Below, piece after piece: positions 1 to 64,000 of a stretch of 64,000 nt of DNA. The stretch's first letter is position 1. Each line of letters opens with the position of its first letter. The notes beneath the pieces are model-generated. The model had not been told where the DNA came from. It searched no databases and saw nothing but the letters and a program-made list of their open reading frames with translations. The position numbers and the translations under genes were made by a program. This stretch comes from Arenicellales bacterium (GTDB lineage: Bacteria > Pseudomonadota > Gammaproteobacteria > Arenicellales > JAHEKD01), in NCBI GenBank assembly GCA_028284225.1, contig JANQSD010000011.1, forward strand, positions 196,333-260,332, written 5' to 3'.

Positions 1-2241
1 GGTCCATTAGCCGGAACCAGTGTCGGCACGCACGATATCGACAACGGCGTAACCTCGATTCGCTCACCCAATATCAATATACCGGCTTCTGCAAGCTCAG
101 TCAGTCTATCGTTTTATTACTATATGGCGCACTTGAATAATGCAACTACTGCTGATTTCTTCAGAGCAACCGTAGTCGGCGGTGCCGGTTCTACACAAGT
201 GCTGGAGGAACTTGGGGAAGGTGTGACTGATAATGCTTCCTGGCAACAACAGTCTTTTGACATCAGTGCCTTTGCCGGTCAAACAATCTACCTGCTGTTC
301 GAAGCGGCTGATGCCGCTGGCGGTAGCCTGGTGGAAGCAGCCGTAGATGATGTCGAAATTACTGCTGTAATAGGCAATCAACCGCCAAATGTGACCAATC
401 CTGGCGATCAATTCACCCAGCAAGGCGCTGCCGACAGTTTACAAATTCAGGCAACAGATAACGAAGGAGATACACTGGATTACAGTGCCAGTGGCTTGCC
501 TGATGGGTTATCCATCAACAGTAGTTCTGGTTTAATTAGTGGCACGGTTACCGCAACGCCTCAAGTGTTTAATGTAACTGTTGATGTTGATGACAGTACA
601 AATATCAGTTCGGTTAACTTTAACTGGACGATTACGTCTAATAATAATCCGCCGGTAATCACTAATCCGGGCAATCAAACTAACCAAGAAGGTGATAACG
701 GCATTAGTCTTGCTGTTTCCGCAAGTGATATTGATGGCGATACATTGACCTACGGCGCCACAGGATTACCGCCTGGTTTGTCTATTAACTCATCTACCGG
801 AGTCATTGCCGGCAATTTGGATTTTAATTCAGCCGGTTCATATAACGTGGTGGTGAGTGTTGACGATGGTAATGGCGGTAATGACAGCGCCGGTTTTAAT
901 TGGACAGTCAACAACGTTAACCGTGCACCGACTTTTGATTCAACAATTGCTAACCAGACTAATGATGAAGGTGATTCGGTTAACCTGTCTGCCAGTGCCT
1001 CTGATCCAGACGGCGATACACTTAATTATAGTGCTACCGGGCTACCTGATGGCGTTTCTATTAACAGCAGTACCGGCCTGATTTCCGGAACACTGAGCGC
1101 AGTTTCTGCAGGGAATTACACTGTTGAAGTGACGGTATCAGATGGAAGTTTGACCGATGTTCAAAGCTTTAGCTGGCTGGTCAATGATGTTAATCAACCG
1201 CCGTCTATCACCACTCCTGGTAATCAGGTGAATCAATTATCCGATTCGGTTAATCTGCCCATTCAGGCCAGTGATGCGGATGGTGATAATTTGACCTTCT
1301 CCGCTTCCGGTCTGCCGGATGGGCTAAGTATCGATACCGGCACAGGTGTGATCAGTGGCACCGTCACTACCGCAGCGGTCTTTAATGTCACCGTCGGTGT
1401 CGATGACGGTAATGGCGGTACCGATAGCGTGGCCTTCACCTGGACCGTGAATGACCCCGGCAGCAGTCAGGAAACTATCTATATGAGTTCAACTTCCGGT
1501 GGCACTGTGGGCGGGGTGTCGTTTGCGGATGAAGACATTCTGGCCTTTAATACAGTTACCCAAACCTGGCAAATGTACATTGATGGGTCGGATGTAGGCT
1601 TAAGCGGTTCCGGGGCCCGGGACATTAATGCGTTCACCTTTTTAGCCGATAACAGTATTGTGTTCAGTGTAGTGGGGGCGACCACATTGCCGGATGTAGG
1701 CAGTGTTGATGATTCGGATTTAATCCGGTTTATTCCTACCACCACAGGCACCACCACCAGTGGTACGTTCGAATTTTACTTTGACGGTTCGGACGTGGGC
1801 TTAACGACGAATGGTGAAGACATAGACAGTGTGCATGTGCTGACCAACGGTAATTTGTTAATCGGTACCTTAGGTAGTCATAGTGTGCCGGGTGTATCCG
1901 GATCAGATGAAGATTTGATGCTGTTCACCCCGACCACGTTAGGGACGACCACGAGTGGCAGCTGGAGTTCGTATTTTGATGGTTCCTATGCAGCCTTGGG
2001 AGGTGTGAGTACAGAAGATGTTTATGCGGCCTGGTTAGATCCTATAAATGGTGATATCTACTTAAGTACTCGTGGCACGTACTCGGCACAAGGCCTCACG
2101 GGTGACGGCTCAGATATTTTCATCTGTACTCCGTCTTCGTTGGGAGCGCAGAACACCAGCTGTACATACAGCGCATTTTGGGACGGATCAGCATTTGGTT
2201 ATGGTGCAGAAATCATGGACGGTTTATACATTCAGCGCTGA
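1..2241 (+). CDS. Large secreted multidomain protein, 5' end outside window: MAM-like/peptidase-associated beta domain, four putative Ig (He_PIG-like) repeats, C-terminal FDGSDVGL-repeat domain
   Basis: Frame is open from base 1 (GPLAGTSVGTHDIDNGVTSIRSPNI...). Four ~90-aa repeats of pattern PP.ITNPGNQ...ASD.DGD.L.YSA.GLP.GLSI...TG.ISGT...F.W.V. C-terminal region has three (Y/F)xDGSxxxL repeats. Confidence 0.8.
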   Translation, partial: GPLAGTSVGTHDIDNGVTSIRSPNINIPASASSVSLSFYYYMAHLNNATTADFFRATVVGGAGSTQVLEELGEGVTDNASWQQQSFDISAFAGQTIYLLFEAADAAGGSLVEAAVDDVEITAVIGNQPPNVTNPGDQFTQQGAADSLQIQATDNEGDTLDYSASGLPDGLSINSSSGLISGTVTATPQVFNVTVDVDDSTNISSVNFNWTITSNNNPPVITNPGNQTNQEGDNGISLAVSASDIDGDTLTYGATGLPPGLSINSSTGVIAGNLDFNSAGSYNVVVSVDDGNGGNDSAGFNWTVNNVNRAPTFDSTIANQTNDEGDSVNLSASASDPDGDTLNYSATGLPDGVSINSSTGLISGTLSAVSAGNYTVEVTVSDGSLTDVQSFSWLVNDVNQPPSITTPGNQVNQLSDSVNLPIQASDADGDNLTFSASGLPDGLSIDTGTGVISGTVTTAAVFNVTVGVDDGNGGTDSVAFTWTVNDPGSSQETIYMSSTSGGTVGGVSFADEDILAFNTVTQTWQMYIDGSDVGLSGSGARDINAFTFLADNSIVFSVVGATTLPDVGSVDDSDLIRFIPTTTGTTTSGTFEFYFDGSDVGLTTNGEDIDSVHVLTNGNLLIGTLGSHSVPGVSGSDEDLMLFTPTTLGTTTSGSWSSYFDGSYAALGGVSTEDVYAAWLDPINGDIYLSTRGTYSAQGLTGDGSDIFICTPSSLGAQNTSCTYSAFWDGSAFGYGAEIMDGLYIQR

Positions 2242-2262
2242 GCTCAGTTAATACTTAACTCT

Positions 2263-2294
2263 GAAAAAACCGGAGGTTTACCTCCGGTTTTTTC
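2263..2294 (+). terminator. Rho-independent terminator (bidirectional type)
   Basis: GAAAAAACCGGAGG-TTTA-CCTCCGGTTTTTTC perfect hairpin with T tract, just after the stop at 2241. Confidence 0.9.
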
Positions 2295-2420
2295 TATCTG
2301 CGACAAGATTGCTTTGTTAGAGTGAAAAAATCGTCTATTATTGGCTAGTCAGTAATTTGAGTACACGAGTATCTTATGCCGAGTTCCAATTTAGTAAAGC
2401 ACGATCAGACGATCGATGAC

Positions 2421-2753
2421 ATGATTAATATTACACAAGCAGCCAAACAGAAGTTTATTTCGCTGCTGGAAGAAGCCGATGATAATATTCTTGGCGTTAG
2501 GGTATATGTCGCCGGGGGAGGTTGTAGTGGTATGCAATATGGAATGACATTTGCTGATCAACAGTCAGACTATGATTATCAGATGAATGATGACAAGTTG
2601 AGTTTATTGATTGATCCGGTGGCCTTGAATTATATGGAAGGCGCCGAGATTGATTTTGTCGATGATGGCGTTAATGCCACGTTTGTATTCAACAATGTAT
2701 TCCAGTCCGTTGGTGGCAGTGGTGCCTGTGGCGGATGTGGTTCAGCGGTATAA
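2421..2753 (+). CDS. erpA: A-type Fe-S cluster carrier, HesB/IscA/ErpA family
   Basis: MINITQAAK start, GGGCSGMQYG motif, C-terminal CGGCG. An alternative start exists at 2376. Confidence 0.8.
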   Translation: MINITQAAKQKFISLLEEADDNILGVRVYVAGGGCSGMQYGMTFADQQSDYDYQMNDDKLSLLIDPVALNYMEGAEIDFVDDGVNATFVFNNVFQSVGGSGACGGCGSAV

Positions 2754-2758
2754 TCTTG

Positions 2759-3000
2759 AAACCTAAATTCCTCAGTTGACCGCTGTGAAATACACTTAAG
2801 TTTATGAATTCAAATGTAAATATACCTATTCATGTGCTCACCTTATGGGTGAGTGCGCTACCGGCTTTAAGGCGGGTTAAAATCCGCTGCTGCTGTGTTA
2901 TGGATTTTGTCAGTAGAACAACTACTCGCTGCAATCCATGCCTTGCAACAGCATATTTTACCCACACCTTAAAACCGGTCCAACTGAAGATTCTAGGTTT
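2759..3000. mobile_element. MITE-like palindromic element, family A, full copy
   Basis: Imperfect terminal inverted repeats AAACCTAAATTCCTCAGTTG-ACCG / CGGTCCAACTGAAGATTCTAGGTTT, long internal hairpin centred on AGTAGAACAACTACT, second copy at 22228-22400. Confidence 0.75.
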
Positions 3001-3012
3001 AAAGCTATAGAA

Positions 3013-4095
3013 ATGACCGATAATAACGAATTCAAAGAGTTACGCGAAAAGATTGATGTTATTGATCAACAGATCCAGGATTTGATTAACAGGCGTGTTG
3101 AACACGCCGTTGATATCGCCAAGATTAAGCAAAAATCACAAAACGCTGAGTTTTATAAACCTGATCGCGAAGCTCAAGTATTGCGCGAAGTCATTAACCG
3201 TAATCAAGGCCCGATGCCCGATGAAGAAATGGCACGTGTATTTCGGGAGATTATGTCAGCCACTTTATCAGTTGAGTCCCAAATCAAGGTTGCTGCATTA
3301 GGCCCGATTGGTACGTATACGCAAACAGCCGCGCAGAAACATTTTGGTAAATCCGCTGAAATTATTCTCAAGCCAACCATAGAGGAAGTATTCCGGGCGG
3401 TGCAAACACATGATGCCGATTATGGCGTGGTGCCGGTGGAAAATTCATCTGAAGGTGCGGTAACTCATACTCTTGACCTGATGATGGAAACGCCGTTAAA
3501 AATTTGTGGTGAGGTTGAACTGAGAATTCGTCATTGCCTGTTGAGTCAGGATCAGGATTTATCAAAGGTCATACGTGTTTTTTCACACAGTCAATCGTTG
3601 GCCCAATGTCGGCGCTGGCTCTCGACCCATTTGTCCATGGTAGAAAAAAGGGCCGTTGCCAGTAATGCCGAGGCGGCTGAAAAAGTGTCTCTGGAGACAG
3701 GTACGGCTGCGATTGCCAGTAAATCAGCCGCAGAAGTTTATGGCTTGAATATCCTTGCTGAAGATATTGAAGACAATCCCGGCAACACCACTCGTTTTCT
3801 GTTGATCGGGCATAATGATGTGCCGATTAGTGGCGATGACAAAACCAGCTTGCTAATTGCCGGTAAAAATAAGCCTGGAATCTTATATAAATTATTAGAA
3901 CCGTTTGCGGTTAACGGTCTGGATATGACCCGTATCGAATCCAGGCCGTCACGTACGGGGCTGTGGGAATATGTATTTTTTATCGACATTAAAGGCCATG
4001 CCCAAGACCAGAACATTGCTCAAGTTTTAGGTCAGCTAGAAGAGATTGCAGGCATGTACAAAGTTCTGGGTTCTTACCCCGCCGCAGTTTTATAA
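3013..4095 (+). CDS. pheA: Chorismate mutase/prephenate dehydratase (P-protein)
   Basis: LREKIDVID CM domain, PVENSSEG, NTTRFL, ACT domain with IESRPS. Start placed at MTDNNEF because upstream codons lie in the repeat. Confidence 0.95.
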   Translation: MTDNNEFKELREKIDVIDQQIQDLINRRVEHAVDIAKIKQKSQNAEFYKPDREAQVLREVINRNQGPMPDEEMARVFREIMSATLSVESQIKVAALGPIGTYTQTAAQKHFGKSAEIILKPTIEEVFRAVQTHDADYGVVPVENSSEGAVTHTLDLMMETPLKICGEVELRIRHCLLSQDQDLSKVIRVFSHSQSLAQCRRWLSTHLSMVEKRAVASNAEAAEKVSLETGTAAIASKSAAEVYGLNILAEDIEDNPGNTTRFLLIGHNDVPISGDDKTSLLIAGKNKPGILYKLLEPFAVNGLDMTRIESRPSRTGLWEYVFFIDIKGHAQDQNIAQVLGQLEEIAGMYKVLGSYPAAVL

Positions 4096-5175
4096 GTGTT
4101 TGATCCATACTCAGTGGCGTTGCCCGCAGTGGCGGACTTAAGCCCGTATCAACCCGGCAAACCCCAGGAAGAACTAAAACGTGAACTCGGACTGGACCGA
4201 GTCATAAAACTGGCGTCAAATGAAAACCCGCTCGGTTGTTCGCCGAAAGCATTAGCAGTATTAAAACAGCCGGTTGACCTGGCCCGTTATCCAGATGGTA
4301 ATGCGTACCAATTGAAGCAGGCATTAGCACAAAAACTTAACATTAACAGTGATCAGCTAACTATAGGTAACGGTTCTAGTGAAGTGCTGGAACTGTTAGT
4401 CAAAGCTTTTGTAACTGCCCGGGATAAAGTCGTTATCTCCCAGCATTCGTTCGCCCTTTACTATTTGGCTGCTCAAGCCGTTAATGCTGATATTTGCATT
4501 GTTCCGGCAAGTCATTGGCAACATGATTTAAAGCAAATGTCATCCCTGGCTAATGATGCCAAACTGGTATTTATTGCTAACCCGAATAATCCCACTGGCA
4601 GTTACCATAGTCTTGATTCAATCAGGGTGTTTTTAAATTCGTTGCCAGAATCGGTACTGGTAGTGATTGACGAAGCCTATATTGAGTACGTTACCGAAGA
4701 TGGTTCAGCACTAAGTTTACTGAATGAATTTCCAAACCTGGTGATTACCCGGACTTTTTCAAAAGTGTATGGCTTAGCGGGGCTGCGAATCGGCTATTGT
4801 GTTTCATCAGCACAAATTGCAGATTTATTAAATCGGGTCCGCTTGCCGTTCAATGCTAACACCCAGGCTCAAAACGCCGCGATTGCAGCATTGTTTGATC
4901 AGGAATTCATTGATCAGAGTATTAAGCTGAATCTGCAACAAAAACAAGTGATCTATGATGGCTTTGAACGCTTAAGATTAGACTTTATTGAATCACAGGG
5001 GAATTTTGTTAGTGTTCAAGTGGGTGACGAGCTTGGTGTTTACCAAAGTATGTTGGCGCAAGGCATCATCGTTAGACCGATTGGTAATTACCAAATGCCG
5101 GGATGGCTCAGGTTTACCATTGGGCTTGAGCAAGAAAACCAACAAGCGTTGGCCGCTTTGTCGAAAGCGATATAG
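4096..5175 (+). CDS. hisC: Histidinol-phosphate aminotransferase
   Basis: KLASNENPLG, NPNNPTG, DEAY, RTFSKVYGLAGLRIGY (PLP lysine). Confidence 0.95.
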   Translation: MFDPYSVALPAVADLSPYQPGKPQEELKRELGLDRVIKLASNENPLGCSPKALAVLKQPVDLARYPDGNAYQLKQALAQKLNINSDQLTIGNGSSEVLELLVKAFVTARDKVVISQHSFALYYLAAQAVNADICIVPASHWQHDLKQMSSLANDAKLVFIANPNNPTGSYHSLDSIRVFLNSLPESVLVVIDEAYIEYVTEDGSALSLLNEFPNLVITRTFSKVYGLAGLRIGYCVSSAQIADLLNRVRLPFNANTQAQNAAIAALFDQEFIDQSIKLNLQQKQVIYDGFERLRLDFIESQGNFVSVQVGDELGVYQSMLAQGIIVRPIGNYQMPGWLRFTIGLEQENQQALAALSKAI

Positions 5176-5177
5176 CG

Positions 5178-6077
5178 ATGTTTAGTTGTAGAAAACTCGT
5201 TGTGATTGGTGCCGGATTAATCGGCGGATCAATGATTAAAGCGCTACGTCAGGCCGGGGCTGATGTCGAACAAATCGTTGTCGTGGGGCGCAATATGCAA
5301 GTCCTCGAGCACGCCAAGCAACAGGGCTATATCGATAATTACAGTAATGACTCGTCAACAGCCGTAAAAGATGCTGATGTGGTAGTGGTCGGTACGCCGG
5401 TCGGTGCTATTGGGCAGCAATTAGAGGCTATCTATCCAAATCTGGCGGATGATTGTATTGTTAGCGATGTCGGCAGTGTTAAGCAGCACGTAGTAAATGT
5501 GGCCCGTCAATCACTAAAACAGCATAGTTCTCGTTTTATTCCGGCTCATCCAATTTCTGGCACAGAACATTCCGGTTTTAATGCATCGTTTGCTGAATTA
5601 TTCGCAGGTCGATTTACGATTATTACACCGTTAAGTGACAATGATCTGGCGCATATCGATAAAATCAAGCAGCTCTGGCAGACAGTCGGCAGCCAGGTGT
5701 TGGAAATGAGCGTAGCCAGTCACGATCAGATTTTTGCTGCCACCAGCCATTTGCCACATGTGCTGGTTTATGCTCTGGTCAACACCATCAGCCGATTGGA
5801 GGATGCCGATAAGTATTTTCAGGTGGTTGCAGGTGGATTTCTGGATTACACCCGCATCGCCTCCAGTGACGCGGTGATGTGGCGCGATGTATGTTTGACT
5901 AATAAGCAATCGATTCTGGATATGATAGAACAATACAAAACTCAACTGTCAGCGTTACAAGCGCTGATTGAAAATGAGAATGCGCAGGCGATTGAGCAGG
6001 AATTCAAGTTAGCTAAAAAAGTCCGCGATGAACTGGTTGATAAACGCTTGCAACAAAAACAAACCTCATCAAAATGA
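5178..6077 (+). CDS. tyrA: Prephenate/arogenate dehydrogenase
   Basis: GAGLIGGS, SDVGSVK, HPISGTE, SHLPH, TRIASSD; position in pheA-hisC-tyrA-aroA operon. Confidence 0.93.
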   Translation: MFSCRKLVVIGAGLIGGSMIKALRQAGADVEQIVVVGRNMQVLEHAKQQGYIDNYSNDSSTAVKDADVVVVGTPVGAIGQQLEAIYPNLADDCIVSDVGSVKQHVVNVARQSLKQHSSRFIPAHPISGTEHSGFNASFAELFAGRFTIITPLSDNDLAHIDKIKQLWQTVGSQVLEMSVASHDQIFAATSHLPHVLVYALVNTISRLEDADKYFQVVAGGFLDYTRIASSDAVMWRDVCLTNKQSILDMIEQYKTQLSALQALIENENAQAIEQEFKLAKKVRDELVDKRLQQKQTSSK

Positions 6078-7378
6078 TTATTAATTACTTAGTTCAACCG
6101 GGCGGTCGCTTTAGTGGTGAAATTACAGTTCCCGGAGATAAATCGATTTCTCACCGCAGTGTCATTTTCGGGGCGTTATGCGATGGCGTTACCGAGGTCA
6201 GCGGTTTACTCCAGGGTATGGATGTGTTGGCTACAATCCACGCATTTCGTGAAATGGGTGTTTTTATTGATGGTCCGGATGGTGGTCATTTGGTGATTCA
6301 CGGCAATGGTTTGCGCGGCTTGAGTGCTCCGCATGGAAGTCTTGATCTGGGCAATTCAGGCACCAGTATGCGATTACTAACCGGCTTGCTTTCGGCCCAG
6401 CAATTTGACTCGACCCTGGTTGGCGATGAATCGTTAAGCAAACGGCCAATGATGCGGGTGATAAAACCGCTTTCGGCCATGGGCGCCACTATCAATGCCA
6501 GTGCCAACGGCACGCCGCCGGTGCAAATAAGCGGTGGCAGCCAGATAAGCAGCCAGGCATTCAAGCTGGAAATTGCCAGTGCCCAGGTGAAATCGGCGCT
6601 TTTGTTGGCAGGGCTGTATGCCGATTCACCAATCAGTGTAACTGAGCCGGTTAAAACTCGCGATCATACTGAGCGAATGTTAGCGGACATGGGCTGTGAA
6701 ATTGAAACTGCCGATTTGACCATTCGTTTACATCCACCCTCAATGTTGCAAGCCAAGGCGATTAATGTGCCTGCTGATATCTCCTCAGCTGCATTTTTTA
6801 TGGTGGGTGCAAGCATAGCCAGGGATTCAAAGTTACTGATTAAAAACGTCGGGATCAATCCTACCCGAACCGGCGTAATCGAGATTTTGCAGCTGATGGG
6901 TGCAAACATCAACTTACTCAACCCGCGCCAGTCAACAGGAGAACCGGTAGCAGATATTGAAGTCTGTTCCGGTGATTTGCAAGGTATACAAATTCCCGAG
7001 TCCCTGGTTGCCTCGGCCATTGATGAGTTCCCGGTTCTAATGATCGCAGCAGCTTGCGCCAAAGGCCAAACAGTGGTTACCGGCGCCAGAGAATTGCGGG
7101 TAAAGGAAAGTGACCGCATTGCGTCCATGGTTACAGGGCTAAAAGTTTTGGGTATTGATGCCAAAGAACTTGAAGATGGAATGATCGTTGAAGGCGGTCA
7201 GATTCAAGGCGGTGAAGTGGAAAGCTACGACGATCACCGCATATCAATGGCGTTTGCCATGGCTGGGCTGGCGAGCCAGGCACCCATCAAAATTAATGAC
7301 TGCCGAAACGTGGCGACGTCATTTCCGGGGTTTGACCAGTTAGCTGTTCAAGCCGGGTTAAATCTGGAGGTGGTGTAA
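6074..7378 (+). CDS. aroA: EPSP synthase
   Basis: PGDKSISHR, GNSGT, SAQVKSA, RDHTE, ELRVKESDR, DHR. Confidence 0.97.
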   Translation: MIINYLVQPGGRFSGEITVPGDKSISHRSVIFGALCDGVTEVSGLLQGMDVLATIHAFREMGVFIDGPDGGHLVIHGNGLRGLSAPHGSLDLGNSGTSMRLLTGLLSAQQFDSTLVGDESLSKRPMMRVIKPLSAMGATINASANGTPPVQISGGSQISSQAFKLEIASAQVKSALLLAGLYADSPISVTEPVKTRDHTERMLADMGCEIETADLTIRLHPPSMLQAKAINVPADISSAAFFMVGASIARDSKLLIKNVGINPTRTGVIEILQLMGANINLLNPRQSTGEPVADIEVCSGDLQGIQIPESLVASAIDEFPVLMIAAACAKGQTVVTGARELRVKESDRIASMVTGLKVLGIDAKELEDGMIVEGGQIQGGEVESYDDHRISMAFAMAGLASQAPIKINDCRNVATSFPGFDQLAVQAGLNLEVV

Positions 7379-8055
7379 TGAATACCAATCAGGATGTTTA
7401 CATTCTCGCGATAGACGGCCCGGTTGGATCGGGCAAGGGGACTATAGGACAAATGATCGCCAAGCATTATGGCTGGCATTATCTGGACAGTGGGGCGCTG
7501 TATCGGGCTTTTTCCTATGCCGCCGATCAAAACGGAATATCGAGCGTAGATGATCAAGCCTTGCGTGAGCTTATTAACACCTTGGATATTATGTTTATTC
7601 CGACTGAGGATGGCGGTGCAGCTATTCAGATTAATGGTGAAGATGTAACCGACAAAGTTCGCCACGAAGATGCAGGTAAGCTTGCTTCAGAATATGCCGG
7701 TAAGCCTGTGGTTCGGGAGATACTGTTTGATTTACAAAAACGCGCCGCCAGGGCACCAGGGCTGGTTGCCGACGGGCGTGACATGGGCAGTGTGGTATTT
7801 CCGCAGGCGGACTTAAAAATCTTTCTCACCGCCAGCGCAAAAAGCCGTGCACAAAGACGATATAAACAGTTGAAACTAAAGGGTTTCGATGTTAACCTTA
7901 CGCGCCTTGTCGAGGACATAGAGCTACGTGACCAACAAGATGCGACACGGACACATTCGCCGTTGGTCCCGGCTGCCGATGCAATCGTTTTGGACACGAC
8001 TTCAATGAATATTGAACAAGTGTTTGAAAAGATAGTTTCGCTCATCGATAAGTAA
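7378..8055 (+). CDS. cmk: Cytidylate kinase
   Basis: IDGPVGSGKGT, LDSGALYR, DGRDMGSVVFP. Confidence 0.97.
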   Translation: MNTNQDVYILAIDGPVGSGKGTIGQMIAKHYGWHYLDSGALYRAFSYAADQNGISSVDDQALRELINTLDIMFIPTEDGGAAIQINGEDVTDKVRHEDAGKLASEYAGKPVVREILFDLQKRAARAPGLVADGRDMGSVVFPQADLKIFLTASAKSRAQRRYKQLKLKGFDVNLTRLVEDIELRDQQDATRTHSPLVPAADAIVLDTTSMNIEQVFEKIVSLIDK

Positions 8056-8137
8056 TGGTGACAATGCCTCCCCACCTTTATGAGGTATTGTTAAAGATTA
8101 ACATTTAACATACGTACTTTCGTACCGAGAACAATCC

Positions 8138-9826
8138 ATGTCAGAAAGTTTCGCTGAACTATTCGAACAGAGTATTAAAGATAAAATTATGCAACCCGGC
8201 AAGGTTATTGATGCCGAAGTTGTAAAAGCCGACAACGATTTCGTTATTGTCAATGCTGGCCTTAAATCCGAAGCCGAGATTCCCGCTTCCCAATTCAAAG
8301 ACGATCAAGGCAACCTTGCGGTAAAGCCCGGTGATGTGGTCCAGGTGGCACTAGAGTCGCTGGAAGACGGTTTTGGACAAACGCGCCTGTCGCGTGAAAA
8401 AGCACAGCGCTTGAGAGCCTGGGAAGAGCTGGAGTCTATTCATGCCGAAGATGGGCTGGTTTCCGGCCGCATAACCGGCCGTGTCAAAGGCGGATTTACT
8501 GTAACCGTCAAAGATATTCGGGCATTCCTGCCGGGCTCACAGGTCGATGTGCGTCCGGTCAAAGACCCTGAGTCACTGGAAAATGAAATATTTGATTTCA
8601 AATTAATTAAACTGGATCGAGTTCGCAACAATATCGTTGTTTCACGCCGTGCAGTGGTCGAAAATGAAATGTCGGCTGAGCGTGAAGAATTGCTCTCCAA
8701 CCTGGAAGAAGGTCAAATCATCACCGGTGTGGTCAAAAATATCACTGATTACGGTGCCTTTGTTAATCTTGGTGGCCTCGATGGGCTATTACACATTACT
8801 GACCTGGCCTGGAAACGGGTTAAGCATCCGTCTGAGGTGCTGGAACTGGGTCAGGAAATTCAGGCTCGGGTGCTTAAGTTTGATCGCGATAAAAACCGCG
8901 TATCGCTTGGCTTAAAGCAGCTGACCGAAGATCCGTGGCAAGACTTGTCACGCCGTTATCCTGAAGGAGCACGTATTTTCGGCAAAGTCACCAATATCAC
9001 TGATTACGGTGCATTTGTTGAGCTTGAAGACGGTGTGGAAGGCCTGGTGCACTCATCAGAGATGGACTGGACCAACAAAAACGTACATCCGTCCCGGGTT
9101 TGCCATATTGGCGATGAAGTTGAAGTCATGGTGCTGGATGTTGACAATGAGCGTCGCCGTATTTCACTGGGTATGAAACAATGTCAGCCTAATCCTTGGG
9201 AAGAATTTGCAGTCAGCCATAATAAAGGCGATCAAATCACCGGCAATATCAAATCAATTACAGACTTTGGTGTATTTGTGGGTCTGGATGGCGGTATTGA
9301 CGGCTTGATTCACTTAAGCGACTTATCCTGGGACATGACCAGTGAAGAAGCAGTGCGCCAGTATAAGAAAGGTGACGAGGTCACGGCAGTGGTATTGGCT
9401 GTAGATGCCGAGCGTGAGCGAATTTCCTTAGGATTGAAACAGGCTTCGGGCGATCCATTTACACAATATGTCTCTGAGCATCCCAAAGGTGTTAAAGTGA
9501 CAGCAGTAGCTAAGGAAGTAGACAGGCGTGGTGTTGTAGCTGAACTGGGCGAAGGCATTGATGCTTATATGCGTGCATCAGAAGCTGCCCGCGACCCGGT
9601 TGATGATGTGACTAAAATCATTAATTCAGGTGATTCATTTGAAGCTAAAATCACCAGTATTGATCGTAAAGCACGCAAAATCATGTTATCGATCCGTGCA
9701 CTTGAACTGGATCTTGAAGATGAGGCGCTGGAAGAATATTCACGTCAATCTGTCTCATCAACGACTTTGGGTGATAAACTAAAAGAACAATTAATGGGTG
9801 CAGGTTCATCTGAAGCAGACTCCTGA
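8138..9826 (+). CDS. rpsA: 30S ribosomal protein S1
   Basis: [10 protein letters not shown] start, repeated S1 domains (TDYGAFV...GL.H). Confidence 0.98.
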
Positions 9827-9867
9827 GAGTCTTGAAGATAACTTGAACAATAATCAGGACTTGAAGA

Positions 9868-10146
9868 ATGACAAAATCTGAATTAATTGAACAATTGGCA
9901 GAGCAACAGCCACATTTAGCTTACAGGGATGTTGAGTTTGCTGTTAATCAAATTCTGGACTATGTCTGCAACGCGCTCGCCAATGGCGAGCGCGTTGAAA
10001 TTCGGGGGTTTGGCAGCTTATCGCTGCACTATCGCCCGGAACGGGTAGGGCGGAATCCAAAAACCGGTGATCGTGTTTATGTGCCGGCCAAACATGTGCC
10101 GCACTTTAAACCCGGCCGTGAACTTCGGGAAAGGGTTGACCGATAA
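9868..10146 (+). CDS. ihfB: Integration host factor beta subunit
   Basis: [27 protein letters not shown]; follows rpsA. Confidence 0.97.
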
Positions 10147-10169
10147 CCGAATAATGCGATAATCATCTT

Positions 10170-10463
10170 ATGAAAAAGATTATCAATATCCTGTTGTTAT
10201 TGGTCTTTTTTGTGCTGGCTTTCACTTTCGCGCAAAAAAACCAGCAACTGGTTAGCATCAATTACTATGCCGGCCTGTCCACCGAAACCCAGGTTTATCT
10301 CGCTATCTTTGTCTCGCTGGGCATTGGTTTAATTCTCGGCTATTTGATCAGCATGGCTGCGAGATTACGCACACGTGGCGAAATGAAAAAAGCCCAACAA
10401 CAAGCCAAAGACGCCCAAGAACGACTGGACAAAATCAAAAACCAGCAAGAACTGGCAACATAA
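10170..10463 (+). CDS. lapA: Lipopolysaccharide assembly protein A (DUF1049)
   Basis: Two TM segments around N.Q.V.INY followed by a basic coiled-coil tail; canonical position after ihfB. Confidence 0.8.
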   Translation: MKKIINILLLLVFFVLAFTFAQKNQQLVSINYYAGLSTETQVYLAIFVSLGIGLILGYLISMAARLRTRGEMKKAQQQAKDAQERLDKIKNQQELAT

Positions 10464-10741
10464 TAAATAATTTCCGAAAGACAGCCCAGAGTGTCCGGTT
10501 CGGCTATCTTTGTTCTTTCTGACATCAGGAAATTAACTAAGAGTTAGTCGACAATATCTCTAGAGTCGTTGCGAGTACCCAAAAGGCATAAAGAGTCGAA
10601 AACGACGCGGCGATACATGGTGCCTATCTTGTCACTAACATTTATCCCTAAAAAGGAGTTTCTTCTTCTCAGTTACAGAATCTGTCTATTAGCGATAATT
10701 ATTTTGTTAATCTAATATACCTTTCTCATTAGGCTACTCCC

Positions 10742-10791
10742 CGCCATTCTCGCGCAGCCTGTCCCTGCGAAGGCGAAGAGCGGGAATCCAG
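10742..10791. repeat. Degenerate GTCATTCCCGCG..GCGGGAATCCAG-type (dRS3/REP-like) repeat
   Basis: CGCCATTCTCGCGCAG...GCGGGAATCCAG; related reverse-complement half at 47255-47289. Confidence 0.55.
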
Positions 10792-11055
10792 AAACCTAAA
10801 CAAAAACCCGACAGATAAATATACCCTGATCAAATGTAAAGTAGTGATACATATGCGCGTTTGTGAATCAACTAATCCTAAACAAACAACAATTTAAGTT
10901 AACTTTTTACCATCGACTTTTATTTTCATTGATAACTATATGACTTTAATATGAAACTAAAATAAATTGTCAAAATGTGGCAAATACCACATTTTTTCAT
11001 TAAAAATAGTTTAGAATTCCTGCTTTCATAAATATAAATGACAAGGGTTTTATTT

Positions 11056-14000
11056 ATGCGATTCACACATGGCATTTGGTCAGCATTTGTTTTTTTTATT
11101 TTCTTTTCTTTAAAAACGGCTTATGCAGAATATCCCGGTGTCACTCCGGGCAGTTTTTCAGTCAGTGATTCAGGGGCGGGGACCTATAGCATACCAATAT
11201 CAGTACCGGCTGGGGTGGCGGGCATGAGCCCGGAGTTAGCGGTTGGTTATAGCAGCCAGGGGGGAAATGGTTTGATGGGGGTGGGATTCGGGTTAAGCGG
11301 ATTTACCTCGATGATTCATCGCTGTGGCGGTTCACATGCCACCGATGGTAAAGCCACCGGTGTGCGTTACACCACAGCGGATAAGTTATGTCTGGACAGC
11401 CAGCGTCTGATTCTTTCCAGCGGCACACATTGGGCTAACGGTGCGGTATACCGCACAGAGCTGGATTCATTCGCTAAGATTGTCTATACCCAAACGGGTA
11501 GTACAACCCGTTACTTTACGGTTTATTCACGTGACGGTGAACGGCGCGTTTACGGCTGGAAATCAGCGGTGCCGAATAACGGTAACACAGTGAATTTGCG
11601 CTGGTATTTAAGCTCAGAGCATGATCGTTCAGGCAATATCATTCGGTATTATTATCAACATCTTGCTGGTGAGACCTGGCTGCCTAAGGAAGTGTTGTGG
11701 ACGGGCCGGGGATCGGATCTGGGTAATCGTAAAGCGGTGTTTGAATATCGAGTGCGGGCGGATAAACGGATTTATTATGATTATGGTTATAAGCGCGAGA
11801 GCAAGCACTTATTGCACCGTATTAAAACCTACATCGACAATAATTTGGTGAAGGAATACCGTTTTGCCTATGAGACTTCACCTATCAGTGGTGTATCGCG
11901 GCTTACCGATATTCAGCAATGTGGTTTTAGTGGTAATTGCCTGTCGCGTCATGAATTGAACTGGCGCAATAGCGGTAAAGGGTTTGAAGCCAGTAATCAA
12001 AGTTATGAACTGCCGGTGCCGATCTATGACTACCAGTCTTTGCGTGATAGTCAAAATCCGAATAAGAACGCGGAGCTGATGCGCGGTGATTTTGTCGATG
12101 CTAATAGTGACGGGTATGTGGATTTCATCGAATCCTTTAAGGATTCCAACGGCAGTGTGACCAACCGCATTTGGCGTAATACCGGCTCAGGGTGGAGCAA
12201 TACGGGTAGATCTGTGCCGATCATTATGCGCGATTACCGCACTAGCCGAGGCCATGCGCCGTTAGGTGAAGAAATCACCCGAGGGGCATATGCGGATGTC
12301 AATGGTGATGGTTATATCGACATTATCAAATCCGTTAAAGTGAATGGTGATCAACCGGCAGAAGTGTGGATTAATGATCGAACCGGGTTCAACTGGGTGA
12401 AGTCCACGACGTTTGTACCGCCGTCCTTTATGCGTGATTATTCCTGGGGAAGTTGGGTCGATCCGGGGCCACCGACATCCTGCCAAGTGACTGGTGGAAT
12501 GAACAAAGCCACTTTGATTGATGTCAATGGTGATGGCTTACCGGATTGGGTCCGTTCATATATCCGTCCTGACGGAGCTTCGATTCGTAATACCTGGGTT
12601 AATAACGGTTCACGCTGGGTGCATAACACGAGTTATCAATTACCCGCAGCGGCGATTATTGATGACTTTAAGCGCAGCAACGGGGTGTGTTATTCGCTGC
12701 CTAAAACCGAACTCATTGATATCAATGGCGATGGATTAGTAGATTTAATACAATCATTATTGTGGCAGGGCGGTACTCATCGCAATGTCTGGCTGAACAC
12801 CGGCAGCGGTTGGCAGAGTGCGAATCATTATAATCTGCCGGACTATATAACTGATCACACCCGATTCAGTGATAGTAGTCCACTTCGCCGGGGTATTTTT
12901 CTCGATGTCAATGGTGATGGGCTGGTGGATTGGGTGAAATCCTATATCGATCCCCAAAACCAGCAGTTATATCGGGACACTTGGTTAAACACCGGTCGCA
13001 GCTTCGTCAAGGATACGGGTTATCAGTTAAAGGGTTGGGGACTGCGTGTTTACTATGGTGACGGTCAGCATGTGCCTACCAGTACCTTTATCGATGTGAA
13101 TAACGATGGTTTGGTGGATAGAGTAGTGGCCTATATCAATGGGGCAGGGACAGCACATAAGTACACGTATCTGAACACGGGTAGTGGCTGGCGCCGCGAT
13201 GATGCGTATAACCTGCGTGGTTGGTTATATAACATGAATTCGAACCTGCAGAACCTGCCGATGCATTATGGTCAACTGTTGGACATTAATGCAGACGGGG
13301 CGGTGGATAACATGATGGCGGTTAAGAACCGTCATGGCGTCATCACGAACGAGGCCTACTTTGGCCGCACCAAACCGGCAGACTTGCTGATTAAAGTCAT
13401 TGATAGTCTGGATGCCGAAACCACGATTAGCTATAAATCGATGATGGATAGGTCGGTCTATAATTTTTTCCCGGCCTGGTCACCAACCCCCTCATTTAGA
13501 AGTCGCAAGGTGATAGGCCCAATGCAGGTGGTGGCCAATACCTGGCACAGTAATGGCGTGGGCGGGGATTATCGATTGCAGTATTTTTATTACAATGCCA
13601 CTAATGATGGCAAACGGGGTTTTCAGGGGTTTTTGCAACGACGGGTATGGGACCCCCAAAATGACGTATTAACGGTTAAAAACTTCTACCAGCAATTTCC
13701 GGCGACAGGCATAACCAAACAGCAATATGCGTATCATGCTGAGGCCATTACCCCTACCGGTGGGCCGGACACCACCCAATCGTATCAACTGCTCAGTAAT
13801 CAGTTTAATTTTATCAGACGTAAAAACTCGTTGACCGAGCAAGGGGATGTATGGAATGTTGATGGGGTCAGCCATGCCAGTGGCAAGACGACCTATGCGC
13901 CGCGTATCCGCCGTAGTCGCAGTTTGGAATACGAACTGGGCCAATCCGGTGTGATTCGTTCAACCTGGACCGAGAGCGGGTATGATGGATTTAGTAACCC

Positions 14001-17000
14001 GACTACCATTCGGTCAGTGGTGGTGTCAGGAGCTGGACCAAGTGCATATGAATCTATAGATTTAAGTGCGAATTTTTATACCTATACCCAGACCACTTAT
14101 CAAAATGATACGGCCAACTGGTTAATTGGGATGCCGACCCAAGTCAAAGTGACTCATCATGTGCCGGGCAAGCCGAATCAAATCCGTGAAACCCATACAC
14201 AATACAATGCTCAGGGGTTACCCAGGACCATCATTGTTGAGCCGAATCGGCCGGAGTTTAAGTTAACCACACAGCATACCTATGACGGATTTGGTAATGT
14301 GGTCGGCACGACACTGAGTGGTCAGGGGATAGACTCACGTACCGGCACCATGAGTTACGATGCCCGTGGTTTACATGCAGTGGGCGAAACTAATGCTCTA
14401 GGGCATAGTATGAGTGTGGCATACCATAGTCGCTGTGATGCACCGGTTACAATCACCGAAGCGAATGGTCTGGTTACCGATACTGTTTATGATCAATTCT
14501 GTCGGGCTATACGTGTCGATCATCCGGATGGGACCTGGGCCACGACTGCGTATGGATTTACACCGCTTAGAACGATTCATCGTGCCTCTAATCAACCGGA
14601 CGTGACCACATATTACGATGCGTTGGGTCGGGATATAAAGGTTGAAACTCAAGGGTTTGATGGGCGGACAGTAATCACCGAAAAGCGTTATAACAACAAA
14701 GGTCAGATCACTCAGGAATCCCAACCGTATTATGAAGGTGAATACGTCTATTGGACCCGCTATTACTATGATGCTATTGGTCGATTAATCCGTACCCGTG
14801 CGGCAGACACCTCGGAATCCACAGTTGAGTACAACGGGTTGACCACAATAATGACTAATGCCCTAAATCAAACACAGACCCGGGTTAACGATGTGGTCGG
14901 GCGCTTGCAGCAAGTGGTAGATGATCAGAACAATGTGCTCAGTTATGACTACGACGCCGTGGGTAATTTGCTCCATACCACCGATCCGCAAGGTAATCAG
15001 ATCAGAATGGGCTATGACCATGCCGGGCGTAAAATATGGATGGATGATCCGGACATGGGAGTTTGGACCTATCAGTATAACGTGTTGGGAGAGCTTATCC
15101 AGCAAAAAGACGCTAAGGATCAAATCATTACCACCGAGTATGACAAACTGGGGAGACTAACAAAACGAACCGTCCAGCCCGGGACAGTGGATGAACAAGT
15201 CAGTACTTGGGCTTATGATACCGCAGCGAATGGTATAGGGCGATTGGATCAAACCCACGGGCCAAATGGCTATGTGCGTGAGCACCGTTATGACAGTTTA
15301 AGCCGCCCCAGTTATACTTTTGAAACCATTGACGGCATTCGCATGACCAGTTATCTGCGCTACGATACAAGCGGCAGGCTTGCGGAAGTTCGCTATCCAG
15401 GGCGTAACATTAATGGCTTTCCGGGTAAATTAGACCGAATTCATTACGAATACAATAATCTGGGCTATCTCTCACGTATTTATAATGTGACATCACAAAC
15501 TAATCAGACTGGTAATGAGGATTTGTGGGTATTGCAGGCGATGGATGCCAAGGGCAATGCGACACAGGAGTATTACGGAAATGGGGTCAATATCAATCGT
15601 TCATACCATGTGGTGCGTAACTTTGTAACCAGTATCCAAAGTAACCTTGGGGCAACGCCGATTCAGGACTTAAGTTACTGGATGGACTATGTGGGGAATT
15701 TAACCTCCAGACGAGATCATCTTCAAAATACCAGTGAAATCTTTGGGTATGACAATTTAAATCGGTTGACACAAAGCCGCACGACCGTACCGGACCCAAC
15801 AGCCACCTCTGGAGAAGTAACCACCCGTGTAAATTATGACTATGATGTACTCGGTAACCTGACCTATCGCTCCGATGTGGGGACCATGAATTACGGTGAG
15901 AACGGTTATGGCCCCCATGCCATCACCTCTATTCAGCAGAATAGCACCGTTAACGTCGCTGAAAATGTCTTCAATCCTTATGGTAACTACAACTACGATG
16001 CCAATGGTAATTTAACTAACAACGGTCAGCGCACAGTGGATTGGACCGCGTTTAATAAACCTAAACAGATGGCCGCCATGATTAACGGCCAAGCCCGAGG
16101 GGTAAGCTATACCTACGGCTCAGATTTTCAGCGCATTACCAAGACAACATTGTCGGGTAAGACCACCCGTTACTATGGCGGCGGGAGTATGGAGCACATC
16201 GCGGATGGCACTGATATTTACTGGAAGTACTATATTCCGGTCGGGGCGGCCACGCTAGAGATTAACTACCAGCAAACAGGCAGTGTGCATCCGGATAATT
16301 TCACTCAGGTTGAAAAGCAGTATTTATTCAAAGATCACTTAGGTTCCACCGATGTAATTGTCGATAACGATGGCAATATTGTGGAGCGCTTGAGTTTTAA
16401 CCCATGGGGTGAACGCCGTGATGCGGATTGGACCGAAGCTGATGGTGAGATCAGCAGTTCTACTAATCGCGGCTTTACCGGTCATGAGATGGACGATGAG
16501 ATCGGTCTGGTGAACATGAATGCGCGGATTTATGATCCGGTCATAGGGCGGTTTTTAAGTCCGGACTCGATCATCCCCAGTGCAACAGACTTGCAGGCGT
16601 TTAATCGCTATTCTTATGTCAGAAATAATCCACTTAGCTTTACCGATCCAAGTGGGTTTGAGCGAATTCGAGTGCCTGGTAGGGGAAGTTATTATTACGA
16701 TACTGATAGTGGAAAATATTACGAAAGAACCACTACAGTTACACATGGTTGCGAGCCTAATTGTGAAAAAGGAGATCGTTGGGGATCTGGTACAACTATC
16801 ACAACCACTGATACTGAAATAACTGACCCTGGATTAATCAACCATTTAAATAATCGTATAGGTGTTGTTAATGATGTCCTTCAAAGCGATGGACGTTTAT
16901 CACGCGGAAATGTTAAACATGTTCGTGACCAGGCCTTAGCCGATGCCAGGGCAGCGATTGGTTGTTTGACATGCAGCGCAAAATTTTTAAATCAACTTCG

Positions 17001-17844
17001 AATGCAAGGTAAACAATCGGCAGCATTCAATGCGGCGATGGATCGGTACGCAGCAGCCAATGAAGTTTATTTGGAGTTAAAAAGTCAGGCGAGAAAGAGA
17101 TACAGAAAAATTGGGTTTGATATCGTCGTCACAGCAGTAGGTGCTATAACTGGAGTACCGCCCGGTGTAACGTCACAAATGTTGGCACTTTCAAATGGTG
17201 CTGGTCTGGATGATTTATTGAAAGGTTGGGCCATAAATATCGTAACACAAGGGTTGTTTGATACATTTGGTATAAATCCGAAGACACTATTAAGCGTAGA
17301 TACATTAAAAGCAATTGGTGTGCATGGTGCGATTGGTTGTTTAAGGAGCAAAGCTGGTGGTGGCAGTTGTTCAAAAGGCGCAGCGGCGGCAGCTGGTAGC
17401 AAATTAATTACAGTTGGCTATGGACCAGGGCATAGTCCGGGCAAGTTACTTGCTACAATAGCAGTTGGTGGTGCAATTAATGGTCTTGAGGGGGCAACGA
17501 ATGCGGCTTTTGGATATTTATATAATTTCTGCGACGGAGGTAAGAATTGTAATACTCAACATGATCAAAACAATTTCGATGGTTTTGCCTCAGAGAACGA
17601 TGCGTATCATTTTGGTGAATTTGCACCTTTGTCAGCGTTAGCAGGATTTTACTTCGATATTCTTTCATTGATGGGATGTAATTTTGTATGTGGTGTTGGA
17701 TCTTTCGGAGCTGGGGTTATGGCTGGGGATGTTACTGGTGCTACGACGGGTGCTGTTACTCAAGCCTTATCGCAGCACTTCTTCAAAATTCCAGCTGGAG
17801 CATCAAATAGTATAGGTGGGTTTACTTCGATAATGTCAAATTAA
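11056..17844 (+). CDS. Secreted RHS/YD-repeat polymorphic toxin: signal peptide, SpvB-like N-terminus, seven FG-GAP/VCBS-like repeats, YD repeats, RHS core, variable C-terminus
   Basis: Hydrophobic leader ending AYA; G.FSVSDSGAGTYSIPI..P.GVAGMSP...YSSQ.GNG; 7x D.N.DG..D; YDxxGR repeats; KDHLGST, RGFTGHE, MNARIYDP.IGRFLSPD, NRYSYVRNNPLSFTDPSG. An alternative start exists at 11038. Confidence 0.92.
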   Translation: MRFTHGIWSAFVFFIFFSLKTAYAEYPGVTPGSFSVSDSGAGTYSIPISVPAGVAGMSPELAVGYSSQGGNGLMGVGFGLSGFTSMIHRCGGSHATDGKATGVRYTTADKLCLDSQRLILSSGTHWANGAVYRTELDSFAKIVYTQTGSTTRYFTVYSRDGERRVYGWKSAVPNNGNTVNLRWYLSSEHDRSGNIIRYYYQHLAGETWLPKEVLWTGRGSDLGNRKAVFEYRVRADKRIYYDYGYKRESKHLLHRIKTYIDNNLVKEYRFAYETSPISGVSRLTDIQQCGFSGNCLSRHELNWRNSGKGFEASNQSYELPVPIYDYQSLRDSQNPNKNAELMRGDFVDANSDGYVDFIESFKDSNGSVTNRIWRNTGSGWSNTGRSVPIIMRDYRTSRGHAPLGEEITRGAYADVNGDGYIDIIKSVKVNGDQPAEVWINDRTGFNWVKSTTFVPPSFMRDYSWGSWVDPGPPTSCQVTGGMNKATLIDVNGDGLPDWVRSYIRPDGASIRNTWVNNGSRWVHNTSYQLPAAAIIDDFKRSNGVCYSLPKTELIDINGDGLVDLIQSLLWQGGTHRNVWLNTGSGWQSANHYNLPDYITDHTRFSDSSPLRRGIFLDVNGDGLVDWVKSYIDPQNQQLYRDTWLNTGRSFVKDTGYQLKGWGLRVYYGDGQHVPTSTFIDVNNDGLVDRVVAYINGAGTAHKYTYLNTGSGWRRDDAYNLRGWLYNMNSNLQNLPMHYGQLLDINADGAVDNMMAVKNRHGVITNEAYFGRTKPADLLIKVIDSLDAETTISYKSMMDRSVYNFFPAWSPTPSFRSRKVIGPMQVVANTWHSNGVGGDYRLQYFYYNATNDGKRGFQGFLQRRVWDPQNDVLTVKNFYQQFPATGITKQQYAYHAEAITPTGGPDTTQSYQLLSNQFNFIRRKNSLTEQGDVWNVDGVSHASGKTTYAPRIRRSRSLEYELGQSGVIRSTWTESGYDGFSNPTTIRSVVVSGAGPSAYESIDLSANFYTYTQTTYQNDTANWLIGMPTQVKVTHHVPGKPNQIRETHTQYNAQGLPRTIIVEPNRPEFKLTTQHTYDGFGNVVGTTLSGQGIDSRTGTMSYDARGLHAVGETNALGHSMSVAYHSRCDAPVTITEANGLVTDTVYDQFCRAIRVDHPDGTWATTAYGFTPLRTIHRASNQPDVTTYYDALGRDIKVETQGFDGRTVITEKRYNNKGQITQESQPYYEGEYVYWTRYYYDAIGRLIRTRAADTSESTVEYNGLTTIMTNALNQTQTRVNDVVGRLQQVVDDQNNVLSYDYDAVGNLLHTTDPQGNQIRMGYDHAGRKIWMDDPDMGVWTYQYNVLGELIQQKDAKDQIITTEYDKLGRLTKRTVQPGTVDEQVSTWAYDTAANGIGRLDQTHGPNGYVREHRYDSLSRPSYTFETIDGIRMTSYLRYDTSGRLAEVRYPGRNINGFPGKLDRIHYEYNNLGYLSRIYNVTSQTNQTGNEDLWVLQAMDAKGNATQEYYGNGVNINRSYHVVRNFVTSIQSNLGATPIQDLSYWMDYVGNLTSRRDHLQNTSEIFGYDNLNRLTQSRTTVPDPTATSGEVTTRVNYDYDVLGNLTYRSDVGTMNYGENGYGPHAITSIQQNSTVNVAENVFNPYGNYNYDANGNLTNNGQRTVDWTAFNKPKQMAAMINGQARGVSYTYGSDFQRITKTTLSGKTTRYYGGGSMEHIADGTDIYWKYYIPVGAATLEINYQQTGSVHPDNFTQVEKQYLFKDHLGSTDVIVDNDGNIVERLSFNPWGERRDADWTEADGEISSSTNRGFTGHEMDDEIGLVNMNARIYDPVIGRFLSPDSIIPSATDLQAFNRYSYVRNNPLSFTDPSGFERIRVPGRGSYYYDTDSGKYYERTTTVTHGCEPNCEKGDRWGSGTTITTTDTEITDPGLINHLNNRIGVVNDVLQSDGRLSRGNVKHVRDQALADARAAIGCLTCSAKFLNQLRMQGKQSAAFNAAMDRYAAANEVYLELKSQARKRYRKIGFDIVVTAVGAITGVPPGVTSQMLALSNGAGLDDLLKGWAINIVTQGLFDTFGINPKTLLSVDTLKAIGVHGAIGCLRSKAGGGSCSKGAAAAAGSKLITVGYGPGHSPGKLLATIAVGGAINGLEGATNAAFGYLYNFCDGGKNCNTQHDQNNFDGFASENDAYHFGEFAPLSALAGFYFDILSLMGCNFVCGVGSFGAGVMAGDVTGATTGAVTQALSQHFFKIPAGASNSIGGFTSIMSN

Positions 17845-18463
17845 CCTGAGACCAGATAAATAATTTTAATAAAAATAAGCACCTGCAAGATAATTGAGAT
17901 AAATTACCTCATGAATTGACTTATCTAGCTGGTGCTTTTATGAATTTAGTCGAATTATTCTGTGATGTCGATATGTGTGTCAATCTATGGTCGATGTATT
18001 TCCGGGGCTGATCAGTTATATTCGTTTTGGTGAACGCATGATTACGATGACCGTATTGTTATGTGCGTACCTGACTCAACACTATGGTTAACCCACCGGA
18101 ATCGTCTTTATTGATTCCACCTCAATATATGTTTGCCATAATCTGCGTATTGACGCAACATTACACTCACAGAACCTTCGATTAATAACTACCATTCGAA
18201 AGAATATGAAACCACAACTGATGAGTTTATTTGATCGATTAATGTTACAAAAACGATTTGTGATTGAAACTATCTTCGATCAACTGAAGAATATTTCACA
18301 AATTGAATATACTCGGCATTGCAATGTCAAAAATTTCATTGTTAATCTGATTGTTGGGTTGGTCGCCTGCACACATCAACCGGTTAAACCTGCCATTAAA
18401 CTCTCTACCCATGAACGTAGGACTCTGGCTACAATAATCCAATCTGTTTCTCCGAAATCAGGT
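17844..18463 (+). mobile_element. Internally deleted IS982-family insertion sequence
   Basis: Ends ACCTGAG.../...TCTCCGAAATCAGGT, flanked by direct repeat CAAATTA (17837-17843 and 18464-18470); transposase fragments inside. Confidence 0.85.
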
Positions 18464-18487
18464 CAAATTAAGTGCTTTATATTATAA
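17940..18487 (+). pseudogene. IS982-family transposase pseudogene
   Basis: Fragments in different frames: MNLVELFCDVD, PGLISYIRF, TGIVFIDSTS, VCHNLRI, and KRFVIETIFDQLKNISQIEYTRH...NLIVGLVA..HQPVKP. Confidence 0.85.
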
Positions 18488-18584
18488 TAAACTACACCGC
18501 AGTAAACTGGTGGGGTATTGAGTTCGAAATGTTTGATAATTCGTAGCAACAAGCTACGGAGAATTAGACCCTAAGAGATTAAAA

Positions 18585-18890
18585 ATGAAGAGTTCTAGGT
18601 ATAGTAAAGTTTTTATCGTTATTGCTTTATTACTATTTCCTTTGATTTTTTCGATAGGAAATATGAAAGTTAATACTTCATCGTTTTTTATTCTATTGGT
18701 ATTTTATCATCTTGGCATATGGAATTATTATGCGTATTTCCATAATAAAACTATGTATTTATTTCGGGGTTCATCATCACCCGATGATAAAACTGAGACG
18801 AGAAGATTAGCATTTTGGATTAATTTTTTCGTTATGTTTATATGTTTGTTCGAATTGTATTTCGCGAGGACAATGAAATATTTTCTCTAA
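18585..18890 (+). CDS. Small AT-rich membrane protein, candidate immunity protein of the RHS toxin
   Basis: 101 aa, about three hydrophobic helices, first gene after the toxin once the IS is removed. Confidence 0.6.
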   Translation: MKSSRYSKVFIVIALLLFPLIFSIGNMKVNTSSFFILLVFYHLGIWNYYAYFHNKTMYLFRGSSSPDDKTETRRLAFWINFFVMFICLFELYFARTMKYFL

Positions 18891-18939
18891 GGTGTGGGAA
18901 ATAGCGGGAATAAATAGCAGAAATGGGGTCGGCGATAAT

Positions 18940-18954
18940 TGAGAATGATTCCCA
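18940..18954. promoter_or_regulatory. Possible Fur-type box
   Basis: TGAGAAT-G-ATTCCCA resembles the 7-1-7 TGATAAT-N-ATTATCA motif, ~100 bp upstream of the 19058 gene. Confidence 0.25.
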
Positions 18955-19057
18955 AATAAATGGGGATATCTATTAAAAGACAGACAGATTAAGGCTAGTA
19001 AGGTGGCTCGACATAATGAAATATTACTATAAAAATCATCCCAATAAATTGGTTTAA

Positions 19058-19597
19058 ATGCAGGAATCTTTTCTATTAACTCACCATCATATCAACCAGG
19101 TTAAGCACCTTCATGGTTGGACATGGTTGATTGCAGTATCGATAGAATTATTTTTACTGTTCATTTATATCAGTTATCCAGCAATTCGATCAGTGATGGT
19201 GATTCCGCTTTTGTTTGGTGGTTTATTTTTGCTTAAAAAAACCTATGATTATGCTCAATGGACGAAGCATGCAGCGTCTGACTCTGTCCTGATTGATTCG
19301 ATTGAGAATCGATTAACATATATTCATCTGGGTAAAAGCAAATCGTATTCACTGGCAGATATCGTTAGTATCAGGGCCTATAAGCATGGTAGCAAAGTAA
19401 AGAAATTAGCGGTTGTGTTTAGTGATACGACTCGACTAGATTTAACGGGTTTTGATAACCTGGACAAATTGTTAGTGGCTGTTAAAGCGAATACGCACTG
19501 GTATAAAAAGAATGATACTGCTGATGTGTTATTAGCTAATAATCATCAATCAGAAAAATCGAATGAACAGCATTTATTACCCAAGCCCTCTAAATAG
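19058..19597 (+). CDS. Hypothetical membrane protein (two TM helices plus a possible bacterial PH-like domain)
   Basis: Two N-terminal hydrophobic segments then beta-rich KSYSLADIVSI...LAVVFSD region. Confidence 0.6.
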   Translation: MQESFLLTHHHINQVKHLHGWTWLIAVSIELFLLFIYISYPAIRSVMVIPLLFGGLFLLKKTYDYAQWTKHAASDSVLIDSIENRLTYIHLGKSKSYSLADIVSIRAYKHGSKVKKLAVVFSDTTRLDLTGFDNLDKLLVAVKANTHWYKKNDTADVLLANNHQSEKSNEQHLLPKPSK

Positions 19598-19693
19598 AGG
19601 CTGCCTGAAAAATTAAAATTTAATTGATAATTATAAGGTTTACTAAACCTGGTCGTGATTTATAATAGGTAGCGCTGGGCAAGGTGCTAATGA

Positions 19694-21655
19694 ATGATAA
19701 GAAAACTAACATTATTCTATATTTTTTATTTCTCTACTATTGTTTATGCGAATAGTAGCATTGTCCCTATTCTTCAGCTTATATTAGACTCAGATGATGG
19801 CCAGGAGTTTGTACCGGTTGTAGCAACTCCTCCGAGAAACATCATCTACATCATGCTGGATGATGCTGATTTTTATGATTTTGGCTATAATCGAGTTAAT
19901 GGTTCGTCGTTTAATACCATTACGCCGCATATGAATTCTTTGAGGCAAGGAGGAATGCTGCTTAAGAATTTCTATTCAGGGTCATCCATATGTTCACCGA
20001 CCCGGGCAAGCGTTTTGACAGGCAATTCGCCTTTGAATTATGGTCTGGACTATGTTTGGCCGCAGGTTTATACGGAAAATGATCAGTATAGTCGAGGTCT
20101 TAACGCTATTCCGAATGCCTCACAGACCATACATCTTGGGCAAGAGATGAAGAAGTTGGGTTTAACCACAATCCACTATGGCAAATGGCATGTGGGGTCA
20201 TCGCGATCCGAATATTTGCCCTCTGCCAGTGGTTGGGATGAATACGAGATTCGTGATCCTGTGCCTGGACAAGTCATAGGTAGAACCGGAACCTATGACG
20301 TATATCGAGAAACGGGTAGAAGAAGAGAGCATGTTTATTACCTGGACAGCTGGCAGACGGATAATATTGTTGCTGATATTCATGCGAAAGCACAGGCTGG
20401 AAAACGTTTCTTTATAAATTTTTGGCCACATACACCGCATAAGGATTACTTTATTCCCCCTGGGTTCAATAATTCCAGTTATGGTTTTGATCTAACGACT
20501 GACCGTGGGAAAGTGCAAGCCATGATGGTGGAGATGGACAACAATGTCGGCAAAATCATTGATGCGCTGAGAGCGAACAATATTTTTGAAGATACGCTGA
20601 TTGTGATTACCAGTGACAACGGTGGTCATAGGGACGGCAACAACCCTGATCGATATTCACTACTATCTGGCGACAAGGTCGATTTATCAGAAGGTGGGAT
20701 TAAAGTATCAGCTGTATTTCATTGGCCCAATCAAATTCCAGCCAATTCGACAAATGACTCAATGATGACAACGCTGGATTTGCTGCCGACATTCATGGAG
20801 CTTCTAGGTAGTGAGAACATTAATACCATTGATGCTCAATTAGATGGCAATTCAAAGGCACCCGTAATTGCCAACAATGTTGACGGTTACGATGTCCCTA
20901 TTATTTGGCAAACCAGTTGGTATACCACCAGGCAGCCCAATACACGCTGGCGATCAGAATGGGCACTACGCCAGGGACAATACAAACTGATTAAATTCCA
21001 TTTCTCGCAAACTGCGAATAGTGGCTGGCGACTATATGATATTGTTCGTGACCCCGGGGAATTCAATAATCTGAAAAATCAAAAGCCTGCCTTATTTAGG
21101 CAGATGAAGGAAGCAATGACTGTTCAGCGACTGCAAAGCAGCCGCTTTTATCAGTTTCCGACCGTCACTCAAACTAAACGTACAATTAGATTTGACCCCA
21201 GATTGAATTCTCATAGCAGTGATTTGACGTTTGCGTTTGATATCCAGGTGCCGGAGACTTTAAGTGAGCACAAGGTTATATATGATCATCCAGGACAATT
21301 AACCATCAGATTACTCACATCAAGAAAGATTCAAGTCAGGTTTTATAGTGTTCATCAGGAATTCACAACTCGAACAAGTGAAGTTCTGCTTTCAAATCGA
21401 TTGTCAGCAGGTAAACACCGAGTTGTATTCGGTATTGAAAGCTGGAGGAATGATACCTCGCAATTTGAACTCTATGTGGACGGAGTGTTCCAAGACAAAC
21501 AAGACAGTAACTTAATTCATCGCACTCCCTGGAGTTCAGTCTCAGATGCGAGCCTAGGACACTCAGGTATAAACCTGAGTTGTATTAGGTGGTATAAGCT
21601 TAAATTCTATCCAGACGAATTAATTTATGATGCTTTAGATTGCCCTGTAAACTGA
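19694..21655 (+). CDS. Secreted Cys-type (formylglycine) sulfatase with a C-terminal LamG/ConA-like domain
   Basis: Signal peptide, YIMLDD, CSPTRASVLTG, GKWH, HTPH, TSDNGG, EGGIKV; C-terminal ELYVDG beta region. Confidence 0.9.
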   Translation: MIRKLTLFYIFYFSTIVYANSSIVPILQLILDSDDGQEFVPVVATPPRNIIYIMLDDADFYDFGYNRVNGSSFNTITPHMNSLRQGGMLLKNFYSGSSICSPTRASVLTGNSPLNYGLDYVWPQVYTENDQYSRGLNAIPNASQTIHLGQEMKKLGLTTIHYGKWHVGSSRSEYLPSASGWDEYEIRDPVPGQVIGRTGTYDVYRETGRRREHVYYLDSWQTDNIVADIHAKAQAGKRFFINFWPHTPHKDYFIPPGFNNSSYGFDLTTDRGKVQAMMVEMDNNVGKIIDALRANNIFEDTLIVITSDNGGHRDGNNPDRYSLLSGDKVDLSEGGIKVSAVFHWPNQIPANSTNDSMMTTLDLLPTFMELLGSENINTIDAQLDGNSKAPVIANNVDGYDVPIIWQTSWYTTRQPNTRWRSEWALRQGQYKLIKFHFSQTANSGWRLYDIVRDPGEFNNLKNQKPALFRQMKEAMTVQRLQSSRFYQFPTVTQTKRTIRFDPRLNSHSSDLTFAFDIQVPETLSEHKVIYDHPGQLTIRLLTSRKIQVRFYSVHQEFTTRTSEVLLSNRLSAGKHRVVFGIESWRNDTSQFELYVDGVFQDKQDSNLIHRTPWSSVSDASLGHSGINLSCIRWYKLKFYPDELIYDALDCPVN

Positions 21656-21760
21656 ATTTTAGAAAATGAATTAAACGAAGATCCTGGACGATTTTTAAGC
21701 TATTTGCCAACGTCAAATCATACTTTTGAAATTTGACCTCTACGGTATTTTTTTAATTAT

Positions 21761-21789
21761 TTGACAATTCCAAGCTTCTATTGAATACT
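21761..21789 (+). promoter_or_regulatory. Candidate sigma70 promoter of comEA
   Basis: TTGACA-17 bp-AATACT. Confidence 0.35.
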
Positions 21790-21846
21790 AGCGGTGCATC
21801 CATAAGGATGTTAATGGACTTTAAATTCAACAACATGGAGGTTGTT

Positions 21847-22113
21847 ATGTTAGACAAATCTTATTTTTCTTTTCCCGCTTATCTTTTAGTTGCTTCATTC
21901 TCGCTGTCGGCGTTTGCACTTGATCCTAACACGGCTACGGTTGATGAACTGGCTGAGGAGCTGGTGGGAGTTGGGCCGAAGCTGGCTGAGAAAATTGTTC
22001 AATACCGGGAAGAAAATGGCAATTTTGAATCTGCCGAGGATTTGATGGCCGTCAAAGGTATCGGCAATAGTGTGATTGAGAAAAACCGTGAGCTGATAGA
22101 GTTTGAAGAGTGA
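21847..22113 (+). CDS. comEA: ComEA-family helix-hairpin-helix DNA-binding protein
   Basis: Signal peptide, NTATVDEL...GVGPKLAEKIV.YRE.NG.F...EDL..VKGIG; GGAGG RBS before ATG 21847. Confidence 0.9.
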   Translation: MLDKSYFSFPAYLLVASFSLSAFALDPNTATVDELAEELVGVGPKLAEKIVQYREENGNFESAEDLMAVKGIGNSVIEKNRELIEFEE

Positions 22114-22138
22114 TCGGTCCGCTAAATTCCATATGCAC

Positions 22139-22165
22139 GAAAAAAGCGGCAATGCCGCTTTTTTC
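22139..22165 (+). terminator. Rho-independent terminator
   Basis: GAAAAAAGCGGC-AAT-GCCGCTTTTTTC. Confidence 0.9.
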
Positions 22166-22227
22166 TTTGGAAATGATGTTATAGACCTAATCTCAATTCT
22201 ACAGCTAAGCTCACAAACGCATGTTAG

Positions 22228-22400
22228 TTAAACCTGGAATTCTCAATTGACTGCTGTGAAATACACTTAAACATATGAGCCATAATGTAAATAGACTTGT
22301 TCATGTCTTTAACCATTTCGGTGAGTGCGCTAGCGGCTTTAAAACGGGTTAAAATTCAGATTCTAGGTTAATAGTAGCCAACTGCGGATTCCAGGTTTAA
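22228..22400. mobile_element. MITE-like element, family A, shortened copy
   Basis: Perfect 13-bp terminal IR TTAAACCTGGAAT/ATTCCAGGTTTAA; shares GCTGTGAAATACACTTAA, AATGTAAATA, GTGAGTGCGCTA.CGGCTTTAA..CGGGTTAAAAT with 2759-2885. Confidence 0.75.
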
Positions 22401-22456
22401 TTGACAAGGCTAAACAGTTAAAATTAGCCCACTTTTATAACGCCTTACTCAATAAC

Positions 22457-23779
22457 ATGAATGTAACCATAGTCGGTACCGGGTATGTGGGTCTTGTCAC
22501 CGGGACCTGTTTAGCAGAAGTGGGTAACCACGTTTTGTGCATTGACAACGATGTCAATAAAATTGAAGGTCTTAAGCAGGCCATATTGCCTATCTATGAG
22601 CCTGGGCTAGATAACCTGGTCCAGGAAAATTTACAAGCTGGACGTCTGGAGTTCAGTACGGATATTAAGCAAGGCGTTGACTATGCCGAAGTCATTTTTA
22701 TCGCTGTCGGTACTCCACCTGATGAAGATGGCTCGGCTGATTTAAGCCATGTGCTGGCGGTGGCCAAATCAATCGGTGATAGTCTTAATGACTATCGCGT
22801 CGTTGTAACTAAATCGACAGTACCGGTAGGAACAGCAGATAAGGTCAAACAGGCAATTAATCAGTCATTATCGCAGCGCGGGGTAAGTGTTGATTTTGAT
22901 GTGGTATCAAATCCGGAATTTCTGAAAGAGGGTGCAGCTGTTGAGGACTTTATGAAGCCGGACCGGATTGTGGTCGGTGTGGATAGTGATCGCTCATTTG
23001 AAGTGATGCACCGGCTTTATCAGCCGTTTAATCGCAATCATGATCGAGTCATCCGTATGGATATTCGTTCGTCAGAGTTAACTAAATATGCGGCCAATGC
23101 CATGTTGGCGACTAAAATTTCATTTATGAATGAAATGGCTAACCTGGCTGAAAAACTGGGTGCAGACATAGAATCTGTGCGCCAAGGTATCGGTTCTGAT
23201 CCGCGTATAGGCTATCATTTTATTTACCCGGGTTGCGGTTATGGTGGCTCCTGTTTCCCCAAAGATGTGCAGGCCTTGCACCGCACGGCCAGGCAATATG
23301 ATTATGATGCACGACTATTATCTGCGGTCGAGGCGGTCAATAATGATCAAAAATCAGTACCGGTTAAAAAACTCACAACGCACTTTGGTGAGGATTTCAG
23401 CAATTTACAATTTGCGATCTGGGGGCTTTCCTTTAAACCTAATACTGATGACATGCGTGAAGCGCCAAGCCGAGTAATTATTGAACAAATCCTGGCAAAA
23501 GGCGGCAGCATAAAAGCCTATGATCCTATCGCCATGCAAGAAGCGAGCCACATATTTGCAGGCCAATCAGGGGTTAAATTGGTTAACGATCCGTATCAGG
23601 CTACTGACCAGGCAGATGCATTGGTAGTAGTAACAGAGTGGAAGATGTTCAGGGCTTTGGATGTCGATTTGTTAAAACAAAAACTGCGTCAGCTGGTGAT
23701 CGTCGACGGGCGTAATATTTATGATCCGCTTGTGCTTAAAAATGCCGGATTCGATTATTACGGCATTGGTCGAGCATGA
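22457..23779 (+). CDS. ugd: UDP-glucose 6-dehydrogenase
   Basis: [36 protein letters not shown]. Confidence 0.95.
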
Positions 23780-24741
23780 ATGCCACACCTGCATTTCCTG
23801 ATTTAAGCCAGATCCATGTGCTGGTTGTCGGTGATGTGATGCTGGATCAGTACTGGTTCGGTGCGGTGGAGCGGATTTCACCGGAAGCGCCGGTTCCAAT
23901 TGTTACAGTAAACAATGGTGAGCGACGTGGCGGCGGCGCAGCTAATGTTGCGCTTAATATTGTCAATCTGGGCGCCAAATGCACTTTGTTATCGATTACC
24001 GGCGAAGATAATAATGCTGACGAACTTGAGCAAATGCTTAAGGCATCAGGCGTTAATGTCGTTTTTGTTAAAAGCCCTGATTATCAGACGACTGTAAAGC
24101 AGAGGGTTATATCAAGGAATCAGCAATTAATTCGCTTGGATTTTGAACAACTCCCGGATGAGTCGTTACTACAAGATTGTCATCAACATTATCAGGATTT
24201 GATTGCAACAGCTAATGCGGTGATTTTTTCCGATTATGGCAAAGGTTGTTTAAAAAATATAAGTACCATGATAGACCAGGCCAGGGAAAATCAGTTGCCG
24301 GTTTCAGTTGATCCCAAGGGCAAGGATTATTCACGTTATCGTAATGCCAGTTTAATCACACCGAATTTAAGTGAATTTGAACAAGTTGTCGGCGGTGTGA
24401 TTGATGATTTACAAATGGACAATAAAGCGCGTCAATTAGTAACAGAGTTGAATATTGGACAATTGTTGATCACGTTAAGTGAGCGGGGTATGAAACTTTA
24501 TCAGCAAGAAGGACAAATTCATTATAGTCCAGCTCGAGCTCGTGAAGTCTATGATGTCAGCGGTGCAGGTGATACGGTAATCGCTTGTTTGGGCACATTA
24601 TTGGCCAGCAATCTTGCTATTGAACAAATACTTGAAATTGCCAATGCTGCAGCAGGCGTTGTGGTTGCAAAATTGGGCACGGCAGTTGCTGATGTTGTTG
24701 AAATAACCGATGCACTTAATCGCATCAGGGAGCAAAAATGA
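23776..24741 (+). CDS. rfaE1: D-glycero-D-manno-heptose-7-phosphate kinase (stand-alone HldE kinase domain)
   Basis: [31 protein letters not shown]; no adenylyltransferase domain. Confidence 0.93.
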
Positions 24742-25724
24742 TCATCATTACAGGAGGCGCCGGCTTTATAGGCTCTAATCTGGTCAGTGCAATTAACCAG
24801 CAATCTGGCGATGATATTTTGGTTGTCGATAACCTGACCAATACGGCCAAGATTGCAAATCTTGCTGATTGTACAATCGCTGATTATCGAGATAAAAATG
24901 ACTTTTACCAAAACATAATTGATCTTGAAAAAATCCCGGGGCTGGAAGCGGTGCTGCATCAGGGCGCTTGCTCAGATACGATGGTTACCGACGGTCGCTA
25001 TGTAATGCATAATAATTATCAATACTCCAAGGCATTACTAGACTATTGTCAGCATTTCAAGGTGCCCTATATTTATGCTTCATCAGCCTCGGTTTATGGT
25101 GCTGGCAAAGATTTTCGAGAATATCCTGAGTGTGAATGCCCCTTAAATGCCTATGCGTATTCCAAGCTGGCATTTGATCAACATGTGCGTGCCAGGAAGG
25201 AAAGTTTGACTATTCCGGTTGTTGGCCTACGTTACTTCAATGTTTATGGCCCGCGTGAACAGCATAAGGGCCGAATGGCGTCAGTGGCTTATCATTTTTA
25301 TAAGCAGTTCAATAAAGATGGTAAAGTACGTTTGTTTGAGGGGTCAGATGGTTATCAGCACGGTGAGCAACTGCGGGATTTTGTTTCGGTTGAGGACGTG
25401 GTTAACGTTAATCAGTTTTTTTTGAATAATCCGCAGCTAAGTGGAATCTATAATCTAGGGACCGGTAATTGCCAGAGTTTTAATGAAGTCGCGCAAGCCG
25501 TTGTTAATTATTTCCAGACAAAGAACGGCCACGAGTCGTTAACTCTTGAAGGCATTCAGGATCAAGCACTGATTGAATATATTGCTTTTCCAGATAATTT
25601 AAAAGGTAAATATCAAAGCTACACACAAGCAGACATGAGCCAGCTAAAATCAGCCGGTTATGATCAACCGTTTTTGACAGTAGAGCAGGGGGTTGATCGC
25701 TATTTAAGTTGGTTAGATAAATAA
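24738..25724 (+). CDS. hldD: ADP-L-glycero-D-manno-heptose 6-epimerase
   Basis: [45 protein letters not shown]. Confidence 0.96.
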   Translation: MIIITGGAGFIGSNLVSAINQQSGDDILVVDNLTNTAKIANLADCTIADYRDKNDFYQNIIDLEKIPGLEAVLHQGACSDTMVTDGRYVMHNNYQYSKALLDYCQHFKVPYIYASSASVYGAGKDFREYPECECPLNAYAYSKLAFDQHVRARKESLTIPVVGLRYFNVYGPREQHKGRMASVAYHFYKQFNKDGKVRLFEGSDGYQHGEQLRDFVSVEDVVNVNQFFLNNPQLSGIYNLGTGNCQSFNEVAQAVVNYFQTKNGHESLTLEGIQDQALIEYIAFPDNLKGKYQSYTQADMSQLKSAGYDQPFLTVEQGVDRYLSWLDK

Positions 25725-25748
25725 TTTATGAGTAATGGTCTATATATC

Positions 25749-25863
25749 CGTCATTGTGGTACTGAATCCGCCACCCCGGACTTTGATCCAGAGTCAGCAC
25801 AGACTAGCCGCAATCCAGTTTCCCTAAAGAGTTTCTGGATGCCGGATCGAGCTCGGCATGACG
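25749..25863. repeat. GTCAT-type REP-like doublet
   Basis: CGTCATTG...GCAATCCAG...CTGGATGCCGGATCGAGCTCGGCATGACG with a nested CGCCACCCCGGACTTTGATCC variant. Confidence 0.65.
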
Positions 25864-25887
25864 AAAAAGATTAACGGTAGTGCAGTG

Positions 25888-26904
25888 ATGAGTAATCAAA
25901 CTCCAATTTTAGTTACGGGTGCGGCCGGTTTTATCGGTGCCGCAGTAAGTCAATGCTTAATTGATCAAGGCAAACAAGTAGTCGGCATCGATAATCTTAA
26001 TGATTATTATGATGTGCAGCTGAAAAAGGATCGATTGGCGGCGCTGGAGCAGTCGGGGTTTCGGTTTGAAAAGCTAGATTTGGTCGATTATCAACATCTG
26101 CAAGGTTTGTTTTCAGAATATGGCTTTAAGACGGTTATTCACTTGGCTGCACAAGCTGGTGTGCGTTACTCGTTAGAAAATCCACAGGCATATGTGGATT
26201 CGAATTTGACTGGCTTTGTTAATATGTTGGAGCTGTGTCGGCATAATTCTGTTGAGCATCTGGTGTTTGCATCATCCAGCTCGGTATACGGTGCGAATAA
26301 AACCATGCCGTTTTCGATCAAGCATAATGTTGATCACCCGGTTTCGTTGTACGCTGCTACCAAAAAATCAAATGAATTATTGGCACACTCATATGCCCAT
26401 TTATATGGACTACCCTGCACGGGATTAAGATTTTTTACCGTATACGGACCCTGGGGTCGGCCCGATATGGCATATTTTAAATTCACCAAAGCTATATTGG
26501 CCGATCAGACAATTGAAGTATTCAATCATGGTGATATGCGGCGTGATTTTACTTATATAGATGACATTGTTGACGGTGTGGTTAAAATCGCGGATAAACC
26601 GGCGCAAGGAAATTCGCACTGGAATGCTAAGCACCCAGATCCATCGTCGAGTTATGCACCTTATCAAATTTATAATATTGGCAATAATAAACCGGTTGAA
26701 CTCATGCATTTTATCGAGGTGCTGGAGAGTTGTCTGGGTAAAAAAGCCAAGATTAAACTTTTGCCTATGGCTGATGGTGATGTGAAGGAAACTTATGCTG
26801 ACATAGACCAACTGCAAATTGATGTCGGTTTTAACCCCAGTGTGCAAATCGAGCAAGGCCTGCAGCGCTTTGTTGGCTGGTATCAGGATTATTATAAAGT
26901 TTAG
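25888..26904 (+). CDS. NAD-dependent epimerase, UDP-glucuronate 4-epimerase-like
   Basis: [39 protein letters not shown]. The ATG at 25858 lies inside the repeat. Confidence 0.9.
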
Positions 26905-26906
26905 TT

Positions 26907-27971
26907 ATGAGCGAAAATTTGAAAATTATAGTGACAGGTGGAGCAGGCTTTATTGGGTCAGCAGTGATTCGTTATTTGCTCGACCAGACTGAACATCAGG
27001 TTTTAAATATTGACAAGCTGACCTATGCAGGAAATTTAATGACTCTGGCAGCGGTTAAAGATAATCCGCGTTATCATTTTTTACAGGCGGATATTTGTGA
27101 TCGCAGTGCAATGCAAAAAGCATTCGCCGAATTTCAACCCGACGGCATCATGCACCTGGCGGCAGAGTCTCACGTGGATCGCTCAATTGAAGGCTCTGAT
27201 GTGTTTATCCAGACCAATATTGTCGGCACTTATACATTGCTGGAACAGGCCCGAGAGTATTTATCAACCTTGAGTTCGGCCACAGCACAAGCATTCAAAT
27301 TCCATCATATCTCTACCGACGAAGTGTATGGCAGCTTAGATGCGGACGGATTATTTACCGAACAATCACGTTACCAACCAAATTCCCCTTATTCGGCCAG
27401 CAAGGCTGCATCCGATCATCTGGTTCGCGCCTGGGGAGAAACCTATAAGTTGCCGGTAGTGATTTCAAACTGCTCGAATAACTATGGTCCTTACCAGTTT
27501 CCTGAGAAACTTATTCCGCTGATGATACAAAAAGCCATTAACCACGAGCCTTTGCCGGTTTATGGTCAGGGCGAGAATATTCGTGATTGGCTTTATGTTG
27601 ATGACCACGCCAGTGCCTTATACACCATATTCTGCAGCGGTAAGCAAGGCGAGGTCTATAATGTTGGCGGGCATAATGAAGTTAAGAATATCGATGTCGT
27701 TAATACCATCTGTGACATTCTTGATGCCAAACAACCAAGCACCACGCTATCGAGTTATAAAGAATTGATTACTTTTGTTAAGGATCGTCCCGGGCATGAT
27801 ATGCGTTATGCGATTGATGCCAGCAAGATTGCCAGCGAATTAGGCTGGACACCTCGGGAAACGTTTGCCAGTGGTATCGATAAAACCATTCAATGGTATC
27901 TGGGTAATCCTGATTGGTGTGGGCAAATTGCCAATACATATAGTGGTCAACGATTAGGAGCGATTGCATAA
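26907..27971 (+). CDS. rfbB: dTDP-glucose 4,6-dehydratase
   Basis: [38 protein letters not shown]. Confidence 0.96.
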
Positions 27972-28840
27972 TGCGCGGAATTATTTTGGCCGGTGGTTCC
28001 GGTACCCGCTTATATCCGGTAACGATGTCGGTGTCTAAGCAATTATTGCCGGTCTACGATAAACCGATGATCTATTATCCTCTGTCGACGTTGATGCAAT
28101 CAGGCATAAGGGATATTCTAATTATTTCGACACCTTCTGATACGCCGCGTTTCCAACAATTGCTCGGTGATGGTGAACGCATGGGGCTTAATTTATCTTA
28201 TGCGATTCAACCTTCTCCTGATGGTCTGGCGCAGGCGTTTATTATCGGTGCCGAATTTGTTGGTGCTGATAATGTTGCGCTGGTATTGGGTGATAATGTG
28301 TTCTATGGACATGACTTAAAAGTGTCCTTACAAGCTGCGGCTGCCAAGAAAAACGGTGCCACTGTTTTCGCCTATCCGGTTAATGACCCGGAACGATATG
28401 GCGTTGTCGAATTTGATAAAAACGGACAAGCGGTCAGCCTGGAGGAAAAACCGCAACAGCCTAAATCCCAATACGCCGTAACCGGGTTATATTTTTATGA
28501 TAATCAAGTTCTTGATATCGCCAAGCAAATCAAACCCTCAGATCGCGGTGAATTAGAAATCACCGATGTTAATAAATGTTATCTGGAGCAGAGAAAATTA
28601 TCAGTAGAGGTTTTAGGGCGGGGGTTAGCGTGGCTGGATATGGGAACGCACGATTCATTGCTGCAGGCTTCGCAGTTTATTGAAACATTGGAAAATCGCC
28701 AAGGCATGAAAATCGCTTGTCTGGAAGAGATTGCATATCGCAATGGCTGGATCAGCCTTGAACAATTGAGTAAAGCAGCTCAAGACTATGGCAAAAGCAG
28801 CTATGGTCAGTATATTACTAAACTGATTTCATGGCTTTAA
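27971..28840 (+). CDS. rfbA: Glucose-1-phosphate thymidylyltransferase
   Basis: [33 protein letters not shown]. Confidence 0.97.
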
Positions 28841-28849
28841 ACATCTTCA

Positions 28850-29650
28850 ATGATCATGAATAACCCGATTAAGGTTGTTTGCCAAAATGCGGGCTTGATC
28901 AAGCAACTTGCACGGCGTGAGGTGCTGGAACGCTATAAAGGCTCGATGTTCGGGTTATTGTGGTCGTTTTTGAACCCACTATTAATGTTGTTGGTTTATT
29001 TGTTTGTATTTAGTTTTGTATTTCAGCTGCGTTGGCAGGGGGCGGCAGGCCATGCCCAGTTTGGTACGGTATTGTTTTCAGGGTTAATACTGCATGCATT
29101 ATTGGGGGAATGTTTGTCCCGTGCTCCGGGCCTTATTTCAGGTAACGCACAATTCGTCAAAAAGGTAGTATTTCCTTTAGAGGTTTTTTCGATAGTTTCG
29201 GTTGTAACAGCATTGTTTCACTTTTGCGTCAGTATGCTGATATTGGTAATTGCGCATTTATTAGCTTCGCATGAAGTTAACTGGACGCTTATATTCGCCC
29301 CCTTGGTTGTGTTGCCATTAGCGTTGATTGGCCTGGGATTGTCTTATTTGATTGCATCCACCACCGTGTTTATTCGTGATTTATCCCAGGTGATTGGTGT
29401 TCTGGTCACAGTGCTATTGTTCTTAAGTCCGATTTTTTATCCGCTGGAATCCGTGCCGGATACGGTACGTCCCTTGATGTATTTAAATCCGTTGACAGTG
29501 CCAATTTCAGAATTTCGTAATTTAGTGATATGGGGCAAGTTACCTAATCTGGGAGTACTTGCTGTATATACTGGTATTGCAGTTGTTATTTTTTCCATTG
29601 GCTGGTGGTGGTTTCAGCGTACAAAAAAGGTATTTGCCGATGTGCTCTGA
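28850..29650 (+). CDS. wzm: O-antigen/glycan ABC transporter permease
   Basis: RYKGS..GLLWSFLNPL, VKKVVFP, RD, SPIFYP, LNPL, FADVL. Confidence 0.93.
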   Translation: MIMNNPIKVVCQNAGLIKQLARREVLERYKGSMFGLLWSFLNPLLMLLVYLFVFSFVFQLRWQGAAGHAQFGTVLFSGLILHALLGECLSRAPGLISGNAQFVKKVVFPLEVFSIVSVVTALFHFCVSMLILVIAHLLASHEVNWTLIFAPLVVLPLALIGLGLSYLIASTTVFIRDLSQVIGVLVTVLLFLSPIFYPLESVPDTVRPLMYLNPLTVPISEFRNLVIWGKLPNLGVLAVYTGIAVVIFSIGWWWFQRTKKVFADVL

Positions 29651-30983
29651 GCAAGTCAAAAATGATGTGGCAATCAGTGTAGATAGCATTAGTAAATGTT
29701 ATCAGACCTATGAGAAGCCTGTGCATCGCTTAATACAGGCTTTGCGCAGCACTGAAAAAAAACTATATACAGAATTCTGGGCATTACGCAGAGCCAGTTT
29801 TAGTGTAAGCAAGGGCGAAACCTTCGGGATTGTGGGGCAAAACGGTTCAGGCAAGTCCACCTTGTTACAAATCATTGCAGGTACACTCAGGCCGACAGCC
29901 GGGACGGTGCAAACCAATGGTAGAATTGCCGCTATTTTGGAACTTGGAGCAGGATTTAATCCTGAGTTCAGCGGTGTTGAAAATGCCAGGCTCAATGCGG
30001 CGATTATTGGCGTCGATGAAAAGGAATTTAAAAAAAGCCTGCCGGAAATAATGGAGTTTTCCGGTTTGGGTGATTTTATTCATAAACCGGTTAAAACCTA
30101 TTCCAGCGGCATGTATGTGCGACTGGCGTTTTCAGTTTCAATCAGTTTAAAACCGGATATCTTGATTATTGATGAGGCATTAGCAGTTGGCGATGCCCGT
30201 TTTCAGCGCAAGTGTTTTCGTAAGCTGGAGTCCTTGAAATCTGAAGGTGTAACGATTCTGTTTGTCAGTCACTCTATGGAAAGTGTGGTCAGCCATTGTG
30301 ATAGGGCTTTATTTCTGGAGAAGGGTCAAATTCAGACAGTCGGTGAGCCCAAGCAAGTGGTTAATCAATACCTGGATATGTTGTTTAAATCAGAAAACGA
30401 TACAGCTGAAGAACAAGAATCGAAACCGACTAAGGAACCTGTCAGGCATTTAAGCCAAGCTGAAATTCAAGCCGAATTAAGCCGGGACGCCAGTATAGAC
30501 CACTGCAAGAATCGGTATGGTTATAATCCTCAGGAATATCGGTGGGGTGACGGACGTGCGCAAATTATTGATTATGTGCTGTTGCAAAACGGCGCTGAGT
30601 TTAATCATCAGTGTGAAAAAGGCGATAGGCTGACACTTCGTTTTTCGACTATTTTTAGTGAACCGTTTGCTAATCTTATTTACGGAATGACTATTAAGAC
30701 TACTGACGGTAAAACTGTTTACGGCACCAATAACAGACTTAAAAAACAACTACTGGGTGTTTCGTCCAAGGATGAGGTCACTGAGATTGAATTTGCATTT
30801 ACAGCTAACCTGGCTGCAGGCGATTATTTTATTTCATTAGGTGTGGCAGCAGATGATGATGAAAAAGATCATATACCGCTGGACCGGCGCTATGATTTGA
30901 TTCATTTTTCCGTGCTGGATGATCTACAAGCATTTGGTATTGCTGAGTTGAACGCGTCAATTTCACAACTGAATAATTCTTGA
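29640..30983 (+). CDS. wzt: O-antigen/glycan ABC transporter ATPase with C-terminal Wzt_C domain
   Basis: GQNGSGKSTL, YSSGMYVRLAF, DEALAVGD, C-terminal beta domain; start overlaps the wzm stop. Confidence 0.93.
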   Translation: MCSEQVKNDVAISVDSISKCYQTYEKPVHRLIQALRSTEKKLYTEFWALRRASFSVSKGETFGIVGQNGSGKSTLLQIIAGTLRPTAGTVQTNGRIAAILELGAGFNPEFSGVENARLNAAIIGVDEKEFKKSLPEIMEFSGLGDFIHKPVKTYSSGMYVRLAFSVSISLKPDILIIDEALAVGDARFQRKCFRKLESLKSEGVTILFVSHSMESVVSHCDRALFLEKGQIQTVGEPKQVVNQYLDMLFKSENDTAEEQESKPTKEPVRHLSQAEIQAELSRDASIDHCKNRYGYNPQEYRWGDGRAQIIDYVLLQNGAEFNHQCEKGDRLTLRFSTIFSEPFANLIYGMTIKTTDGKTVYGTNNRLKKQLLGVSSKDEVTEIEFAFTANLAAGDYFISLGVAADDDEKDHIPLDRRYDLIHFSVLDDLQAFGIAELNASISQLNNS

Positions 30984-31050
30984 TTTCGTAATTAGCTGCA
31001 GTGAAGTACACTAAACCTAATAACTCTTTTCGTAATCATAACTATTCATA

Positions 31051-32763
31051 ATGGTTAAGCTGGGTACAAAAGTACTTCCTCATGATAACTACGCACGCTG
31101 GTGGTTTGAAAAACAAAACACTGAGCCGTCCGAAGCAGACATTGAGTTTGATTATCAGCCGCTAATTTCGATTTTAATGCCGGTTTATAATGCGCCGCCG
31201 ACAGTATTGAACAAAGCGATCAAATCGGTAACCCGGCAAACTTACCGTAACTGGGAGTTATGTATTACAGATGATTGTTCAACCAGGATGTTGACCAAAC
31301 TGTGTTTGAAATCGGTAGTGAATAAAAAAATCAAAATTCGTTTTCTTGATCAAAATTTGAATATTTCCGGTGCTTCTAATCAGGCAGCGGCGATGGCTCA
31401 GGGTGAATACCTTGGCCTTCTGGATAATGATGATGAACTGGAAGCTGACGCCTTATATCAAATAGTCAAACGAATTAATCAGACCCGGGCTGATCTACTC
31501 TACAGTGATGAAGATTTCATTGATTTAGATGGTGAATATGAATCACCCCATTTCAAGCCTGATTTTTCGCCTGATTTGCTGTTATCACATAACTATATTA
31601 CTCATTTCAGTGTGTTCAAAAAGCAGTTGTTTGAACAAGTTGGTGGTTTTCGCAGTGAATTTGATGGCGCCCAGGATTATGACTTACTGTTGCGCTTGAG
31701 TGAAATCGCTGAAAAAATAGAACATGTTCCTCATATTCTTTATCACTGGCGTCGTTCCGAGACATCAACGAGCATGAGTACCAAGGCTAAACCTTATACT
31801 CACGAACGGGGTAAGGCAGCGGTTCGATCAGCCGTTGAGCGCAGGGGCATTGAAGCTGACGTTTTTGACGGAAATGTCGTCAATTACTACAGGGTCAAAC
31901 GCAAGCTTGTTGCTAAGCCGTTAGTCAGCATTGTGATTCCGTTTAAAGACAAACCTGAGCTGCTAACACAGTGTCTTGACTCGATATTACAAAATTCGAG
32001 TTACTCAAATTTTGAAGTGATTGGTGTCAGTAATAATTCTGAGCAGTCATTGACCTACGATACTATGCAACGTTATTGTGATCTGGATACGAGAATCAAA
32101 TTTGTGGAGCATAATATCCCGTTTAATTTCTCCAGTCTGGTCAACAAAGGTGTGACTGAATCGAGTGGCGATCAGATTGTTCTGATGAATAACGATATCG
32201 AGGTGATTAATCATGACTGGATGCAGAGCTTGCTTGAACATTCACAACGTCAAGAAATTGCCGTGGTCGGGGCCAAACTCTATTTTGCTAATAATAAAAT
32301 CCAACATGCAGGCGTTGGCATTGCCTTAGGCGGCGCAGCGGGTCACTTGCATTTAAAGTTTCCGCGCCATTCAACCGGATACTACAACCGTCTTAATGTT
32401 ATTCAAAACATGAGCGCCTTAACCGGTGCGTTGATGATGGTAAAAAGATCCATATATGAGCAATTGAATGGTTTCGATGAGCAACTATTTAAAATCGCAT
32501 ACAATGATGTTGATTTCTGCCTTCGTGCTATAAAACAGGGATATCTAAATATTTTCACGCCTTTTTGCGAAGCTTATCACTATGAGTCTATTTCCAGAGG
32601 CTACGATGATAAAGGCGACAAGCTGAACCGCCTCAATCATGAAAAAGCAAATTTATGGCAAGTGCATGGCGATATGCTAAGCCATGGCGATCCTTATTAT
32701 AATCCGAACCTTGATCAGTATCGGGATGACTTTGAGTTACCTTATAAGCCGATAGTATCCTAG
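31051..32763 (+). CDS. Two-domain GT2 glycosyltransferase
   Basis: ISILMPVYN...LDNDD...GAQDYD and a second VSIVIPFKD...MNNDIE...YNDVDFC domain. Confidence 0.9.
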   Translation: MVKLGTKVLPHDNYARWWFEKQNTEPSEADIEFDYQPLISILMPVYNAPPTVLNKAIKSVTRQTYRNWELCITDDCSTRMLTKLCLKSVVNKKIKIRFLDQNLNISGASNQAAAMAQGEYLGLLDNDDELEADALYQIVKRINQTRADLLYSDEDFIDLDGEYESPHFKPDFSPDLLLSHNYITHFSVFKKQLFEQVGGFRSEFDGAQDYDLLLRLSEIAEKIEHVPHILYHWRRSETSTSMSTKAKPYTHERGKAAVRSAVERRGIEADVFDGNVVNYYRVKRKLVAKPLVSIVIPFKDKPELLTQCLDSILQNSSYSNFEVIGVSNNSEQSLTYDTMQRYCDLDTRIKFVEHNIPFNFSSLVNKGVTESSGDQIVLMNNDIEVINHDWMQSLLEHSQRQEIAVVGAKLYFANNKIQHAGVGIALGGAAGHLHLKFPRHSTGYYNRLNVIQNMSALTGALMMVKRSIYEQLNGFDEQLFKIAYNDVDFCLRAIKQGYLNIFTPFCEAYHYESISRGYDDKGDKLNRLNHEKANLWQVHGDMLSHGDPYYNPNLDQYRDDFELPYKPIVS

Positions 32764-32767
32764 GATT

Positions 32768-35323
32768 ATGATTGACCGTCTTAAGGCATTAAAGAAACTC
32801 GATCGTAAGCGTCTTGATGCAACCCTGATGCGAATTCACGGACGACCATCGTTAATGGTTTTTTTTAATCTGGTTTTATTGGGCATCAACTCCCTGGGGC
32901 GAGTCAAAAGTACAGCTAAATCTTTGTTAAGCAAAGCAGGACTCATTCAAACCGATTCACTAACCGGTGCCAGCCACCTTCAATCTTTGCCTCTCAGTTT
33001 TGAAAATAGAGTATTTAATAAAAATTTATCGGTACTGATTGTGTGTGAAACCAGCATTGAGCAGTGTTTCAGATACAGGGTTAAGCAAAAACTGGAGCTG
33101 CTGGATTCACTGGGGATTAGAAATCATTGGGTTGACTGGACTAATTACCTGGAAGTTAATAATCAAATCAATTTCTATGATGTGGTTATTTTTTACCGAG
33201 TGCCGGGTTATCCAAAAATGTTGGCAAATATTGACTATGCCAATCAGCTCGGCAAGATTGTTATTTATGATACTGACGATTTGATCTTTGATAGATCAAC
33301 GCTTGAATCTTATTACGATAAAACCACAGGCCAACTTAGCGCACGAGAACTAAAAGCCGTATTTAGAGGGGCGGACCTTTATCGAACAGCTATTGAACGT
33401 TGTGGGTTTGCCATCACGACTACTACTGCGCTTAAACAAAGTTTAGAGCAAGTCACAGGCGAAGGAACAGTCTTTATTTTGCCAAATGGTCTGGATCAAA
33501 CCACAGCAAAAGTATTAGCAAGCATCAACACAGTAAAACAGCCGGATCGGTTGATTTTATTTTATGGCAGCGGCACTAAGACGCATGATCAGGATTTTGC
33601 TTTAATCGCGCCTGCACTTGAGAAAATCCTGGCTAATCATAAAGACGTTGATTTAGTCATTGCCGGTTATTTGACCCTGCCAGATCAATTAAACAGGTTT
33701 AGCCAGCGCATAACCAAGTTAGAGTTATTGCAAGTCGAAGAATACCTGGATGTGCTGGCACATGCTGATATAAATTTGGCACCGCTGGCACCGGGTTTAT
33801 TTGCCGACTGCAAAAGCGAAATAAAATGGCTGGAAGCGGCTGCCCTAAGTATTCCAACTGTGGCTTCGGCAACTCAAGTATTTAAGCAGGCGATTTCACA
33901 CGGTGAAAATGGATTCATCGCCGGCTCGGTTGATGAGTGGTATCAATGCATCGATGAACTGGTGAGCCAGCAAGGCTTGCGATTATCCATGGGTAAGGCT
34001 GCCGGTGATGCTGCCAAAGCCCGCTATTCTATAGAGAACAACGCACAAACCTTTGTTGGGTTGCTAAGCGAAATTAAGCATCAACACTTGCAGAATTCCG
34101 GCTTCAGCCAGTTTGATCCAGGCTTGCAGCACATCGTCATCGTTAACGTATTATATCCGCCGCAAGCCATGGGCGGAGCGACAGTGGTGGCACAAAATAT
34201 TGTTGAAACGATCTGTGCCGATTATAGCGATCGCTATCATGTTTCGGTGTTCACCTGTGATGTTAATAATATTTATGCTCATCAAGTAACAGAATATGAA
34301 CATAATGGCGTCAGTGTAACAGCGGTAAGCGTGCCGGTTGGTCCGGATGTTGATTACAGGGAATATGATTCTCAAGTTGGCGCATTATTTGCGCAATTTA
34401 TCCAGTACAAGCAGCCGGATTTAATTCATTTTCATTGTATACAGCGGTTAACAGGATCAATACTTGAAGCTGCCCATGATTTGCAAGTGCCTTTTCTGGT
34501 TACGGTTCATGATGCCTGGTGGTTGTCGGATCATCAGTTTCTTGTGGACAAACAGGGCCAGCCTGTTAATGAGTTACAATCAAGTCCCATCGTGGCTGCT
34601 CAAACCAGTGATCAATTGCAGCGAACATTACAGCGGCGAAGATTGTTGACGTCTTTATTGAATAAGGCCGCCAGGGTCTTGGCTGTTTCCGATTATCAAC
34701 AGGCTTTTTATCAAAAAAATGGGGTGACGAATGTCATTATCAATAAGAACGGAGTTGATACAATTACCTTAGACTCAGGCCCTACTGAACCCACTGACAA
34801 AGTAATAATCGGCTATACAGGCAGTATTTGCCATCACAAAGGCTATTATTTTCTCAAACAAATTGTCGAAAATAATGCGTTTAAAAATATTGAGATTAAG
34901 GTTATTCAATTTAATCTTAATGAACCCAGGAATGAAGTTTGGGGGGCAACCGAGGTCGACTATTTGCCCAAGTTTGATTCAAAAAACATGGTCGATTTTT
35001 ATAGCCAGATTGATGTGTTGATTGCCCCTTCGATGTGGCCGGAGAGTTTCGGTCTGATTACCCGGGAAGCAGCATTAGTCGGCATTTGGGTCATTGCCAG
35101 TGAAGCCGGTGGGTTGGCTGAAGTGATTGAACATGGTAAAAACGGCTTTAAGTTTACAATGGGGAATGCAGATGAATTAACCGATATTCTCAGGCAAATT
35201 GATAACCATCCGCAAACGTATAAACAACGCACCGACCAGTCAACGAGCTCAAGTTTGAACATCAATACAGTTGAACAACAAGTTAAGGAACTGGTTGATA
35301 TTTATGCCCAGATTCTCAATTAA
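32768..35323 (+). CDS. Two-domain GT-B (GT4-like) glycosyltransferase
   Basis: YDTDDL, KSEIKWLEAA; second domain YPPQAMGGA, HDAWWL, PSMWPESFGL..REA. Confidence 0.88.
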   Translation: MIDRLKALKKLDRKRLDATLMRIHGRPSLMVFFNLVLLGINSLGRVKSTAKSLLSKAGLIQTDSLTGASHLQSLPLSFENRVFNKNLSVLIVCETSIEQCFRYRVKQKLELLDSLGIRNHWVDWTNYLEVNNQINFYDVVIFYRVPGYPKMLANIDYANQLGKIVIYDTDDLIFDRSTLESYYDKTTGQLSARELKAVFRGADLYRTAIERCGFAITTTTALKQSLEQVTGEGTVFILPNGLDQTTAKVLASINTVKQPDRLILFYGSGTKTHDQDFALIAPALEKILANHKDVDLVIAGYLTLPDQLNRFSQRITKLELLQVEEYLDVLAHADINLAPLAPGLFADCKSEIKWLEAAALSIPTVASATQVFKQAISHGENGFIAGSVDEWYQCIDELVSQQGLRLSMGKAAGDAAKARYSIENNAQTFVGLLSEIKHQHLQNSGFSQFDPGLQHIVIVNVLYPPQAMGGATVVAQNIVETICADYSDRYHVSVFTCDVNNIYAHQVTEYEHNGVSVTAVSVPVGPDVDYREYDSQVGALFAQFIQYKQPDLIHFHCIQRLTGSILEAAHDLQVPFLVTVHDAWWLSDHQFLVDKQGQPVNELQSSPIVAAQTSDQLQRTLQRRRLLTSLLNKAARVLAVSDYQQAFYQKNGVTNVIINKNGVDTITLDSGPTEPTDKVIIGYTGSICHHKGYYFLKQIVENNAFKNIEIKVIQFNLNEPRNEVWGATEVDYLPKFDSKNMVDFYSQIDVLIAPSMWPESFGLITREAALVGIWVIASEAGGLAEVIEHGKNGFKFTMGNADELTDILRQIDNHPQTYKQRTDQSTSSSLNINTVEQQVKELVDIYAQILN

Positions 35324-35513
35324 CCTAAGTTCGGAGATATAACTCAAAAAGCAATCATTTACCGTCATTCCGACGAGTATAACGAGCAAGAATCTGCTAC
35401 AGATAGCATAGATGTCTAAGTGTGTAGCCTATTATTAGGAGATTCTTCGGCTATCGCCTCTGAATGACTGGCTGTTTGATAAGACCCATGTCGGTGTTTT
35501 CCCGAGCTGAGGT
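35323..35513. mobile_element. IS982-ended MITE carrying a GTCATTC..GAATGAC hairpin doublet
   Basis: Ends ACCTAAGTTCGGAGA / TTTCCCGAGCTGAGGT match the IS982 remnant end; internal GTCATTC(35364)..AAGAATCT..AGATTCTT..GAATGAC(35468). Confidence 0.7.
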
Positions 35514-35625
35514 TAATTAAAAATGATTTAGCCAGACCAGAAGTTATCTCAAAATTATTAACGACTCAGGCGCATCAAGTAGCTTAAATCGATATAATCA
35601 TCGAAATATTATTTCAGGAGTTATA

Positions 35626-36567
35626 GTGAAAATTTCAATTGTGGTGCCGCTGCTTAATGAAGCGCCCAATCTTCCACCCTTATATGAAGAAATAAAACAG
35701 ACAGTTGATTCAATACCGCATGAATACGAGATTGTATTTGTTGATGACGGAAGTACCGACGAAAGCCTTAACGTATTGAAGGACATACAAGAAGCTGACC
35801 CAAATGTGGTCATTGTCGAATTCCGCCGTAATTTTGGTCAAACAGCGGGTTTAGTGGCCGGGTTTGATTATGCAACCGGTGATGTGGTGATCACCATGGA
35901 TGCTGACCGGCAGAATGACCCGGCTGATATACCGAAGTTACTGGAGAAAATAGATCAGGGATATGATTTAGTTTGTGGCTGGCGTTTTGATCGTCAGGAT
36001 ACATTTATTTCGCGTAAGCTGCCGTCCATGATCGCTAACAAGTTGATTTCAAAAACAACTGATGTGCGCTTACACGATTATGGTTGTACCCTCAAGGCAA
36101 TGCGTGCTGAAGTGGCCAAGAACATTACTCTTTATGGCGAGTTACATCGTTTTATCCCGGCTATAGCCAGTTGGATGGGAGTGAAAATTGCCGAAGTCAA
36201 AGTTAACCATCGTGCGCGAACGATGGGGACTTCAAAATATGGGATATCCAGGACCTTTAGAGTGATTCTTGACTTGATTACAGTTAAGTTTTTGCTGGAT
36301 TATGCCGGGCGGCCTATTCATTTTTTCGGCTTGCCGGGGCTGGCATTCGGCGCCATTGGCTTTTTAATTGCCCTGGTGATGACAGTGCAAAAAATGTTTG
36401 GTGTTTCCATGGGTGACAGGCCTTTACTGCTATTGGCGATATTTCTAATGATGGCAGGTTTGCAGCTAATTGTTTTTGGCCTGTTAGCCGAATTACAAAT
36501 CAGGACTTACCATGAAAGTCAGAAAAAGCCGATTTACGTCGTGAAAAATATACATGCCAAACATTGA
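35626..36567 (+). CDS. Polyprenyl-phosphate glycosyltransferase (GT2, DPM/ArnC/GtrB-like)
   Basis: VDDGSTD, RNFGQTA, TMDADRQNDPAD, GELHRFIP, two C-terminal TM helices. Confidence 0.9.
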   Translation: MKISIVVPLLNEAPNLPPLYEEIKQTVDSIPHEYEIVFVDDGSTDESLNVLKDIQEADPNVVIVEFRRNFGQTAGLVAGFDYATGDVVITMDADRQNDPADIPKLLEKIDQGYDLVCGWRFDRQDTFISRKLPSMIANKLISKTTDVRLHDYGCTLKAMRAEVAKNITLYGELHRFIPAIASWMGVKIAEVKVNHRARTMGTSKYGISRTFRVILDLITVKFLLDYAGRPIHFFGLPGLAFGAIGFLIALVMTVQKMFGVSMGDRPLLLLAIFLMMAGLQLIVFGLLAELQIRTYHESQKKPIYVVKNIHAKH

Positions 36568-37501
36568 TTCAGATAATGTTGGTAATCATAGCGTCACTGC
36601 GGTATTAGTCACATACAACCCGGATATAAATATATTAACCGCTGTTATTGACAGTTTAAAAACACAAGTCGAATCGATTATCGTTATCGACAATAACTCT
36701 AAAGTAGCCGGCGATATTGCCCGGGTTTGTGCCCGGGTTGAGTGTTCGTTGTTGCCCGCGAATATGGGTTTAGGCAAGGCTCACAATCTTGGAATTGAAT
36801 ATGCCCGTAGCCAGGGTAGTGACTATGTTTTACTGCTTGACCAGGATAGTTTGCCTGAGCCGAATATGGTGGAACAGATGTTGAAGGTCGTGGAGCAACT
36901 GAACACCACAAGCCAGCCCTTTTGTGCAATTGGTTCGCGCTATCGTAACCAGCATGATGAATTATCAGACTTTGTGAAAATCGATTGGTTTCGATTTGCA
37001 CGTACTACCTGCACTGAACAATCATATGTAAAGGCAGATTTTTTAATTTCATCCGGCAGTTTGATTCGGGTTTCGGCAGTGGATGAAATCGGCATGATGG
37101 ATGAATCACTTTTTATAGATCATGTTGATACGGAATGGTTTATGCGGGCCAAGAGTTTAGGTTATCCTGCTTATGGTTGTTGCCGCGCAATAATGCGACA
37201 TCACCTGGGTGAAAAAACAACGCGAATTTGGCTGGCGCGTTGGCGCAATGTCCCATTTCACCATGCTTTTCGGTATTACTATGTTTTTAGGAATAGCTTT
37301 TTGCTTTATCGGCGACGCTACATGCCTTTTAAATGGATGCTGGCTGACTGGGTACGTCTTGGACAGATTTTCATTTTCTTTGGCTTGTTTGCTGCCAATA
37401 GATTAAAAAATCTACAAATGATAGCCAAAGGCCTGGTCGATGGGATTAAAGGTAAATCAGGCCGCAATGATGCCCTGATTGTACCGGCACCGCCACAGTA
37501 G
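36554..37501 (+). CDS. RfbF-like rhamnosyltransferase (GT2)
   Basis: VTYNPD, LLDQDS, LISSGSL, LFIDHVDTEW, RYYYVFRN. Confidence 0.85.
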   Translation: MPNIDSDNVGNHSVTAVLVTYNPDINILTAVIDSLKTQVESIIVIDNNSKVAGDIARVCARVECSLLPANMGLGKAHNLGIEYARSQGSDYVLLLDQDSLPEPNMVEQMLKVVEQLNTTSQPFCAIGSRYRNQHDELSDFVKIDWFRFARTTCTEQSYVKADFLISSGSLIRVSAVDEIGMMDESLFIDHVDTEWFMRAKSLGYPAYGCCRAIMRHHLGEKTTRIWLARWRNVPFHHAFRYYYVFRNSFLLYRRRYMPFKWMLADWVRLGQIFIFFGLFAANRLKNLQMIAKGLVDGIKGKSGRNDALIVPAPPQ

Positions 37502-37508
37502 TTCGAGC

Positions 37509-38396
37509 ATGAATTCAGTTATAGCAATCGTCGTTAACTATAATTCCGGTCTATGGCTTGAGCGTTGTGTGGGATCGATATTAGATTCCGATTATCCGGT
37601 TGATGTATATGTGGTTGATAATGCTTCCAGTGATAGCAGCTTTAAAGACATTAAGCAATTGGCCGAGCAGCACGATAATCTTCATCTAATCGCAAATGCA
37701 GATAATCAAGGTTTTGCTAAAGCAAACAATATTGTTTTGAATACAACCACAGCCGACTATTATGTGTTGGTAAACCCGGATTGCATGGTCAATCAGAACA
37801 CTATCAGGTTTTTGGTTGAGCAAATGTCGCAGGATCAGCAAATTGGTTTGGCAGGCGTGAAAATACTTAATGAGGATGGGAGTGCGCAAAAAACCTCCAA
37901 ACGCCGATTCCCGACCCCTGAGAATACGTTTGTTAAAATTTTAGGTTTGAGTAATTTTTTCAAAAATAAAGAAAAACTGGCCGATTTTAACTACGGTGAT
38001 GAAGCCGGGACGGCCAACCAGGACAAGCAATATGTTGAAGCCATTTCCGGTGCCTTTATGATGGTCAATCATGATGCTCTAAATCAGGTCGGTGGTCTGG
38101 ATGAAGGTTATTTTATGCATTGTGAAGATCTGGATTGGTGTAAGCGTTTTTGGTTGCATGGTTACAAAGTGGCATATTTTGAACTGGCTAGTGTGACGCA
38201 TGCCAAAGGCGCCAGCAGCAAAACCAGGCCTTATCGGGTTAATTGGTACCTGCACAAAGGCATGTTGCGGTTTTATCGAAAATTCTATCGTAAGCAATAC
38301 AACAGCCTGGTTTCTGCCATGGTTTATGTCGGGATTCTCAGCCGCTATGCGGTCACAAATTTTAAAATTTTTATAGATAAGACAATTTCTCGATGA
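37509..38396 (+). CDS. WbbL-like GT2 glycosyltransferase
   Basis: VVNYNS, VDNASSD, GFAKANN, NPDC, DEGYFMHCEDLDWC. Confidence 0.85.
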   Translation: MNSVIAIVVNYNSGLWLERCVGSILDSDYPVDVYVVDNASSDSSFKDIKQLAEQHDNLHLIANADNQGFAKANNIVLNTTTADYYVLVNPDCMVNQNTIRFLVEQMSQDQQIGLAGVKILNEDGSAQKTSKRRFPTPENTFVKILGLSNFFKNKEKLADFNYGDEAGTANQDKQYVEAISGAFMMVNHDALNQVGGLDEGYFMHCEDLDWCKRFWLHGYKVAYFELASVTHAKGASSKTRPYRVNWYLHKGMLRFYRKFYRKQYNSLVSAMVYVGILSRYAVTNFKIFIDKTISR

Positions 38397-39256
38397 GCAC
38401 TGAAACTAATTCTGCGCTGGTGACAGGAGCCAGTGGGTTACTTGGAACTCAGTTAGTCAAAAAACTGGCGCAGAATAACTTCACTGTGATGGCAGTTGGA
38501 CGCCGCCAATGTCCTGCACAAATCAGTGATTATTGTCAATGGCAGCAGATTGATCTGACTCAAGCTGATTTACCTGACTTCAATACGCAAATGCTGATTC
38601 ATGCGGCACCGTTATGGTTATTACCTACGTTTCTTGCCAATCTTACTGACCAAAATCAACTTAAACGTTGTATTGCTTTTAGTTCAACCAGCGCCGAATC
38701 TAAAATAAATTCGATTGATGAACAAGATCGTAAGCTGGCAGATAAACTGTTAGCCGCAGAAACTGAGTTGCAGCGTCAATTTGAATCAAGGCTCCACTAC
38801 ACAATCTTTAGACCGACCATGATCTATGGCTATGGTAAAGATGCCAATATTTCGACGATTGCACGATTTATCAATAAATATGGCTTTTTTCCGGTGGCGG
38901 GTAGAGCAAATGGTTTACGGCAACCTGTTCATGTTGATGATTTGGTGGCAGCCACAATCAGTGTGATTAATAGCCCGCAGACTTTTTCAAAAATTTATAA
39001 TCTTACCGGTGGCGAAACCCTGACCTATAAACAAATGCTGGTTAGAATATTTAAAGCCTTGAATCGACATGATCGGGTTATCCATTTGCCCGTATGGTGT
39101 TATCGATTGTTGCTAAAATTAAGCAACTCTGAATATAGCCGTGGTGCAGCTGACCGTATGAATAAAAATCTGTCTTACAGTTCAATTGATGCCGTCAGCG
39201 ATTTTAATTATCAAGCACAGAAATTTTTGACCGAACCTAACCGAGATCTGAGTTAA
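38393..39256 (+). CDS. NAD-dependent epimerase/dehydratase family protein
   Basis: TGASGLLG, RPTMIYG, RQPVHVDDL. Confidence 0.8.
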   Translation: MSTETNSALVTGASGLLGTQLVKKLAQNNFTVMAVGRRQCPAQISDYCQWQQIDLTQADLPDFNTQMLIHAAPLWLLPTFLANLTDQNQLKRCIAFSSTSAESKINSIDEQDRKLADKLLAAETELQRQFESRLHYTIFRPTMIYGYGKDANISTIARFINKYGFFPVAGRANGLRQPVHVDDLVAATISVINSPQTFSKIYNLTGGETLTYKQMLVRIFKALNRHDRVIHLPVWCYRLLLKLSNSEYSRGAADRMNKNLSYSSIDAVSDFNYQAQKFLTEPNRDLS

Positions 39257-39258
39257 CA

Positions 39259-40185
39259 ATGCTGCAACCCATTATTGGTTTTGTGTTTATCGCAGTCTTA
39301 ACTGTATTGTTAACCGGCTGGTTCAGAAACTTGTCTATAGAAAACCATTGGCTGGATAAACCGACACATAGAGGGTCACATCACCAGGCCGTACCGCATA
39401 TCGGCGGCGTAGCAATGATGGTCACCCTTTGCTTGACCATTATTGTGTTGACGATATCCGGGAATATGTCAGGAGTTGATTCGATAGTCTGGTTAGCTAT
39501 TGTTTTAATGTTGGGTATTGTTGGTTTTATTGATGATATAAGGAATTTATCCAAGCGTTTACGTCTAGTTGCCCAAATTATTGTTGCTGTAATTGCAATT
39601 TGGTACTTTGGTGGTATTAATACACTTAATATCGGACCCATTAACCTGGAATTCTCCGGGTTTTCATATGTGTTAGGTTTTATCTGGGTGGTTGGCTTTA
39701 TTAATATGTACAATTTTATGGACGGTATTAATGGCATAGCTGGCTGTCAGGCATTGATAGCCGGTTTGATTTTGGCCGTGTGGTTGTATCATTTGCAGCA
39801 ACAGGGAGAAAGTCTGTTATTTTTAGCTGTTGCGGCGACGGCGTGCGGGTTTTTATACTGGAATTTCTCACCGGCTAAAGTCTTTATGGGGGACTCGGGC
39901 AGCACTATGCTGGGCGGCATGTTTGCGGTGATTAGCTTGCAACTTCACAATGAGTCGAATTTATCCATTATTTTCCCGGTTTTATTATTTGCCTGGTTTT
40001 TAGCTGATACCAGTATTACTTTCCTAAAACGTATGTTGCGCGGTGAAAAAGTCTGGGAGGCGCATCGGCAGCATTTTTATCAACTATTAGCCCCAAATCC
40101 CGAGGATCATACAAAAGTCACTGGCATCATTTCATTGATCAGCCTTATAATAGCGCTTATTATCACAGTGGTTGTACTGAAATGA
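39259..40185 (+). CDS. MraY/WecA/WbpL-family polyprenyl-phosphate HexNAc-1-P transferase
   Basis: RGSHHQAVP..GG, GFIDD, NMYNFMDGING, FMGDSGS, AHRQHFYQ; many TM helices. Confidence 0.9.
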   Translation: MLQPIIGFVFIAVLTVLLTGWFRNLSIENHWLDKPTHRGSHHQAVPHIGGVAMMVTLCLTIIVLTISGNMSGVDSIVWLAIVLMLGIVGFIDDIRNLSKRLRLVAQIIVAVIAIWYFGGINTLNIGPINLEFSGFSYVLGFIWVVGFINMYNFMDGINGIAGCQALIAGLILAVWLYHLQQQGESLLFLAVAATACGFLYWNFSPAKVFMGDSGSTMLGGMFAVISLQLHNESNLSIIFPVLLFAWFLADTSITFLKRMLRGEKVWEAHRQHFYQLLAPNPEDHTKVTGIISLISLIIALIITVVVLK

Positions 40186-40218
40186 ACACCATTTGGTTGA
40201 TGATGAGTCAAAAATATT

Positions 40219-42144
40219 ATGGCTGGGGGAAGCTTGATAAAAAATAAACCGATAACATTCATCGCTTCTGTTGGCAAACGCTTACGCTCAGTTGTTGAGC
40301 GCTGGAAGGTTTTTCTTCACGACTTGATCGCTATTCCTATTGCCTGGCTGGGTGCATATTGGCTGCGCTATAACATGGGTGTGATACCCGAAGTATTTGT
40401 TCAGCAGGCCGAATTATTGTTGCCTTATGTAGTCATTACTCAAGTGCTGGTTTACATCATTTTTGGTGTTCACAAGGGATTATGGCGATTTACCTCCATG
40501 CCAGATCTGGTTTTGATCATTAAATCGACATTACTCAGCACAATTATCATTACCCTGGTTATTTTCTTCGTGACACGATTGACCTATGTACCGCGCTCGG
40601 TATTTGTGTTTTATCCGATTTTATTAATGGCCATTCTTTGCGCCTCAAGAATTGCGTATCGATTATTAAAAGATCAGCATTTTTCCACTCAGATGGGACG
40701 CAGGGCACTAGTTGTTGGAGCTGGCGTGGCAGGAGAGCAGGTAGTTAGAGATTTAAAACGCGTCGTTCCACAAATGTATGACCCGGTAGCGTTTGTTGAT
40801 GATGATCCGGCCAAAGTCGGGCAGGAAGTTCGTGGTATTCCTGTGGTGGCAACATCAGAAAAAATCGGTGAGTTATGTGAAAAGCTTGCGATCGAGCTGG
40901 TCATCATTGCTATTCCCAGTGCAAATGACAAGCAAATGCAGCGTATTGTTCAGTTATGTGAAGAATCGGGTGTTAACTTTAGAACCCTTCCGGGTGTACA
41001 GGATATTGTTAGCGGCCGGGTCAATATTAATGACATGCGTGAGGTGCAAATAGAGGATTTGCTTGGACGCGAACCTGTTTCACTTGAGTGGGATGAAATC
41101 AGAGCATCGTTGACCGGCAAAACGGTTTTAGTGACAGGTGGGGGTGGTTCAATCGGCAGCGAGTTAAGTCGTCTGGTTGCAGAATTTAATCCGCTGCAAC
41201 TGATTATTTTTGAACAAAGTGAATTTAATTTGTACAAGATTGATCATGAACTCACGCAACGTCATCCGCAGCTGAAACTCATTACCATCCTTGGCGATGT
41301 TTGCGACAAAAAACTTATCAATCACATATTTTCAGCATTTAGACCTAATATTGTTTTTCATGCTGCGGCTTACAAGCATGTGCCGATTTTACAGGGCCAG
41401 CTGCGTGAAGGTGCTAAGAATAATGTGCTGGGAACACGCAATGTGGCCCTGGCGGCCGATGAATACGGAGCGGATCGTTTTGTCTTCATTTCCACTGACA
41501 AAGCAGTTAACCCGACCAACTGGATGGGTGTCACAAAACGGGTTGCTGAGGTGTTGTGCCAGGCGCTGGATACTGAGTCAGAAACCTCATACGTGATCGT
41601 GCGATTTGGCAATGTACTCGATTCAGCAGGAAGTGTAGTGCCACTGTTTAGACAACAGTTACGTAAGGGCGGGCCTATCACTGTGACTCATCCTGATGTT
41701 ACCCGTTATTTTATGACCATCCGCGAGGCCTCCCAGTTGATTCTGGAGGCGAGTTCATTCGGAGAAAATGGCGAAATTTATGTGCTGGATATGGGTAAAC
41801 CCATCAAAATAGCCTTTTTGGCCGAACAAATGGTCAGATTAAGCGGCAAGGAACCCGGTAAAGACATCGACATCGTTTTTACAGGCTTGCGCCCGGGGGA
41901 AAAATTGGAAGAAGAATTGTTTTATCCTGACGAAATGTTGACTGCAACAGGCTATGAAAAAATCTTTCTGGCAAATAGCCGCAAATTTAAATGGCTTGAT
42001 GTGGAAAAATCGATTCAATCCATTGAAATACATATCGATAACTTTGATGAGGCAATGATTGCTGATGAGTTGCATTTACTGGTGCCGGAAATCCGTTCTC
42101 AGATATGCATGGCAATGCCCCCGCTGATACCAAGCGTAGCCTGA
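40219..42144 (+). CDS. WbpM/CapD/PglF-like UDP-GlcNAc 4,6-dehydratase
   Basis: Four N-terminal TMs, EDLLGR, GGGGSIGSEL, HAAAYKHVP, STDKAVNP, GLRPGEKL.EEL. Confidence 0.92.
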   Translation: MAGGSLIKNKPITFIASVGKRLRSVVERWKVFLHDLIAIPIAWLGAYWLRYNMGVIPEVFVQQAELLLPYVVITQVLVYIIFGVHKGLWRFTSMPDLVLIIKSTLLSTIIITLVIFFVTRLTYVPRSVFVFYPILLMAILCASRIAYRLLKDQHFSTQMGRRALVVGAGVAGEQVVRDLKRVVPQMYDPVAFVDDDPAKVGQEVRGIPVVATSEKIGELCEKLAIELVIIAIPSANDKQMQRIVQLCEESGVNFRTLPGVQDIVSGRVNINDMREVQIEDLLGREPVSLEWDEIRASLTGKTVLVTGGGGSIGSELSRLVAEFNPLQLIIFEQSEFNLYKIDHELTQRHPQLKLITILGDVCDKKLINHIFSAFRPNIVFHAAAYKHVPILQGQLREGAKNNVLGTRNVALAADEYGADRFVFISTDKAVNPTNWMGVTKRVAEVLCQALDTESETSYVIVRFGNVLDSAGSVVPLFRQQLRKGGPITVTHPDVTRYFMTIREASQLILEASSFGENGEIYVLDMGKPIKIAFLAEQMVRLSGKEPGKDIDIVFTGLRPGEKLEEELFYPDEMLTATGYEKIFLANSRKFKWLDVEKSIQSIEIHIDNFDEAMIADELHLLVPEIRSQICMAMPPLIPSVA

Positions 42145-42911
42145 TGACATACCCTGTTACGGCCGTTATTGGCGGTAGTGGCCTGACTCAACTTTGCGAT
42201 TTGCAAATTACTGAGCAAGACGTTGTTAATACGCCTTATGGTGAACCTTCAGGTCCGCTGCTTAGTGGTAAATTAGGTGATCAAAATATTGCTTTTCTAG
42301 CTCGACATGGTCATGGCCATAGTATTGCTCCGCATAAAGTTAATTATCGTGCCAATATTTGGGCACTAAAAGAAAAAGGTATCAGAACCATTATTGCTGT
42401 CGGTGCGGTAGGTACCATCAATACAGAGTTTGCCGATGGCAGTCTGGTTATACCTGACCAGTTGATCGATTACACCCATTCACGATCACACACGTTTTTT
42501 GATGGTGAATCAAATAGCCTTAAGCACGTCGATTTCACCCATCCCTATACCCCTAAGCTCAGACAGGTCCTTATTGATTGTGCAGCAGAAAATGCTATTA
42601 ACGTGCATGATCAGGCCACTTATGCAGTAACGCAGGGGCCGCGTCTTGAGACTGCTGCTGAAATTCAGAAATACAAAAGGGATGGCGCGGACCTGGTGGG
42701 GATGACCAGCATGCCTGAAGCTGCATTGGCCCGCGAAGCAGGTATGCATTACGTCTTGATCGCACTCGTCGTCAACGCCGCTGCGGGACTGCAATCGAAT
42801 CCGATCAGTATTGAACAGGTTATGCAGACTCTTGAACAAAATAAATCTAAAGTAATTGAGTTGATTAGTTATTCGCTGAGCCGAATTAATCAGCTAGAAG
42901 CTATCTCATAA
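42144..42911 (+). CDS. mtnP: S-methyl-5'-thioinosine/thioadenosine phosphorylase
   Basis: TPYGEPS, LARHG..H...PH.VNYRAN, QGPRLET.AEI, GMT.MPEA.LARE, VVN.AAG. Confidence 0.88.
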   Translation: MTYPVTAVIGGSGLTQLCDLQITEQDVVNTPYGEPSGPLLSGKLGDQNIAFLARHGHGHSIAPHKVNYRANIWALKEKGIRTIIAVGAVGTINTEFADGSLVIPDQLIDYTHSRSHTFFDGESNSLKHVDFTHPYTPKLRQVLIDCAAENAINVHDQATYAVTQGPRLETAAEIQKYKRDGADLVGMTSMPEAALAREAGMHYVLIALVVNAAAGLQSNPISIEQVMQTLEQNKSKVIELISYSLSRINQLEAIS

Positions 42912-43045
42912 ATGTCTTTTATGTGTTTATACGTTGTATTCGATTCACTCAAATGCTCATGTACTAGCGTGTACACTGTGTGTTTCGTGAATCTCAAGCC
43001 TCGTCTAAACCCAAAAATCCTATTTATGAAACAGCTTCTAGTTGA
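42890..43045. repeat. RPE-like palindromic element overlapping the 3' ends of mtnP and mfd
   Basis: Arms TCAGCTAGAAGCTATCTCATAAAT and (reverse complement) TCAACTAGAAGCTGTTTCATAAAT, 21/24 identical; inner GATTCAC/GTGAATC and TGTAC/GTACA stems. Confidence 0.8.
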
Positions 43046-46000
43046 CTGAGTACGGTCTTAATTTGTTTAACCCGGTCATCTTTGTCCGGTAACTCTTTTT
43101 TAATGTTCAAGCGGCCGTTGCCTTGCAATTGATAAGTTTGGTGTTGTTGCTGGATCAAGTTAATCAGTTTAATCGGGTCGAAATTAGGCTCATCGACAAA
43201 TTCAAAATAACCGCCATTTTGCCCCAATTGCACACGAGTGATACCGAGCTGCTGTGCCTTAGGCTTAAGTGCTGCCAACTCTAATAATAATTTGACCGGG
43301 TCGGGCAGAAACCCGAAACGATCAGCCAATTCGATTTTTAACTCATTGAATTCATTATCATTCTGGGTGCTCGCTATGCGCTTGTAAAATACCAGCCGCA
43401 TGTGCACATCGGGAATGAATGTTTCAGGCAATAATGCAGGCAACTCAATGTCAATCTCACTATTGTTGCTTGGAGTATCCCAAGCAATGTGCTTGTCCTT
43501 TCGATTGAGTGAACGTATAGCCTGATTTAAATACTGACTGTAAAGACTAAAGCCAACTTGATCGATAGTACCGCTTTGCGCTTCGCCCAGGAGTTCACCT
43601 GCACCACGTATTTCAAGATCATGTGAGGCGAGTGCAAAACCTGCACCCAGTTCTTTTAGGGATGCAATGGCATCGAGGCGTTTTTGTGCATCTTTGGTGA
43701 TAGTTTTGAAACTGTCCACTAATAGATAGGCAAAGGCTTGGTGGTGCGAGCGTCCGACTCGGCCGCGCAGTTGATGCAGCTGTGCTAATCCGAAGCGATC
43801 AGCCTTATTGATAATAATCGTATTAGCTGCAGGATTATCAATGCCGCTTTCGACGATAGTTGTGCAAATAAATACGTTAAAGCGTCGGTGGTAAAAATTT
43901 TGCATCACTGTTTCGAGTTGATGCTCCGGCATTTGTCCATGACCAACCCCGATGGTGATTTCAGGTACCAGTGCCTGTAATTCTTCCATCTGTTGAGGGA
44001 TTGTGCGGACATCGTTATGCAGAAAATAAACCTGTCCACCACGACGGACTTCTCGCTGAATGGCTTCCTTTATCAACCCTTTGTTGCGTTCACGCACAAA
44101 TGTTTGTACGGACAAGCGATCTTTGGGCGGCGTCGAGATGATGGAAATATCCCTCATGCTGGACATGGTTTGGTTCAGTGTCCGTGGTATAGGGGTCGCT
44201 GTTAAGGTCAATATATCGACTTCATGACGCAGTTTCTTTAAGCGCTCTTTTTGGCGGACACCAAAGCGATGTTCTTCATCCAGTATCAATAATCCCAGGC
44301 GTTTGAAATCTATATCCGCTTGCAACAATCGATGTGTACCGATGACTACATCAACCTGCCCATCTGCGACCTGCCTCAATGTTTGCTTGATTTGCGCAGC
44401 TGTTTTGAATCGTGACAGCAACTGGATATTGATAGCCTGGCCGACAAAACGGTTCTGGAAAGTGTCGAAGTGCTGTTGTGCCAACAAAGTGGTGGGTACC
44501 AACATGGCGACTTGTTTGTTGTTGTACGCAGCAACAAAGGCAGCACGTATCGCTACCTCGGTTTTACCAAATCCTACATCACCGCAAACCAGTCGATCCA
44601 TGGGTTTTTGTTTGACCATATCGTTGATCACTTCAGTAATGGCCTGATGCTGATCCAGGGTTTCCTGATAGTCAAAACTGGCTGCAAATAAATCAAGTTC
44701 TGCTTGAGGAATTTTGAATTTAAAACCTTTGCGAGCTTCACGTATTGCCTGAACTTCTAAAAGCTCAACCGCAACATCATAGGCTTTTTCTTTGGCCTTT
44801 TTCTTCAATTTCTCCCACTGATCGCTGCCAAGATGATGCAGAGGTGCGGTTTCAGGTGAACTGGTGGTGTAACGGCTGATTAAATGTAGCGATAAAACGG
44901 GCACATAGAGCTTGGCTTCTTCTTGATACTCAATCACCATAAATTCAGTGGTGATGTTATCCAGGGTAATGGTTGTAAGTCCTTTGTAGCGACCAATACC
45001 ATGATTTTCATGCACCACCGGGTCATCAATTTTAAGTTCCGCCAGTGAACGAATAATTGATTCGGGGTCATGTTTGACAGTCGATTTGCGATTTACAACT
45101 GTACGTTCGCCATACAACTGGGTTTCACAGATGATCTCAAGGTCACTTTCCCCGACCAGCATGCCACGTTCAATCGGTGCAACCGACGTGGTTAGTTTGG
45201 CCGATTGATTAACAAAAGACGCCCAATCGTCAACATGCTTGGGCACTAGTTGATGTTGCTCCAGAATTGAAACGAGGGCTTCGTGACGACCTGCTGATTC
45301 AGCAGCAATTAAAATTCTCCTATCTGCCGCTACCTTTATATGATCGATAAGTTTTTGATAAGGCTGTTGTGATTTCGGATCAACCTCTAAAAGAGCAGGC
45401 TCATGAGTTTGAAACTCAAAGCCGGAGTGTTTTGATTTGCCGTAGTTAACAACGATGTTTTTATGTTTATTAATCTGTTGTTTGACCATATTCGGCTTTA
45501 AATAAAGTTGTTCCGGCGGCAAGACCCGGCGTGAAGGGTCGAGATTCGCATTACTAAAGCGGTCTTCGATATCAGCATGAATCAATTCGGCTTGATCAAA
45601 TAAATCCTCGGACTGGATCACCAGGGTATCGGGGTGTAAGTAATCGAATAAACAGGCGGTTTGTTCAAAAAATAAGGGGAAATAAAATTCCAACCCGGGG
45701 CTGGCATGATGATTGCTGACATCATTGTAGATGGTTTGCTGCTTCGGGTCTCCTTCAAAAACTTTACGAAAATTTTCTCTAAAAAAGCTAACGGCCTCAT
45801 CATGCAAAGGAAACTCACGTGCGGGTAGTAGTTCGATTGATTCAATCTTTTCTGTAGTACGTTGGCTTTGGGGTTCAAAATATTTGAGGCTTTCAACTTC
45901 GTCATCGAATAGATCAATCCGCAGTGGTGCCTGACTGCCCATAGGGAAAACGTCCAACAGGCCACCGCGGACAGCATATTCTCCCGGGGCCATGACTTGT

Positions 46001-46479
46001 GAAACAGAAAGATAAGCAGCATTTTGTAATTTGCTTCGAAAATCATTCAAATCCAGTCGGTCGCCTGTTTTTATTTTGAAGCTGAACCCGCTGATGTACT
46101 CTACCGGAGGTAGCTTTTGCATCAAGTTGGCCAGCGTCACGACCACTATGCCGGGTGTCAACTCGGTTAGATCTGACAGCACTGACAAGCGGTTGGAGAT
46201 GATTTCTTGATGAGGGGAAAAGCGATCATAGGGCAAACATTCCCAATCAGAGAAAAACCGTACTTGATTTGAATCTGTCAGAAAGAACTTGAATTCCTCA
46301 ACGATTTGTTCCGCTCTGCGAGCATTATCAGCAATAAATAATAGGGGCCTTTTTTGTTGCTCAAACAGTTTAGTAATGGCTAAAGTCATTGCACACCCGT
46401 GTAGCCCCATCCAGTAGGTCGATGAGTGATCACTCAGACTGGGATTAAATATATCTGCCTTGATGATTTGTGGGGTCAC
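43024..46479 (-). CDS. mfd: Transcription-repair coupling factor
   Basis: DWECLPYD.FSP, VVHENHGIGRY, CGDVGFGKTEVA, DEEHRFGV, TATPIPRT, QLRGRVGRS. Confidence 0.97.
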   Translation of the reverse strand: MTPQIIKADIFNPSLSDHSSTYWMGLHGCAMTLAITKLFEQQKRPLLFIADNARRAEQIVEEFKFFLTDSNQVRFFSDWECLPYDRFSPHQEIISNRLSVLSDLTELTPGIVVVTLANLMQKLPPVEYISGFSFKIKTGDRLDLNDFRSKLQNAAYLSVSQVMAPGEYAVRGGLLDVFPMGSQAPLRIDLFDDEVESLKYFEPQSQRTTEKIESIELLPAREFPLHDEAVSFFRENFRKVFEGDPKQQTIYNDVSNHHASPGLEFYFPLFFEQTACLFDYLHPDTLVIQSEDLFDQAELIHADIEDRFSNANLDPSRRVLPPEQLYLKPNMVKQQINKHKNIVVNYGKSKHSGFEFQTHEPALLEVDPKSQQPYQKLIDHIKVAADRRILIAAESAGRHEALVSILEQHQLVPKHVDDWASFVNQSAKLTTSVAPIERGMLVGESDLEIICETQLYGERTVVNRKSTVKHDPESIIRSLAELKIDDPVVHENHGIGRYKGLTTITLDNITTEFMVIEYQEEAKLYVPVLSLHLISRYTTSSPETAPLHHLGSDQWEKLKKKAKEKAYDVAVELLEVQAIREARKGFKFKIPQAELDLFAASFDYQETLDQHQAITEVINDMVKQKPMDRLVCGDVGFGKTEVAIRAAFVAAYNNKQVAMLVPTTLLAQQHFDTFQNRFVGQAINIQLLSRFKTAAQIKQTLRQVADGQVDVVIGTHRLLQADIDFKRLGLLILDEEHRFGVRQKERLKKLRHEVDILTLTATPIPRTLNQTMSSMRDISIISTPPKDRLSVQTFVRERNKGLIKEAIQREVRRGGQVYFLHNDVRTIPQQMEELQALVPEITIGVGHGQMPEHQLETVMQNFYHRRFNVFICTTIVESGIDNPAANTIIINKADRFGLAQLHQLRGRVGRSHHQAFAYLLVDSFKTITKDAQKRLDAIASLKELGAGFALASHDLEIRGAGELLGEAQSGTIDQVGFSLYSQYLNQAIRSLNRKDKHIAWDTPSNNSEIDIELPALLPETFIPDVHMRLVFYKRIASTQNDNEFNELKIELADRFGFLPDPVKLLLELAALKPKAQQLGITRVQLGQNGGYFEFVDEPNFDPIKLINLIQQQHQTYQLQGNGRLNIKKELPDKDDRVKQIKTVLSQLEAVS

Positions 46480-46539
46480 GGCGAAAACATGTAACGGTTA
46501 TAATCGCAGGAATTGTAACCGCTGATGAAATAGTGACAA

Positions 46540-47250
46540 GTGAATCATGAGCAAATAAGTATTTGGGCCATTATTCCTGCCGCCGGAATAGGCCGGCGCA
46601 TGGGCGTTTCAATACCGAAGCAATATTTACAACTAGCGGGGAAAACGGTATTAGAGCATAGCATTGATAAACTGCTGAGCTGTGACTTAATCAATGGCCT
46701 TGCCCTAGGGATTGCTGAAAACGATGAGCATTGGGATAGCCTGCGAGTACAGCATCCACGGTTTTTGGGACATTATCAAGGCGGTGAGGAGCGAATTCAT
46801 ACCGTTCTACATGGACTAGATTTTTTGCAAAGTCACGCCGGCGACAACGATTGGATATTGGTGCACGATGCCGTGCGGCCCTGTGTTGAAGTTGCAGCTA
46901 TAAAACATTTAATCCAGCAAGGTTTAGCAACTAATTCAGGCGCAATATTGGCCAATAGAGTCGTTGATACGGTTAAAAGAATCGATAACCAGGATCAAAT
47001 CCAACAGACCCTGGACAGAAACGAGCTCGCCTTGGCGCAGACGCCGCAGTTATTTCCATTAAGGATTTTAAAACAAGCACTGACAACGGCGCTAGAAAAC
47101 AATCAGCTAAGTACTGATGAATCAGCAGCAGTAGAAGCCTTAGGTTTGAAACCGTTAATCATTGAAGGTAAGCGTACTAACATTAAGATTACGACAGCAG
47201 AAGATTTGGAATTGGCTGAAGTGTTTTTAAGCGATGCAGCATCGCTATGA
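46540..47250 (+). CDS. ispD: 2-C-methyl-D-erythritol 4-phosphate cytidylyltransferase
   Basis: IPAAGIGRRM...PKQY, VHDAVRP, AQTPQ, NIKITT.EDL. Confidence 0.95.
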   Translation: MNHEQISIWAIIPAAGIGRRMGVSIPKQYLQLAGKTVLEHSIDKLLSCDLINGLALGIAENDEHWDSLRVQHPRFLGHYQGGEERIHTVLHGLDFLQSHAGDNDWILVHDAVRPCVEVAAIKHLIQQGLATNSGAILANRVVDTVKRIDNQDQIQQTLDRNELALAQTPQLFPLRILKQALTTALENNQLSTDESAAVEALGLKPLIIEGKRTNIKITTAEDLELAEVFLSDAASL

Positions 47251-47254
47251 TGGA

Positions 47255-47289
47255 CTGGATTCCTGCTCCCCGCCTTCGCGGGAATGACG
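47255..47289. repeat. dRS3/REP-like half element
   Basis: CTGGATTCC..CCCGCCTTCGCGGGAATGACG between ispD and ispF. Confidence 0.65.
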
Positions 47290-47340
47290 AGTATGTTTAT
47301 CAAAGTATAATTTAGCTAACAATTAATAAGTAATTTAACA

Positions 47341-47847
47341 ATGACAGACTTAAGAATAGGCACTGGGTTTGATGTGCACGCTTTTGCAGATAAGCGAGAG
47401 CTGATAATCGGCGGGGTTAATATCCCATATGAAAAGGGGTTGGTTGGGCACTCAGATGCCGATGTTTTATTGCATGCTATAAGTGATGCCTTGCTTGGTG
47501 CATTAGCCTTGGGTGATATCGGCAAACATTTTCCGGATACTGATCTGGAATATAAAAACGCCGATAGCCGCGAGTTATTACGACAAGTAAGACAACTCAT
47601 TGATAATAAAGGCTTTGAAGTCACTAACCTGGACAGCACTATTATTGCCCAAGCACCCAAGATGGCTCCTCATATCGATGACATGCGGCAGAATATCGCT
47701 GATGATTTGCAGATAAAAGTCAGCCTAGTCAGTGTAAAGGCCACGACTACAGAAAGATTAGGATTTATTGGTAGGGGTGAGGGGATTGCGAGTCAAGCTA
47801 GTGTTTTGCTTAAACCGAAGCAGTATATTGATCCAAGAAATAAATAG
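47341..47847 (+). CDS. ispF: MECDP synthase
   Basis: [34 protein letters not shown]. Confidence 0.97.
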
Positions 47848-47907
47848 CCCTGTTACTTTGTTGGCTCACAAAGTAAGCAAATGAGCTAGCTACTAAAAAA
47901 AATAACT

Positions 47908-47935
47908 CGTCATCCCGGACTTGATCCGGGATCTC
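47908..47935. repeat. REP-like hairpin, outer left flank of the cargo cassette
   Basis: CGTCATCCCGGACTTGATCCGGGATCTC. Confidence 0.75.
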
Positions 47936-47953
47936 CTAAAGACTGTTCGGGCC

Positions 47954-48123
47954 TTGTTACTTTTGTTTTGGCAAAAGTAACCAAAACCATTTACTCCTGA
48001 TCGCAGCCCTTCGGGTTCCCTGCGCTTCTCGGATTATGTCGGCGTTGCGGAACTCGGCTATCGCCTCAAACAGTCCTCGCGCTTGTTGACATAATCCTGC
48101 GATGCTCGGCTGCTATAAGTCGC
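47954..48123 (+). repeat. ~170-bp structured repeat, left copy
   Basis: Starts with hairpin GTTACTTTTG..CAAAAGTAAC; reverse complement aligns along its whole length with 48830-49004. Confidence 0.9.
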
Positions 48124-48308
48124 ACGTACTTAAGTTGAATGTACAGCGATGTACTCTTAAATTTGTTTGAAATCTACCTCTTATTTTACCAACGTAATGC
48201 CGATAAAATAATTTAATCCAAGTTAACAATACTTAAAGATGACTAATGATAATATAAAGAATGATTAATTCTTTTACCTATTAAAAAGTAAATAATCAAT
48301 AAAAAATC

Positions 48309-48740
48309 ATGGAAATTTCAAACTGGATTACACTTGCGACAGGTTTGGTCGCAGGACTGGGTATAGGTTCAGTTATAACTACATTGGTTCAATATTTCTT
48401 AAAGAAACGTTCGTACGCCTTGCAAAGTCAGCGTGAAGATTTAGAAAAAAGATATAAGGTTATAATTTTATTGATGTACGCAGCCGTTGAATATGAAAAA
48501 AGTAAAAAATTTCTGCGGATACATCGTCCTGATTTAAAAAATCAGCAGGATGTTTTCGAGGAGTTAAAAGCTGAATGGTACAACATGATTTTGTTTGCAT
48601 CAGAAAAGACACAACAGGAATTACATTCCTTTATAGAAAATCCTGATATTGAAAACCTGAAAGCTACGGCAATAGCGATGCGAACTGATTTAGGGAGAGG
48701 AAAATTGGACCATATGATTAAAGAACTTACATTTTCCTAA
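48309..48740 (+). CDS. AT-rich hypothetical protein with an N-terminal TM helix (cargo gene)
   Basis: 143-aa ORF, hydrophobic WITLATGLVAGLGIGSVITTLVQYFL then basic KKR and a helical domain. Confidence 0.75.
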   Translation: MEISNWITLATGLVAGLGIGSVITTLVQYFLKKRSYALQSQREDLEKRYKVIILLMYAAVEYEKSKKFLRIHRPDLKNQQDVFEELKAEWYNMILFASEKTQQELHSFIENPDIENLKATAIAMRTDLGRGKLDHMIKELTFS

Positions 48741-48780
48741 CGTCAGGTTCAATCATTCAATAGTTTCCCCAATTTTATCA

Positions 48781-48810
48781 CTAGATTCCGGATCGTTGTC
48801 CGGAATGGCG
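48781..48810. repeat. REP-like hairpin, inverted relative to 47908-47935
   Basis: Reverse complement CGCCATTCCGGACAACGATCCGGAATCTAG resembles CGTCATCCCGGACTTGATCCGGGATCTC. Confidence 0.7.
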
Positions 48811-48829
48811 ACGGTGAGTTTGTGCTCTC

Positions 48830-49004
48830 GCGACTTAAAGCAGCCGAGCATCGCAGAATTATATCGATAAGCGCGAGGACTGTTTGAGCGAGTGAAGCGA
48901 GTGAGTTCCGTAGCGCCGATATAATCCGAGAAGCACAGGGAAGCCGAAGGCCTGCGATCAGGAGAAAACATTTTTGGATACTTTTGATGTCTCAAAAGTA
49001 TCAA
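48830..49004 (-). repeat. ~170-bp structured repeat, right copy (inverted)
   Basis: GCGACTTAAAGCAGCCGAGCATCGCAG...GATACTTTTG..CAAAAGTATCAA, inverted homolog of 47954-48123. Confidence 0.9.
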
Positions 49005-49009
49005 TTCAA

Positions 49010-49038
49010 GAGATCCCTCACATTCGTTCGGGATGACG
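49010..49038. repeat. REP-like half element, outer right flank
   Basis: GAGATCCC...CGGGATGACG, complementary to the CGTCATCCCG and GGGATCTC ends of 47908-47935. Confidence 0.7.
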
Positions 49039-49044
49039 CGAGCG

Positions 49045-50608
<1,564 letters not shown>

Positions 50609-50715
50609 TCAGTGAAGCTCAAAAGGTGACAATTGTGTTAACTGAATAAAGCCTTGGTATATTGGCGTTATACGCTACAATACCCGCATCCGTATAATGA
50701 CTGAAATGAGTTACC

Positions 50716-53034
50716 TTGGCGACGACCAAAGCTAAAAAAGTTACTAAAAGACCTCAAAAAAACGACGCCCCTGTCATCACTCCTAAAATGGTGGTTTTAA
50801 TCAAGGAAGGAATTTTTTATTTCTTGCTGGCGTTAGTGGTTTACTTATTCATGTGCCTGGCTAGTTTTTCACCTAATGATCCAGGCTGGACCCACACGGT
50901 TACAGCAGAGGGTTCACAGGTGCAAAACTGGGGTGGACGATTTGGAGCGCTACTCGCCGATGTTCTTCTGCATGGCTTCGGTAAAATGGCATATTTGTTC
51001 CCACTATTAGTATTAATAGCAGCCTGGAAAATTTACCAAAGCCGAGACCAGGAACCTATCACGCTTAATCAACGTATTTTTGCTTATGTTGGTTTTGTGC
51101 TTATTCTATTAGGCGGTTGCGGCTTGGAGAATCTTCATTCCAGTGGGCCTCAGGGCGTTATTTCCTGGATACCGGGCGGTGTTTTTGGTGATGTCTCGGC
51201 CGGTTTTGCCCGGCCGATGTTTGGTTATATTGGTGCCAGCATTTTTCTTTTGGCTTTGTTGTTAATGGGGATGAGCTGGTTTAGCGGTATTTCCTGGATG
51301 ACTGTCATCGATACTCTGGGTCGCTGGATATGTGCAGTTTACGACTATTGTGTGGTCAAAATACAGGGCTTTTTTGATCGTAAAGCCGGTGAAAAAGCGC
51401 GAGAGAAACGTGAAGTAAGTGTTAAACAAAAGCGTGAAAAGCTCGAAACTAAAGAGCCACCAAAGATTGAACCCAAAGTCATTGCACCAAAGATCAGTGA
51501 ACGCGTAGAGCGGGAAAAACAGGTCAGTCTGTTTAATAAAGATGCGCCATCTGGAGCAATTCCGCCGTTGTCGATTCTTGATCCGCCCGGTGAAAAAACG
51601 TCCGGCTATTCACGTGAATCACTGGAAGCCATGTCGCGCTTGTTGGAGAAGAAATTGCTGGATTTCAATATCGAGGTGCAAGTGGTTGAGGTTCAGCCCG
51701 GACCTGTGATTACTCGATTCGAAATCGATCCGGCTCCTGGTGTAAAAGCCAGTCAGATCACTAACTTGGCTAATGATTTGGCCCGTGCTCTGTCACTGGT
51801 CAGCATCCGTGTGGTTGAAAATATTCCGGGCAAGTCGTTTATCGGAATTGAAATTCCCAACGAAAACCGTGAAATCGTCAATATCGTAGAAGTCTTGTCG
51901 TCTGAAGCGTATGAACAAACACCGTCGCCATTAACCTTGGTTTTAGGTAAGGACATAGGCGGTGAACCGGTGGTTGCAGATTTGGCGAAAATGCCACATT
52001 TATTGATTGCAGGAACGACAGGCTCCGGTAAGTCTGTTTGTGTCAACGCCTTGATTTTAAGCCTGCTTTATAAGGCTTCTCCCGAGCAGGTGCGGTTGAT
52101 TATGGTCGATCCTAAAATGCTGGAGTTGTCGATTTATGAAGGCATTCCGCATTTATTGTGCCCGGTAGTGACCGACATGGAAAAAGCTGCTAATGCACTG
52201 AGGTGGGCTATCTTCGAAATGGAGCGTCGCTATAAATTAATGGCGGCTTTGGGTGTGCGAAATATCCCTGGTTATAACCGTAAAATCAAAGCGGCCTTGG
52301 ATAAAGATCAGCCCATCATGGATCCATTAGTGCCAGAGGGCGAAGAAGCCGAAGAACTCAGGTCATTACCCTATATCGTTGTTGTTATCGATGAATTGGC
52401 AGATTTGATGATGGTAGTGGGTAAAAAAGTTGAGGAACTGATTACTCGGATCGCTCAGAAAGCGCGTGCCGCAGGCATTCATCTGGTTCTAGCTACACAA
52501 AGACCATCGGTTGATGTCATAACCGGTTTAATCAAGGCTAACGTGCCGAGTCGAATTGCATTTCAGGTTTCCTCACGAGTTGATTCGCGCACGGTGCTTG
52601 ATCAAATGGGGGCCGAACAACTGCTGGGCCATGGGGATATGCTCTACCTGGCACCGGGCACGGCTTTGCCGGTACGCGTACACGGTTCGTTTGTTGATGA
52701 CAGCGAGGTCCACAGTGTAGTCAGGTATTTGAAAGAAAACGGCGAAGCAGATTATGATGAAAGTGTGTTACAGGTTTCCCGGATTGAAGGGGAAAAACCC
52801 GTGGCCGGTCTGGATGCAGGTGCAGGGGGAGAAGAAGATCCACTTTATGATGATGCGGTGCGATTTGTGACGGAACGGCAAATGGCATCGATTTCATCGG
52901 TGCAGCGCCAGTTCAGGGTAGGTTATAACAGGGCCGCTAGACTGATCGAAACGATGGAAGAATCCGGTGTGGTCGGACCACCAGAATCAGGTGGTAAACG
53001 CCAGGTGCTGGTTGCACCGCCACCGGAAGTCTGA
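50716..53034 (+). CDS. ftsK: DNA translocase FtsK
   Basis: N-terminal 4TM domain, AGTTGSGKS, VIDELADLM, ATQRPSVDV, gamma domain GYNRAAR. Confidence 0.97.
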   Translation: MATTKAKKVTKRPQKNDAPVITPKMVVLIKEGIFYFLLALVVYLFMCLASFSPNDPGWTHTVTAEGSQVQNWGGRFGALLADVLLHGFGKMAYLFPLLVLIAAWKIYQSRDQEPITLNQRIFAYVGFVLILLGGCGLENLHSSGPQGVISWIPGGVFGDVSAGFARPMFGYIGASIFLLALLLMGMSWFSGISWMTVIDTLGRWICAVYDYCVVKIQGFFDRKAGEKAREKREVSVKQKREKLETKEPPKIEPKVIAPKISERVEREKQVSLFNKDAPSGAIPPLSILDPPGEKTSGYSRESLEAMSRLLEKKLLDFNIEVQVVEVQPGPVITRFEIDPAPGVKASQITNLANDLARALSLVSIRVVENIPGKSFIGIEIPNENREIVNIVEVLSSEAYEQTPSPLTLVLGKDIGGEPVVADLAKMPHLLIAGTTGSGKSVCVNALILSLLYKASPEQVRLIMVDPKMLELSIYEGIPHLLCPVVTDMEKAANALRWAIFEMERRYKLMAALGVRNIPGYNRKIKAALDKDQPIMDPLVPEGEEAEELRSLPYIVVVIDELADLMMVVGKKVEELITRIAQKARAAGIHLVLATQRPSVDVITGLIKANVPSRIAFQVSSRVDSRTVLDQMGAEQLLGHGDMLYLAPGTALPVRVHGSFVDDSEVHSVVRYLKENGEADYDESVLQVSRIEGEKPVAGLDAGAGGEEDPLYDDAVRFVTERQMASISSVQRQFRVGYNRAARLIETMEESGVVGPPESGGKRQVLVAPPPEV

Positions 53035-53050
53035 GGTTTAAGGAGTTTCG

Positions 53051-53692
53051 ATGAAAAAATTTTTATTAATCAATAAGTTATCACTTGGCCTGCTGATGCT
53101 TTTTATTCCCAGCATGAGTCAGGCTAATGCATTATCCAGTCTGGAAAAATTCTATGATACGGTGAATACTTTGCGAGCAGAATTCAGGCAGACGGTTTTC
53201 GACTCGGATCAACAAATCATCGATCAAAGCCGTGGTGCTTTATATATTGCCAGGCCGGGACGCTTCCGTTGGGAATACGCTACACCATTGCCGCAAAATA
53301 TTATCTCTGATGCGAATAAAATTTGGGTGCACGATATCGAATTGGAGCAAGTTACTGTCAGAAACTACCAGCAAACACTGGCCGGAACACCTGCAGAATT
53401 GTTGGCCGGCAATGGTGATATTAGTGAACAATATGAGATTTCCAGCTTAGAGAGCGAAGATGGTTACGAGTGGTTGTTGCTACAACCAAAGGTTGATGAC
53501 ACTCAGTTTCTCGATATTCGCATAGGTTTTGAAGACGGAAAACTAATCACTATGCGTTTAACCGATAGCTTTGAGCGCACAACCCAATTGATATTCGACG
53601 AGTTGCAGGAAAATGCACCTATTAATCTGTCCTTATTCACATTTAATCTGCCCCAGGGCGTTGATGTGATTGATAATACTGAAAATTTTTAA
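53051..53692 (+). CDS. lolA: Outer-membrane lipoprotein chaperone
   Basis: Signal peptide, F.Q.V, RPGRFRWEY, LEQVT, F.F..P.GVDVID; follows ftsK. Confidence 0.93.
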   Translation: MKKFLLINKLSLGLLMLFIPSMSQANALSSLEKFYDTVNTLRAEFRQTVFDSDQQIIDQSRGALYIARPGRFRWEYATPLPQNIISDANKIWVHDIELEQVTVRNYQQTLAGTPAELLAGNGDISEQYEISSLESEDGYEWLLLQPKVDDTQFLDIRIGFEDGKLITMRLTDSFERTTQLIFDELQENAPINLSLFTFNLPQGVDVIDNTENF

Positions 53693-53703
53693 CACATCAG
53701 AGT

Positions 53704-55005
53704 CTGAAAGCACCGACTAACAATTCATTTGCGCCGCTTGCTGATCGTATCAGGCCGACTCGTTTAGAGGATATAGTTGGGCAGGATCAGTTATTGGGGC
53801 AGGGCAAACCGCTAAAACAATTATTAGAAGCAGGCAAGATTCATTCGCTGGTTTTATGGGGGCCGTCAGGCACAGGTAAAACAACACTGGCCAGGTTGAT
53901 GGCAGGTTATGTTGATGCTGACTGGATTCCGGTATCGGCAGTTCAATCAGGTATTAAGGACATACGTGAAGCGGTGAGCGTTGCTCATGATAACCGTGCT
54001 CTATCCCGCAAGACAGTTGTTTTTGTCGATGAGGTACACCGATTTAATAAAGCTCAGCAAGATGCTTTTTTGCCTTATATCGAAGATGCCACAATTATTT
54101 TTATAGGTGCAACTACAGAAAACCCTTCATTTGAGCTCAATAGCGCCTTGTTATCTCGATGTCGTGTATTCATTTTAAAACCAATTACACATGAAGATTT
54201 ATTAACGCTAATTGATAGAGGGTTGACGGATTTAGACAGACGCTATCCTGATTTAACAGTTGCAGATAAGGTTAAAGCATTAATTGCTGATTTGGCTGAT
54301 GGTGATGCACGTCGAGCCTTGAATTTGCTTGAAATTAGCATCGATTCATTGGCAGCTGACGATAGGGAATTAACTGATTATCATGTTCTGCAAGCAGCGG
54401 GTTCGAAGCTACAATCCTATGACAAAGGTGGCGATCAGTTTTATCAACAAATCTCAGCGTTTCATAAATCTGTACGTGGTTCTGACCCGGATGCCAGTCT
54501 TTACTGGATGGCTAGAATGATCAGCGCCGGTTGCGATCCGTTTTATATCGCCAGACGCTTGACAGTTATTGCCAGTGAAGATATTGGCAACGCCGACCCC
54601 AGGGCCTTGACTGTGGCCGTTGACGCCTGGGAAGCGCTCAGGCGGCTTGGCCAGCCGGAAGGGGAACTTGCGTTGGCACAAGCAACCACTTATTTAGCCA
54701 GTGCACCTAAGAGTAATGCGTCTTACAAGGCGTATAAATTGGCCAAGGATGATGCCCGCCGTACACCGGTTGCGCAAGTGCCTGTGCACTTGCGCAATGC
54801 AACCACATCGTTGCAAAAAAATCTGGGTTATAAACAAGATTATCATTATGCTCATGATGATCCCCAAGGATATAGTCCGGGACAAAACTATTTCCCTGAT
54901 GAGTTATCGAAACAGCAATACTATTATCCGGTTAATCGTGGTCTTGAAAGTAAAATTCGTCAACGACTGGATTATTTGAAACAACTGGATCAAGAAAAGA
55001 CATAA
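53704..55005 (+). CDS. rarA: Replication-associated recombination protein A (start uncertain)
   Basis: In-frame APLADRIRP..LEDIVGQ upstream of the track's start, WGPSGTGKTT, DEVHRFNKAQQD, GATTENPSF, SEDIGNADP. Confidence 0.93.
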   Translation: MKAPTNNSFAPLADRIRPTRLEDIVGQDQLLGQGKPLKQLLEAGKIHSLVLWGPSGTGKTTLARLMAGYVDADWIPVSAVQSGIKDIREAVSVAHDNRALSRKTVVFVDEVHRFNKAQQDAFLPYIEDATIIFIGATTENPSFELNSALLSRCRVFILKPITHEDLLTLIDRGLTDLDRRYPDLTVADKVKALIADLADGDARRALNLLEISIDSLAADDRELTDYHVLQAAGSKLQSYDKGGDQFYQQISAFHKSVRGSDPDASLYWMARMISAGCDPFYIARRLTVIASEDIGNADPRALTVAVDAWEALRRLGQPEGELALAQATTYLASAPKSNASYKAYKLAKDDARRTPVAQVPVHLRNATTSLQKNLGYKQDYHYAHDDPQGYSPGQNYFPDELSKQQYYYPVNRGLESKIRQRLDYLKQLDQEKT

Positions 55006-55007
55006 AA

Positions 55008-56649
<1,642 letters not shown>

Positions 56650-56922
56650 TTATATGTTAAATTGAAGTCTTAGTCGGTAGGTAGCTGAGTTAAAAGCAAG
56701 ATCCTGATAATAATATATGTATAAAGGATCATTAAAATTATTAATTTAATATCAGTTTAGGCGGGAAATTTTTGACGAAAGGGTTGAATAGATAGATTTT
56801 GTGATAATGTTAAATTTGATTATTAATCATGCACAAACTATTGTATAAACTATATTTTTGGCTCAAATTATGTCAAAATCAAATCAATAATTCGGTTATG
56901 TAGGAAGCTGGGTGTACTAGAG

Positions 56923-58395
56923 ATGTTAAATAGAAGAAATTTACTATTGAGTTCACTCGTATCGATAGCGCTTTTTTCTGCGTCTTCAGCGCAGGCGAGG
57001 TACGAGAATGACGTAAGATTGAGCACTTTGTTGGAGTCAGCAATACCTGAATTTGTTTACCCTAAGGACTATACAGGCGATACATCAGAGCAGCCTGAAC
57101 TAGAAGAAGAAATCAAGATATATTTTCAGCAAGGCTATCATCCAGTCTCTGTGTTATTTTATGCCATGCGCAATGGCATGGGAGCGAATGAAGTCATTGA
57201 TATTGCAGAAGCTGCAGGGCTTGTGAGAGAGCATCTTGAGGGTGCTCGTTCAGGGTTAGAAGCGGTCTTGCCAGGTGGCGTATGCGGTACCAGTTATTTT
57301 ATTAAGGACCCCACCGCTGCCCCAGGGTCTTATTCACTGACAAGCCTCAAACAAGAATTGAAAGATGCAGCTAATGATGGCTCTGGCGGCGGCCACGAAG
57401 AGCCGGCATTAGCCGATCTTTTGAGCAAATATTTTGACGATGAGGATATTATTTCAATCAATCAGGATGATCCTAATCTTCATCAAGTTCATAATTCCGA
57501 CTGGGCGGATACAACCGGTAGTATCCCGTCCGGTGGAGTGCCGGATAATGTCGAAGATTTTATTAATTCCGGCATTCCTGCACACCTGCATGCCTCAGCT
57601 GATGAATTACTGGCTTTAGTTGAGCAATCTAATGATTACTGGTTTTTTGATGATTCGCCAATCCCGCAAGGAAAAATAAATTCTGAAAGCCTGAATGCTA
57701 ATGCACCGATTATGATTTCGTTATATACAGATCAGCAGCAGGCTGTTGTAGCACCCGGCCAGATTGATCGTATCAACCAAGCCAAACTGGATAACGCCCG
57801 ATTACCGGTATTGTTGTTCTATAGCAGTGCAAACTTGCGGCCGTTAAGTCAGATTTCGAAAAAAATCGGTTTTCCCGAGTTAGCTAATGCATACATTAGA
57901 AATGGTGTAAAGGTATCGCCTGTACCTAGTTGGGAAGAAGGAAATTACCATACTCAGGCGACAGCTCAGCAGCTTAAAGATTTATTCGAACTTCCGGCCA
58001 AAGAAGACATTCCGGAAGAGCGCTATACCAAAGCCTTGAGCACTATCGATAATGGTCGACCCATACAGGTAGCCCTTGTAGGCGGCAAGATGTTTTTAGG
58101 TGACCCGGATCGTGCTGTGGCTATGGCAGAGGATGGTGGCTATGGTTTGATTCCGCTTAATATCAGTTATGTTGACCTGGAACCAAGCGAGAATAACTTT
58201 AGCATCTGCGAAGGTGCATTTCCATTCGCGGGAGCTGGATTAGGAGGCATAGGGGGGCCAACACCGAGCGGTGTGGTTTGTGAACCTGAAACACGCACTA
58301 TAAGGACTCCTAGAACGATTAGAAGGGAATCACCGACACGTAGAATTACAGTCTTTGATGAGACTGTTGTAACGATTCCGTGTCCGATAAACTAA
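56923..58395 (+). CDS. Exported protein of unknown function with a twin-arginine-like signal, first gene of the EPS locus
   Basis: MLNRRNLL + hydrophobic stretch + AQA; acidic body; Gly-rich linker and Arg/Thr-rich tail. Confidence 0.75.
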   Translation: MLNRRNLLLSSLVSIALFSASSAQARYENDVRLSTLLESAIPEFVYPKDYTGDTSEQPELEEEIKIYFQQGYHPVSVLFYAMRNGMGANEVIDIAEAAGLVREHLEGARSGLEAVLPGGVCGTSYFIKDPTAAPGSYSLTSLKQELKDAANDGSGGGHEEPALADLLSKYFDDEDIISINQDDPNLHQVHNSDWADTTGSIPSGGVPDNVEDFINSGIPAHLHASADELLALVEQSNDYWFFDDSPIPQGKINSESLNANAPIMISLYTDQQQAVVAPGQIDRINQAKLDNARLPVLLFYSSANLRPLSQISKKIGFPELANAYIRNGVKVSPVPSWEEGNYHTQATAQQLKDLFELPAKEDIPEERYTKALSTIDNGRPIQVALVGGKMFLGDPDRAVAMAEDGGYGLIPLNISYVDLEPSENNFSICEGAFPFAGAGLGGIGGPTPSGVVCEPETRTIRTPRTIRRESPTRRITVFDETVVTIPCPIN

Positions 58396-58435
58396 ATGAT
58401 TATGTTGATGTTTACATAAGTTTAATGCGTAGGGT

Positions 58436-59887
58436 ATGAGTATGGTTCATAAAAGAAATCTCCAAATTTTGCTGGGTTCGATTGTTGTTGTTGGTGTTAT
58501 GAACGTGAGTTATGCACAATTTGCCACCGCACCGCAAGCGGAACCCACATTCTCAGCATCTCCCGTTAAAACTGTTCCCAAGGTCAGCACTTTCGGCGTT
58601 CCTATTGGTGTTGTCACTCAGGAACGTTTGAATGAGCCGATTGCAGTACAACGTGTGCGCTGTGGGCAGGAAGACGCATGTTTCAGGGGCAATGAACCAG
58701 AGTCAGAAATTTCTCAGGATGATCAGGTTGAGTCCAGGGCGATTGATCCAAGCACGGTGGATGATGGGCTTTATGCCTCATTATCCTTGGGTTATACCCA
58801 TCATGACAATATTGAGCGCTCTGCTACCAATGAAGAAGAGGAAGACGGGTTAGGTTTTGGTTTAGGGTTACTTTATCGTAATCGTGTGGATAGATTGTCA
58901 TACCAGGTTGGTGGACAAACTTCAGCAGTGGCATTTGATGACAATGATAATAATGATTTTGACCGTTATTCAGTATCGGCCGGATTATTGTACGAATTGA
59001 CTGAGATTATCGACCTCGGATTACATGCGGGTTATACCAAGGCTAATGAGGAGCGAAATGCCAGTGGTAGTCGTATCGTCAGAGATGGTTCAGAAACGGA
59101 TGAGTTTGAGAGTCAAATTGTCGGCGGGCAAATTACAATTGGCCGTCCGCAGAGTCGGTTTCAATTTGCATTAGCGGCTTCTCATTCAGAGAATGATTTT
59201 ACTCTGAAGGATCCTGTCGATATAGCATCAGGCGCTATTGATTTGCGTGACCGCGATTATGATCATATTAGCGGTACTGTCTTTTACAACACAGAAGGAC
59301 CAATACGATATTTTCTCGAAGCTAATCTAACGGATATCGACTACGATGTTGATACTATTCGGAATCTTGATAGTGAGGAAACAGGTTATTATGTCGGTGC
59401 CTTGTGGGCTATTAGCCAGATCACAGCCGCCGAAGTTAAAGTTGGCCAGTTAGATAAGGATTTTGAAGACCCGGCACTGGATGATGTAGATGAAACGTCA
59501 TATTCAGCTAAATTACGCTGGCAGCCTACACATCGTGCCTCGTTTACTTTCTATGGCTCAGAACGCTTTGAAGAGACAACCGAAATTGCTTCGACTTTTT
59601 TTGAATCCAGGGTGTTAGGTGTAAATCTCGCCTATCAAGTATTACCTCAGAAACTTGATTTATTAGCCTACTATAACCGTATTGATGATGACTATAGCTC
59701 GGGCCGTGAGGATGAAACGGATGATTATGGCATAGGTCTTATCTATCATCTCAGAAGGTGGTTAGGTATCGGATTTAGATATGGTCATGCAGAGAGAGAT
59801 TCAACGCGTGCGGATGCGAACTATGACGACGATTACTATGATATTTTCATTCAGTTAAATGCTGGAAAATCTATAAAACTATTCTAA
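58436..59887 (+). CDS. Outer-membrane beta-barrel associated with polysaccharide export (BBP2-like)
   Basis: Signal peptide, alternating amphipathic strands, Y..HDNI motif, terminal Phe; adjacent to OPX and Wzc. Confidence 0.8.
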   Translation: MSMVHKRNLQILLGSIVVVGVMNVSYAQFATAPQAEPTFSASPVKTVPKVSTFGVPIGVVTQERLNEPIAVQRVRCGQEDACFRGNEPESEISQDDQVESRAIDPSTVDDGLYASLSLGYTHHDNIERSATNEEEEDGLGFGLGLLYRNRVDRLSYQVGGQTSAVAFDDNDNNDFDRYSVSAGLLYELTEIIDLGLHAGYTKANEERNASGSRIVRDGSETDEFESQIVGGQITIGRPQSRFQFALAASHSENDFTLKDPVDIASGAIDLRDRDYDHISGTVFYNTEGPIRYFLEANLTDIDYDVDTIRNLDSEETGYYVGALWAISQITAAEVKVGQLDKDFEDPALDDVDETSYSAKLRWQPTHRASFTFYGSERFEETTEIASTFFESRVLGVNLAYQVLPQKLDLLAYYNRIDDDYSSGREDETDDYGIGLIYHLRRWLGIGFRYGHAERDSTRADANYDDDYYDIFIQLNAGKSIKLF

Positions 59888-59963
59888 ATTTACATTGTAG
59901 TAGTCATCTAATAGTTTATTTTTGTAACCTGTGACTGAGTGATCATTTTGTCACTCTTAGAAT

Positions 59964-60755
59964 TTGGTGATGATTGTCAATATCCATAAGTTTATTACTT
60001 TATTTTTGTTGTTATTCTATGGCTGCGTGACGCTGGCACAGAATGACCTGGAGCAAACAGATTTAACCGGTGGTGACGAGTATAGACTGTCCCCAGGTGA
60101 TATTGTTTCTGTGACGGTATTTGGAGAACCTGATATTAGTGTTGGAAGTATGCGGGTACCACTTTCAGGGATTTATAACTATCCTTTGATTGGTGAACTG
60201 AAACTAACCGACGAGACCACAGCTACTTTAGCTAAAGAACTGGAATCAAGGCTACGAGCAGGATTTCTCTCCGACCCCAAAGTTTCAGTTAACATCGTTC
60301 AGTATCGACCGGTAATCATTACCGGCTCAGTGGATAGTGCTGGAACCATTAACTATCAAGAAGGAATGACGGTTAGGATTTTATCCGCACTTGCACAGGT
60401 TGCTACAAACTCCATTGATATGGACAGTATTGAAATACAACGTGGATCATCGACCTTTAATCCGGAGAATCTTGATTCGATTATTCTTCCCGGAGATATC
60501 GTCTCTTACAATCTTGTTAATAATAAAGGTGATTATTACTATATTTATGGCGAGGTTAATCGTTCGGGTAAATATGAATTTGAAGATGGTCTAACGATTG
60601 AGCAGGCGATTATCGTGGCTGGGGGATATACCCCATTCGCTTCAAAACGCAACATTAGGGTGAGGCATAGCGGGGCAGAAGATACGATTAAAACTAAACT
60701 TCACGAACTTGTTGAAGCCGGAGATGTGATTACCATAAAGAAACGCTGGTTCTGA
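59964..60755 (+). CDS. Polysaccharide export OPX (Wza-like) protein with Poly_export and SLBB domains
   Basis: YRLSPGD.VSVTVFGEPD, YPLIGE, P.VSVNIVQYRP, GEVNRSG.Y...GLT...I..AGG, GDVITI. Confidence 0.9.
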   Translation: MVMIVNIHKFITLFLLLFYGCVTLAQNDLEQTDLTGGDEYRLSPGDIVSVTVFGEPDISVGSMRVPLSGIYNYPLIGELKLTDETTATLAKELESRLRAGFLSDPKVSVNIVQYRPVIITGSVDSAGTINYQEGMTVRILSALAQVATNSIDMDSIEIQRGSSTFNPENLDSIILPGDIVSYNLVNNKGDYYYIYGEVNRSGKYEFEDGLTIEQAIIVAGGYTPFASKRNIRVRHSGAEDTIKTKLHELVEAGDVITIKKRWF

Positions 60756-60795
60756 CTCGGATTTAATCAAGTTTAAAACTATTACGAATATTTGA

Positions 60796-62931
60796 ATGAA
60801 CAAAAGCTATCATTTTAACGAAGGACCGGGAGAGGGATCTAACCTGTCTCAGTTATCAGCGATATTTGATAGAGAAGAAGCGTCTGGCCAGGCCGGCCAT
60901 TTTCTGGCTAATCTAGGTTATGCACTAAAGAAATTTAAATACCTGATTATTTTCAGCACCATACTGTTTACTTTTTTGGGCTGGTATAACACAGCTAAAA
61001 AACCAATTCTCTATCGTTCCAGTTTGACTTTGATTAATGAGCCTGATCTAAACTCCGGAGTGGCCGGCAGTGATGGTGCACGTTTTCTGGTCTATTTAAC
61101 ACAACACTATTATCAAACCCAATTCGAAATATTAACCAGCAAGAAGCTGGCGGAAAAAGTAGCCGAGAGAATTATTGCTGATGATATCAGTGTTCCAACT
61201 GAGGCCACTACTCATTTAAAGCAATCCCCGCTTTATGAATGGGTGGGAGAACTAAAAGCCCGACTTAAATCCATTATTAACCGTATTTCCTCCAGTTTTC
61301 GCGGCTCAGACATCCCAACGGAGAGTCAGCAAGTTGATGCGGTTCCTGTTACTCAGGAGAACAGATTAGTTCGTCGATATACAAGTTTGGTCAAGTCAGG
61401 ATTAAGGGTTTCTGGAGGAACTCGAAGTCAATTACTAACGTTGTCATTTGTTTCGACTGATCGTGTATTCGCTGCTGAAATACTGAATTTAATTGCCAGT
61501 GTTTATCAAAATTATGTTTTGGAGTCAAAGCAGCAGGTTAATCAAACAACCTTGGGATGGTTAGTTAACCAGCTAGAAGCTGCTAAAAGTGAGCTTTTGG
61601 ACTCGGAAAAACGCTTGATTGACTTTCAAAAACAGGTACAGCTCACCAGTGCCATGAGTATTGAAAACCAAAATAATGCTAATCTCAGTGATCTAAGCCG
61701 CCAATATAACCAGGCAAAACTTAATTATGATGAGTTATTAGCACGTTATGGTTCAAAACACCCAGAAGTAAGAAAAGCTTTTATTGAATTAAATTCGTTA
61801 AAGAGAACTCTGGACAACACAGCAGGTGAAAATTTAGACAGCCAGGACTCTGTTTTTGAACTGGCTAAATTGGAAAAAGAAGTAGAAACAAACCGAGATT
61901 TATATTTGAACTATCTGGCCAGGTTCAAAGGCTTTAATATCTCAGGCGACCAAAATGTTAATACTATCAAGGTACTTGATAAAGCTGAGGTTCCGGGAGC
62001 CCCCTTTTCGCCTAACCTGCAAAGAGGAATATTGCTTTGGGGTTTGTTCGGTGTGCTGTTAGGTGTGATTTTGTCCTTGTTACTCTCATTTCTTGATAGG
62101 ACTTATAAAACAGTCGAAGATATAGAGCACAAGCTGAGATTGCCGGTGCTGGGTCAATTACCGTTTTTATCTAATAAAGTATTATCAGCATTGATTTCTG
62201 GCAAAAAAAATATTTCTGACCCTGAGATTTATTACACATCCAATACGAAATCAATTTTTTCAGAAGCCATAAATCATATTCGTACCAACTTACTGTTTTC
62301 CAAGATTGACAAGCAACCGCAAACAATACTTATTACATCTTCTGTCCAGGCCGAAGGGAAAACTACTGTAGCGACTAATTTGGCATTTTCACTTTCGAAA
62401 ATTGATCAAACTATTTTGATCGACGCTGATTTACGCAAGCCGCGTATTGCCAATGTTTTTCAATCAGATTTGCCTGAAGAGGAAGCTAAAGGACTAGTTG
62501 ATTATCTTGCCGGGCTAGCAACATTTGATGAGGCGTCTTATCAGCATTCAACCTTTAATCAATTGACAATATTACCTTCGGGAACAATTCCACCGAACCC
62601 TCAGGAATTGTTGGCAAGTTTCAAGTTCAAGGAATTCCTGGATGAATTAAAGCCGAAGTATAAATTTATTGTCATCGATACCGCACCTGTTTTGCCGGTT
62701 AGTGACTCACTTGTACTGGGAAAACTTGTTGATGTATTGCTGGTAGCGGTTAAGGCCGGATCAACAACTATTAAAATGACCCGGGAAACAATCAAGCGAT
62801 TAAATATTGCCAGAGTCTATCCGACTGGACTTGTGCTCACACAGCTCGATAAGCCTAATAAAGCATATGGCAAACATGGCTTGAATTATTATTATTCTTA
62901 CTATGGAAATGAAGTAAAAAAGTCTGCCTGA
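60796..62931 (+). CDS. wzc: Polysaccharide co-polymerase/tyrosine autokinase
   Basis: Two TMs flanking a coiled coil with KHPEV, AEGKTT, IDADLRKP, VIDTAP, C-terminal YYYSYY cluster. Confidence 0.93.
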   Translation: MNKSYHFNEGPGEGSNLSQLSAIFDREEASGQAGHFLANLGYALKKFKYLIIFSTILFTFLGWYNTAKKPILYRSSLTLINEPDLNSGVAGSDGARFLVYLTQHYYQTQFEILTSKKLAEKVAERIIADDISVPTEATTHLKQSPLYEWVGELKARLKSIINRISSSFRGSDIPTESQQVDAVPVTQENRLVRRYTSLVKSGLRVSGGTRSQLLTLSFVSTDRVFAAEILNLIASVYQNYVLESKQQVNQTTLGWLVNQLEAAKSELLDSEKRLIDFQKQVQLTSAMSIENQNNANLSDLSRQYNQAKLNYDELLARYGSKHPEVRKAFIELNSLKRTLDNTAGENLDSQDSVFELAKLEKEVETNRDLYLNYLARFKGFNISGDQNVNTIKVLDKAEVPGAPFSPNLQRGILLWGLFGVLLGVILSLLLSFLDRTYKTVEDIEHKLRLPVLGQLPFLSNKVLSALISGKKNISDPEIYYTSNTKSIFSEAINHIRTNLLFSKIDKQPQTILITSSVQAEGKTTVATNLAFSLSKIDQTILIDADLRKPRIANVFQSDLPEEEAKGLVDYLAGLATFDEASYQHSTFNQLTILPSGTIPPNPQELLASFKFKEFLDELKPKYKFIVIDTAPVLPVSDSLVLGKLVDVLLVAVKAGSTTIKMTRETIKRLNIARVYPTGLVLTQLDKPNKAYGKHGLNYYYSYYGNEVKKSA

Positions 62932-62952
62932 TACCGATAAGGCATTATAGAG

Positions 62953-63621
62953 TTGACAGTCAAATTTCGTATTTTATCTAGACTGATTAGCCTGATCATT
63001 CTAGCCTTACTCATATATTTATCAGTGAAGCTATTGGTCGAGATCAATCGACTTCAAGACTCTCTCGAGCAGATGAATTATTCGTCACAGCAAGCAAGTG
63101 TGGGTTCAAATAATGCGCAGCTTGAGAATTTGAAAATCGATAGCAAGGATTTTCAATTCTTATCGTGGGACTCAGAGATCAGTTATACGCTTGCATCGGC
63201 CAATTTATATTCAATCAGACATACTGATAATAAAGGTTTACAGCAAGCCCTTTTATCCGAGGCTCAAAATCTGCTGAACAAGGCTCAACACTTTTCTCCT
63301 TTAAATATCAATTCGGCTATTTCGAATTTATCGATATTGATCGATCAAGGTGCACCTTTGAATTATTTGTTACCAAAAATAGATAAGCTGATTGATTTAG
63401 TACCGAAAGATCAAGACTTAAAGGCAGATATAGCAAGGTTATGTTTTAAGTTAAGTGTCATCAATAATGATGCAATGAGTCAGGCTGAGATTATAGATAG
63501 ATTAAATAAACTGTTTATTTTCTCAATGGATTATCGCGGTATGACACAGGTGAATCGTTATGCAAGACTGTTTAATCAAAACGAGTTGCTTGCAAGGGTG
63601 AAAACCAATGTCCGCAATTGA
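62953..63621 (+). CDS. Hypothetical membrane-anchored helical protein in the EPS locus
   Basis: N-terminal TM helix, helical/TPR-like remainder. Confidence 0.6.
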   Translation: MTVKFRILSRLISLIILALLIYLSVKLLVEINRLQDSLEQMNYSSQQASVGSNNAQLENLKIDSKDFQFLSWDSEISYTLASANLYSIRHTDNKGLQQALLSEAQNLLNKAQHFSPLNINSAISNLSILIDQGAPLNYLLPKIDKLIDLVPKDQDLKADIARLCFKLSVINNDAMSQAEIIDRLNKLFIFSMDYRGMTQVNRYARLFNQNELLARVKTNVRN

Positions 63622-64000
63622 TTTAAAACGTCACGCGGCCTTGGACTATTTTTTGCTTTTGTTATTGTGCTTTTGCTTAATAGTATCACTGCTTCCATTT
63701 CATCTCATCTACAAAGAAAATATTTCTTTAATCTTTGCATTAATCACTGTCAGCTTATTCATCTTTTATGCCGGGCGATCTTGGCAGTCAGAGAACATAG
63801 ATCGTAGTTTCTTGATTAGTCGATTGTTGTTTGCATATTTGATTTATATATTGATTCAAATTATCCCTTTACCAACAGAATTAATGAGTCGAATTTCTGT
63901 TCCACGTTCGTTAATTTGGCAAGCAGGTGCATACGGACTCAAGGATTATGCAACATTAAGCCTGGATATCAGTGCGACGGTCTGGTCTGTGATTCTGTTA
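63608..64000 (+). CDS. O-antigen ligase/Wzy-family membrane protein, truncated by the window end
   Basis: Translated by hand: MSAIDLKRHAALDYFLLLLL...IQIIPLP...TLSLDISAT, open to base 64000. Confidence 0.65.
   Translation, partial: MSAIDLKRHAALDYFLLLLLCFCLIVSLLPFHLIYKENISLIFALITVSLFIFYAGRSWQSENIDRSFLISRLLFAYLIYILIQIIPLPTELMSRISVPRSLIWQAGAYGLKDYATLSLDISATVWSVILL

Follow-up and report, generated by a model that had tools for sequence, protein, structure and literature searches.

REP elements and REPINs are intergenic, folded sequences, found singly or as inverted doublets of fixed polarity, that encode no enzyme and presumably act as single strands. The BIMEs of enterobacteria and the NIMEs and minimal mobile elements of Neisseria are mosaics of intergenic repeats found within one genus or family, and mobile insertion cassettes (MICs) and integron mobilisation units (IMUs) are non-autonomous transposons that carry passenger genes. 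Many small defence islets also lie between core genes with no integrase or transposase beside them. For MITEs and for the defence islands of E. coli we refer to PMC11602168 and PMC10121019, respectively.

The locus considered here lies between ispF and smr in a stretch of 64,000 nucleotides from an Arenicellales genome (hereafter the window, to whose numbering the coordinates below refer), and is best read as a non-autonomous 'slot' bracketed by structured arms. The original prediction for this interval, made from the sequence alone, was of a possible gene-capture cassette, with an orphan gene packaged between two inverted repeats of ~170 bp, themselves nested in GTCAT-type hairpins, by comparison with REP elements that a RAYT nuclease mobilises in trans. 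Gene capture finds partial support below, and mobilisation by a RAYT does not. The features of the locus are as follows.

47341..47847, + strand: ispF, the conserved left flank, outside the element (orthologues in the related genomes G001–G003 share 69–85% identity)
47853..47876, no strand assigned: small stem-loop just after ispF resembling arm hairpin 1, a weak partial match to positions 8–31 of the arm covariance model R1 (E 0.79) that may be due to chance
47908..47953, + strand: GTCAT-type REP-like unit recognised from its sequence, which carries the tail GACTGTTCGGGC and directly adjoins the left arm at its 5' end
47950..48128, + strand: left arm, a full-length match to R1 (199 bits), with hairpin 1 outermost and the 3' end towards the cargo
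48129..48308, + strand: AT-rich leader of the cargo gene (GC 0.275–0.285) with two weak sigma-70-like sites at 48185–48212 and 48223–48250
48309..48740, + strand: cargo gene, an ORF of 143 aa with a predicted N-terminal hydrophobic helix and helical bundle
48784..48813, − strand: GTCAT-type REP-like hairpin just beyond the 3' (inner) end of the right arm, recognised from its sequence
48825..49008, − strand: right arm, a full-length match to R1 (187 bits), 82–92% complementary to the left arm and with a hairpin-1 variant that differs from that of the left arm
49010..49038, − strand: GTCAT-type REP-like hairpin beside smr, recognised from its sequence, a resident of the site and outside the cassette
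49045..49575, − strand: smr, the conserved right flank, outside the element (orthologues adjoin ispF in G001–G003)

The two inverted elements are indeed reverse-oriented copies of one arm of ~175 nt, with 82% complementarity between 47954–48055 and 48903–49004 (102 nt) and 92% between 48065–48123 and 48830–48888 (59 nt), and the left arm is 92% identical to a further arm at C22:116186–116354. The segment between the arms is AT-rich as described (GC 0.275–0.36 in 200-nt windows over 48100–48799 compared with ~0.44–0.52 in the flanking genes), the 143-aa ORF and the three GTCAT-type hairpins are present, and no transposase or integrase ORF was found between ispF and smr. Sigma-70-like sites are not enriched in the cargo leader (three compared with a shuffle mean of 3.1).

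The arms are a real family with a conserved multi-helix fold, which bears out the suggestion that the repeats are structured. They are ~175–190 nt long and are described by 180 model positions with 49 pairs in four helices and a nearly invariant 29-nt core (GCTGCGGAACTCG, then 3–10 bases, then CTCARACAGTCCTCGC). Among eight arms from this genome, 13 of the 49 predicted pairs show compensatory changes, and in a set of 37 arms 89.8% of cells are paired compared with 39.5–47.7% when the partners are slid, a level reached by none of 500 shuffles, with double changes at 44 of the 49 pairs. The same pattern was found in 74 arms from other genomes, none of which had been used in building the covariance model (89.7% of cells paired compared with 42.3–50.1% for slid partners, double changes at 43 of 49 pairs, and a covariation score of 0.441 compared with 0.054–0.074), and one helix is kept through complete sequence replacement (GGATTATGTCG/CGACATAATCC in some arms and ATCTGAAACGG/CCGTTTCAGAT in others). 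Rfam 15 gave no match at E ≤ 1 in window positions 47000–50000, and at six further loci the only match at E ≤ 0.1 was a tmRNA beside one arm. The arms are also mosaics of modules, with hairpin 1 occurring alone in Acinetobacter baumannii chromosomes (92–97% over ~36 nt). Hairpin 2 is tipped by a 3-nt loop (TTC, TGC, TAC or TCC) which is closed by C-G in 58 of the 74 arms when counted by eye and which reads C-GNA-G on the opposite strand, a loop that is exceptionally stable in DNA and gives a hint of action as a single strand. We had considered this tip to be a cUNCGg tetraloop that would prove an RNA, and dropped the idea as the stems are symmetric around the 3-nt loop (e.g. CCGC-TTC-GCGG).

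Inverted pairing was expected to recur genome-wide, and eight of the 11 arms in this genome form four convergent (+,−) pairs, with two of the others in tandem and one single. Amongst 80 loci from other species, 27 have at least two arms, and by our own count these provide 25 adjacent (+,−) pairs, no (−,+) pair and two same-strand cases. The arms are therefore not randomly scattered single copies, and they have the terminal inverted repeats of fixed polarity that characterise MITEs and mobile insertion cassettes. This polarity is kept at six loci where one or both of the outer genes are not convergent (L140, L114, L111, L135, L084 and L086). Pairs of this kind are the form that the arms take in Proteobacteria; nearly every arm from a Nitrospirales or Bacteroidales record stands alone, and thus the pair is not obligatory.

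The content of the slot also proved to be interchangeable, as the genes between the arms vary from locus to locus. A slot may be nearly empty (60–270 nt, giving whole forms of ~0.45–0.7 kb) or hold from one to three unrelated accessory genes, among which several anti-phage genes occur. Of the four pairs in this genome, one has almost nothing inside, a second holds a Shedu nuclease (SduA, PADLOC E 1.6e-112) with two other genes (a PDC-S31 candidate and an SH3 protein), a third a DUF6119/TIGR04141 protein, and the last is the locus described here. Fifteen of the 25 (+,−) pairs found elsewhere are empty and ten hold varied genes; the slots of other genomes include McrBC-like genes, PDC-S33, PDC-S14 and PDC-S67 candidates, an 8xMP membrane protein, and an IS and a RAYT that possess their own ends and REPs, respectively.

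The cargo gene cannot be called an orphan. A search returned 78 proteins at E ≤ 0.001, one of which was the window's own, leaving 77 homologues with identities of 43–68% (two are taxon-named, from a Blastocatellia MAG and a Pseudomonadota MAG). The AlphaFold (AF2) model has one long N-terminal helix and a helical bundle with a mean pLDDT of 86; the protein matched no family in Pfam, PADLOC or NCBIfam, a protein atlas gave no function, fold searches of PDB and BFVD returned no match at E ≤ 0.001, and by these searches the gene does not correspond to a known anti-phage gene. The homologues share no conserved neighbouring gene across 25 metagenome loci, and none of 45 metagenome loci encoding homologues has an arm, which indicates that the cargo does not travel with the arms.

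In sister species the ispF–smr interval was predicted to be empty or differently filled, and this is what we found. None of G001–G003 has an arm in the interval, which in one sister species is 473 bp long with no ORF of at least 60 aa and in another contains a different gene; relatives without the repeats do not carry the same ORF, and the interval is variable across all four species of the genus, even where there are no arms. At the C14 site, G002 has the same convergent genes separated by a 240-nt spacer without arms. The C14 arms abut both stop codons and replace this spacer entirely, which resembles allelic replacement more than simple insertion. The genome G080 has two pair units that are almost the same in the arms, with few differing positions, and differ at many positions in the centres. 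This suggests that the centres turn over fast, though selection acting in place on a host function, and not mobility, could also account for such near-identical arms. A G080 unit lies in an 818-bp SpoU–erpA spacer (95 bp in G148 and 77 bp in G030), and the units end in inverted arrays of ~22-nt repeats resembling transposase-binding sites.

Orthologous arms persist in related species after a DUF1820 gene (G000 and G002) and between tldD and pmbA (G079 and G069), which suggests that movement is rare, and some single copies are decaying (the C6 arm, C1_b and a G002 copy scoring 31 bits). We found at least 120 stretches in named Pseudomonadota, Nitrospirota and Bacteroidota records and the core in just three of the 401 genomes of a class-wide sample, and this patchy spread fits mobility. 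Among the named isolates that carry arms are Sulfuricella sp. T08 (L128), Zhongshania aquatica BJYM1 (L150), Litorivivens lipolytica CECT 8654 (L158) and Uliginosibacterium sp. (L119). Inspection by eye of the junctions in the window and at C22a, C14, C18 and G080 showed no target-site duplication; the sister sites are too diverged or differently occupied to give base-exact junctions. Viral contigs in IMG/VR provided one match to the arm core. A phage or plasmid origin was considered and rejected, as the plasmid and phage collections gave matches to just the 36-nt module of hairpin 1, in records of A. baumannii chromosomes.

The GTCAT-type hairpins had been regarded as parts of the cassette, and this did not hold. 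A unit similar to the one at 49010–49038 stands at the same position and in the same orientation beside smr in G002 and G003, which have no cassette, and so this hairpin belongs to the site; in both genomes GTCAT units, including one like 47908–47953, bracket the ispF–smr interval without any arm. A pattern search of our genome gave 25 matches, of which ~14 are tailed GTCAT units by reading. Four of these abut the 5' ends of arms, and GTCAT units also touch four arm 3' ends, with equivalents of the 48784–48813 hairpin after C18_R, C1_a and C1_b. The hairpins are a REP-like family separate from the arms.

We looked for an enzyme that might act on the arms. Mobilisation by a RAYT is unsupported here, as the Y1_Tnp domain (PF01797) had no match in this 96%-complete, 4.09-Mb genome (the controls matched in six of 14), and it is not listed for G080, G071 or G129. 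No recurrent protein was found amongst the 993 inner-side ORFs of ~100 loci, where only spurious ORFs over partner arms clustered, and these loci include no parent IS with matching ends and a transposase of the kind expected for a MITE. Two DDE transposases, found next to arms in L101 and L075, were considered as autonomous parents and rejected, as they are unrelated and one has its own short ends. This genome has no IS110, and its one RT and 11 tyrosine recombinases (PF00589) are all far from the arms. No trans-acting enzyme was identified in this genome or in the ~100 loci, a point against the reading that we favour below.

Set beside the known systems, the arms are most readily compared with REPs and REPINs, as they too are intergenic, non-coding and folded, occur as singlets and inverted doublets, have no enzyme of their own and are physically associated with REP-like GTCAT units. 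However, they are 175–190 nt long with four helices and a 29-nt core rather than palindromes of ~20–40 nt, they number 11 copies here rather than hundreds, their doublets enclose genes, and a RAYT was neither found in this genome nor listed for G080. Like MICs and MITE composites, the pairs are inverted terminal repeats around one or a few passengers with no inner transposase, and short empty forms exist beside loaded ones, but the arms are about ten times longer than the usual ends, have no parent IS or shared transposase in ~100 loci and no visible target-site duplication, and carry internal covarying helices that a double-stranded transposase site does not need. The likeness to integron attC sites lies in having one structured, sequence-variable element of recombination type per small gene, which may be promoterless or an orphan, in stems where structure is more conserved than sequence, and in diverse cargo including defence genes. 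In contrast to integron cassettes, the arms have a long conserved core and are inverted around the cargo rather than arranged in a direct array, and no PF00589 match lies near any arm that might serve as an intI. Finally, they resemble BIMEs and NIMEs as modular mosaics with flanking GTCAT units, and minimal mobile elements in occupying a site between two conserved genes with different genes by species, but differ from these in a core that is the same in three phyla and in the fixed paired architecture.

We favour the view that the locus is an occupied bracket element, in which two convergent arms enclose a central slot, and regard this as almost evenly poised between right and wrong, leaning slightly to doubt. 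What we would state with much greater assurance is that the bracket is a non-autonomous element, that foreign genes enter and replace one another in its centre, which serves as a permissive landing pad, and that the 143-aa gene is such a passenger, from a widespread protein family; all of this is very probable. As for mechanism, the arms might work as folded single strands recognised by a trans-acting, structure-specific enzyme encoded elsewhere, a proposal made by analogy that we think plausible but somewhat doubtful. Single-strand recognition would explain why the fold is retained across phyla while single copies decay, and the proposal shares the logic of REP singlets and REPIN doublets without making the arms members of that family. 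Turnover of the cargo would most likely use the arms as portable homology; as they are inverted, recombination between them would flip the cargo and not delete it.

The bracket has to be weighed against readings in which the arms act as RNA. The arms may instead be boundary modules, that is, cis-acting RNA produced by read-through from the neighbouring gene (or, on the other strand, from the cargo) which serves as insulators or as elements forming or protecting 3' ends at both entrances of the islet, leaving insert and neighbours mutually undisturbed, with any mobility secondary and by homologous recombination. We consider this unlikely, though it accounts for several observations. For four arms (C14_a, C14_b, C22a_L and C1_a), a co-oriented gene has its stop codon no more than a few bases from the start of the arm. 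Where an arm adjoins an ORF of at least 120 aa, it lies in sense to the gene upstream in 37 of 55 instances (p 0.014), but this falls to 24 of 38 and is not significant once loci with a hidden partner arm are removed. On the strand with the UNC loop, which runs from the outside inward, G-U wobbles outnumber A-C 200 to 99 in the 74 arms and 99 to 66 in another count, numbers that are biased because the alignment was fitted to the model of that strand, and C-G / U-G / U-A series occur at several pairs in these 74 arms. We note that this wobble pattern fits an RNA read from the outside inward and is a point against the bracket reading. Upstream of 107 arms, positions −70 to −15 carry ~0 bits of information and no −10 hexamer is fixed, and terminator-like sites downstream in sense are not enriched (6/106 arms compared with 7–14/106 in controls), and so the arms, if transcribed, would be parts of longer transcripts. 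This suits a boundary module with no promoter of its own, as does the far greater likeness of the G080 arms than of their centres, but the lack of terminator features speaks against it, and it leaves unexplained both the patchy spread across phyla and the decay of single copies, as well as the polarity held at the six loci with non-convergent outer genes. A replication-strand bias was rejected (25 of 45 arms are on the G-rich strand, with a noisy 8-kb skew and the coding majority on the G-rich strand in just 25 of 45). That each arm is instead a free-standing gene of a multi-copy sRNA family, with the islets between convergent copies coincidental, we regard as highly improbable. The conservation of fold and core across phyla, the single copies in Nitrospirales and Bacteroidales records and the G-U excess would be expected of such genes, but a conserved promoter at fixed distance and a terminator are both missing, 25 (+,−) pairs and no (−,+) pair is unlike independent genes, and orthologous sites in sister species have no copies while individual copies decay.

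Two further readings treat the locus as a mobile element of a more familiar kind. The arms may be decaying relics, the long ends of an extinct or unsampled ordinary transposon or large MITE, in which case the enclosed genes reflect tolerant sites that gather foreign DNA and the bracket is now functionless. The inverted ends of fixed polarity, the short empty forms, the IS that landed in one centre, the variable ispF–smr interval even in armless species of the genus, and the 22-nt repeat arrays ending the G080 units all agree with this. However, ends bound as double-stranded DNA are not expected to keep helices within the arm through full sequence replacement, no parent element or shared transposase appears in ~100 loci and no target-site duplication at the junctions read, and within a single genome conservation is much higher in the arms than in the centre, and we think relics distinctly improbable. 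This genome contradicts the original prediction taken strictly, with GTCAT hairpins and 170-nt repeats forming a REPIN-type cassette mobilised by a RAYT (Y1 HUH) nuclease. In its favour are the GTCAT units at four 5' and four 3' arm ends, a RAYT lying between the two L160 arms (NF047646, 86 bits with a cut-off of 80) and, in the order sample, PF01797 matches in 13 of 17 arm-bearing compared with 50 of 134 arm-free genomes. But the L160 RAYT resembles a passenger, having on either side a 33-nt inverted REP of its own (the two are 91% complementary) that lies well within the arms, and the co-occurrence follows family membership, with Y1 found regardless of arms in 19/20, 6/7 and 3/3 genomes of families f5, f9 and f1. 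The missing PF01797 in a genome with 11 arms, the armless interval bracketed by GTCAT units in G002 and G003, and the contrast between a 175-nt multi-helix arm in 11 copies and short palindromes in hundreds leave this reading with very little chance of being correct.

If the favoured bracket reading is extended beyond this locus, the arms might define a class of gene-slot elements spanning three or more phyla, in which a novel structured motif, usually a convergent pair, creates and spreads small landing pads between housekeeping genes where single accessory genes, often anti-phage, are lodged and exchanged with no recombinase encoded; we put this forward tentatively and with some doubt. In the literature the core sequence matched just unrelated primers, and keyword searches revealed no account of an element of this kind, though prior publication is possible. 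In Proteobacteria the arms bracket slots with Shedu, McrBC-like genes, TIGR04141 and several PADLOC candidates, and the arm core is a concrete, searchable marker for one route by which islets form. If this class is real, it would be a third way to package single genes beside integron cassettes and transposons, and could explain part of the defence islets that have no mobile-element hallmark. Should an enzyme of the host, or one acting in trans, prove to recognise the arms in their folded single-stranded form, they would represent a new type of non-autonomous mobile element with a testable structure and would add a new family of RNA or ssDNA motifs to Rfam-type libraries, and the genes between them, including that of the 143-aa protein, could be mined as candidates for unknown single-gene defences.

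Re-measurement of the window bore out the original prediction's coordinates and its description of the repeats, the AT-rich segment, the ORF and the hairpins between ispF and smr, with a GC content of 0.275–0.36 between the repeats compared with about 0.44–0.52 in the flanks. The features of the interval are listed here.

47341–47847, + strand: ispF, left flank of the interval
47908–47953, 48784–48813 and 49010–49038: GTCAT-type hairpins
47954–48055 / 48903–49004: inverted repeat, first segment (102 nt, 82% complementary)
48065–48123 / 48830–48888: inverted repeat, second segment (59 nt, 92% complementary)
48309–48740: cargo ORF of 143 aa, the single ORF in the AT-rich segment
49045–49575, − strand: smr, right flank of the interval

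Each repeat, referred to here as an arm, is a structured element of ~175 nt with hairpin 1 at its outer end and its 3′ end towards the cargo. Using blastn and R1, a covariance model built on eight arm copies, we found 11 arms and three weak fragments in the window's own 4.09 Mb genome (G000). Eight of these arms are arranged as four (+,−) pairs, 3′ end towards 3′ end, around the DNA we call the slot.

Arm pairs in G000 (contig:coordinates) and the content of their slots
C22:244282–245340 (window pair): the 143-aa gene
C22:116182–118299 (C22a pair): a 522-aa DUF6119 / TIGR04141 protein
C18:77438–81751 (C18 pair): an SH3 protein, a protein with DUF2971 that matches the PADLOC candidate PDC-S31, and a Shedu SduA nuclease (PADLOC E 1.6e-112)
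C14:86323–86949 (C14 pair): 202 nt, gene-free

The remaining three arms are a degenerate single on contig C6 and two in tandem (+,+) after a DUF1820 gene on contig C1 (C1:119738–121371, locus L033), the second of which is degenerate and for which we looked for a closing arm and found none. Beyond the tandem arms comes a protein of 209 aa, whose match to the UDG superfamily is weak (E 1.6e-4) and falls short of the cut-off, and with it a membrane-like ORF of 112 aa.

The best-conserved part of the arm is a 29-nt core (GCTGCGGAACTCG, 3–10 variable bases, CTCARACAGTCCTCGC), and because the variable stretch takes lengths of 9, 5, 7, 8, 11 or 6 bases the arm is not coding. The core pattern occurs in at least 120 stretches (one genome per species), and the matches listed include Gallionellaceae, Sulfuricella, Methylotenera, Rhodocyclaceae, Arenicellales and several Pseudomonadales; Nitrospirales are numerous among them, and there are also several Bacteroidales and a single actinobacterial record. 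It is a scarce element: the core was present in three of the 401 genomes sampled across the class, and R1 matched 17 of 151 in an order sample. R1 returned 109 matches on 80 loci, 27 of which, by our reading, hold two or more arms; on the same reading adjacent (+,−) pairs occur in 25 loci, same-strand copies in two and a (−,+) pair in none. The arms of the Nitrospirales and Bacteroidales records are nearly all single, and in one Porphyromonadaceae locus (L165) a single arm (3641–3822, −) lies ~215 nt downstream of a tmRNA gene (3029–3426, +) with its inner side towards it; such genes are a classical integration site for islands.

Between the paired arms of these loci there were 15 empty gaps (60–271 nt) and 10 filled ones (0.8–3.4 kb). 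In the latter there are matches to three PADLOC candidate defence families: PDC-S33 (a RelA/SpoT-like protein, E 3e-104), PDC-S14 (a DUF4357 protein, E 5e-102) and PDC-S67 (E 2e-56). Also present are a pair of McrBC-like genes, an 8xMP membrane protein, several proteins without a family, an insertion sequence that keeps short ends of its own, and a RAYT accompanied by REPs of its own. When three slots from G000 and one from G003, another species of the genus, are added, five of 14 gene-bearing slots have a PADLOC match.

The 143-aa protein was described as an orphan, a label that does not hold as its family has 78 members at E ≤ 0.001, including the window's own, with the closest atlas clusters unnamed and mainly from Bacteroidota. 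Searches of Pfam, PADLOC and NCBIfam gave it no family. Its predicted model (pLDDT 86) has an N-terminal helix of ~58 residues, which takes in the hydrophobic start, and then a helical bundle; a fold search with it gave no significant match. No arm was found near its homologues at 45 metagenome loci, within the flanking DNA examined, and no conserved neighbour among 25 loci; the gene is a stand-alone passenger. A defence role is a reasonable guess because of the genes occupying other slots.

In the alignment both sides of the arm helices are substituted in concert, and a 10–11-bp stem takes the forms GGATTATGTCG/CGACATAATCC, ATCTGAAACGG/CCGTTTCAGAT and GATTAAGTC/GACTTAATC between unchanged flanking sequences. 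Among 37 arms from the taxonomic order, 89.8% of cells were paired compared with 39.5–47.7% with partners slid, changes occurred on both sides in 44 of 49 pairs, and the covariation score was 0.467 against 0.053–0.081; for 74 arms from other genomes, none of which contributed to R1, the values were 89.7% against 42.3–50.1%, 43 of 49, and 0.441 against 0.054–0.074. No shuffle out of 500 matched the observed values in either set. Both alignments were fitted to R1, which favours structure, and a MAFFT alignment of eight arms that was not model-fitted gave 13 compensatory pairs. Judged on this covariation, the arms constitute a family whose fold is conserved, and a search against Rfam 15 gave no match to them, either at the window locus or at six loci representing four lineages.

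Some arms carry insertions in loops: the apical region of one C18 arm (L032:1438–1684) has extra hairpins totalling about 70 nt, and a C14 and a C1 arm (L034:1323–1566; L033:2116–2361) share a related ~75-nt insert in hairpin 2. By eye, hairpin 1 has two variants, one with the loop TTTCGG followed by CAAAACCATT, and the other with the loop TAAACATA followed by CAAAAATGTTT. In the latter the loop is complementary to bases 5 nt downstream and may form a pseudoknot with them. Three of the four G000 pairs mix the variants (window 47958–48005 and 48955–49004, with the C22a, C14 and C1 arms also inspected), and for this reason left and right ends may be distinct. Acinetobacter baumannii chromosome records (L209:1494–1595, L210:1995–2077) contain the 36-nt hairpin-1 module and the following AAAACCATTTA at 92–97% identity with different hairpins after it, unlike the arm, and the arms resemble mosaics built from smaller modules that other repeat families share.

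The ispF–smr intervals of the three other species of the genus, which the original prediction proposed comparing in relatives, are all arm-free according to R1: that of G003 is 473 bp with no ORF of at least 60 aa and GTCAT units only, in G002 GTCAT units enclose a different gene, of 175 aa, and G001 has a LON-domain gene. Nearby, G002 has a 295-aa ORF upstream of ispF (L037:238–1125, −), by eye a candidate IS110-family transposase, where the window has ispD; G003 has a 107-aa ORF between ispF and ispD (L036:2158–2481, +), by eye a candidate GIY-YIG-type small nuclease, which the window lacks. At the C14 site the two convergent genes are present in G002 as well, separated there by an arm-free spacer of 240 nt, and G003 has other genes. 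Orthologues of the TetR (89% identity) and DUF2852 (68%) genes beside the C18 pair also adjoin an arm in G003, where the cargo differs and is a 205-aa protein without a family. The order of this divergent gene pair relative to the arm is reversed between G000 (C18:81575–83272, L032) and G003 (L069:17830–19318), a piece of an arm's 3′ end, 28 nt long, lies on its far side in G000 (C18:83245–83272), and the reversal could be an inversion between inverted arms.

G080, from the order sample, has two units at unrelated sites with arms that differ at few positions and centres that differ at many, and the SpoU–erpA spacer holding one of them is 818 bp compared with 95 bp in G148 and 77 bp in G030. 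Both units lie between inverted arrays of a ~22-nt repeat (L084:6600–6690 and 7210–7280; L085:4030–4115 and 4640–4740), with three copies on the left, three to five on the right and a copy number that varies between loci; these may be protein-binding sites, and no such arrays were found in the flanks of G000 arms. Taken across these genomes, the unit is gained and lost, and its content turns over. Movement is not frequent, since orthologous arms persist in related species, both after the DUF1820 gene (G000 and G002) and between tldD and pmbA (G079 and G069).

A scan for GTCAT with a perfect hairpin gave 115 matches, chance ones included. By our reading about 14 units have the tail GACTGTTCGGGC; four units abut arm 5′ ends and four follow arm 3′ ends. 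These hairpins are a REP-like family separate from the arms and, as they also bracket the arm-free ispF–smr interval in G002 and G003, they are no part of the cassette but markers of a hotspot at this site.

The absence of a transposase or integrase from the locus extends to the family: among 993 inner-side ORFs from about 100 loci no protein recurred except spurious ORFs across partner arms, and the outer-side neighbours are ordinary housekeeping genes. G000 has no Y1_Tnp and no IS110 transposase, and none of its one reverse transcriptase and 11 tyrosine recombinases is near an arm. The arm was essentially absent from viral contigs (one match), and plasmid and phage collections gave only the hairpin-1 module in the A. 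baumannii records. No enzyme travels with the arms, and that they are relic ends of a transposon yet to be found is improbable. The RAYT mobilisation first suggested could draw on the greater frequency of Y1_Tnp (PF01797) in arm-bearing (13 of 17) than in arm-free genomes (50 of 134) of the order sample, a difference that tracks family membership. G000 lacks PF01797, and no match is listed for G080, the genome that has two nearly identical units. A Pseudomonadales MAG does have a RAYT gene (NF047646, 86 bits) between two arms (L160:3001–4047), but this gene has 33-nt inverted repeats of its own on either side (91% complementarity) and looks like a passenger in the slot. We regard the strict RAYT model as very improbable.

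As the fold is kept across phyla while single copies decay (the C6 arm, the second C1 arm and a G002 copy at 31 bits), the arms probably act as folded single strands, of RNA or ssDNA. On the strand read from the outside inwards, G-U exceeds A-C (200 versus 99 and 99 versus 66, counts biased by the fitted alignments), with C-G / U-G / U-A series at several pairs. There is no conserved promoter and no terminator in the arms, which, if transcribed, would therefore be parts of read-through transcripts, and it is hard to credit that they are free-standing sRNA genes. In some cases an arm directly adjoins the stop codon of a gene running in its own direction. We count the G-U excess, the missing promoter and terminator and the stop-codon abutment for RNA, and an RNA boundary role for the arms is possible if unlikely. 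The tip of hairpin 2 would count for ssDNA, or for the complementary strand: by our own count it is a C-G-closed 3-nt loop (TTC, TGC, TAC or TCC) in 58 of 74 arms on stems that vary in length and sequence, reading C-GNA-G on the complementary strand, and C-GNA-G loops are exceptionally stable in DNA minihairpins. A UNCG tetraloop at this tip was rejected because the stems pair symmetrically about a three-base loop. The arms share the sense of the upstream gene in 37 of 55 cases, or 24 of 38 without hidden pairs, which is a weak bias, and no replication-strand bias was visible.

The mechanism we tentatively favour, at a little under an even chance, is that the folded single strand would be recognised by a trans-acting enzyme, following REPIN-like logic outside the REPIN family, and that cargo would be exchanged through arm homology. 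We have filed the elements as passenger-carrying, transposase-less inverted-repeat elements; the window element misses at least one defining feature of each specific known family tested, and arm-bracketed slots might, rather doubtfully, be a class of their own. Of the transposase-less cassette with exchangeable cargo first proposed, the strict RAYT mechanism finds no support while the paired arms with varied content stand. The paired arms probably form a non-autonomous slot in which the genes are interchangeable, with the window locus an occupied slot.
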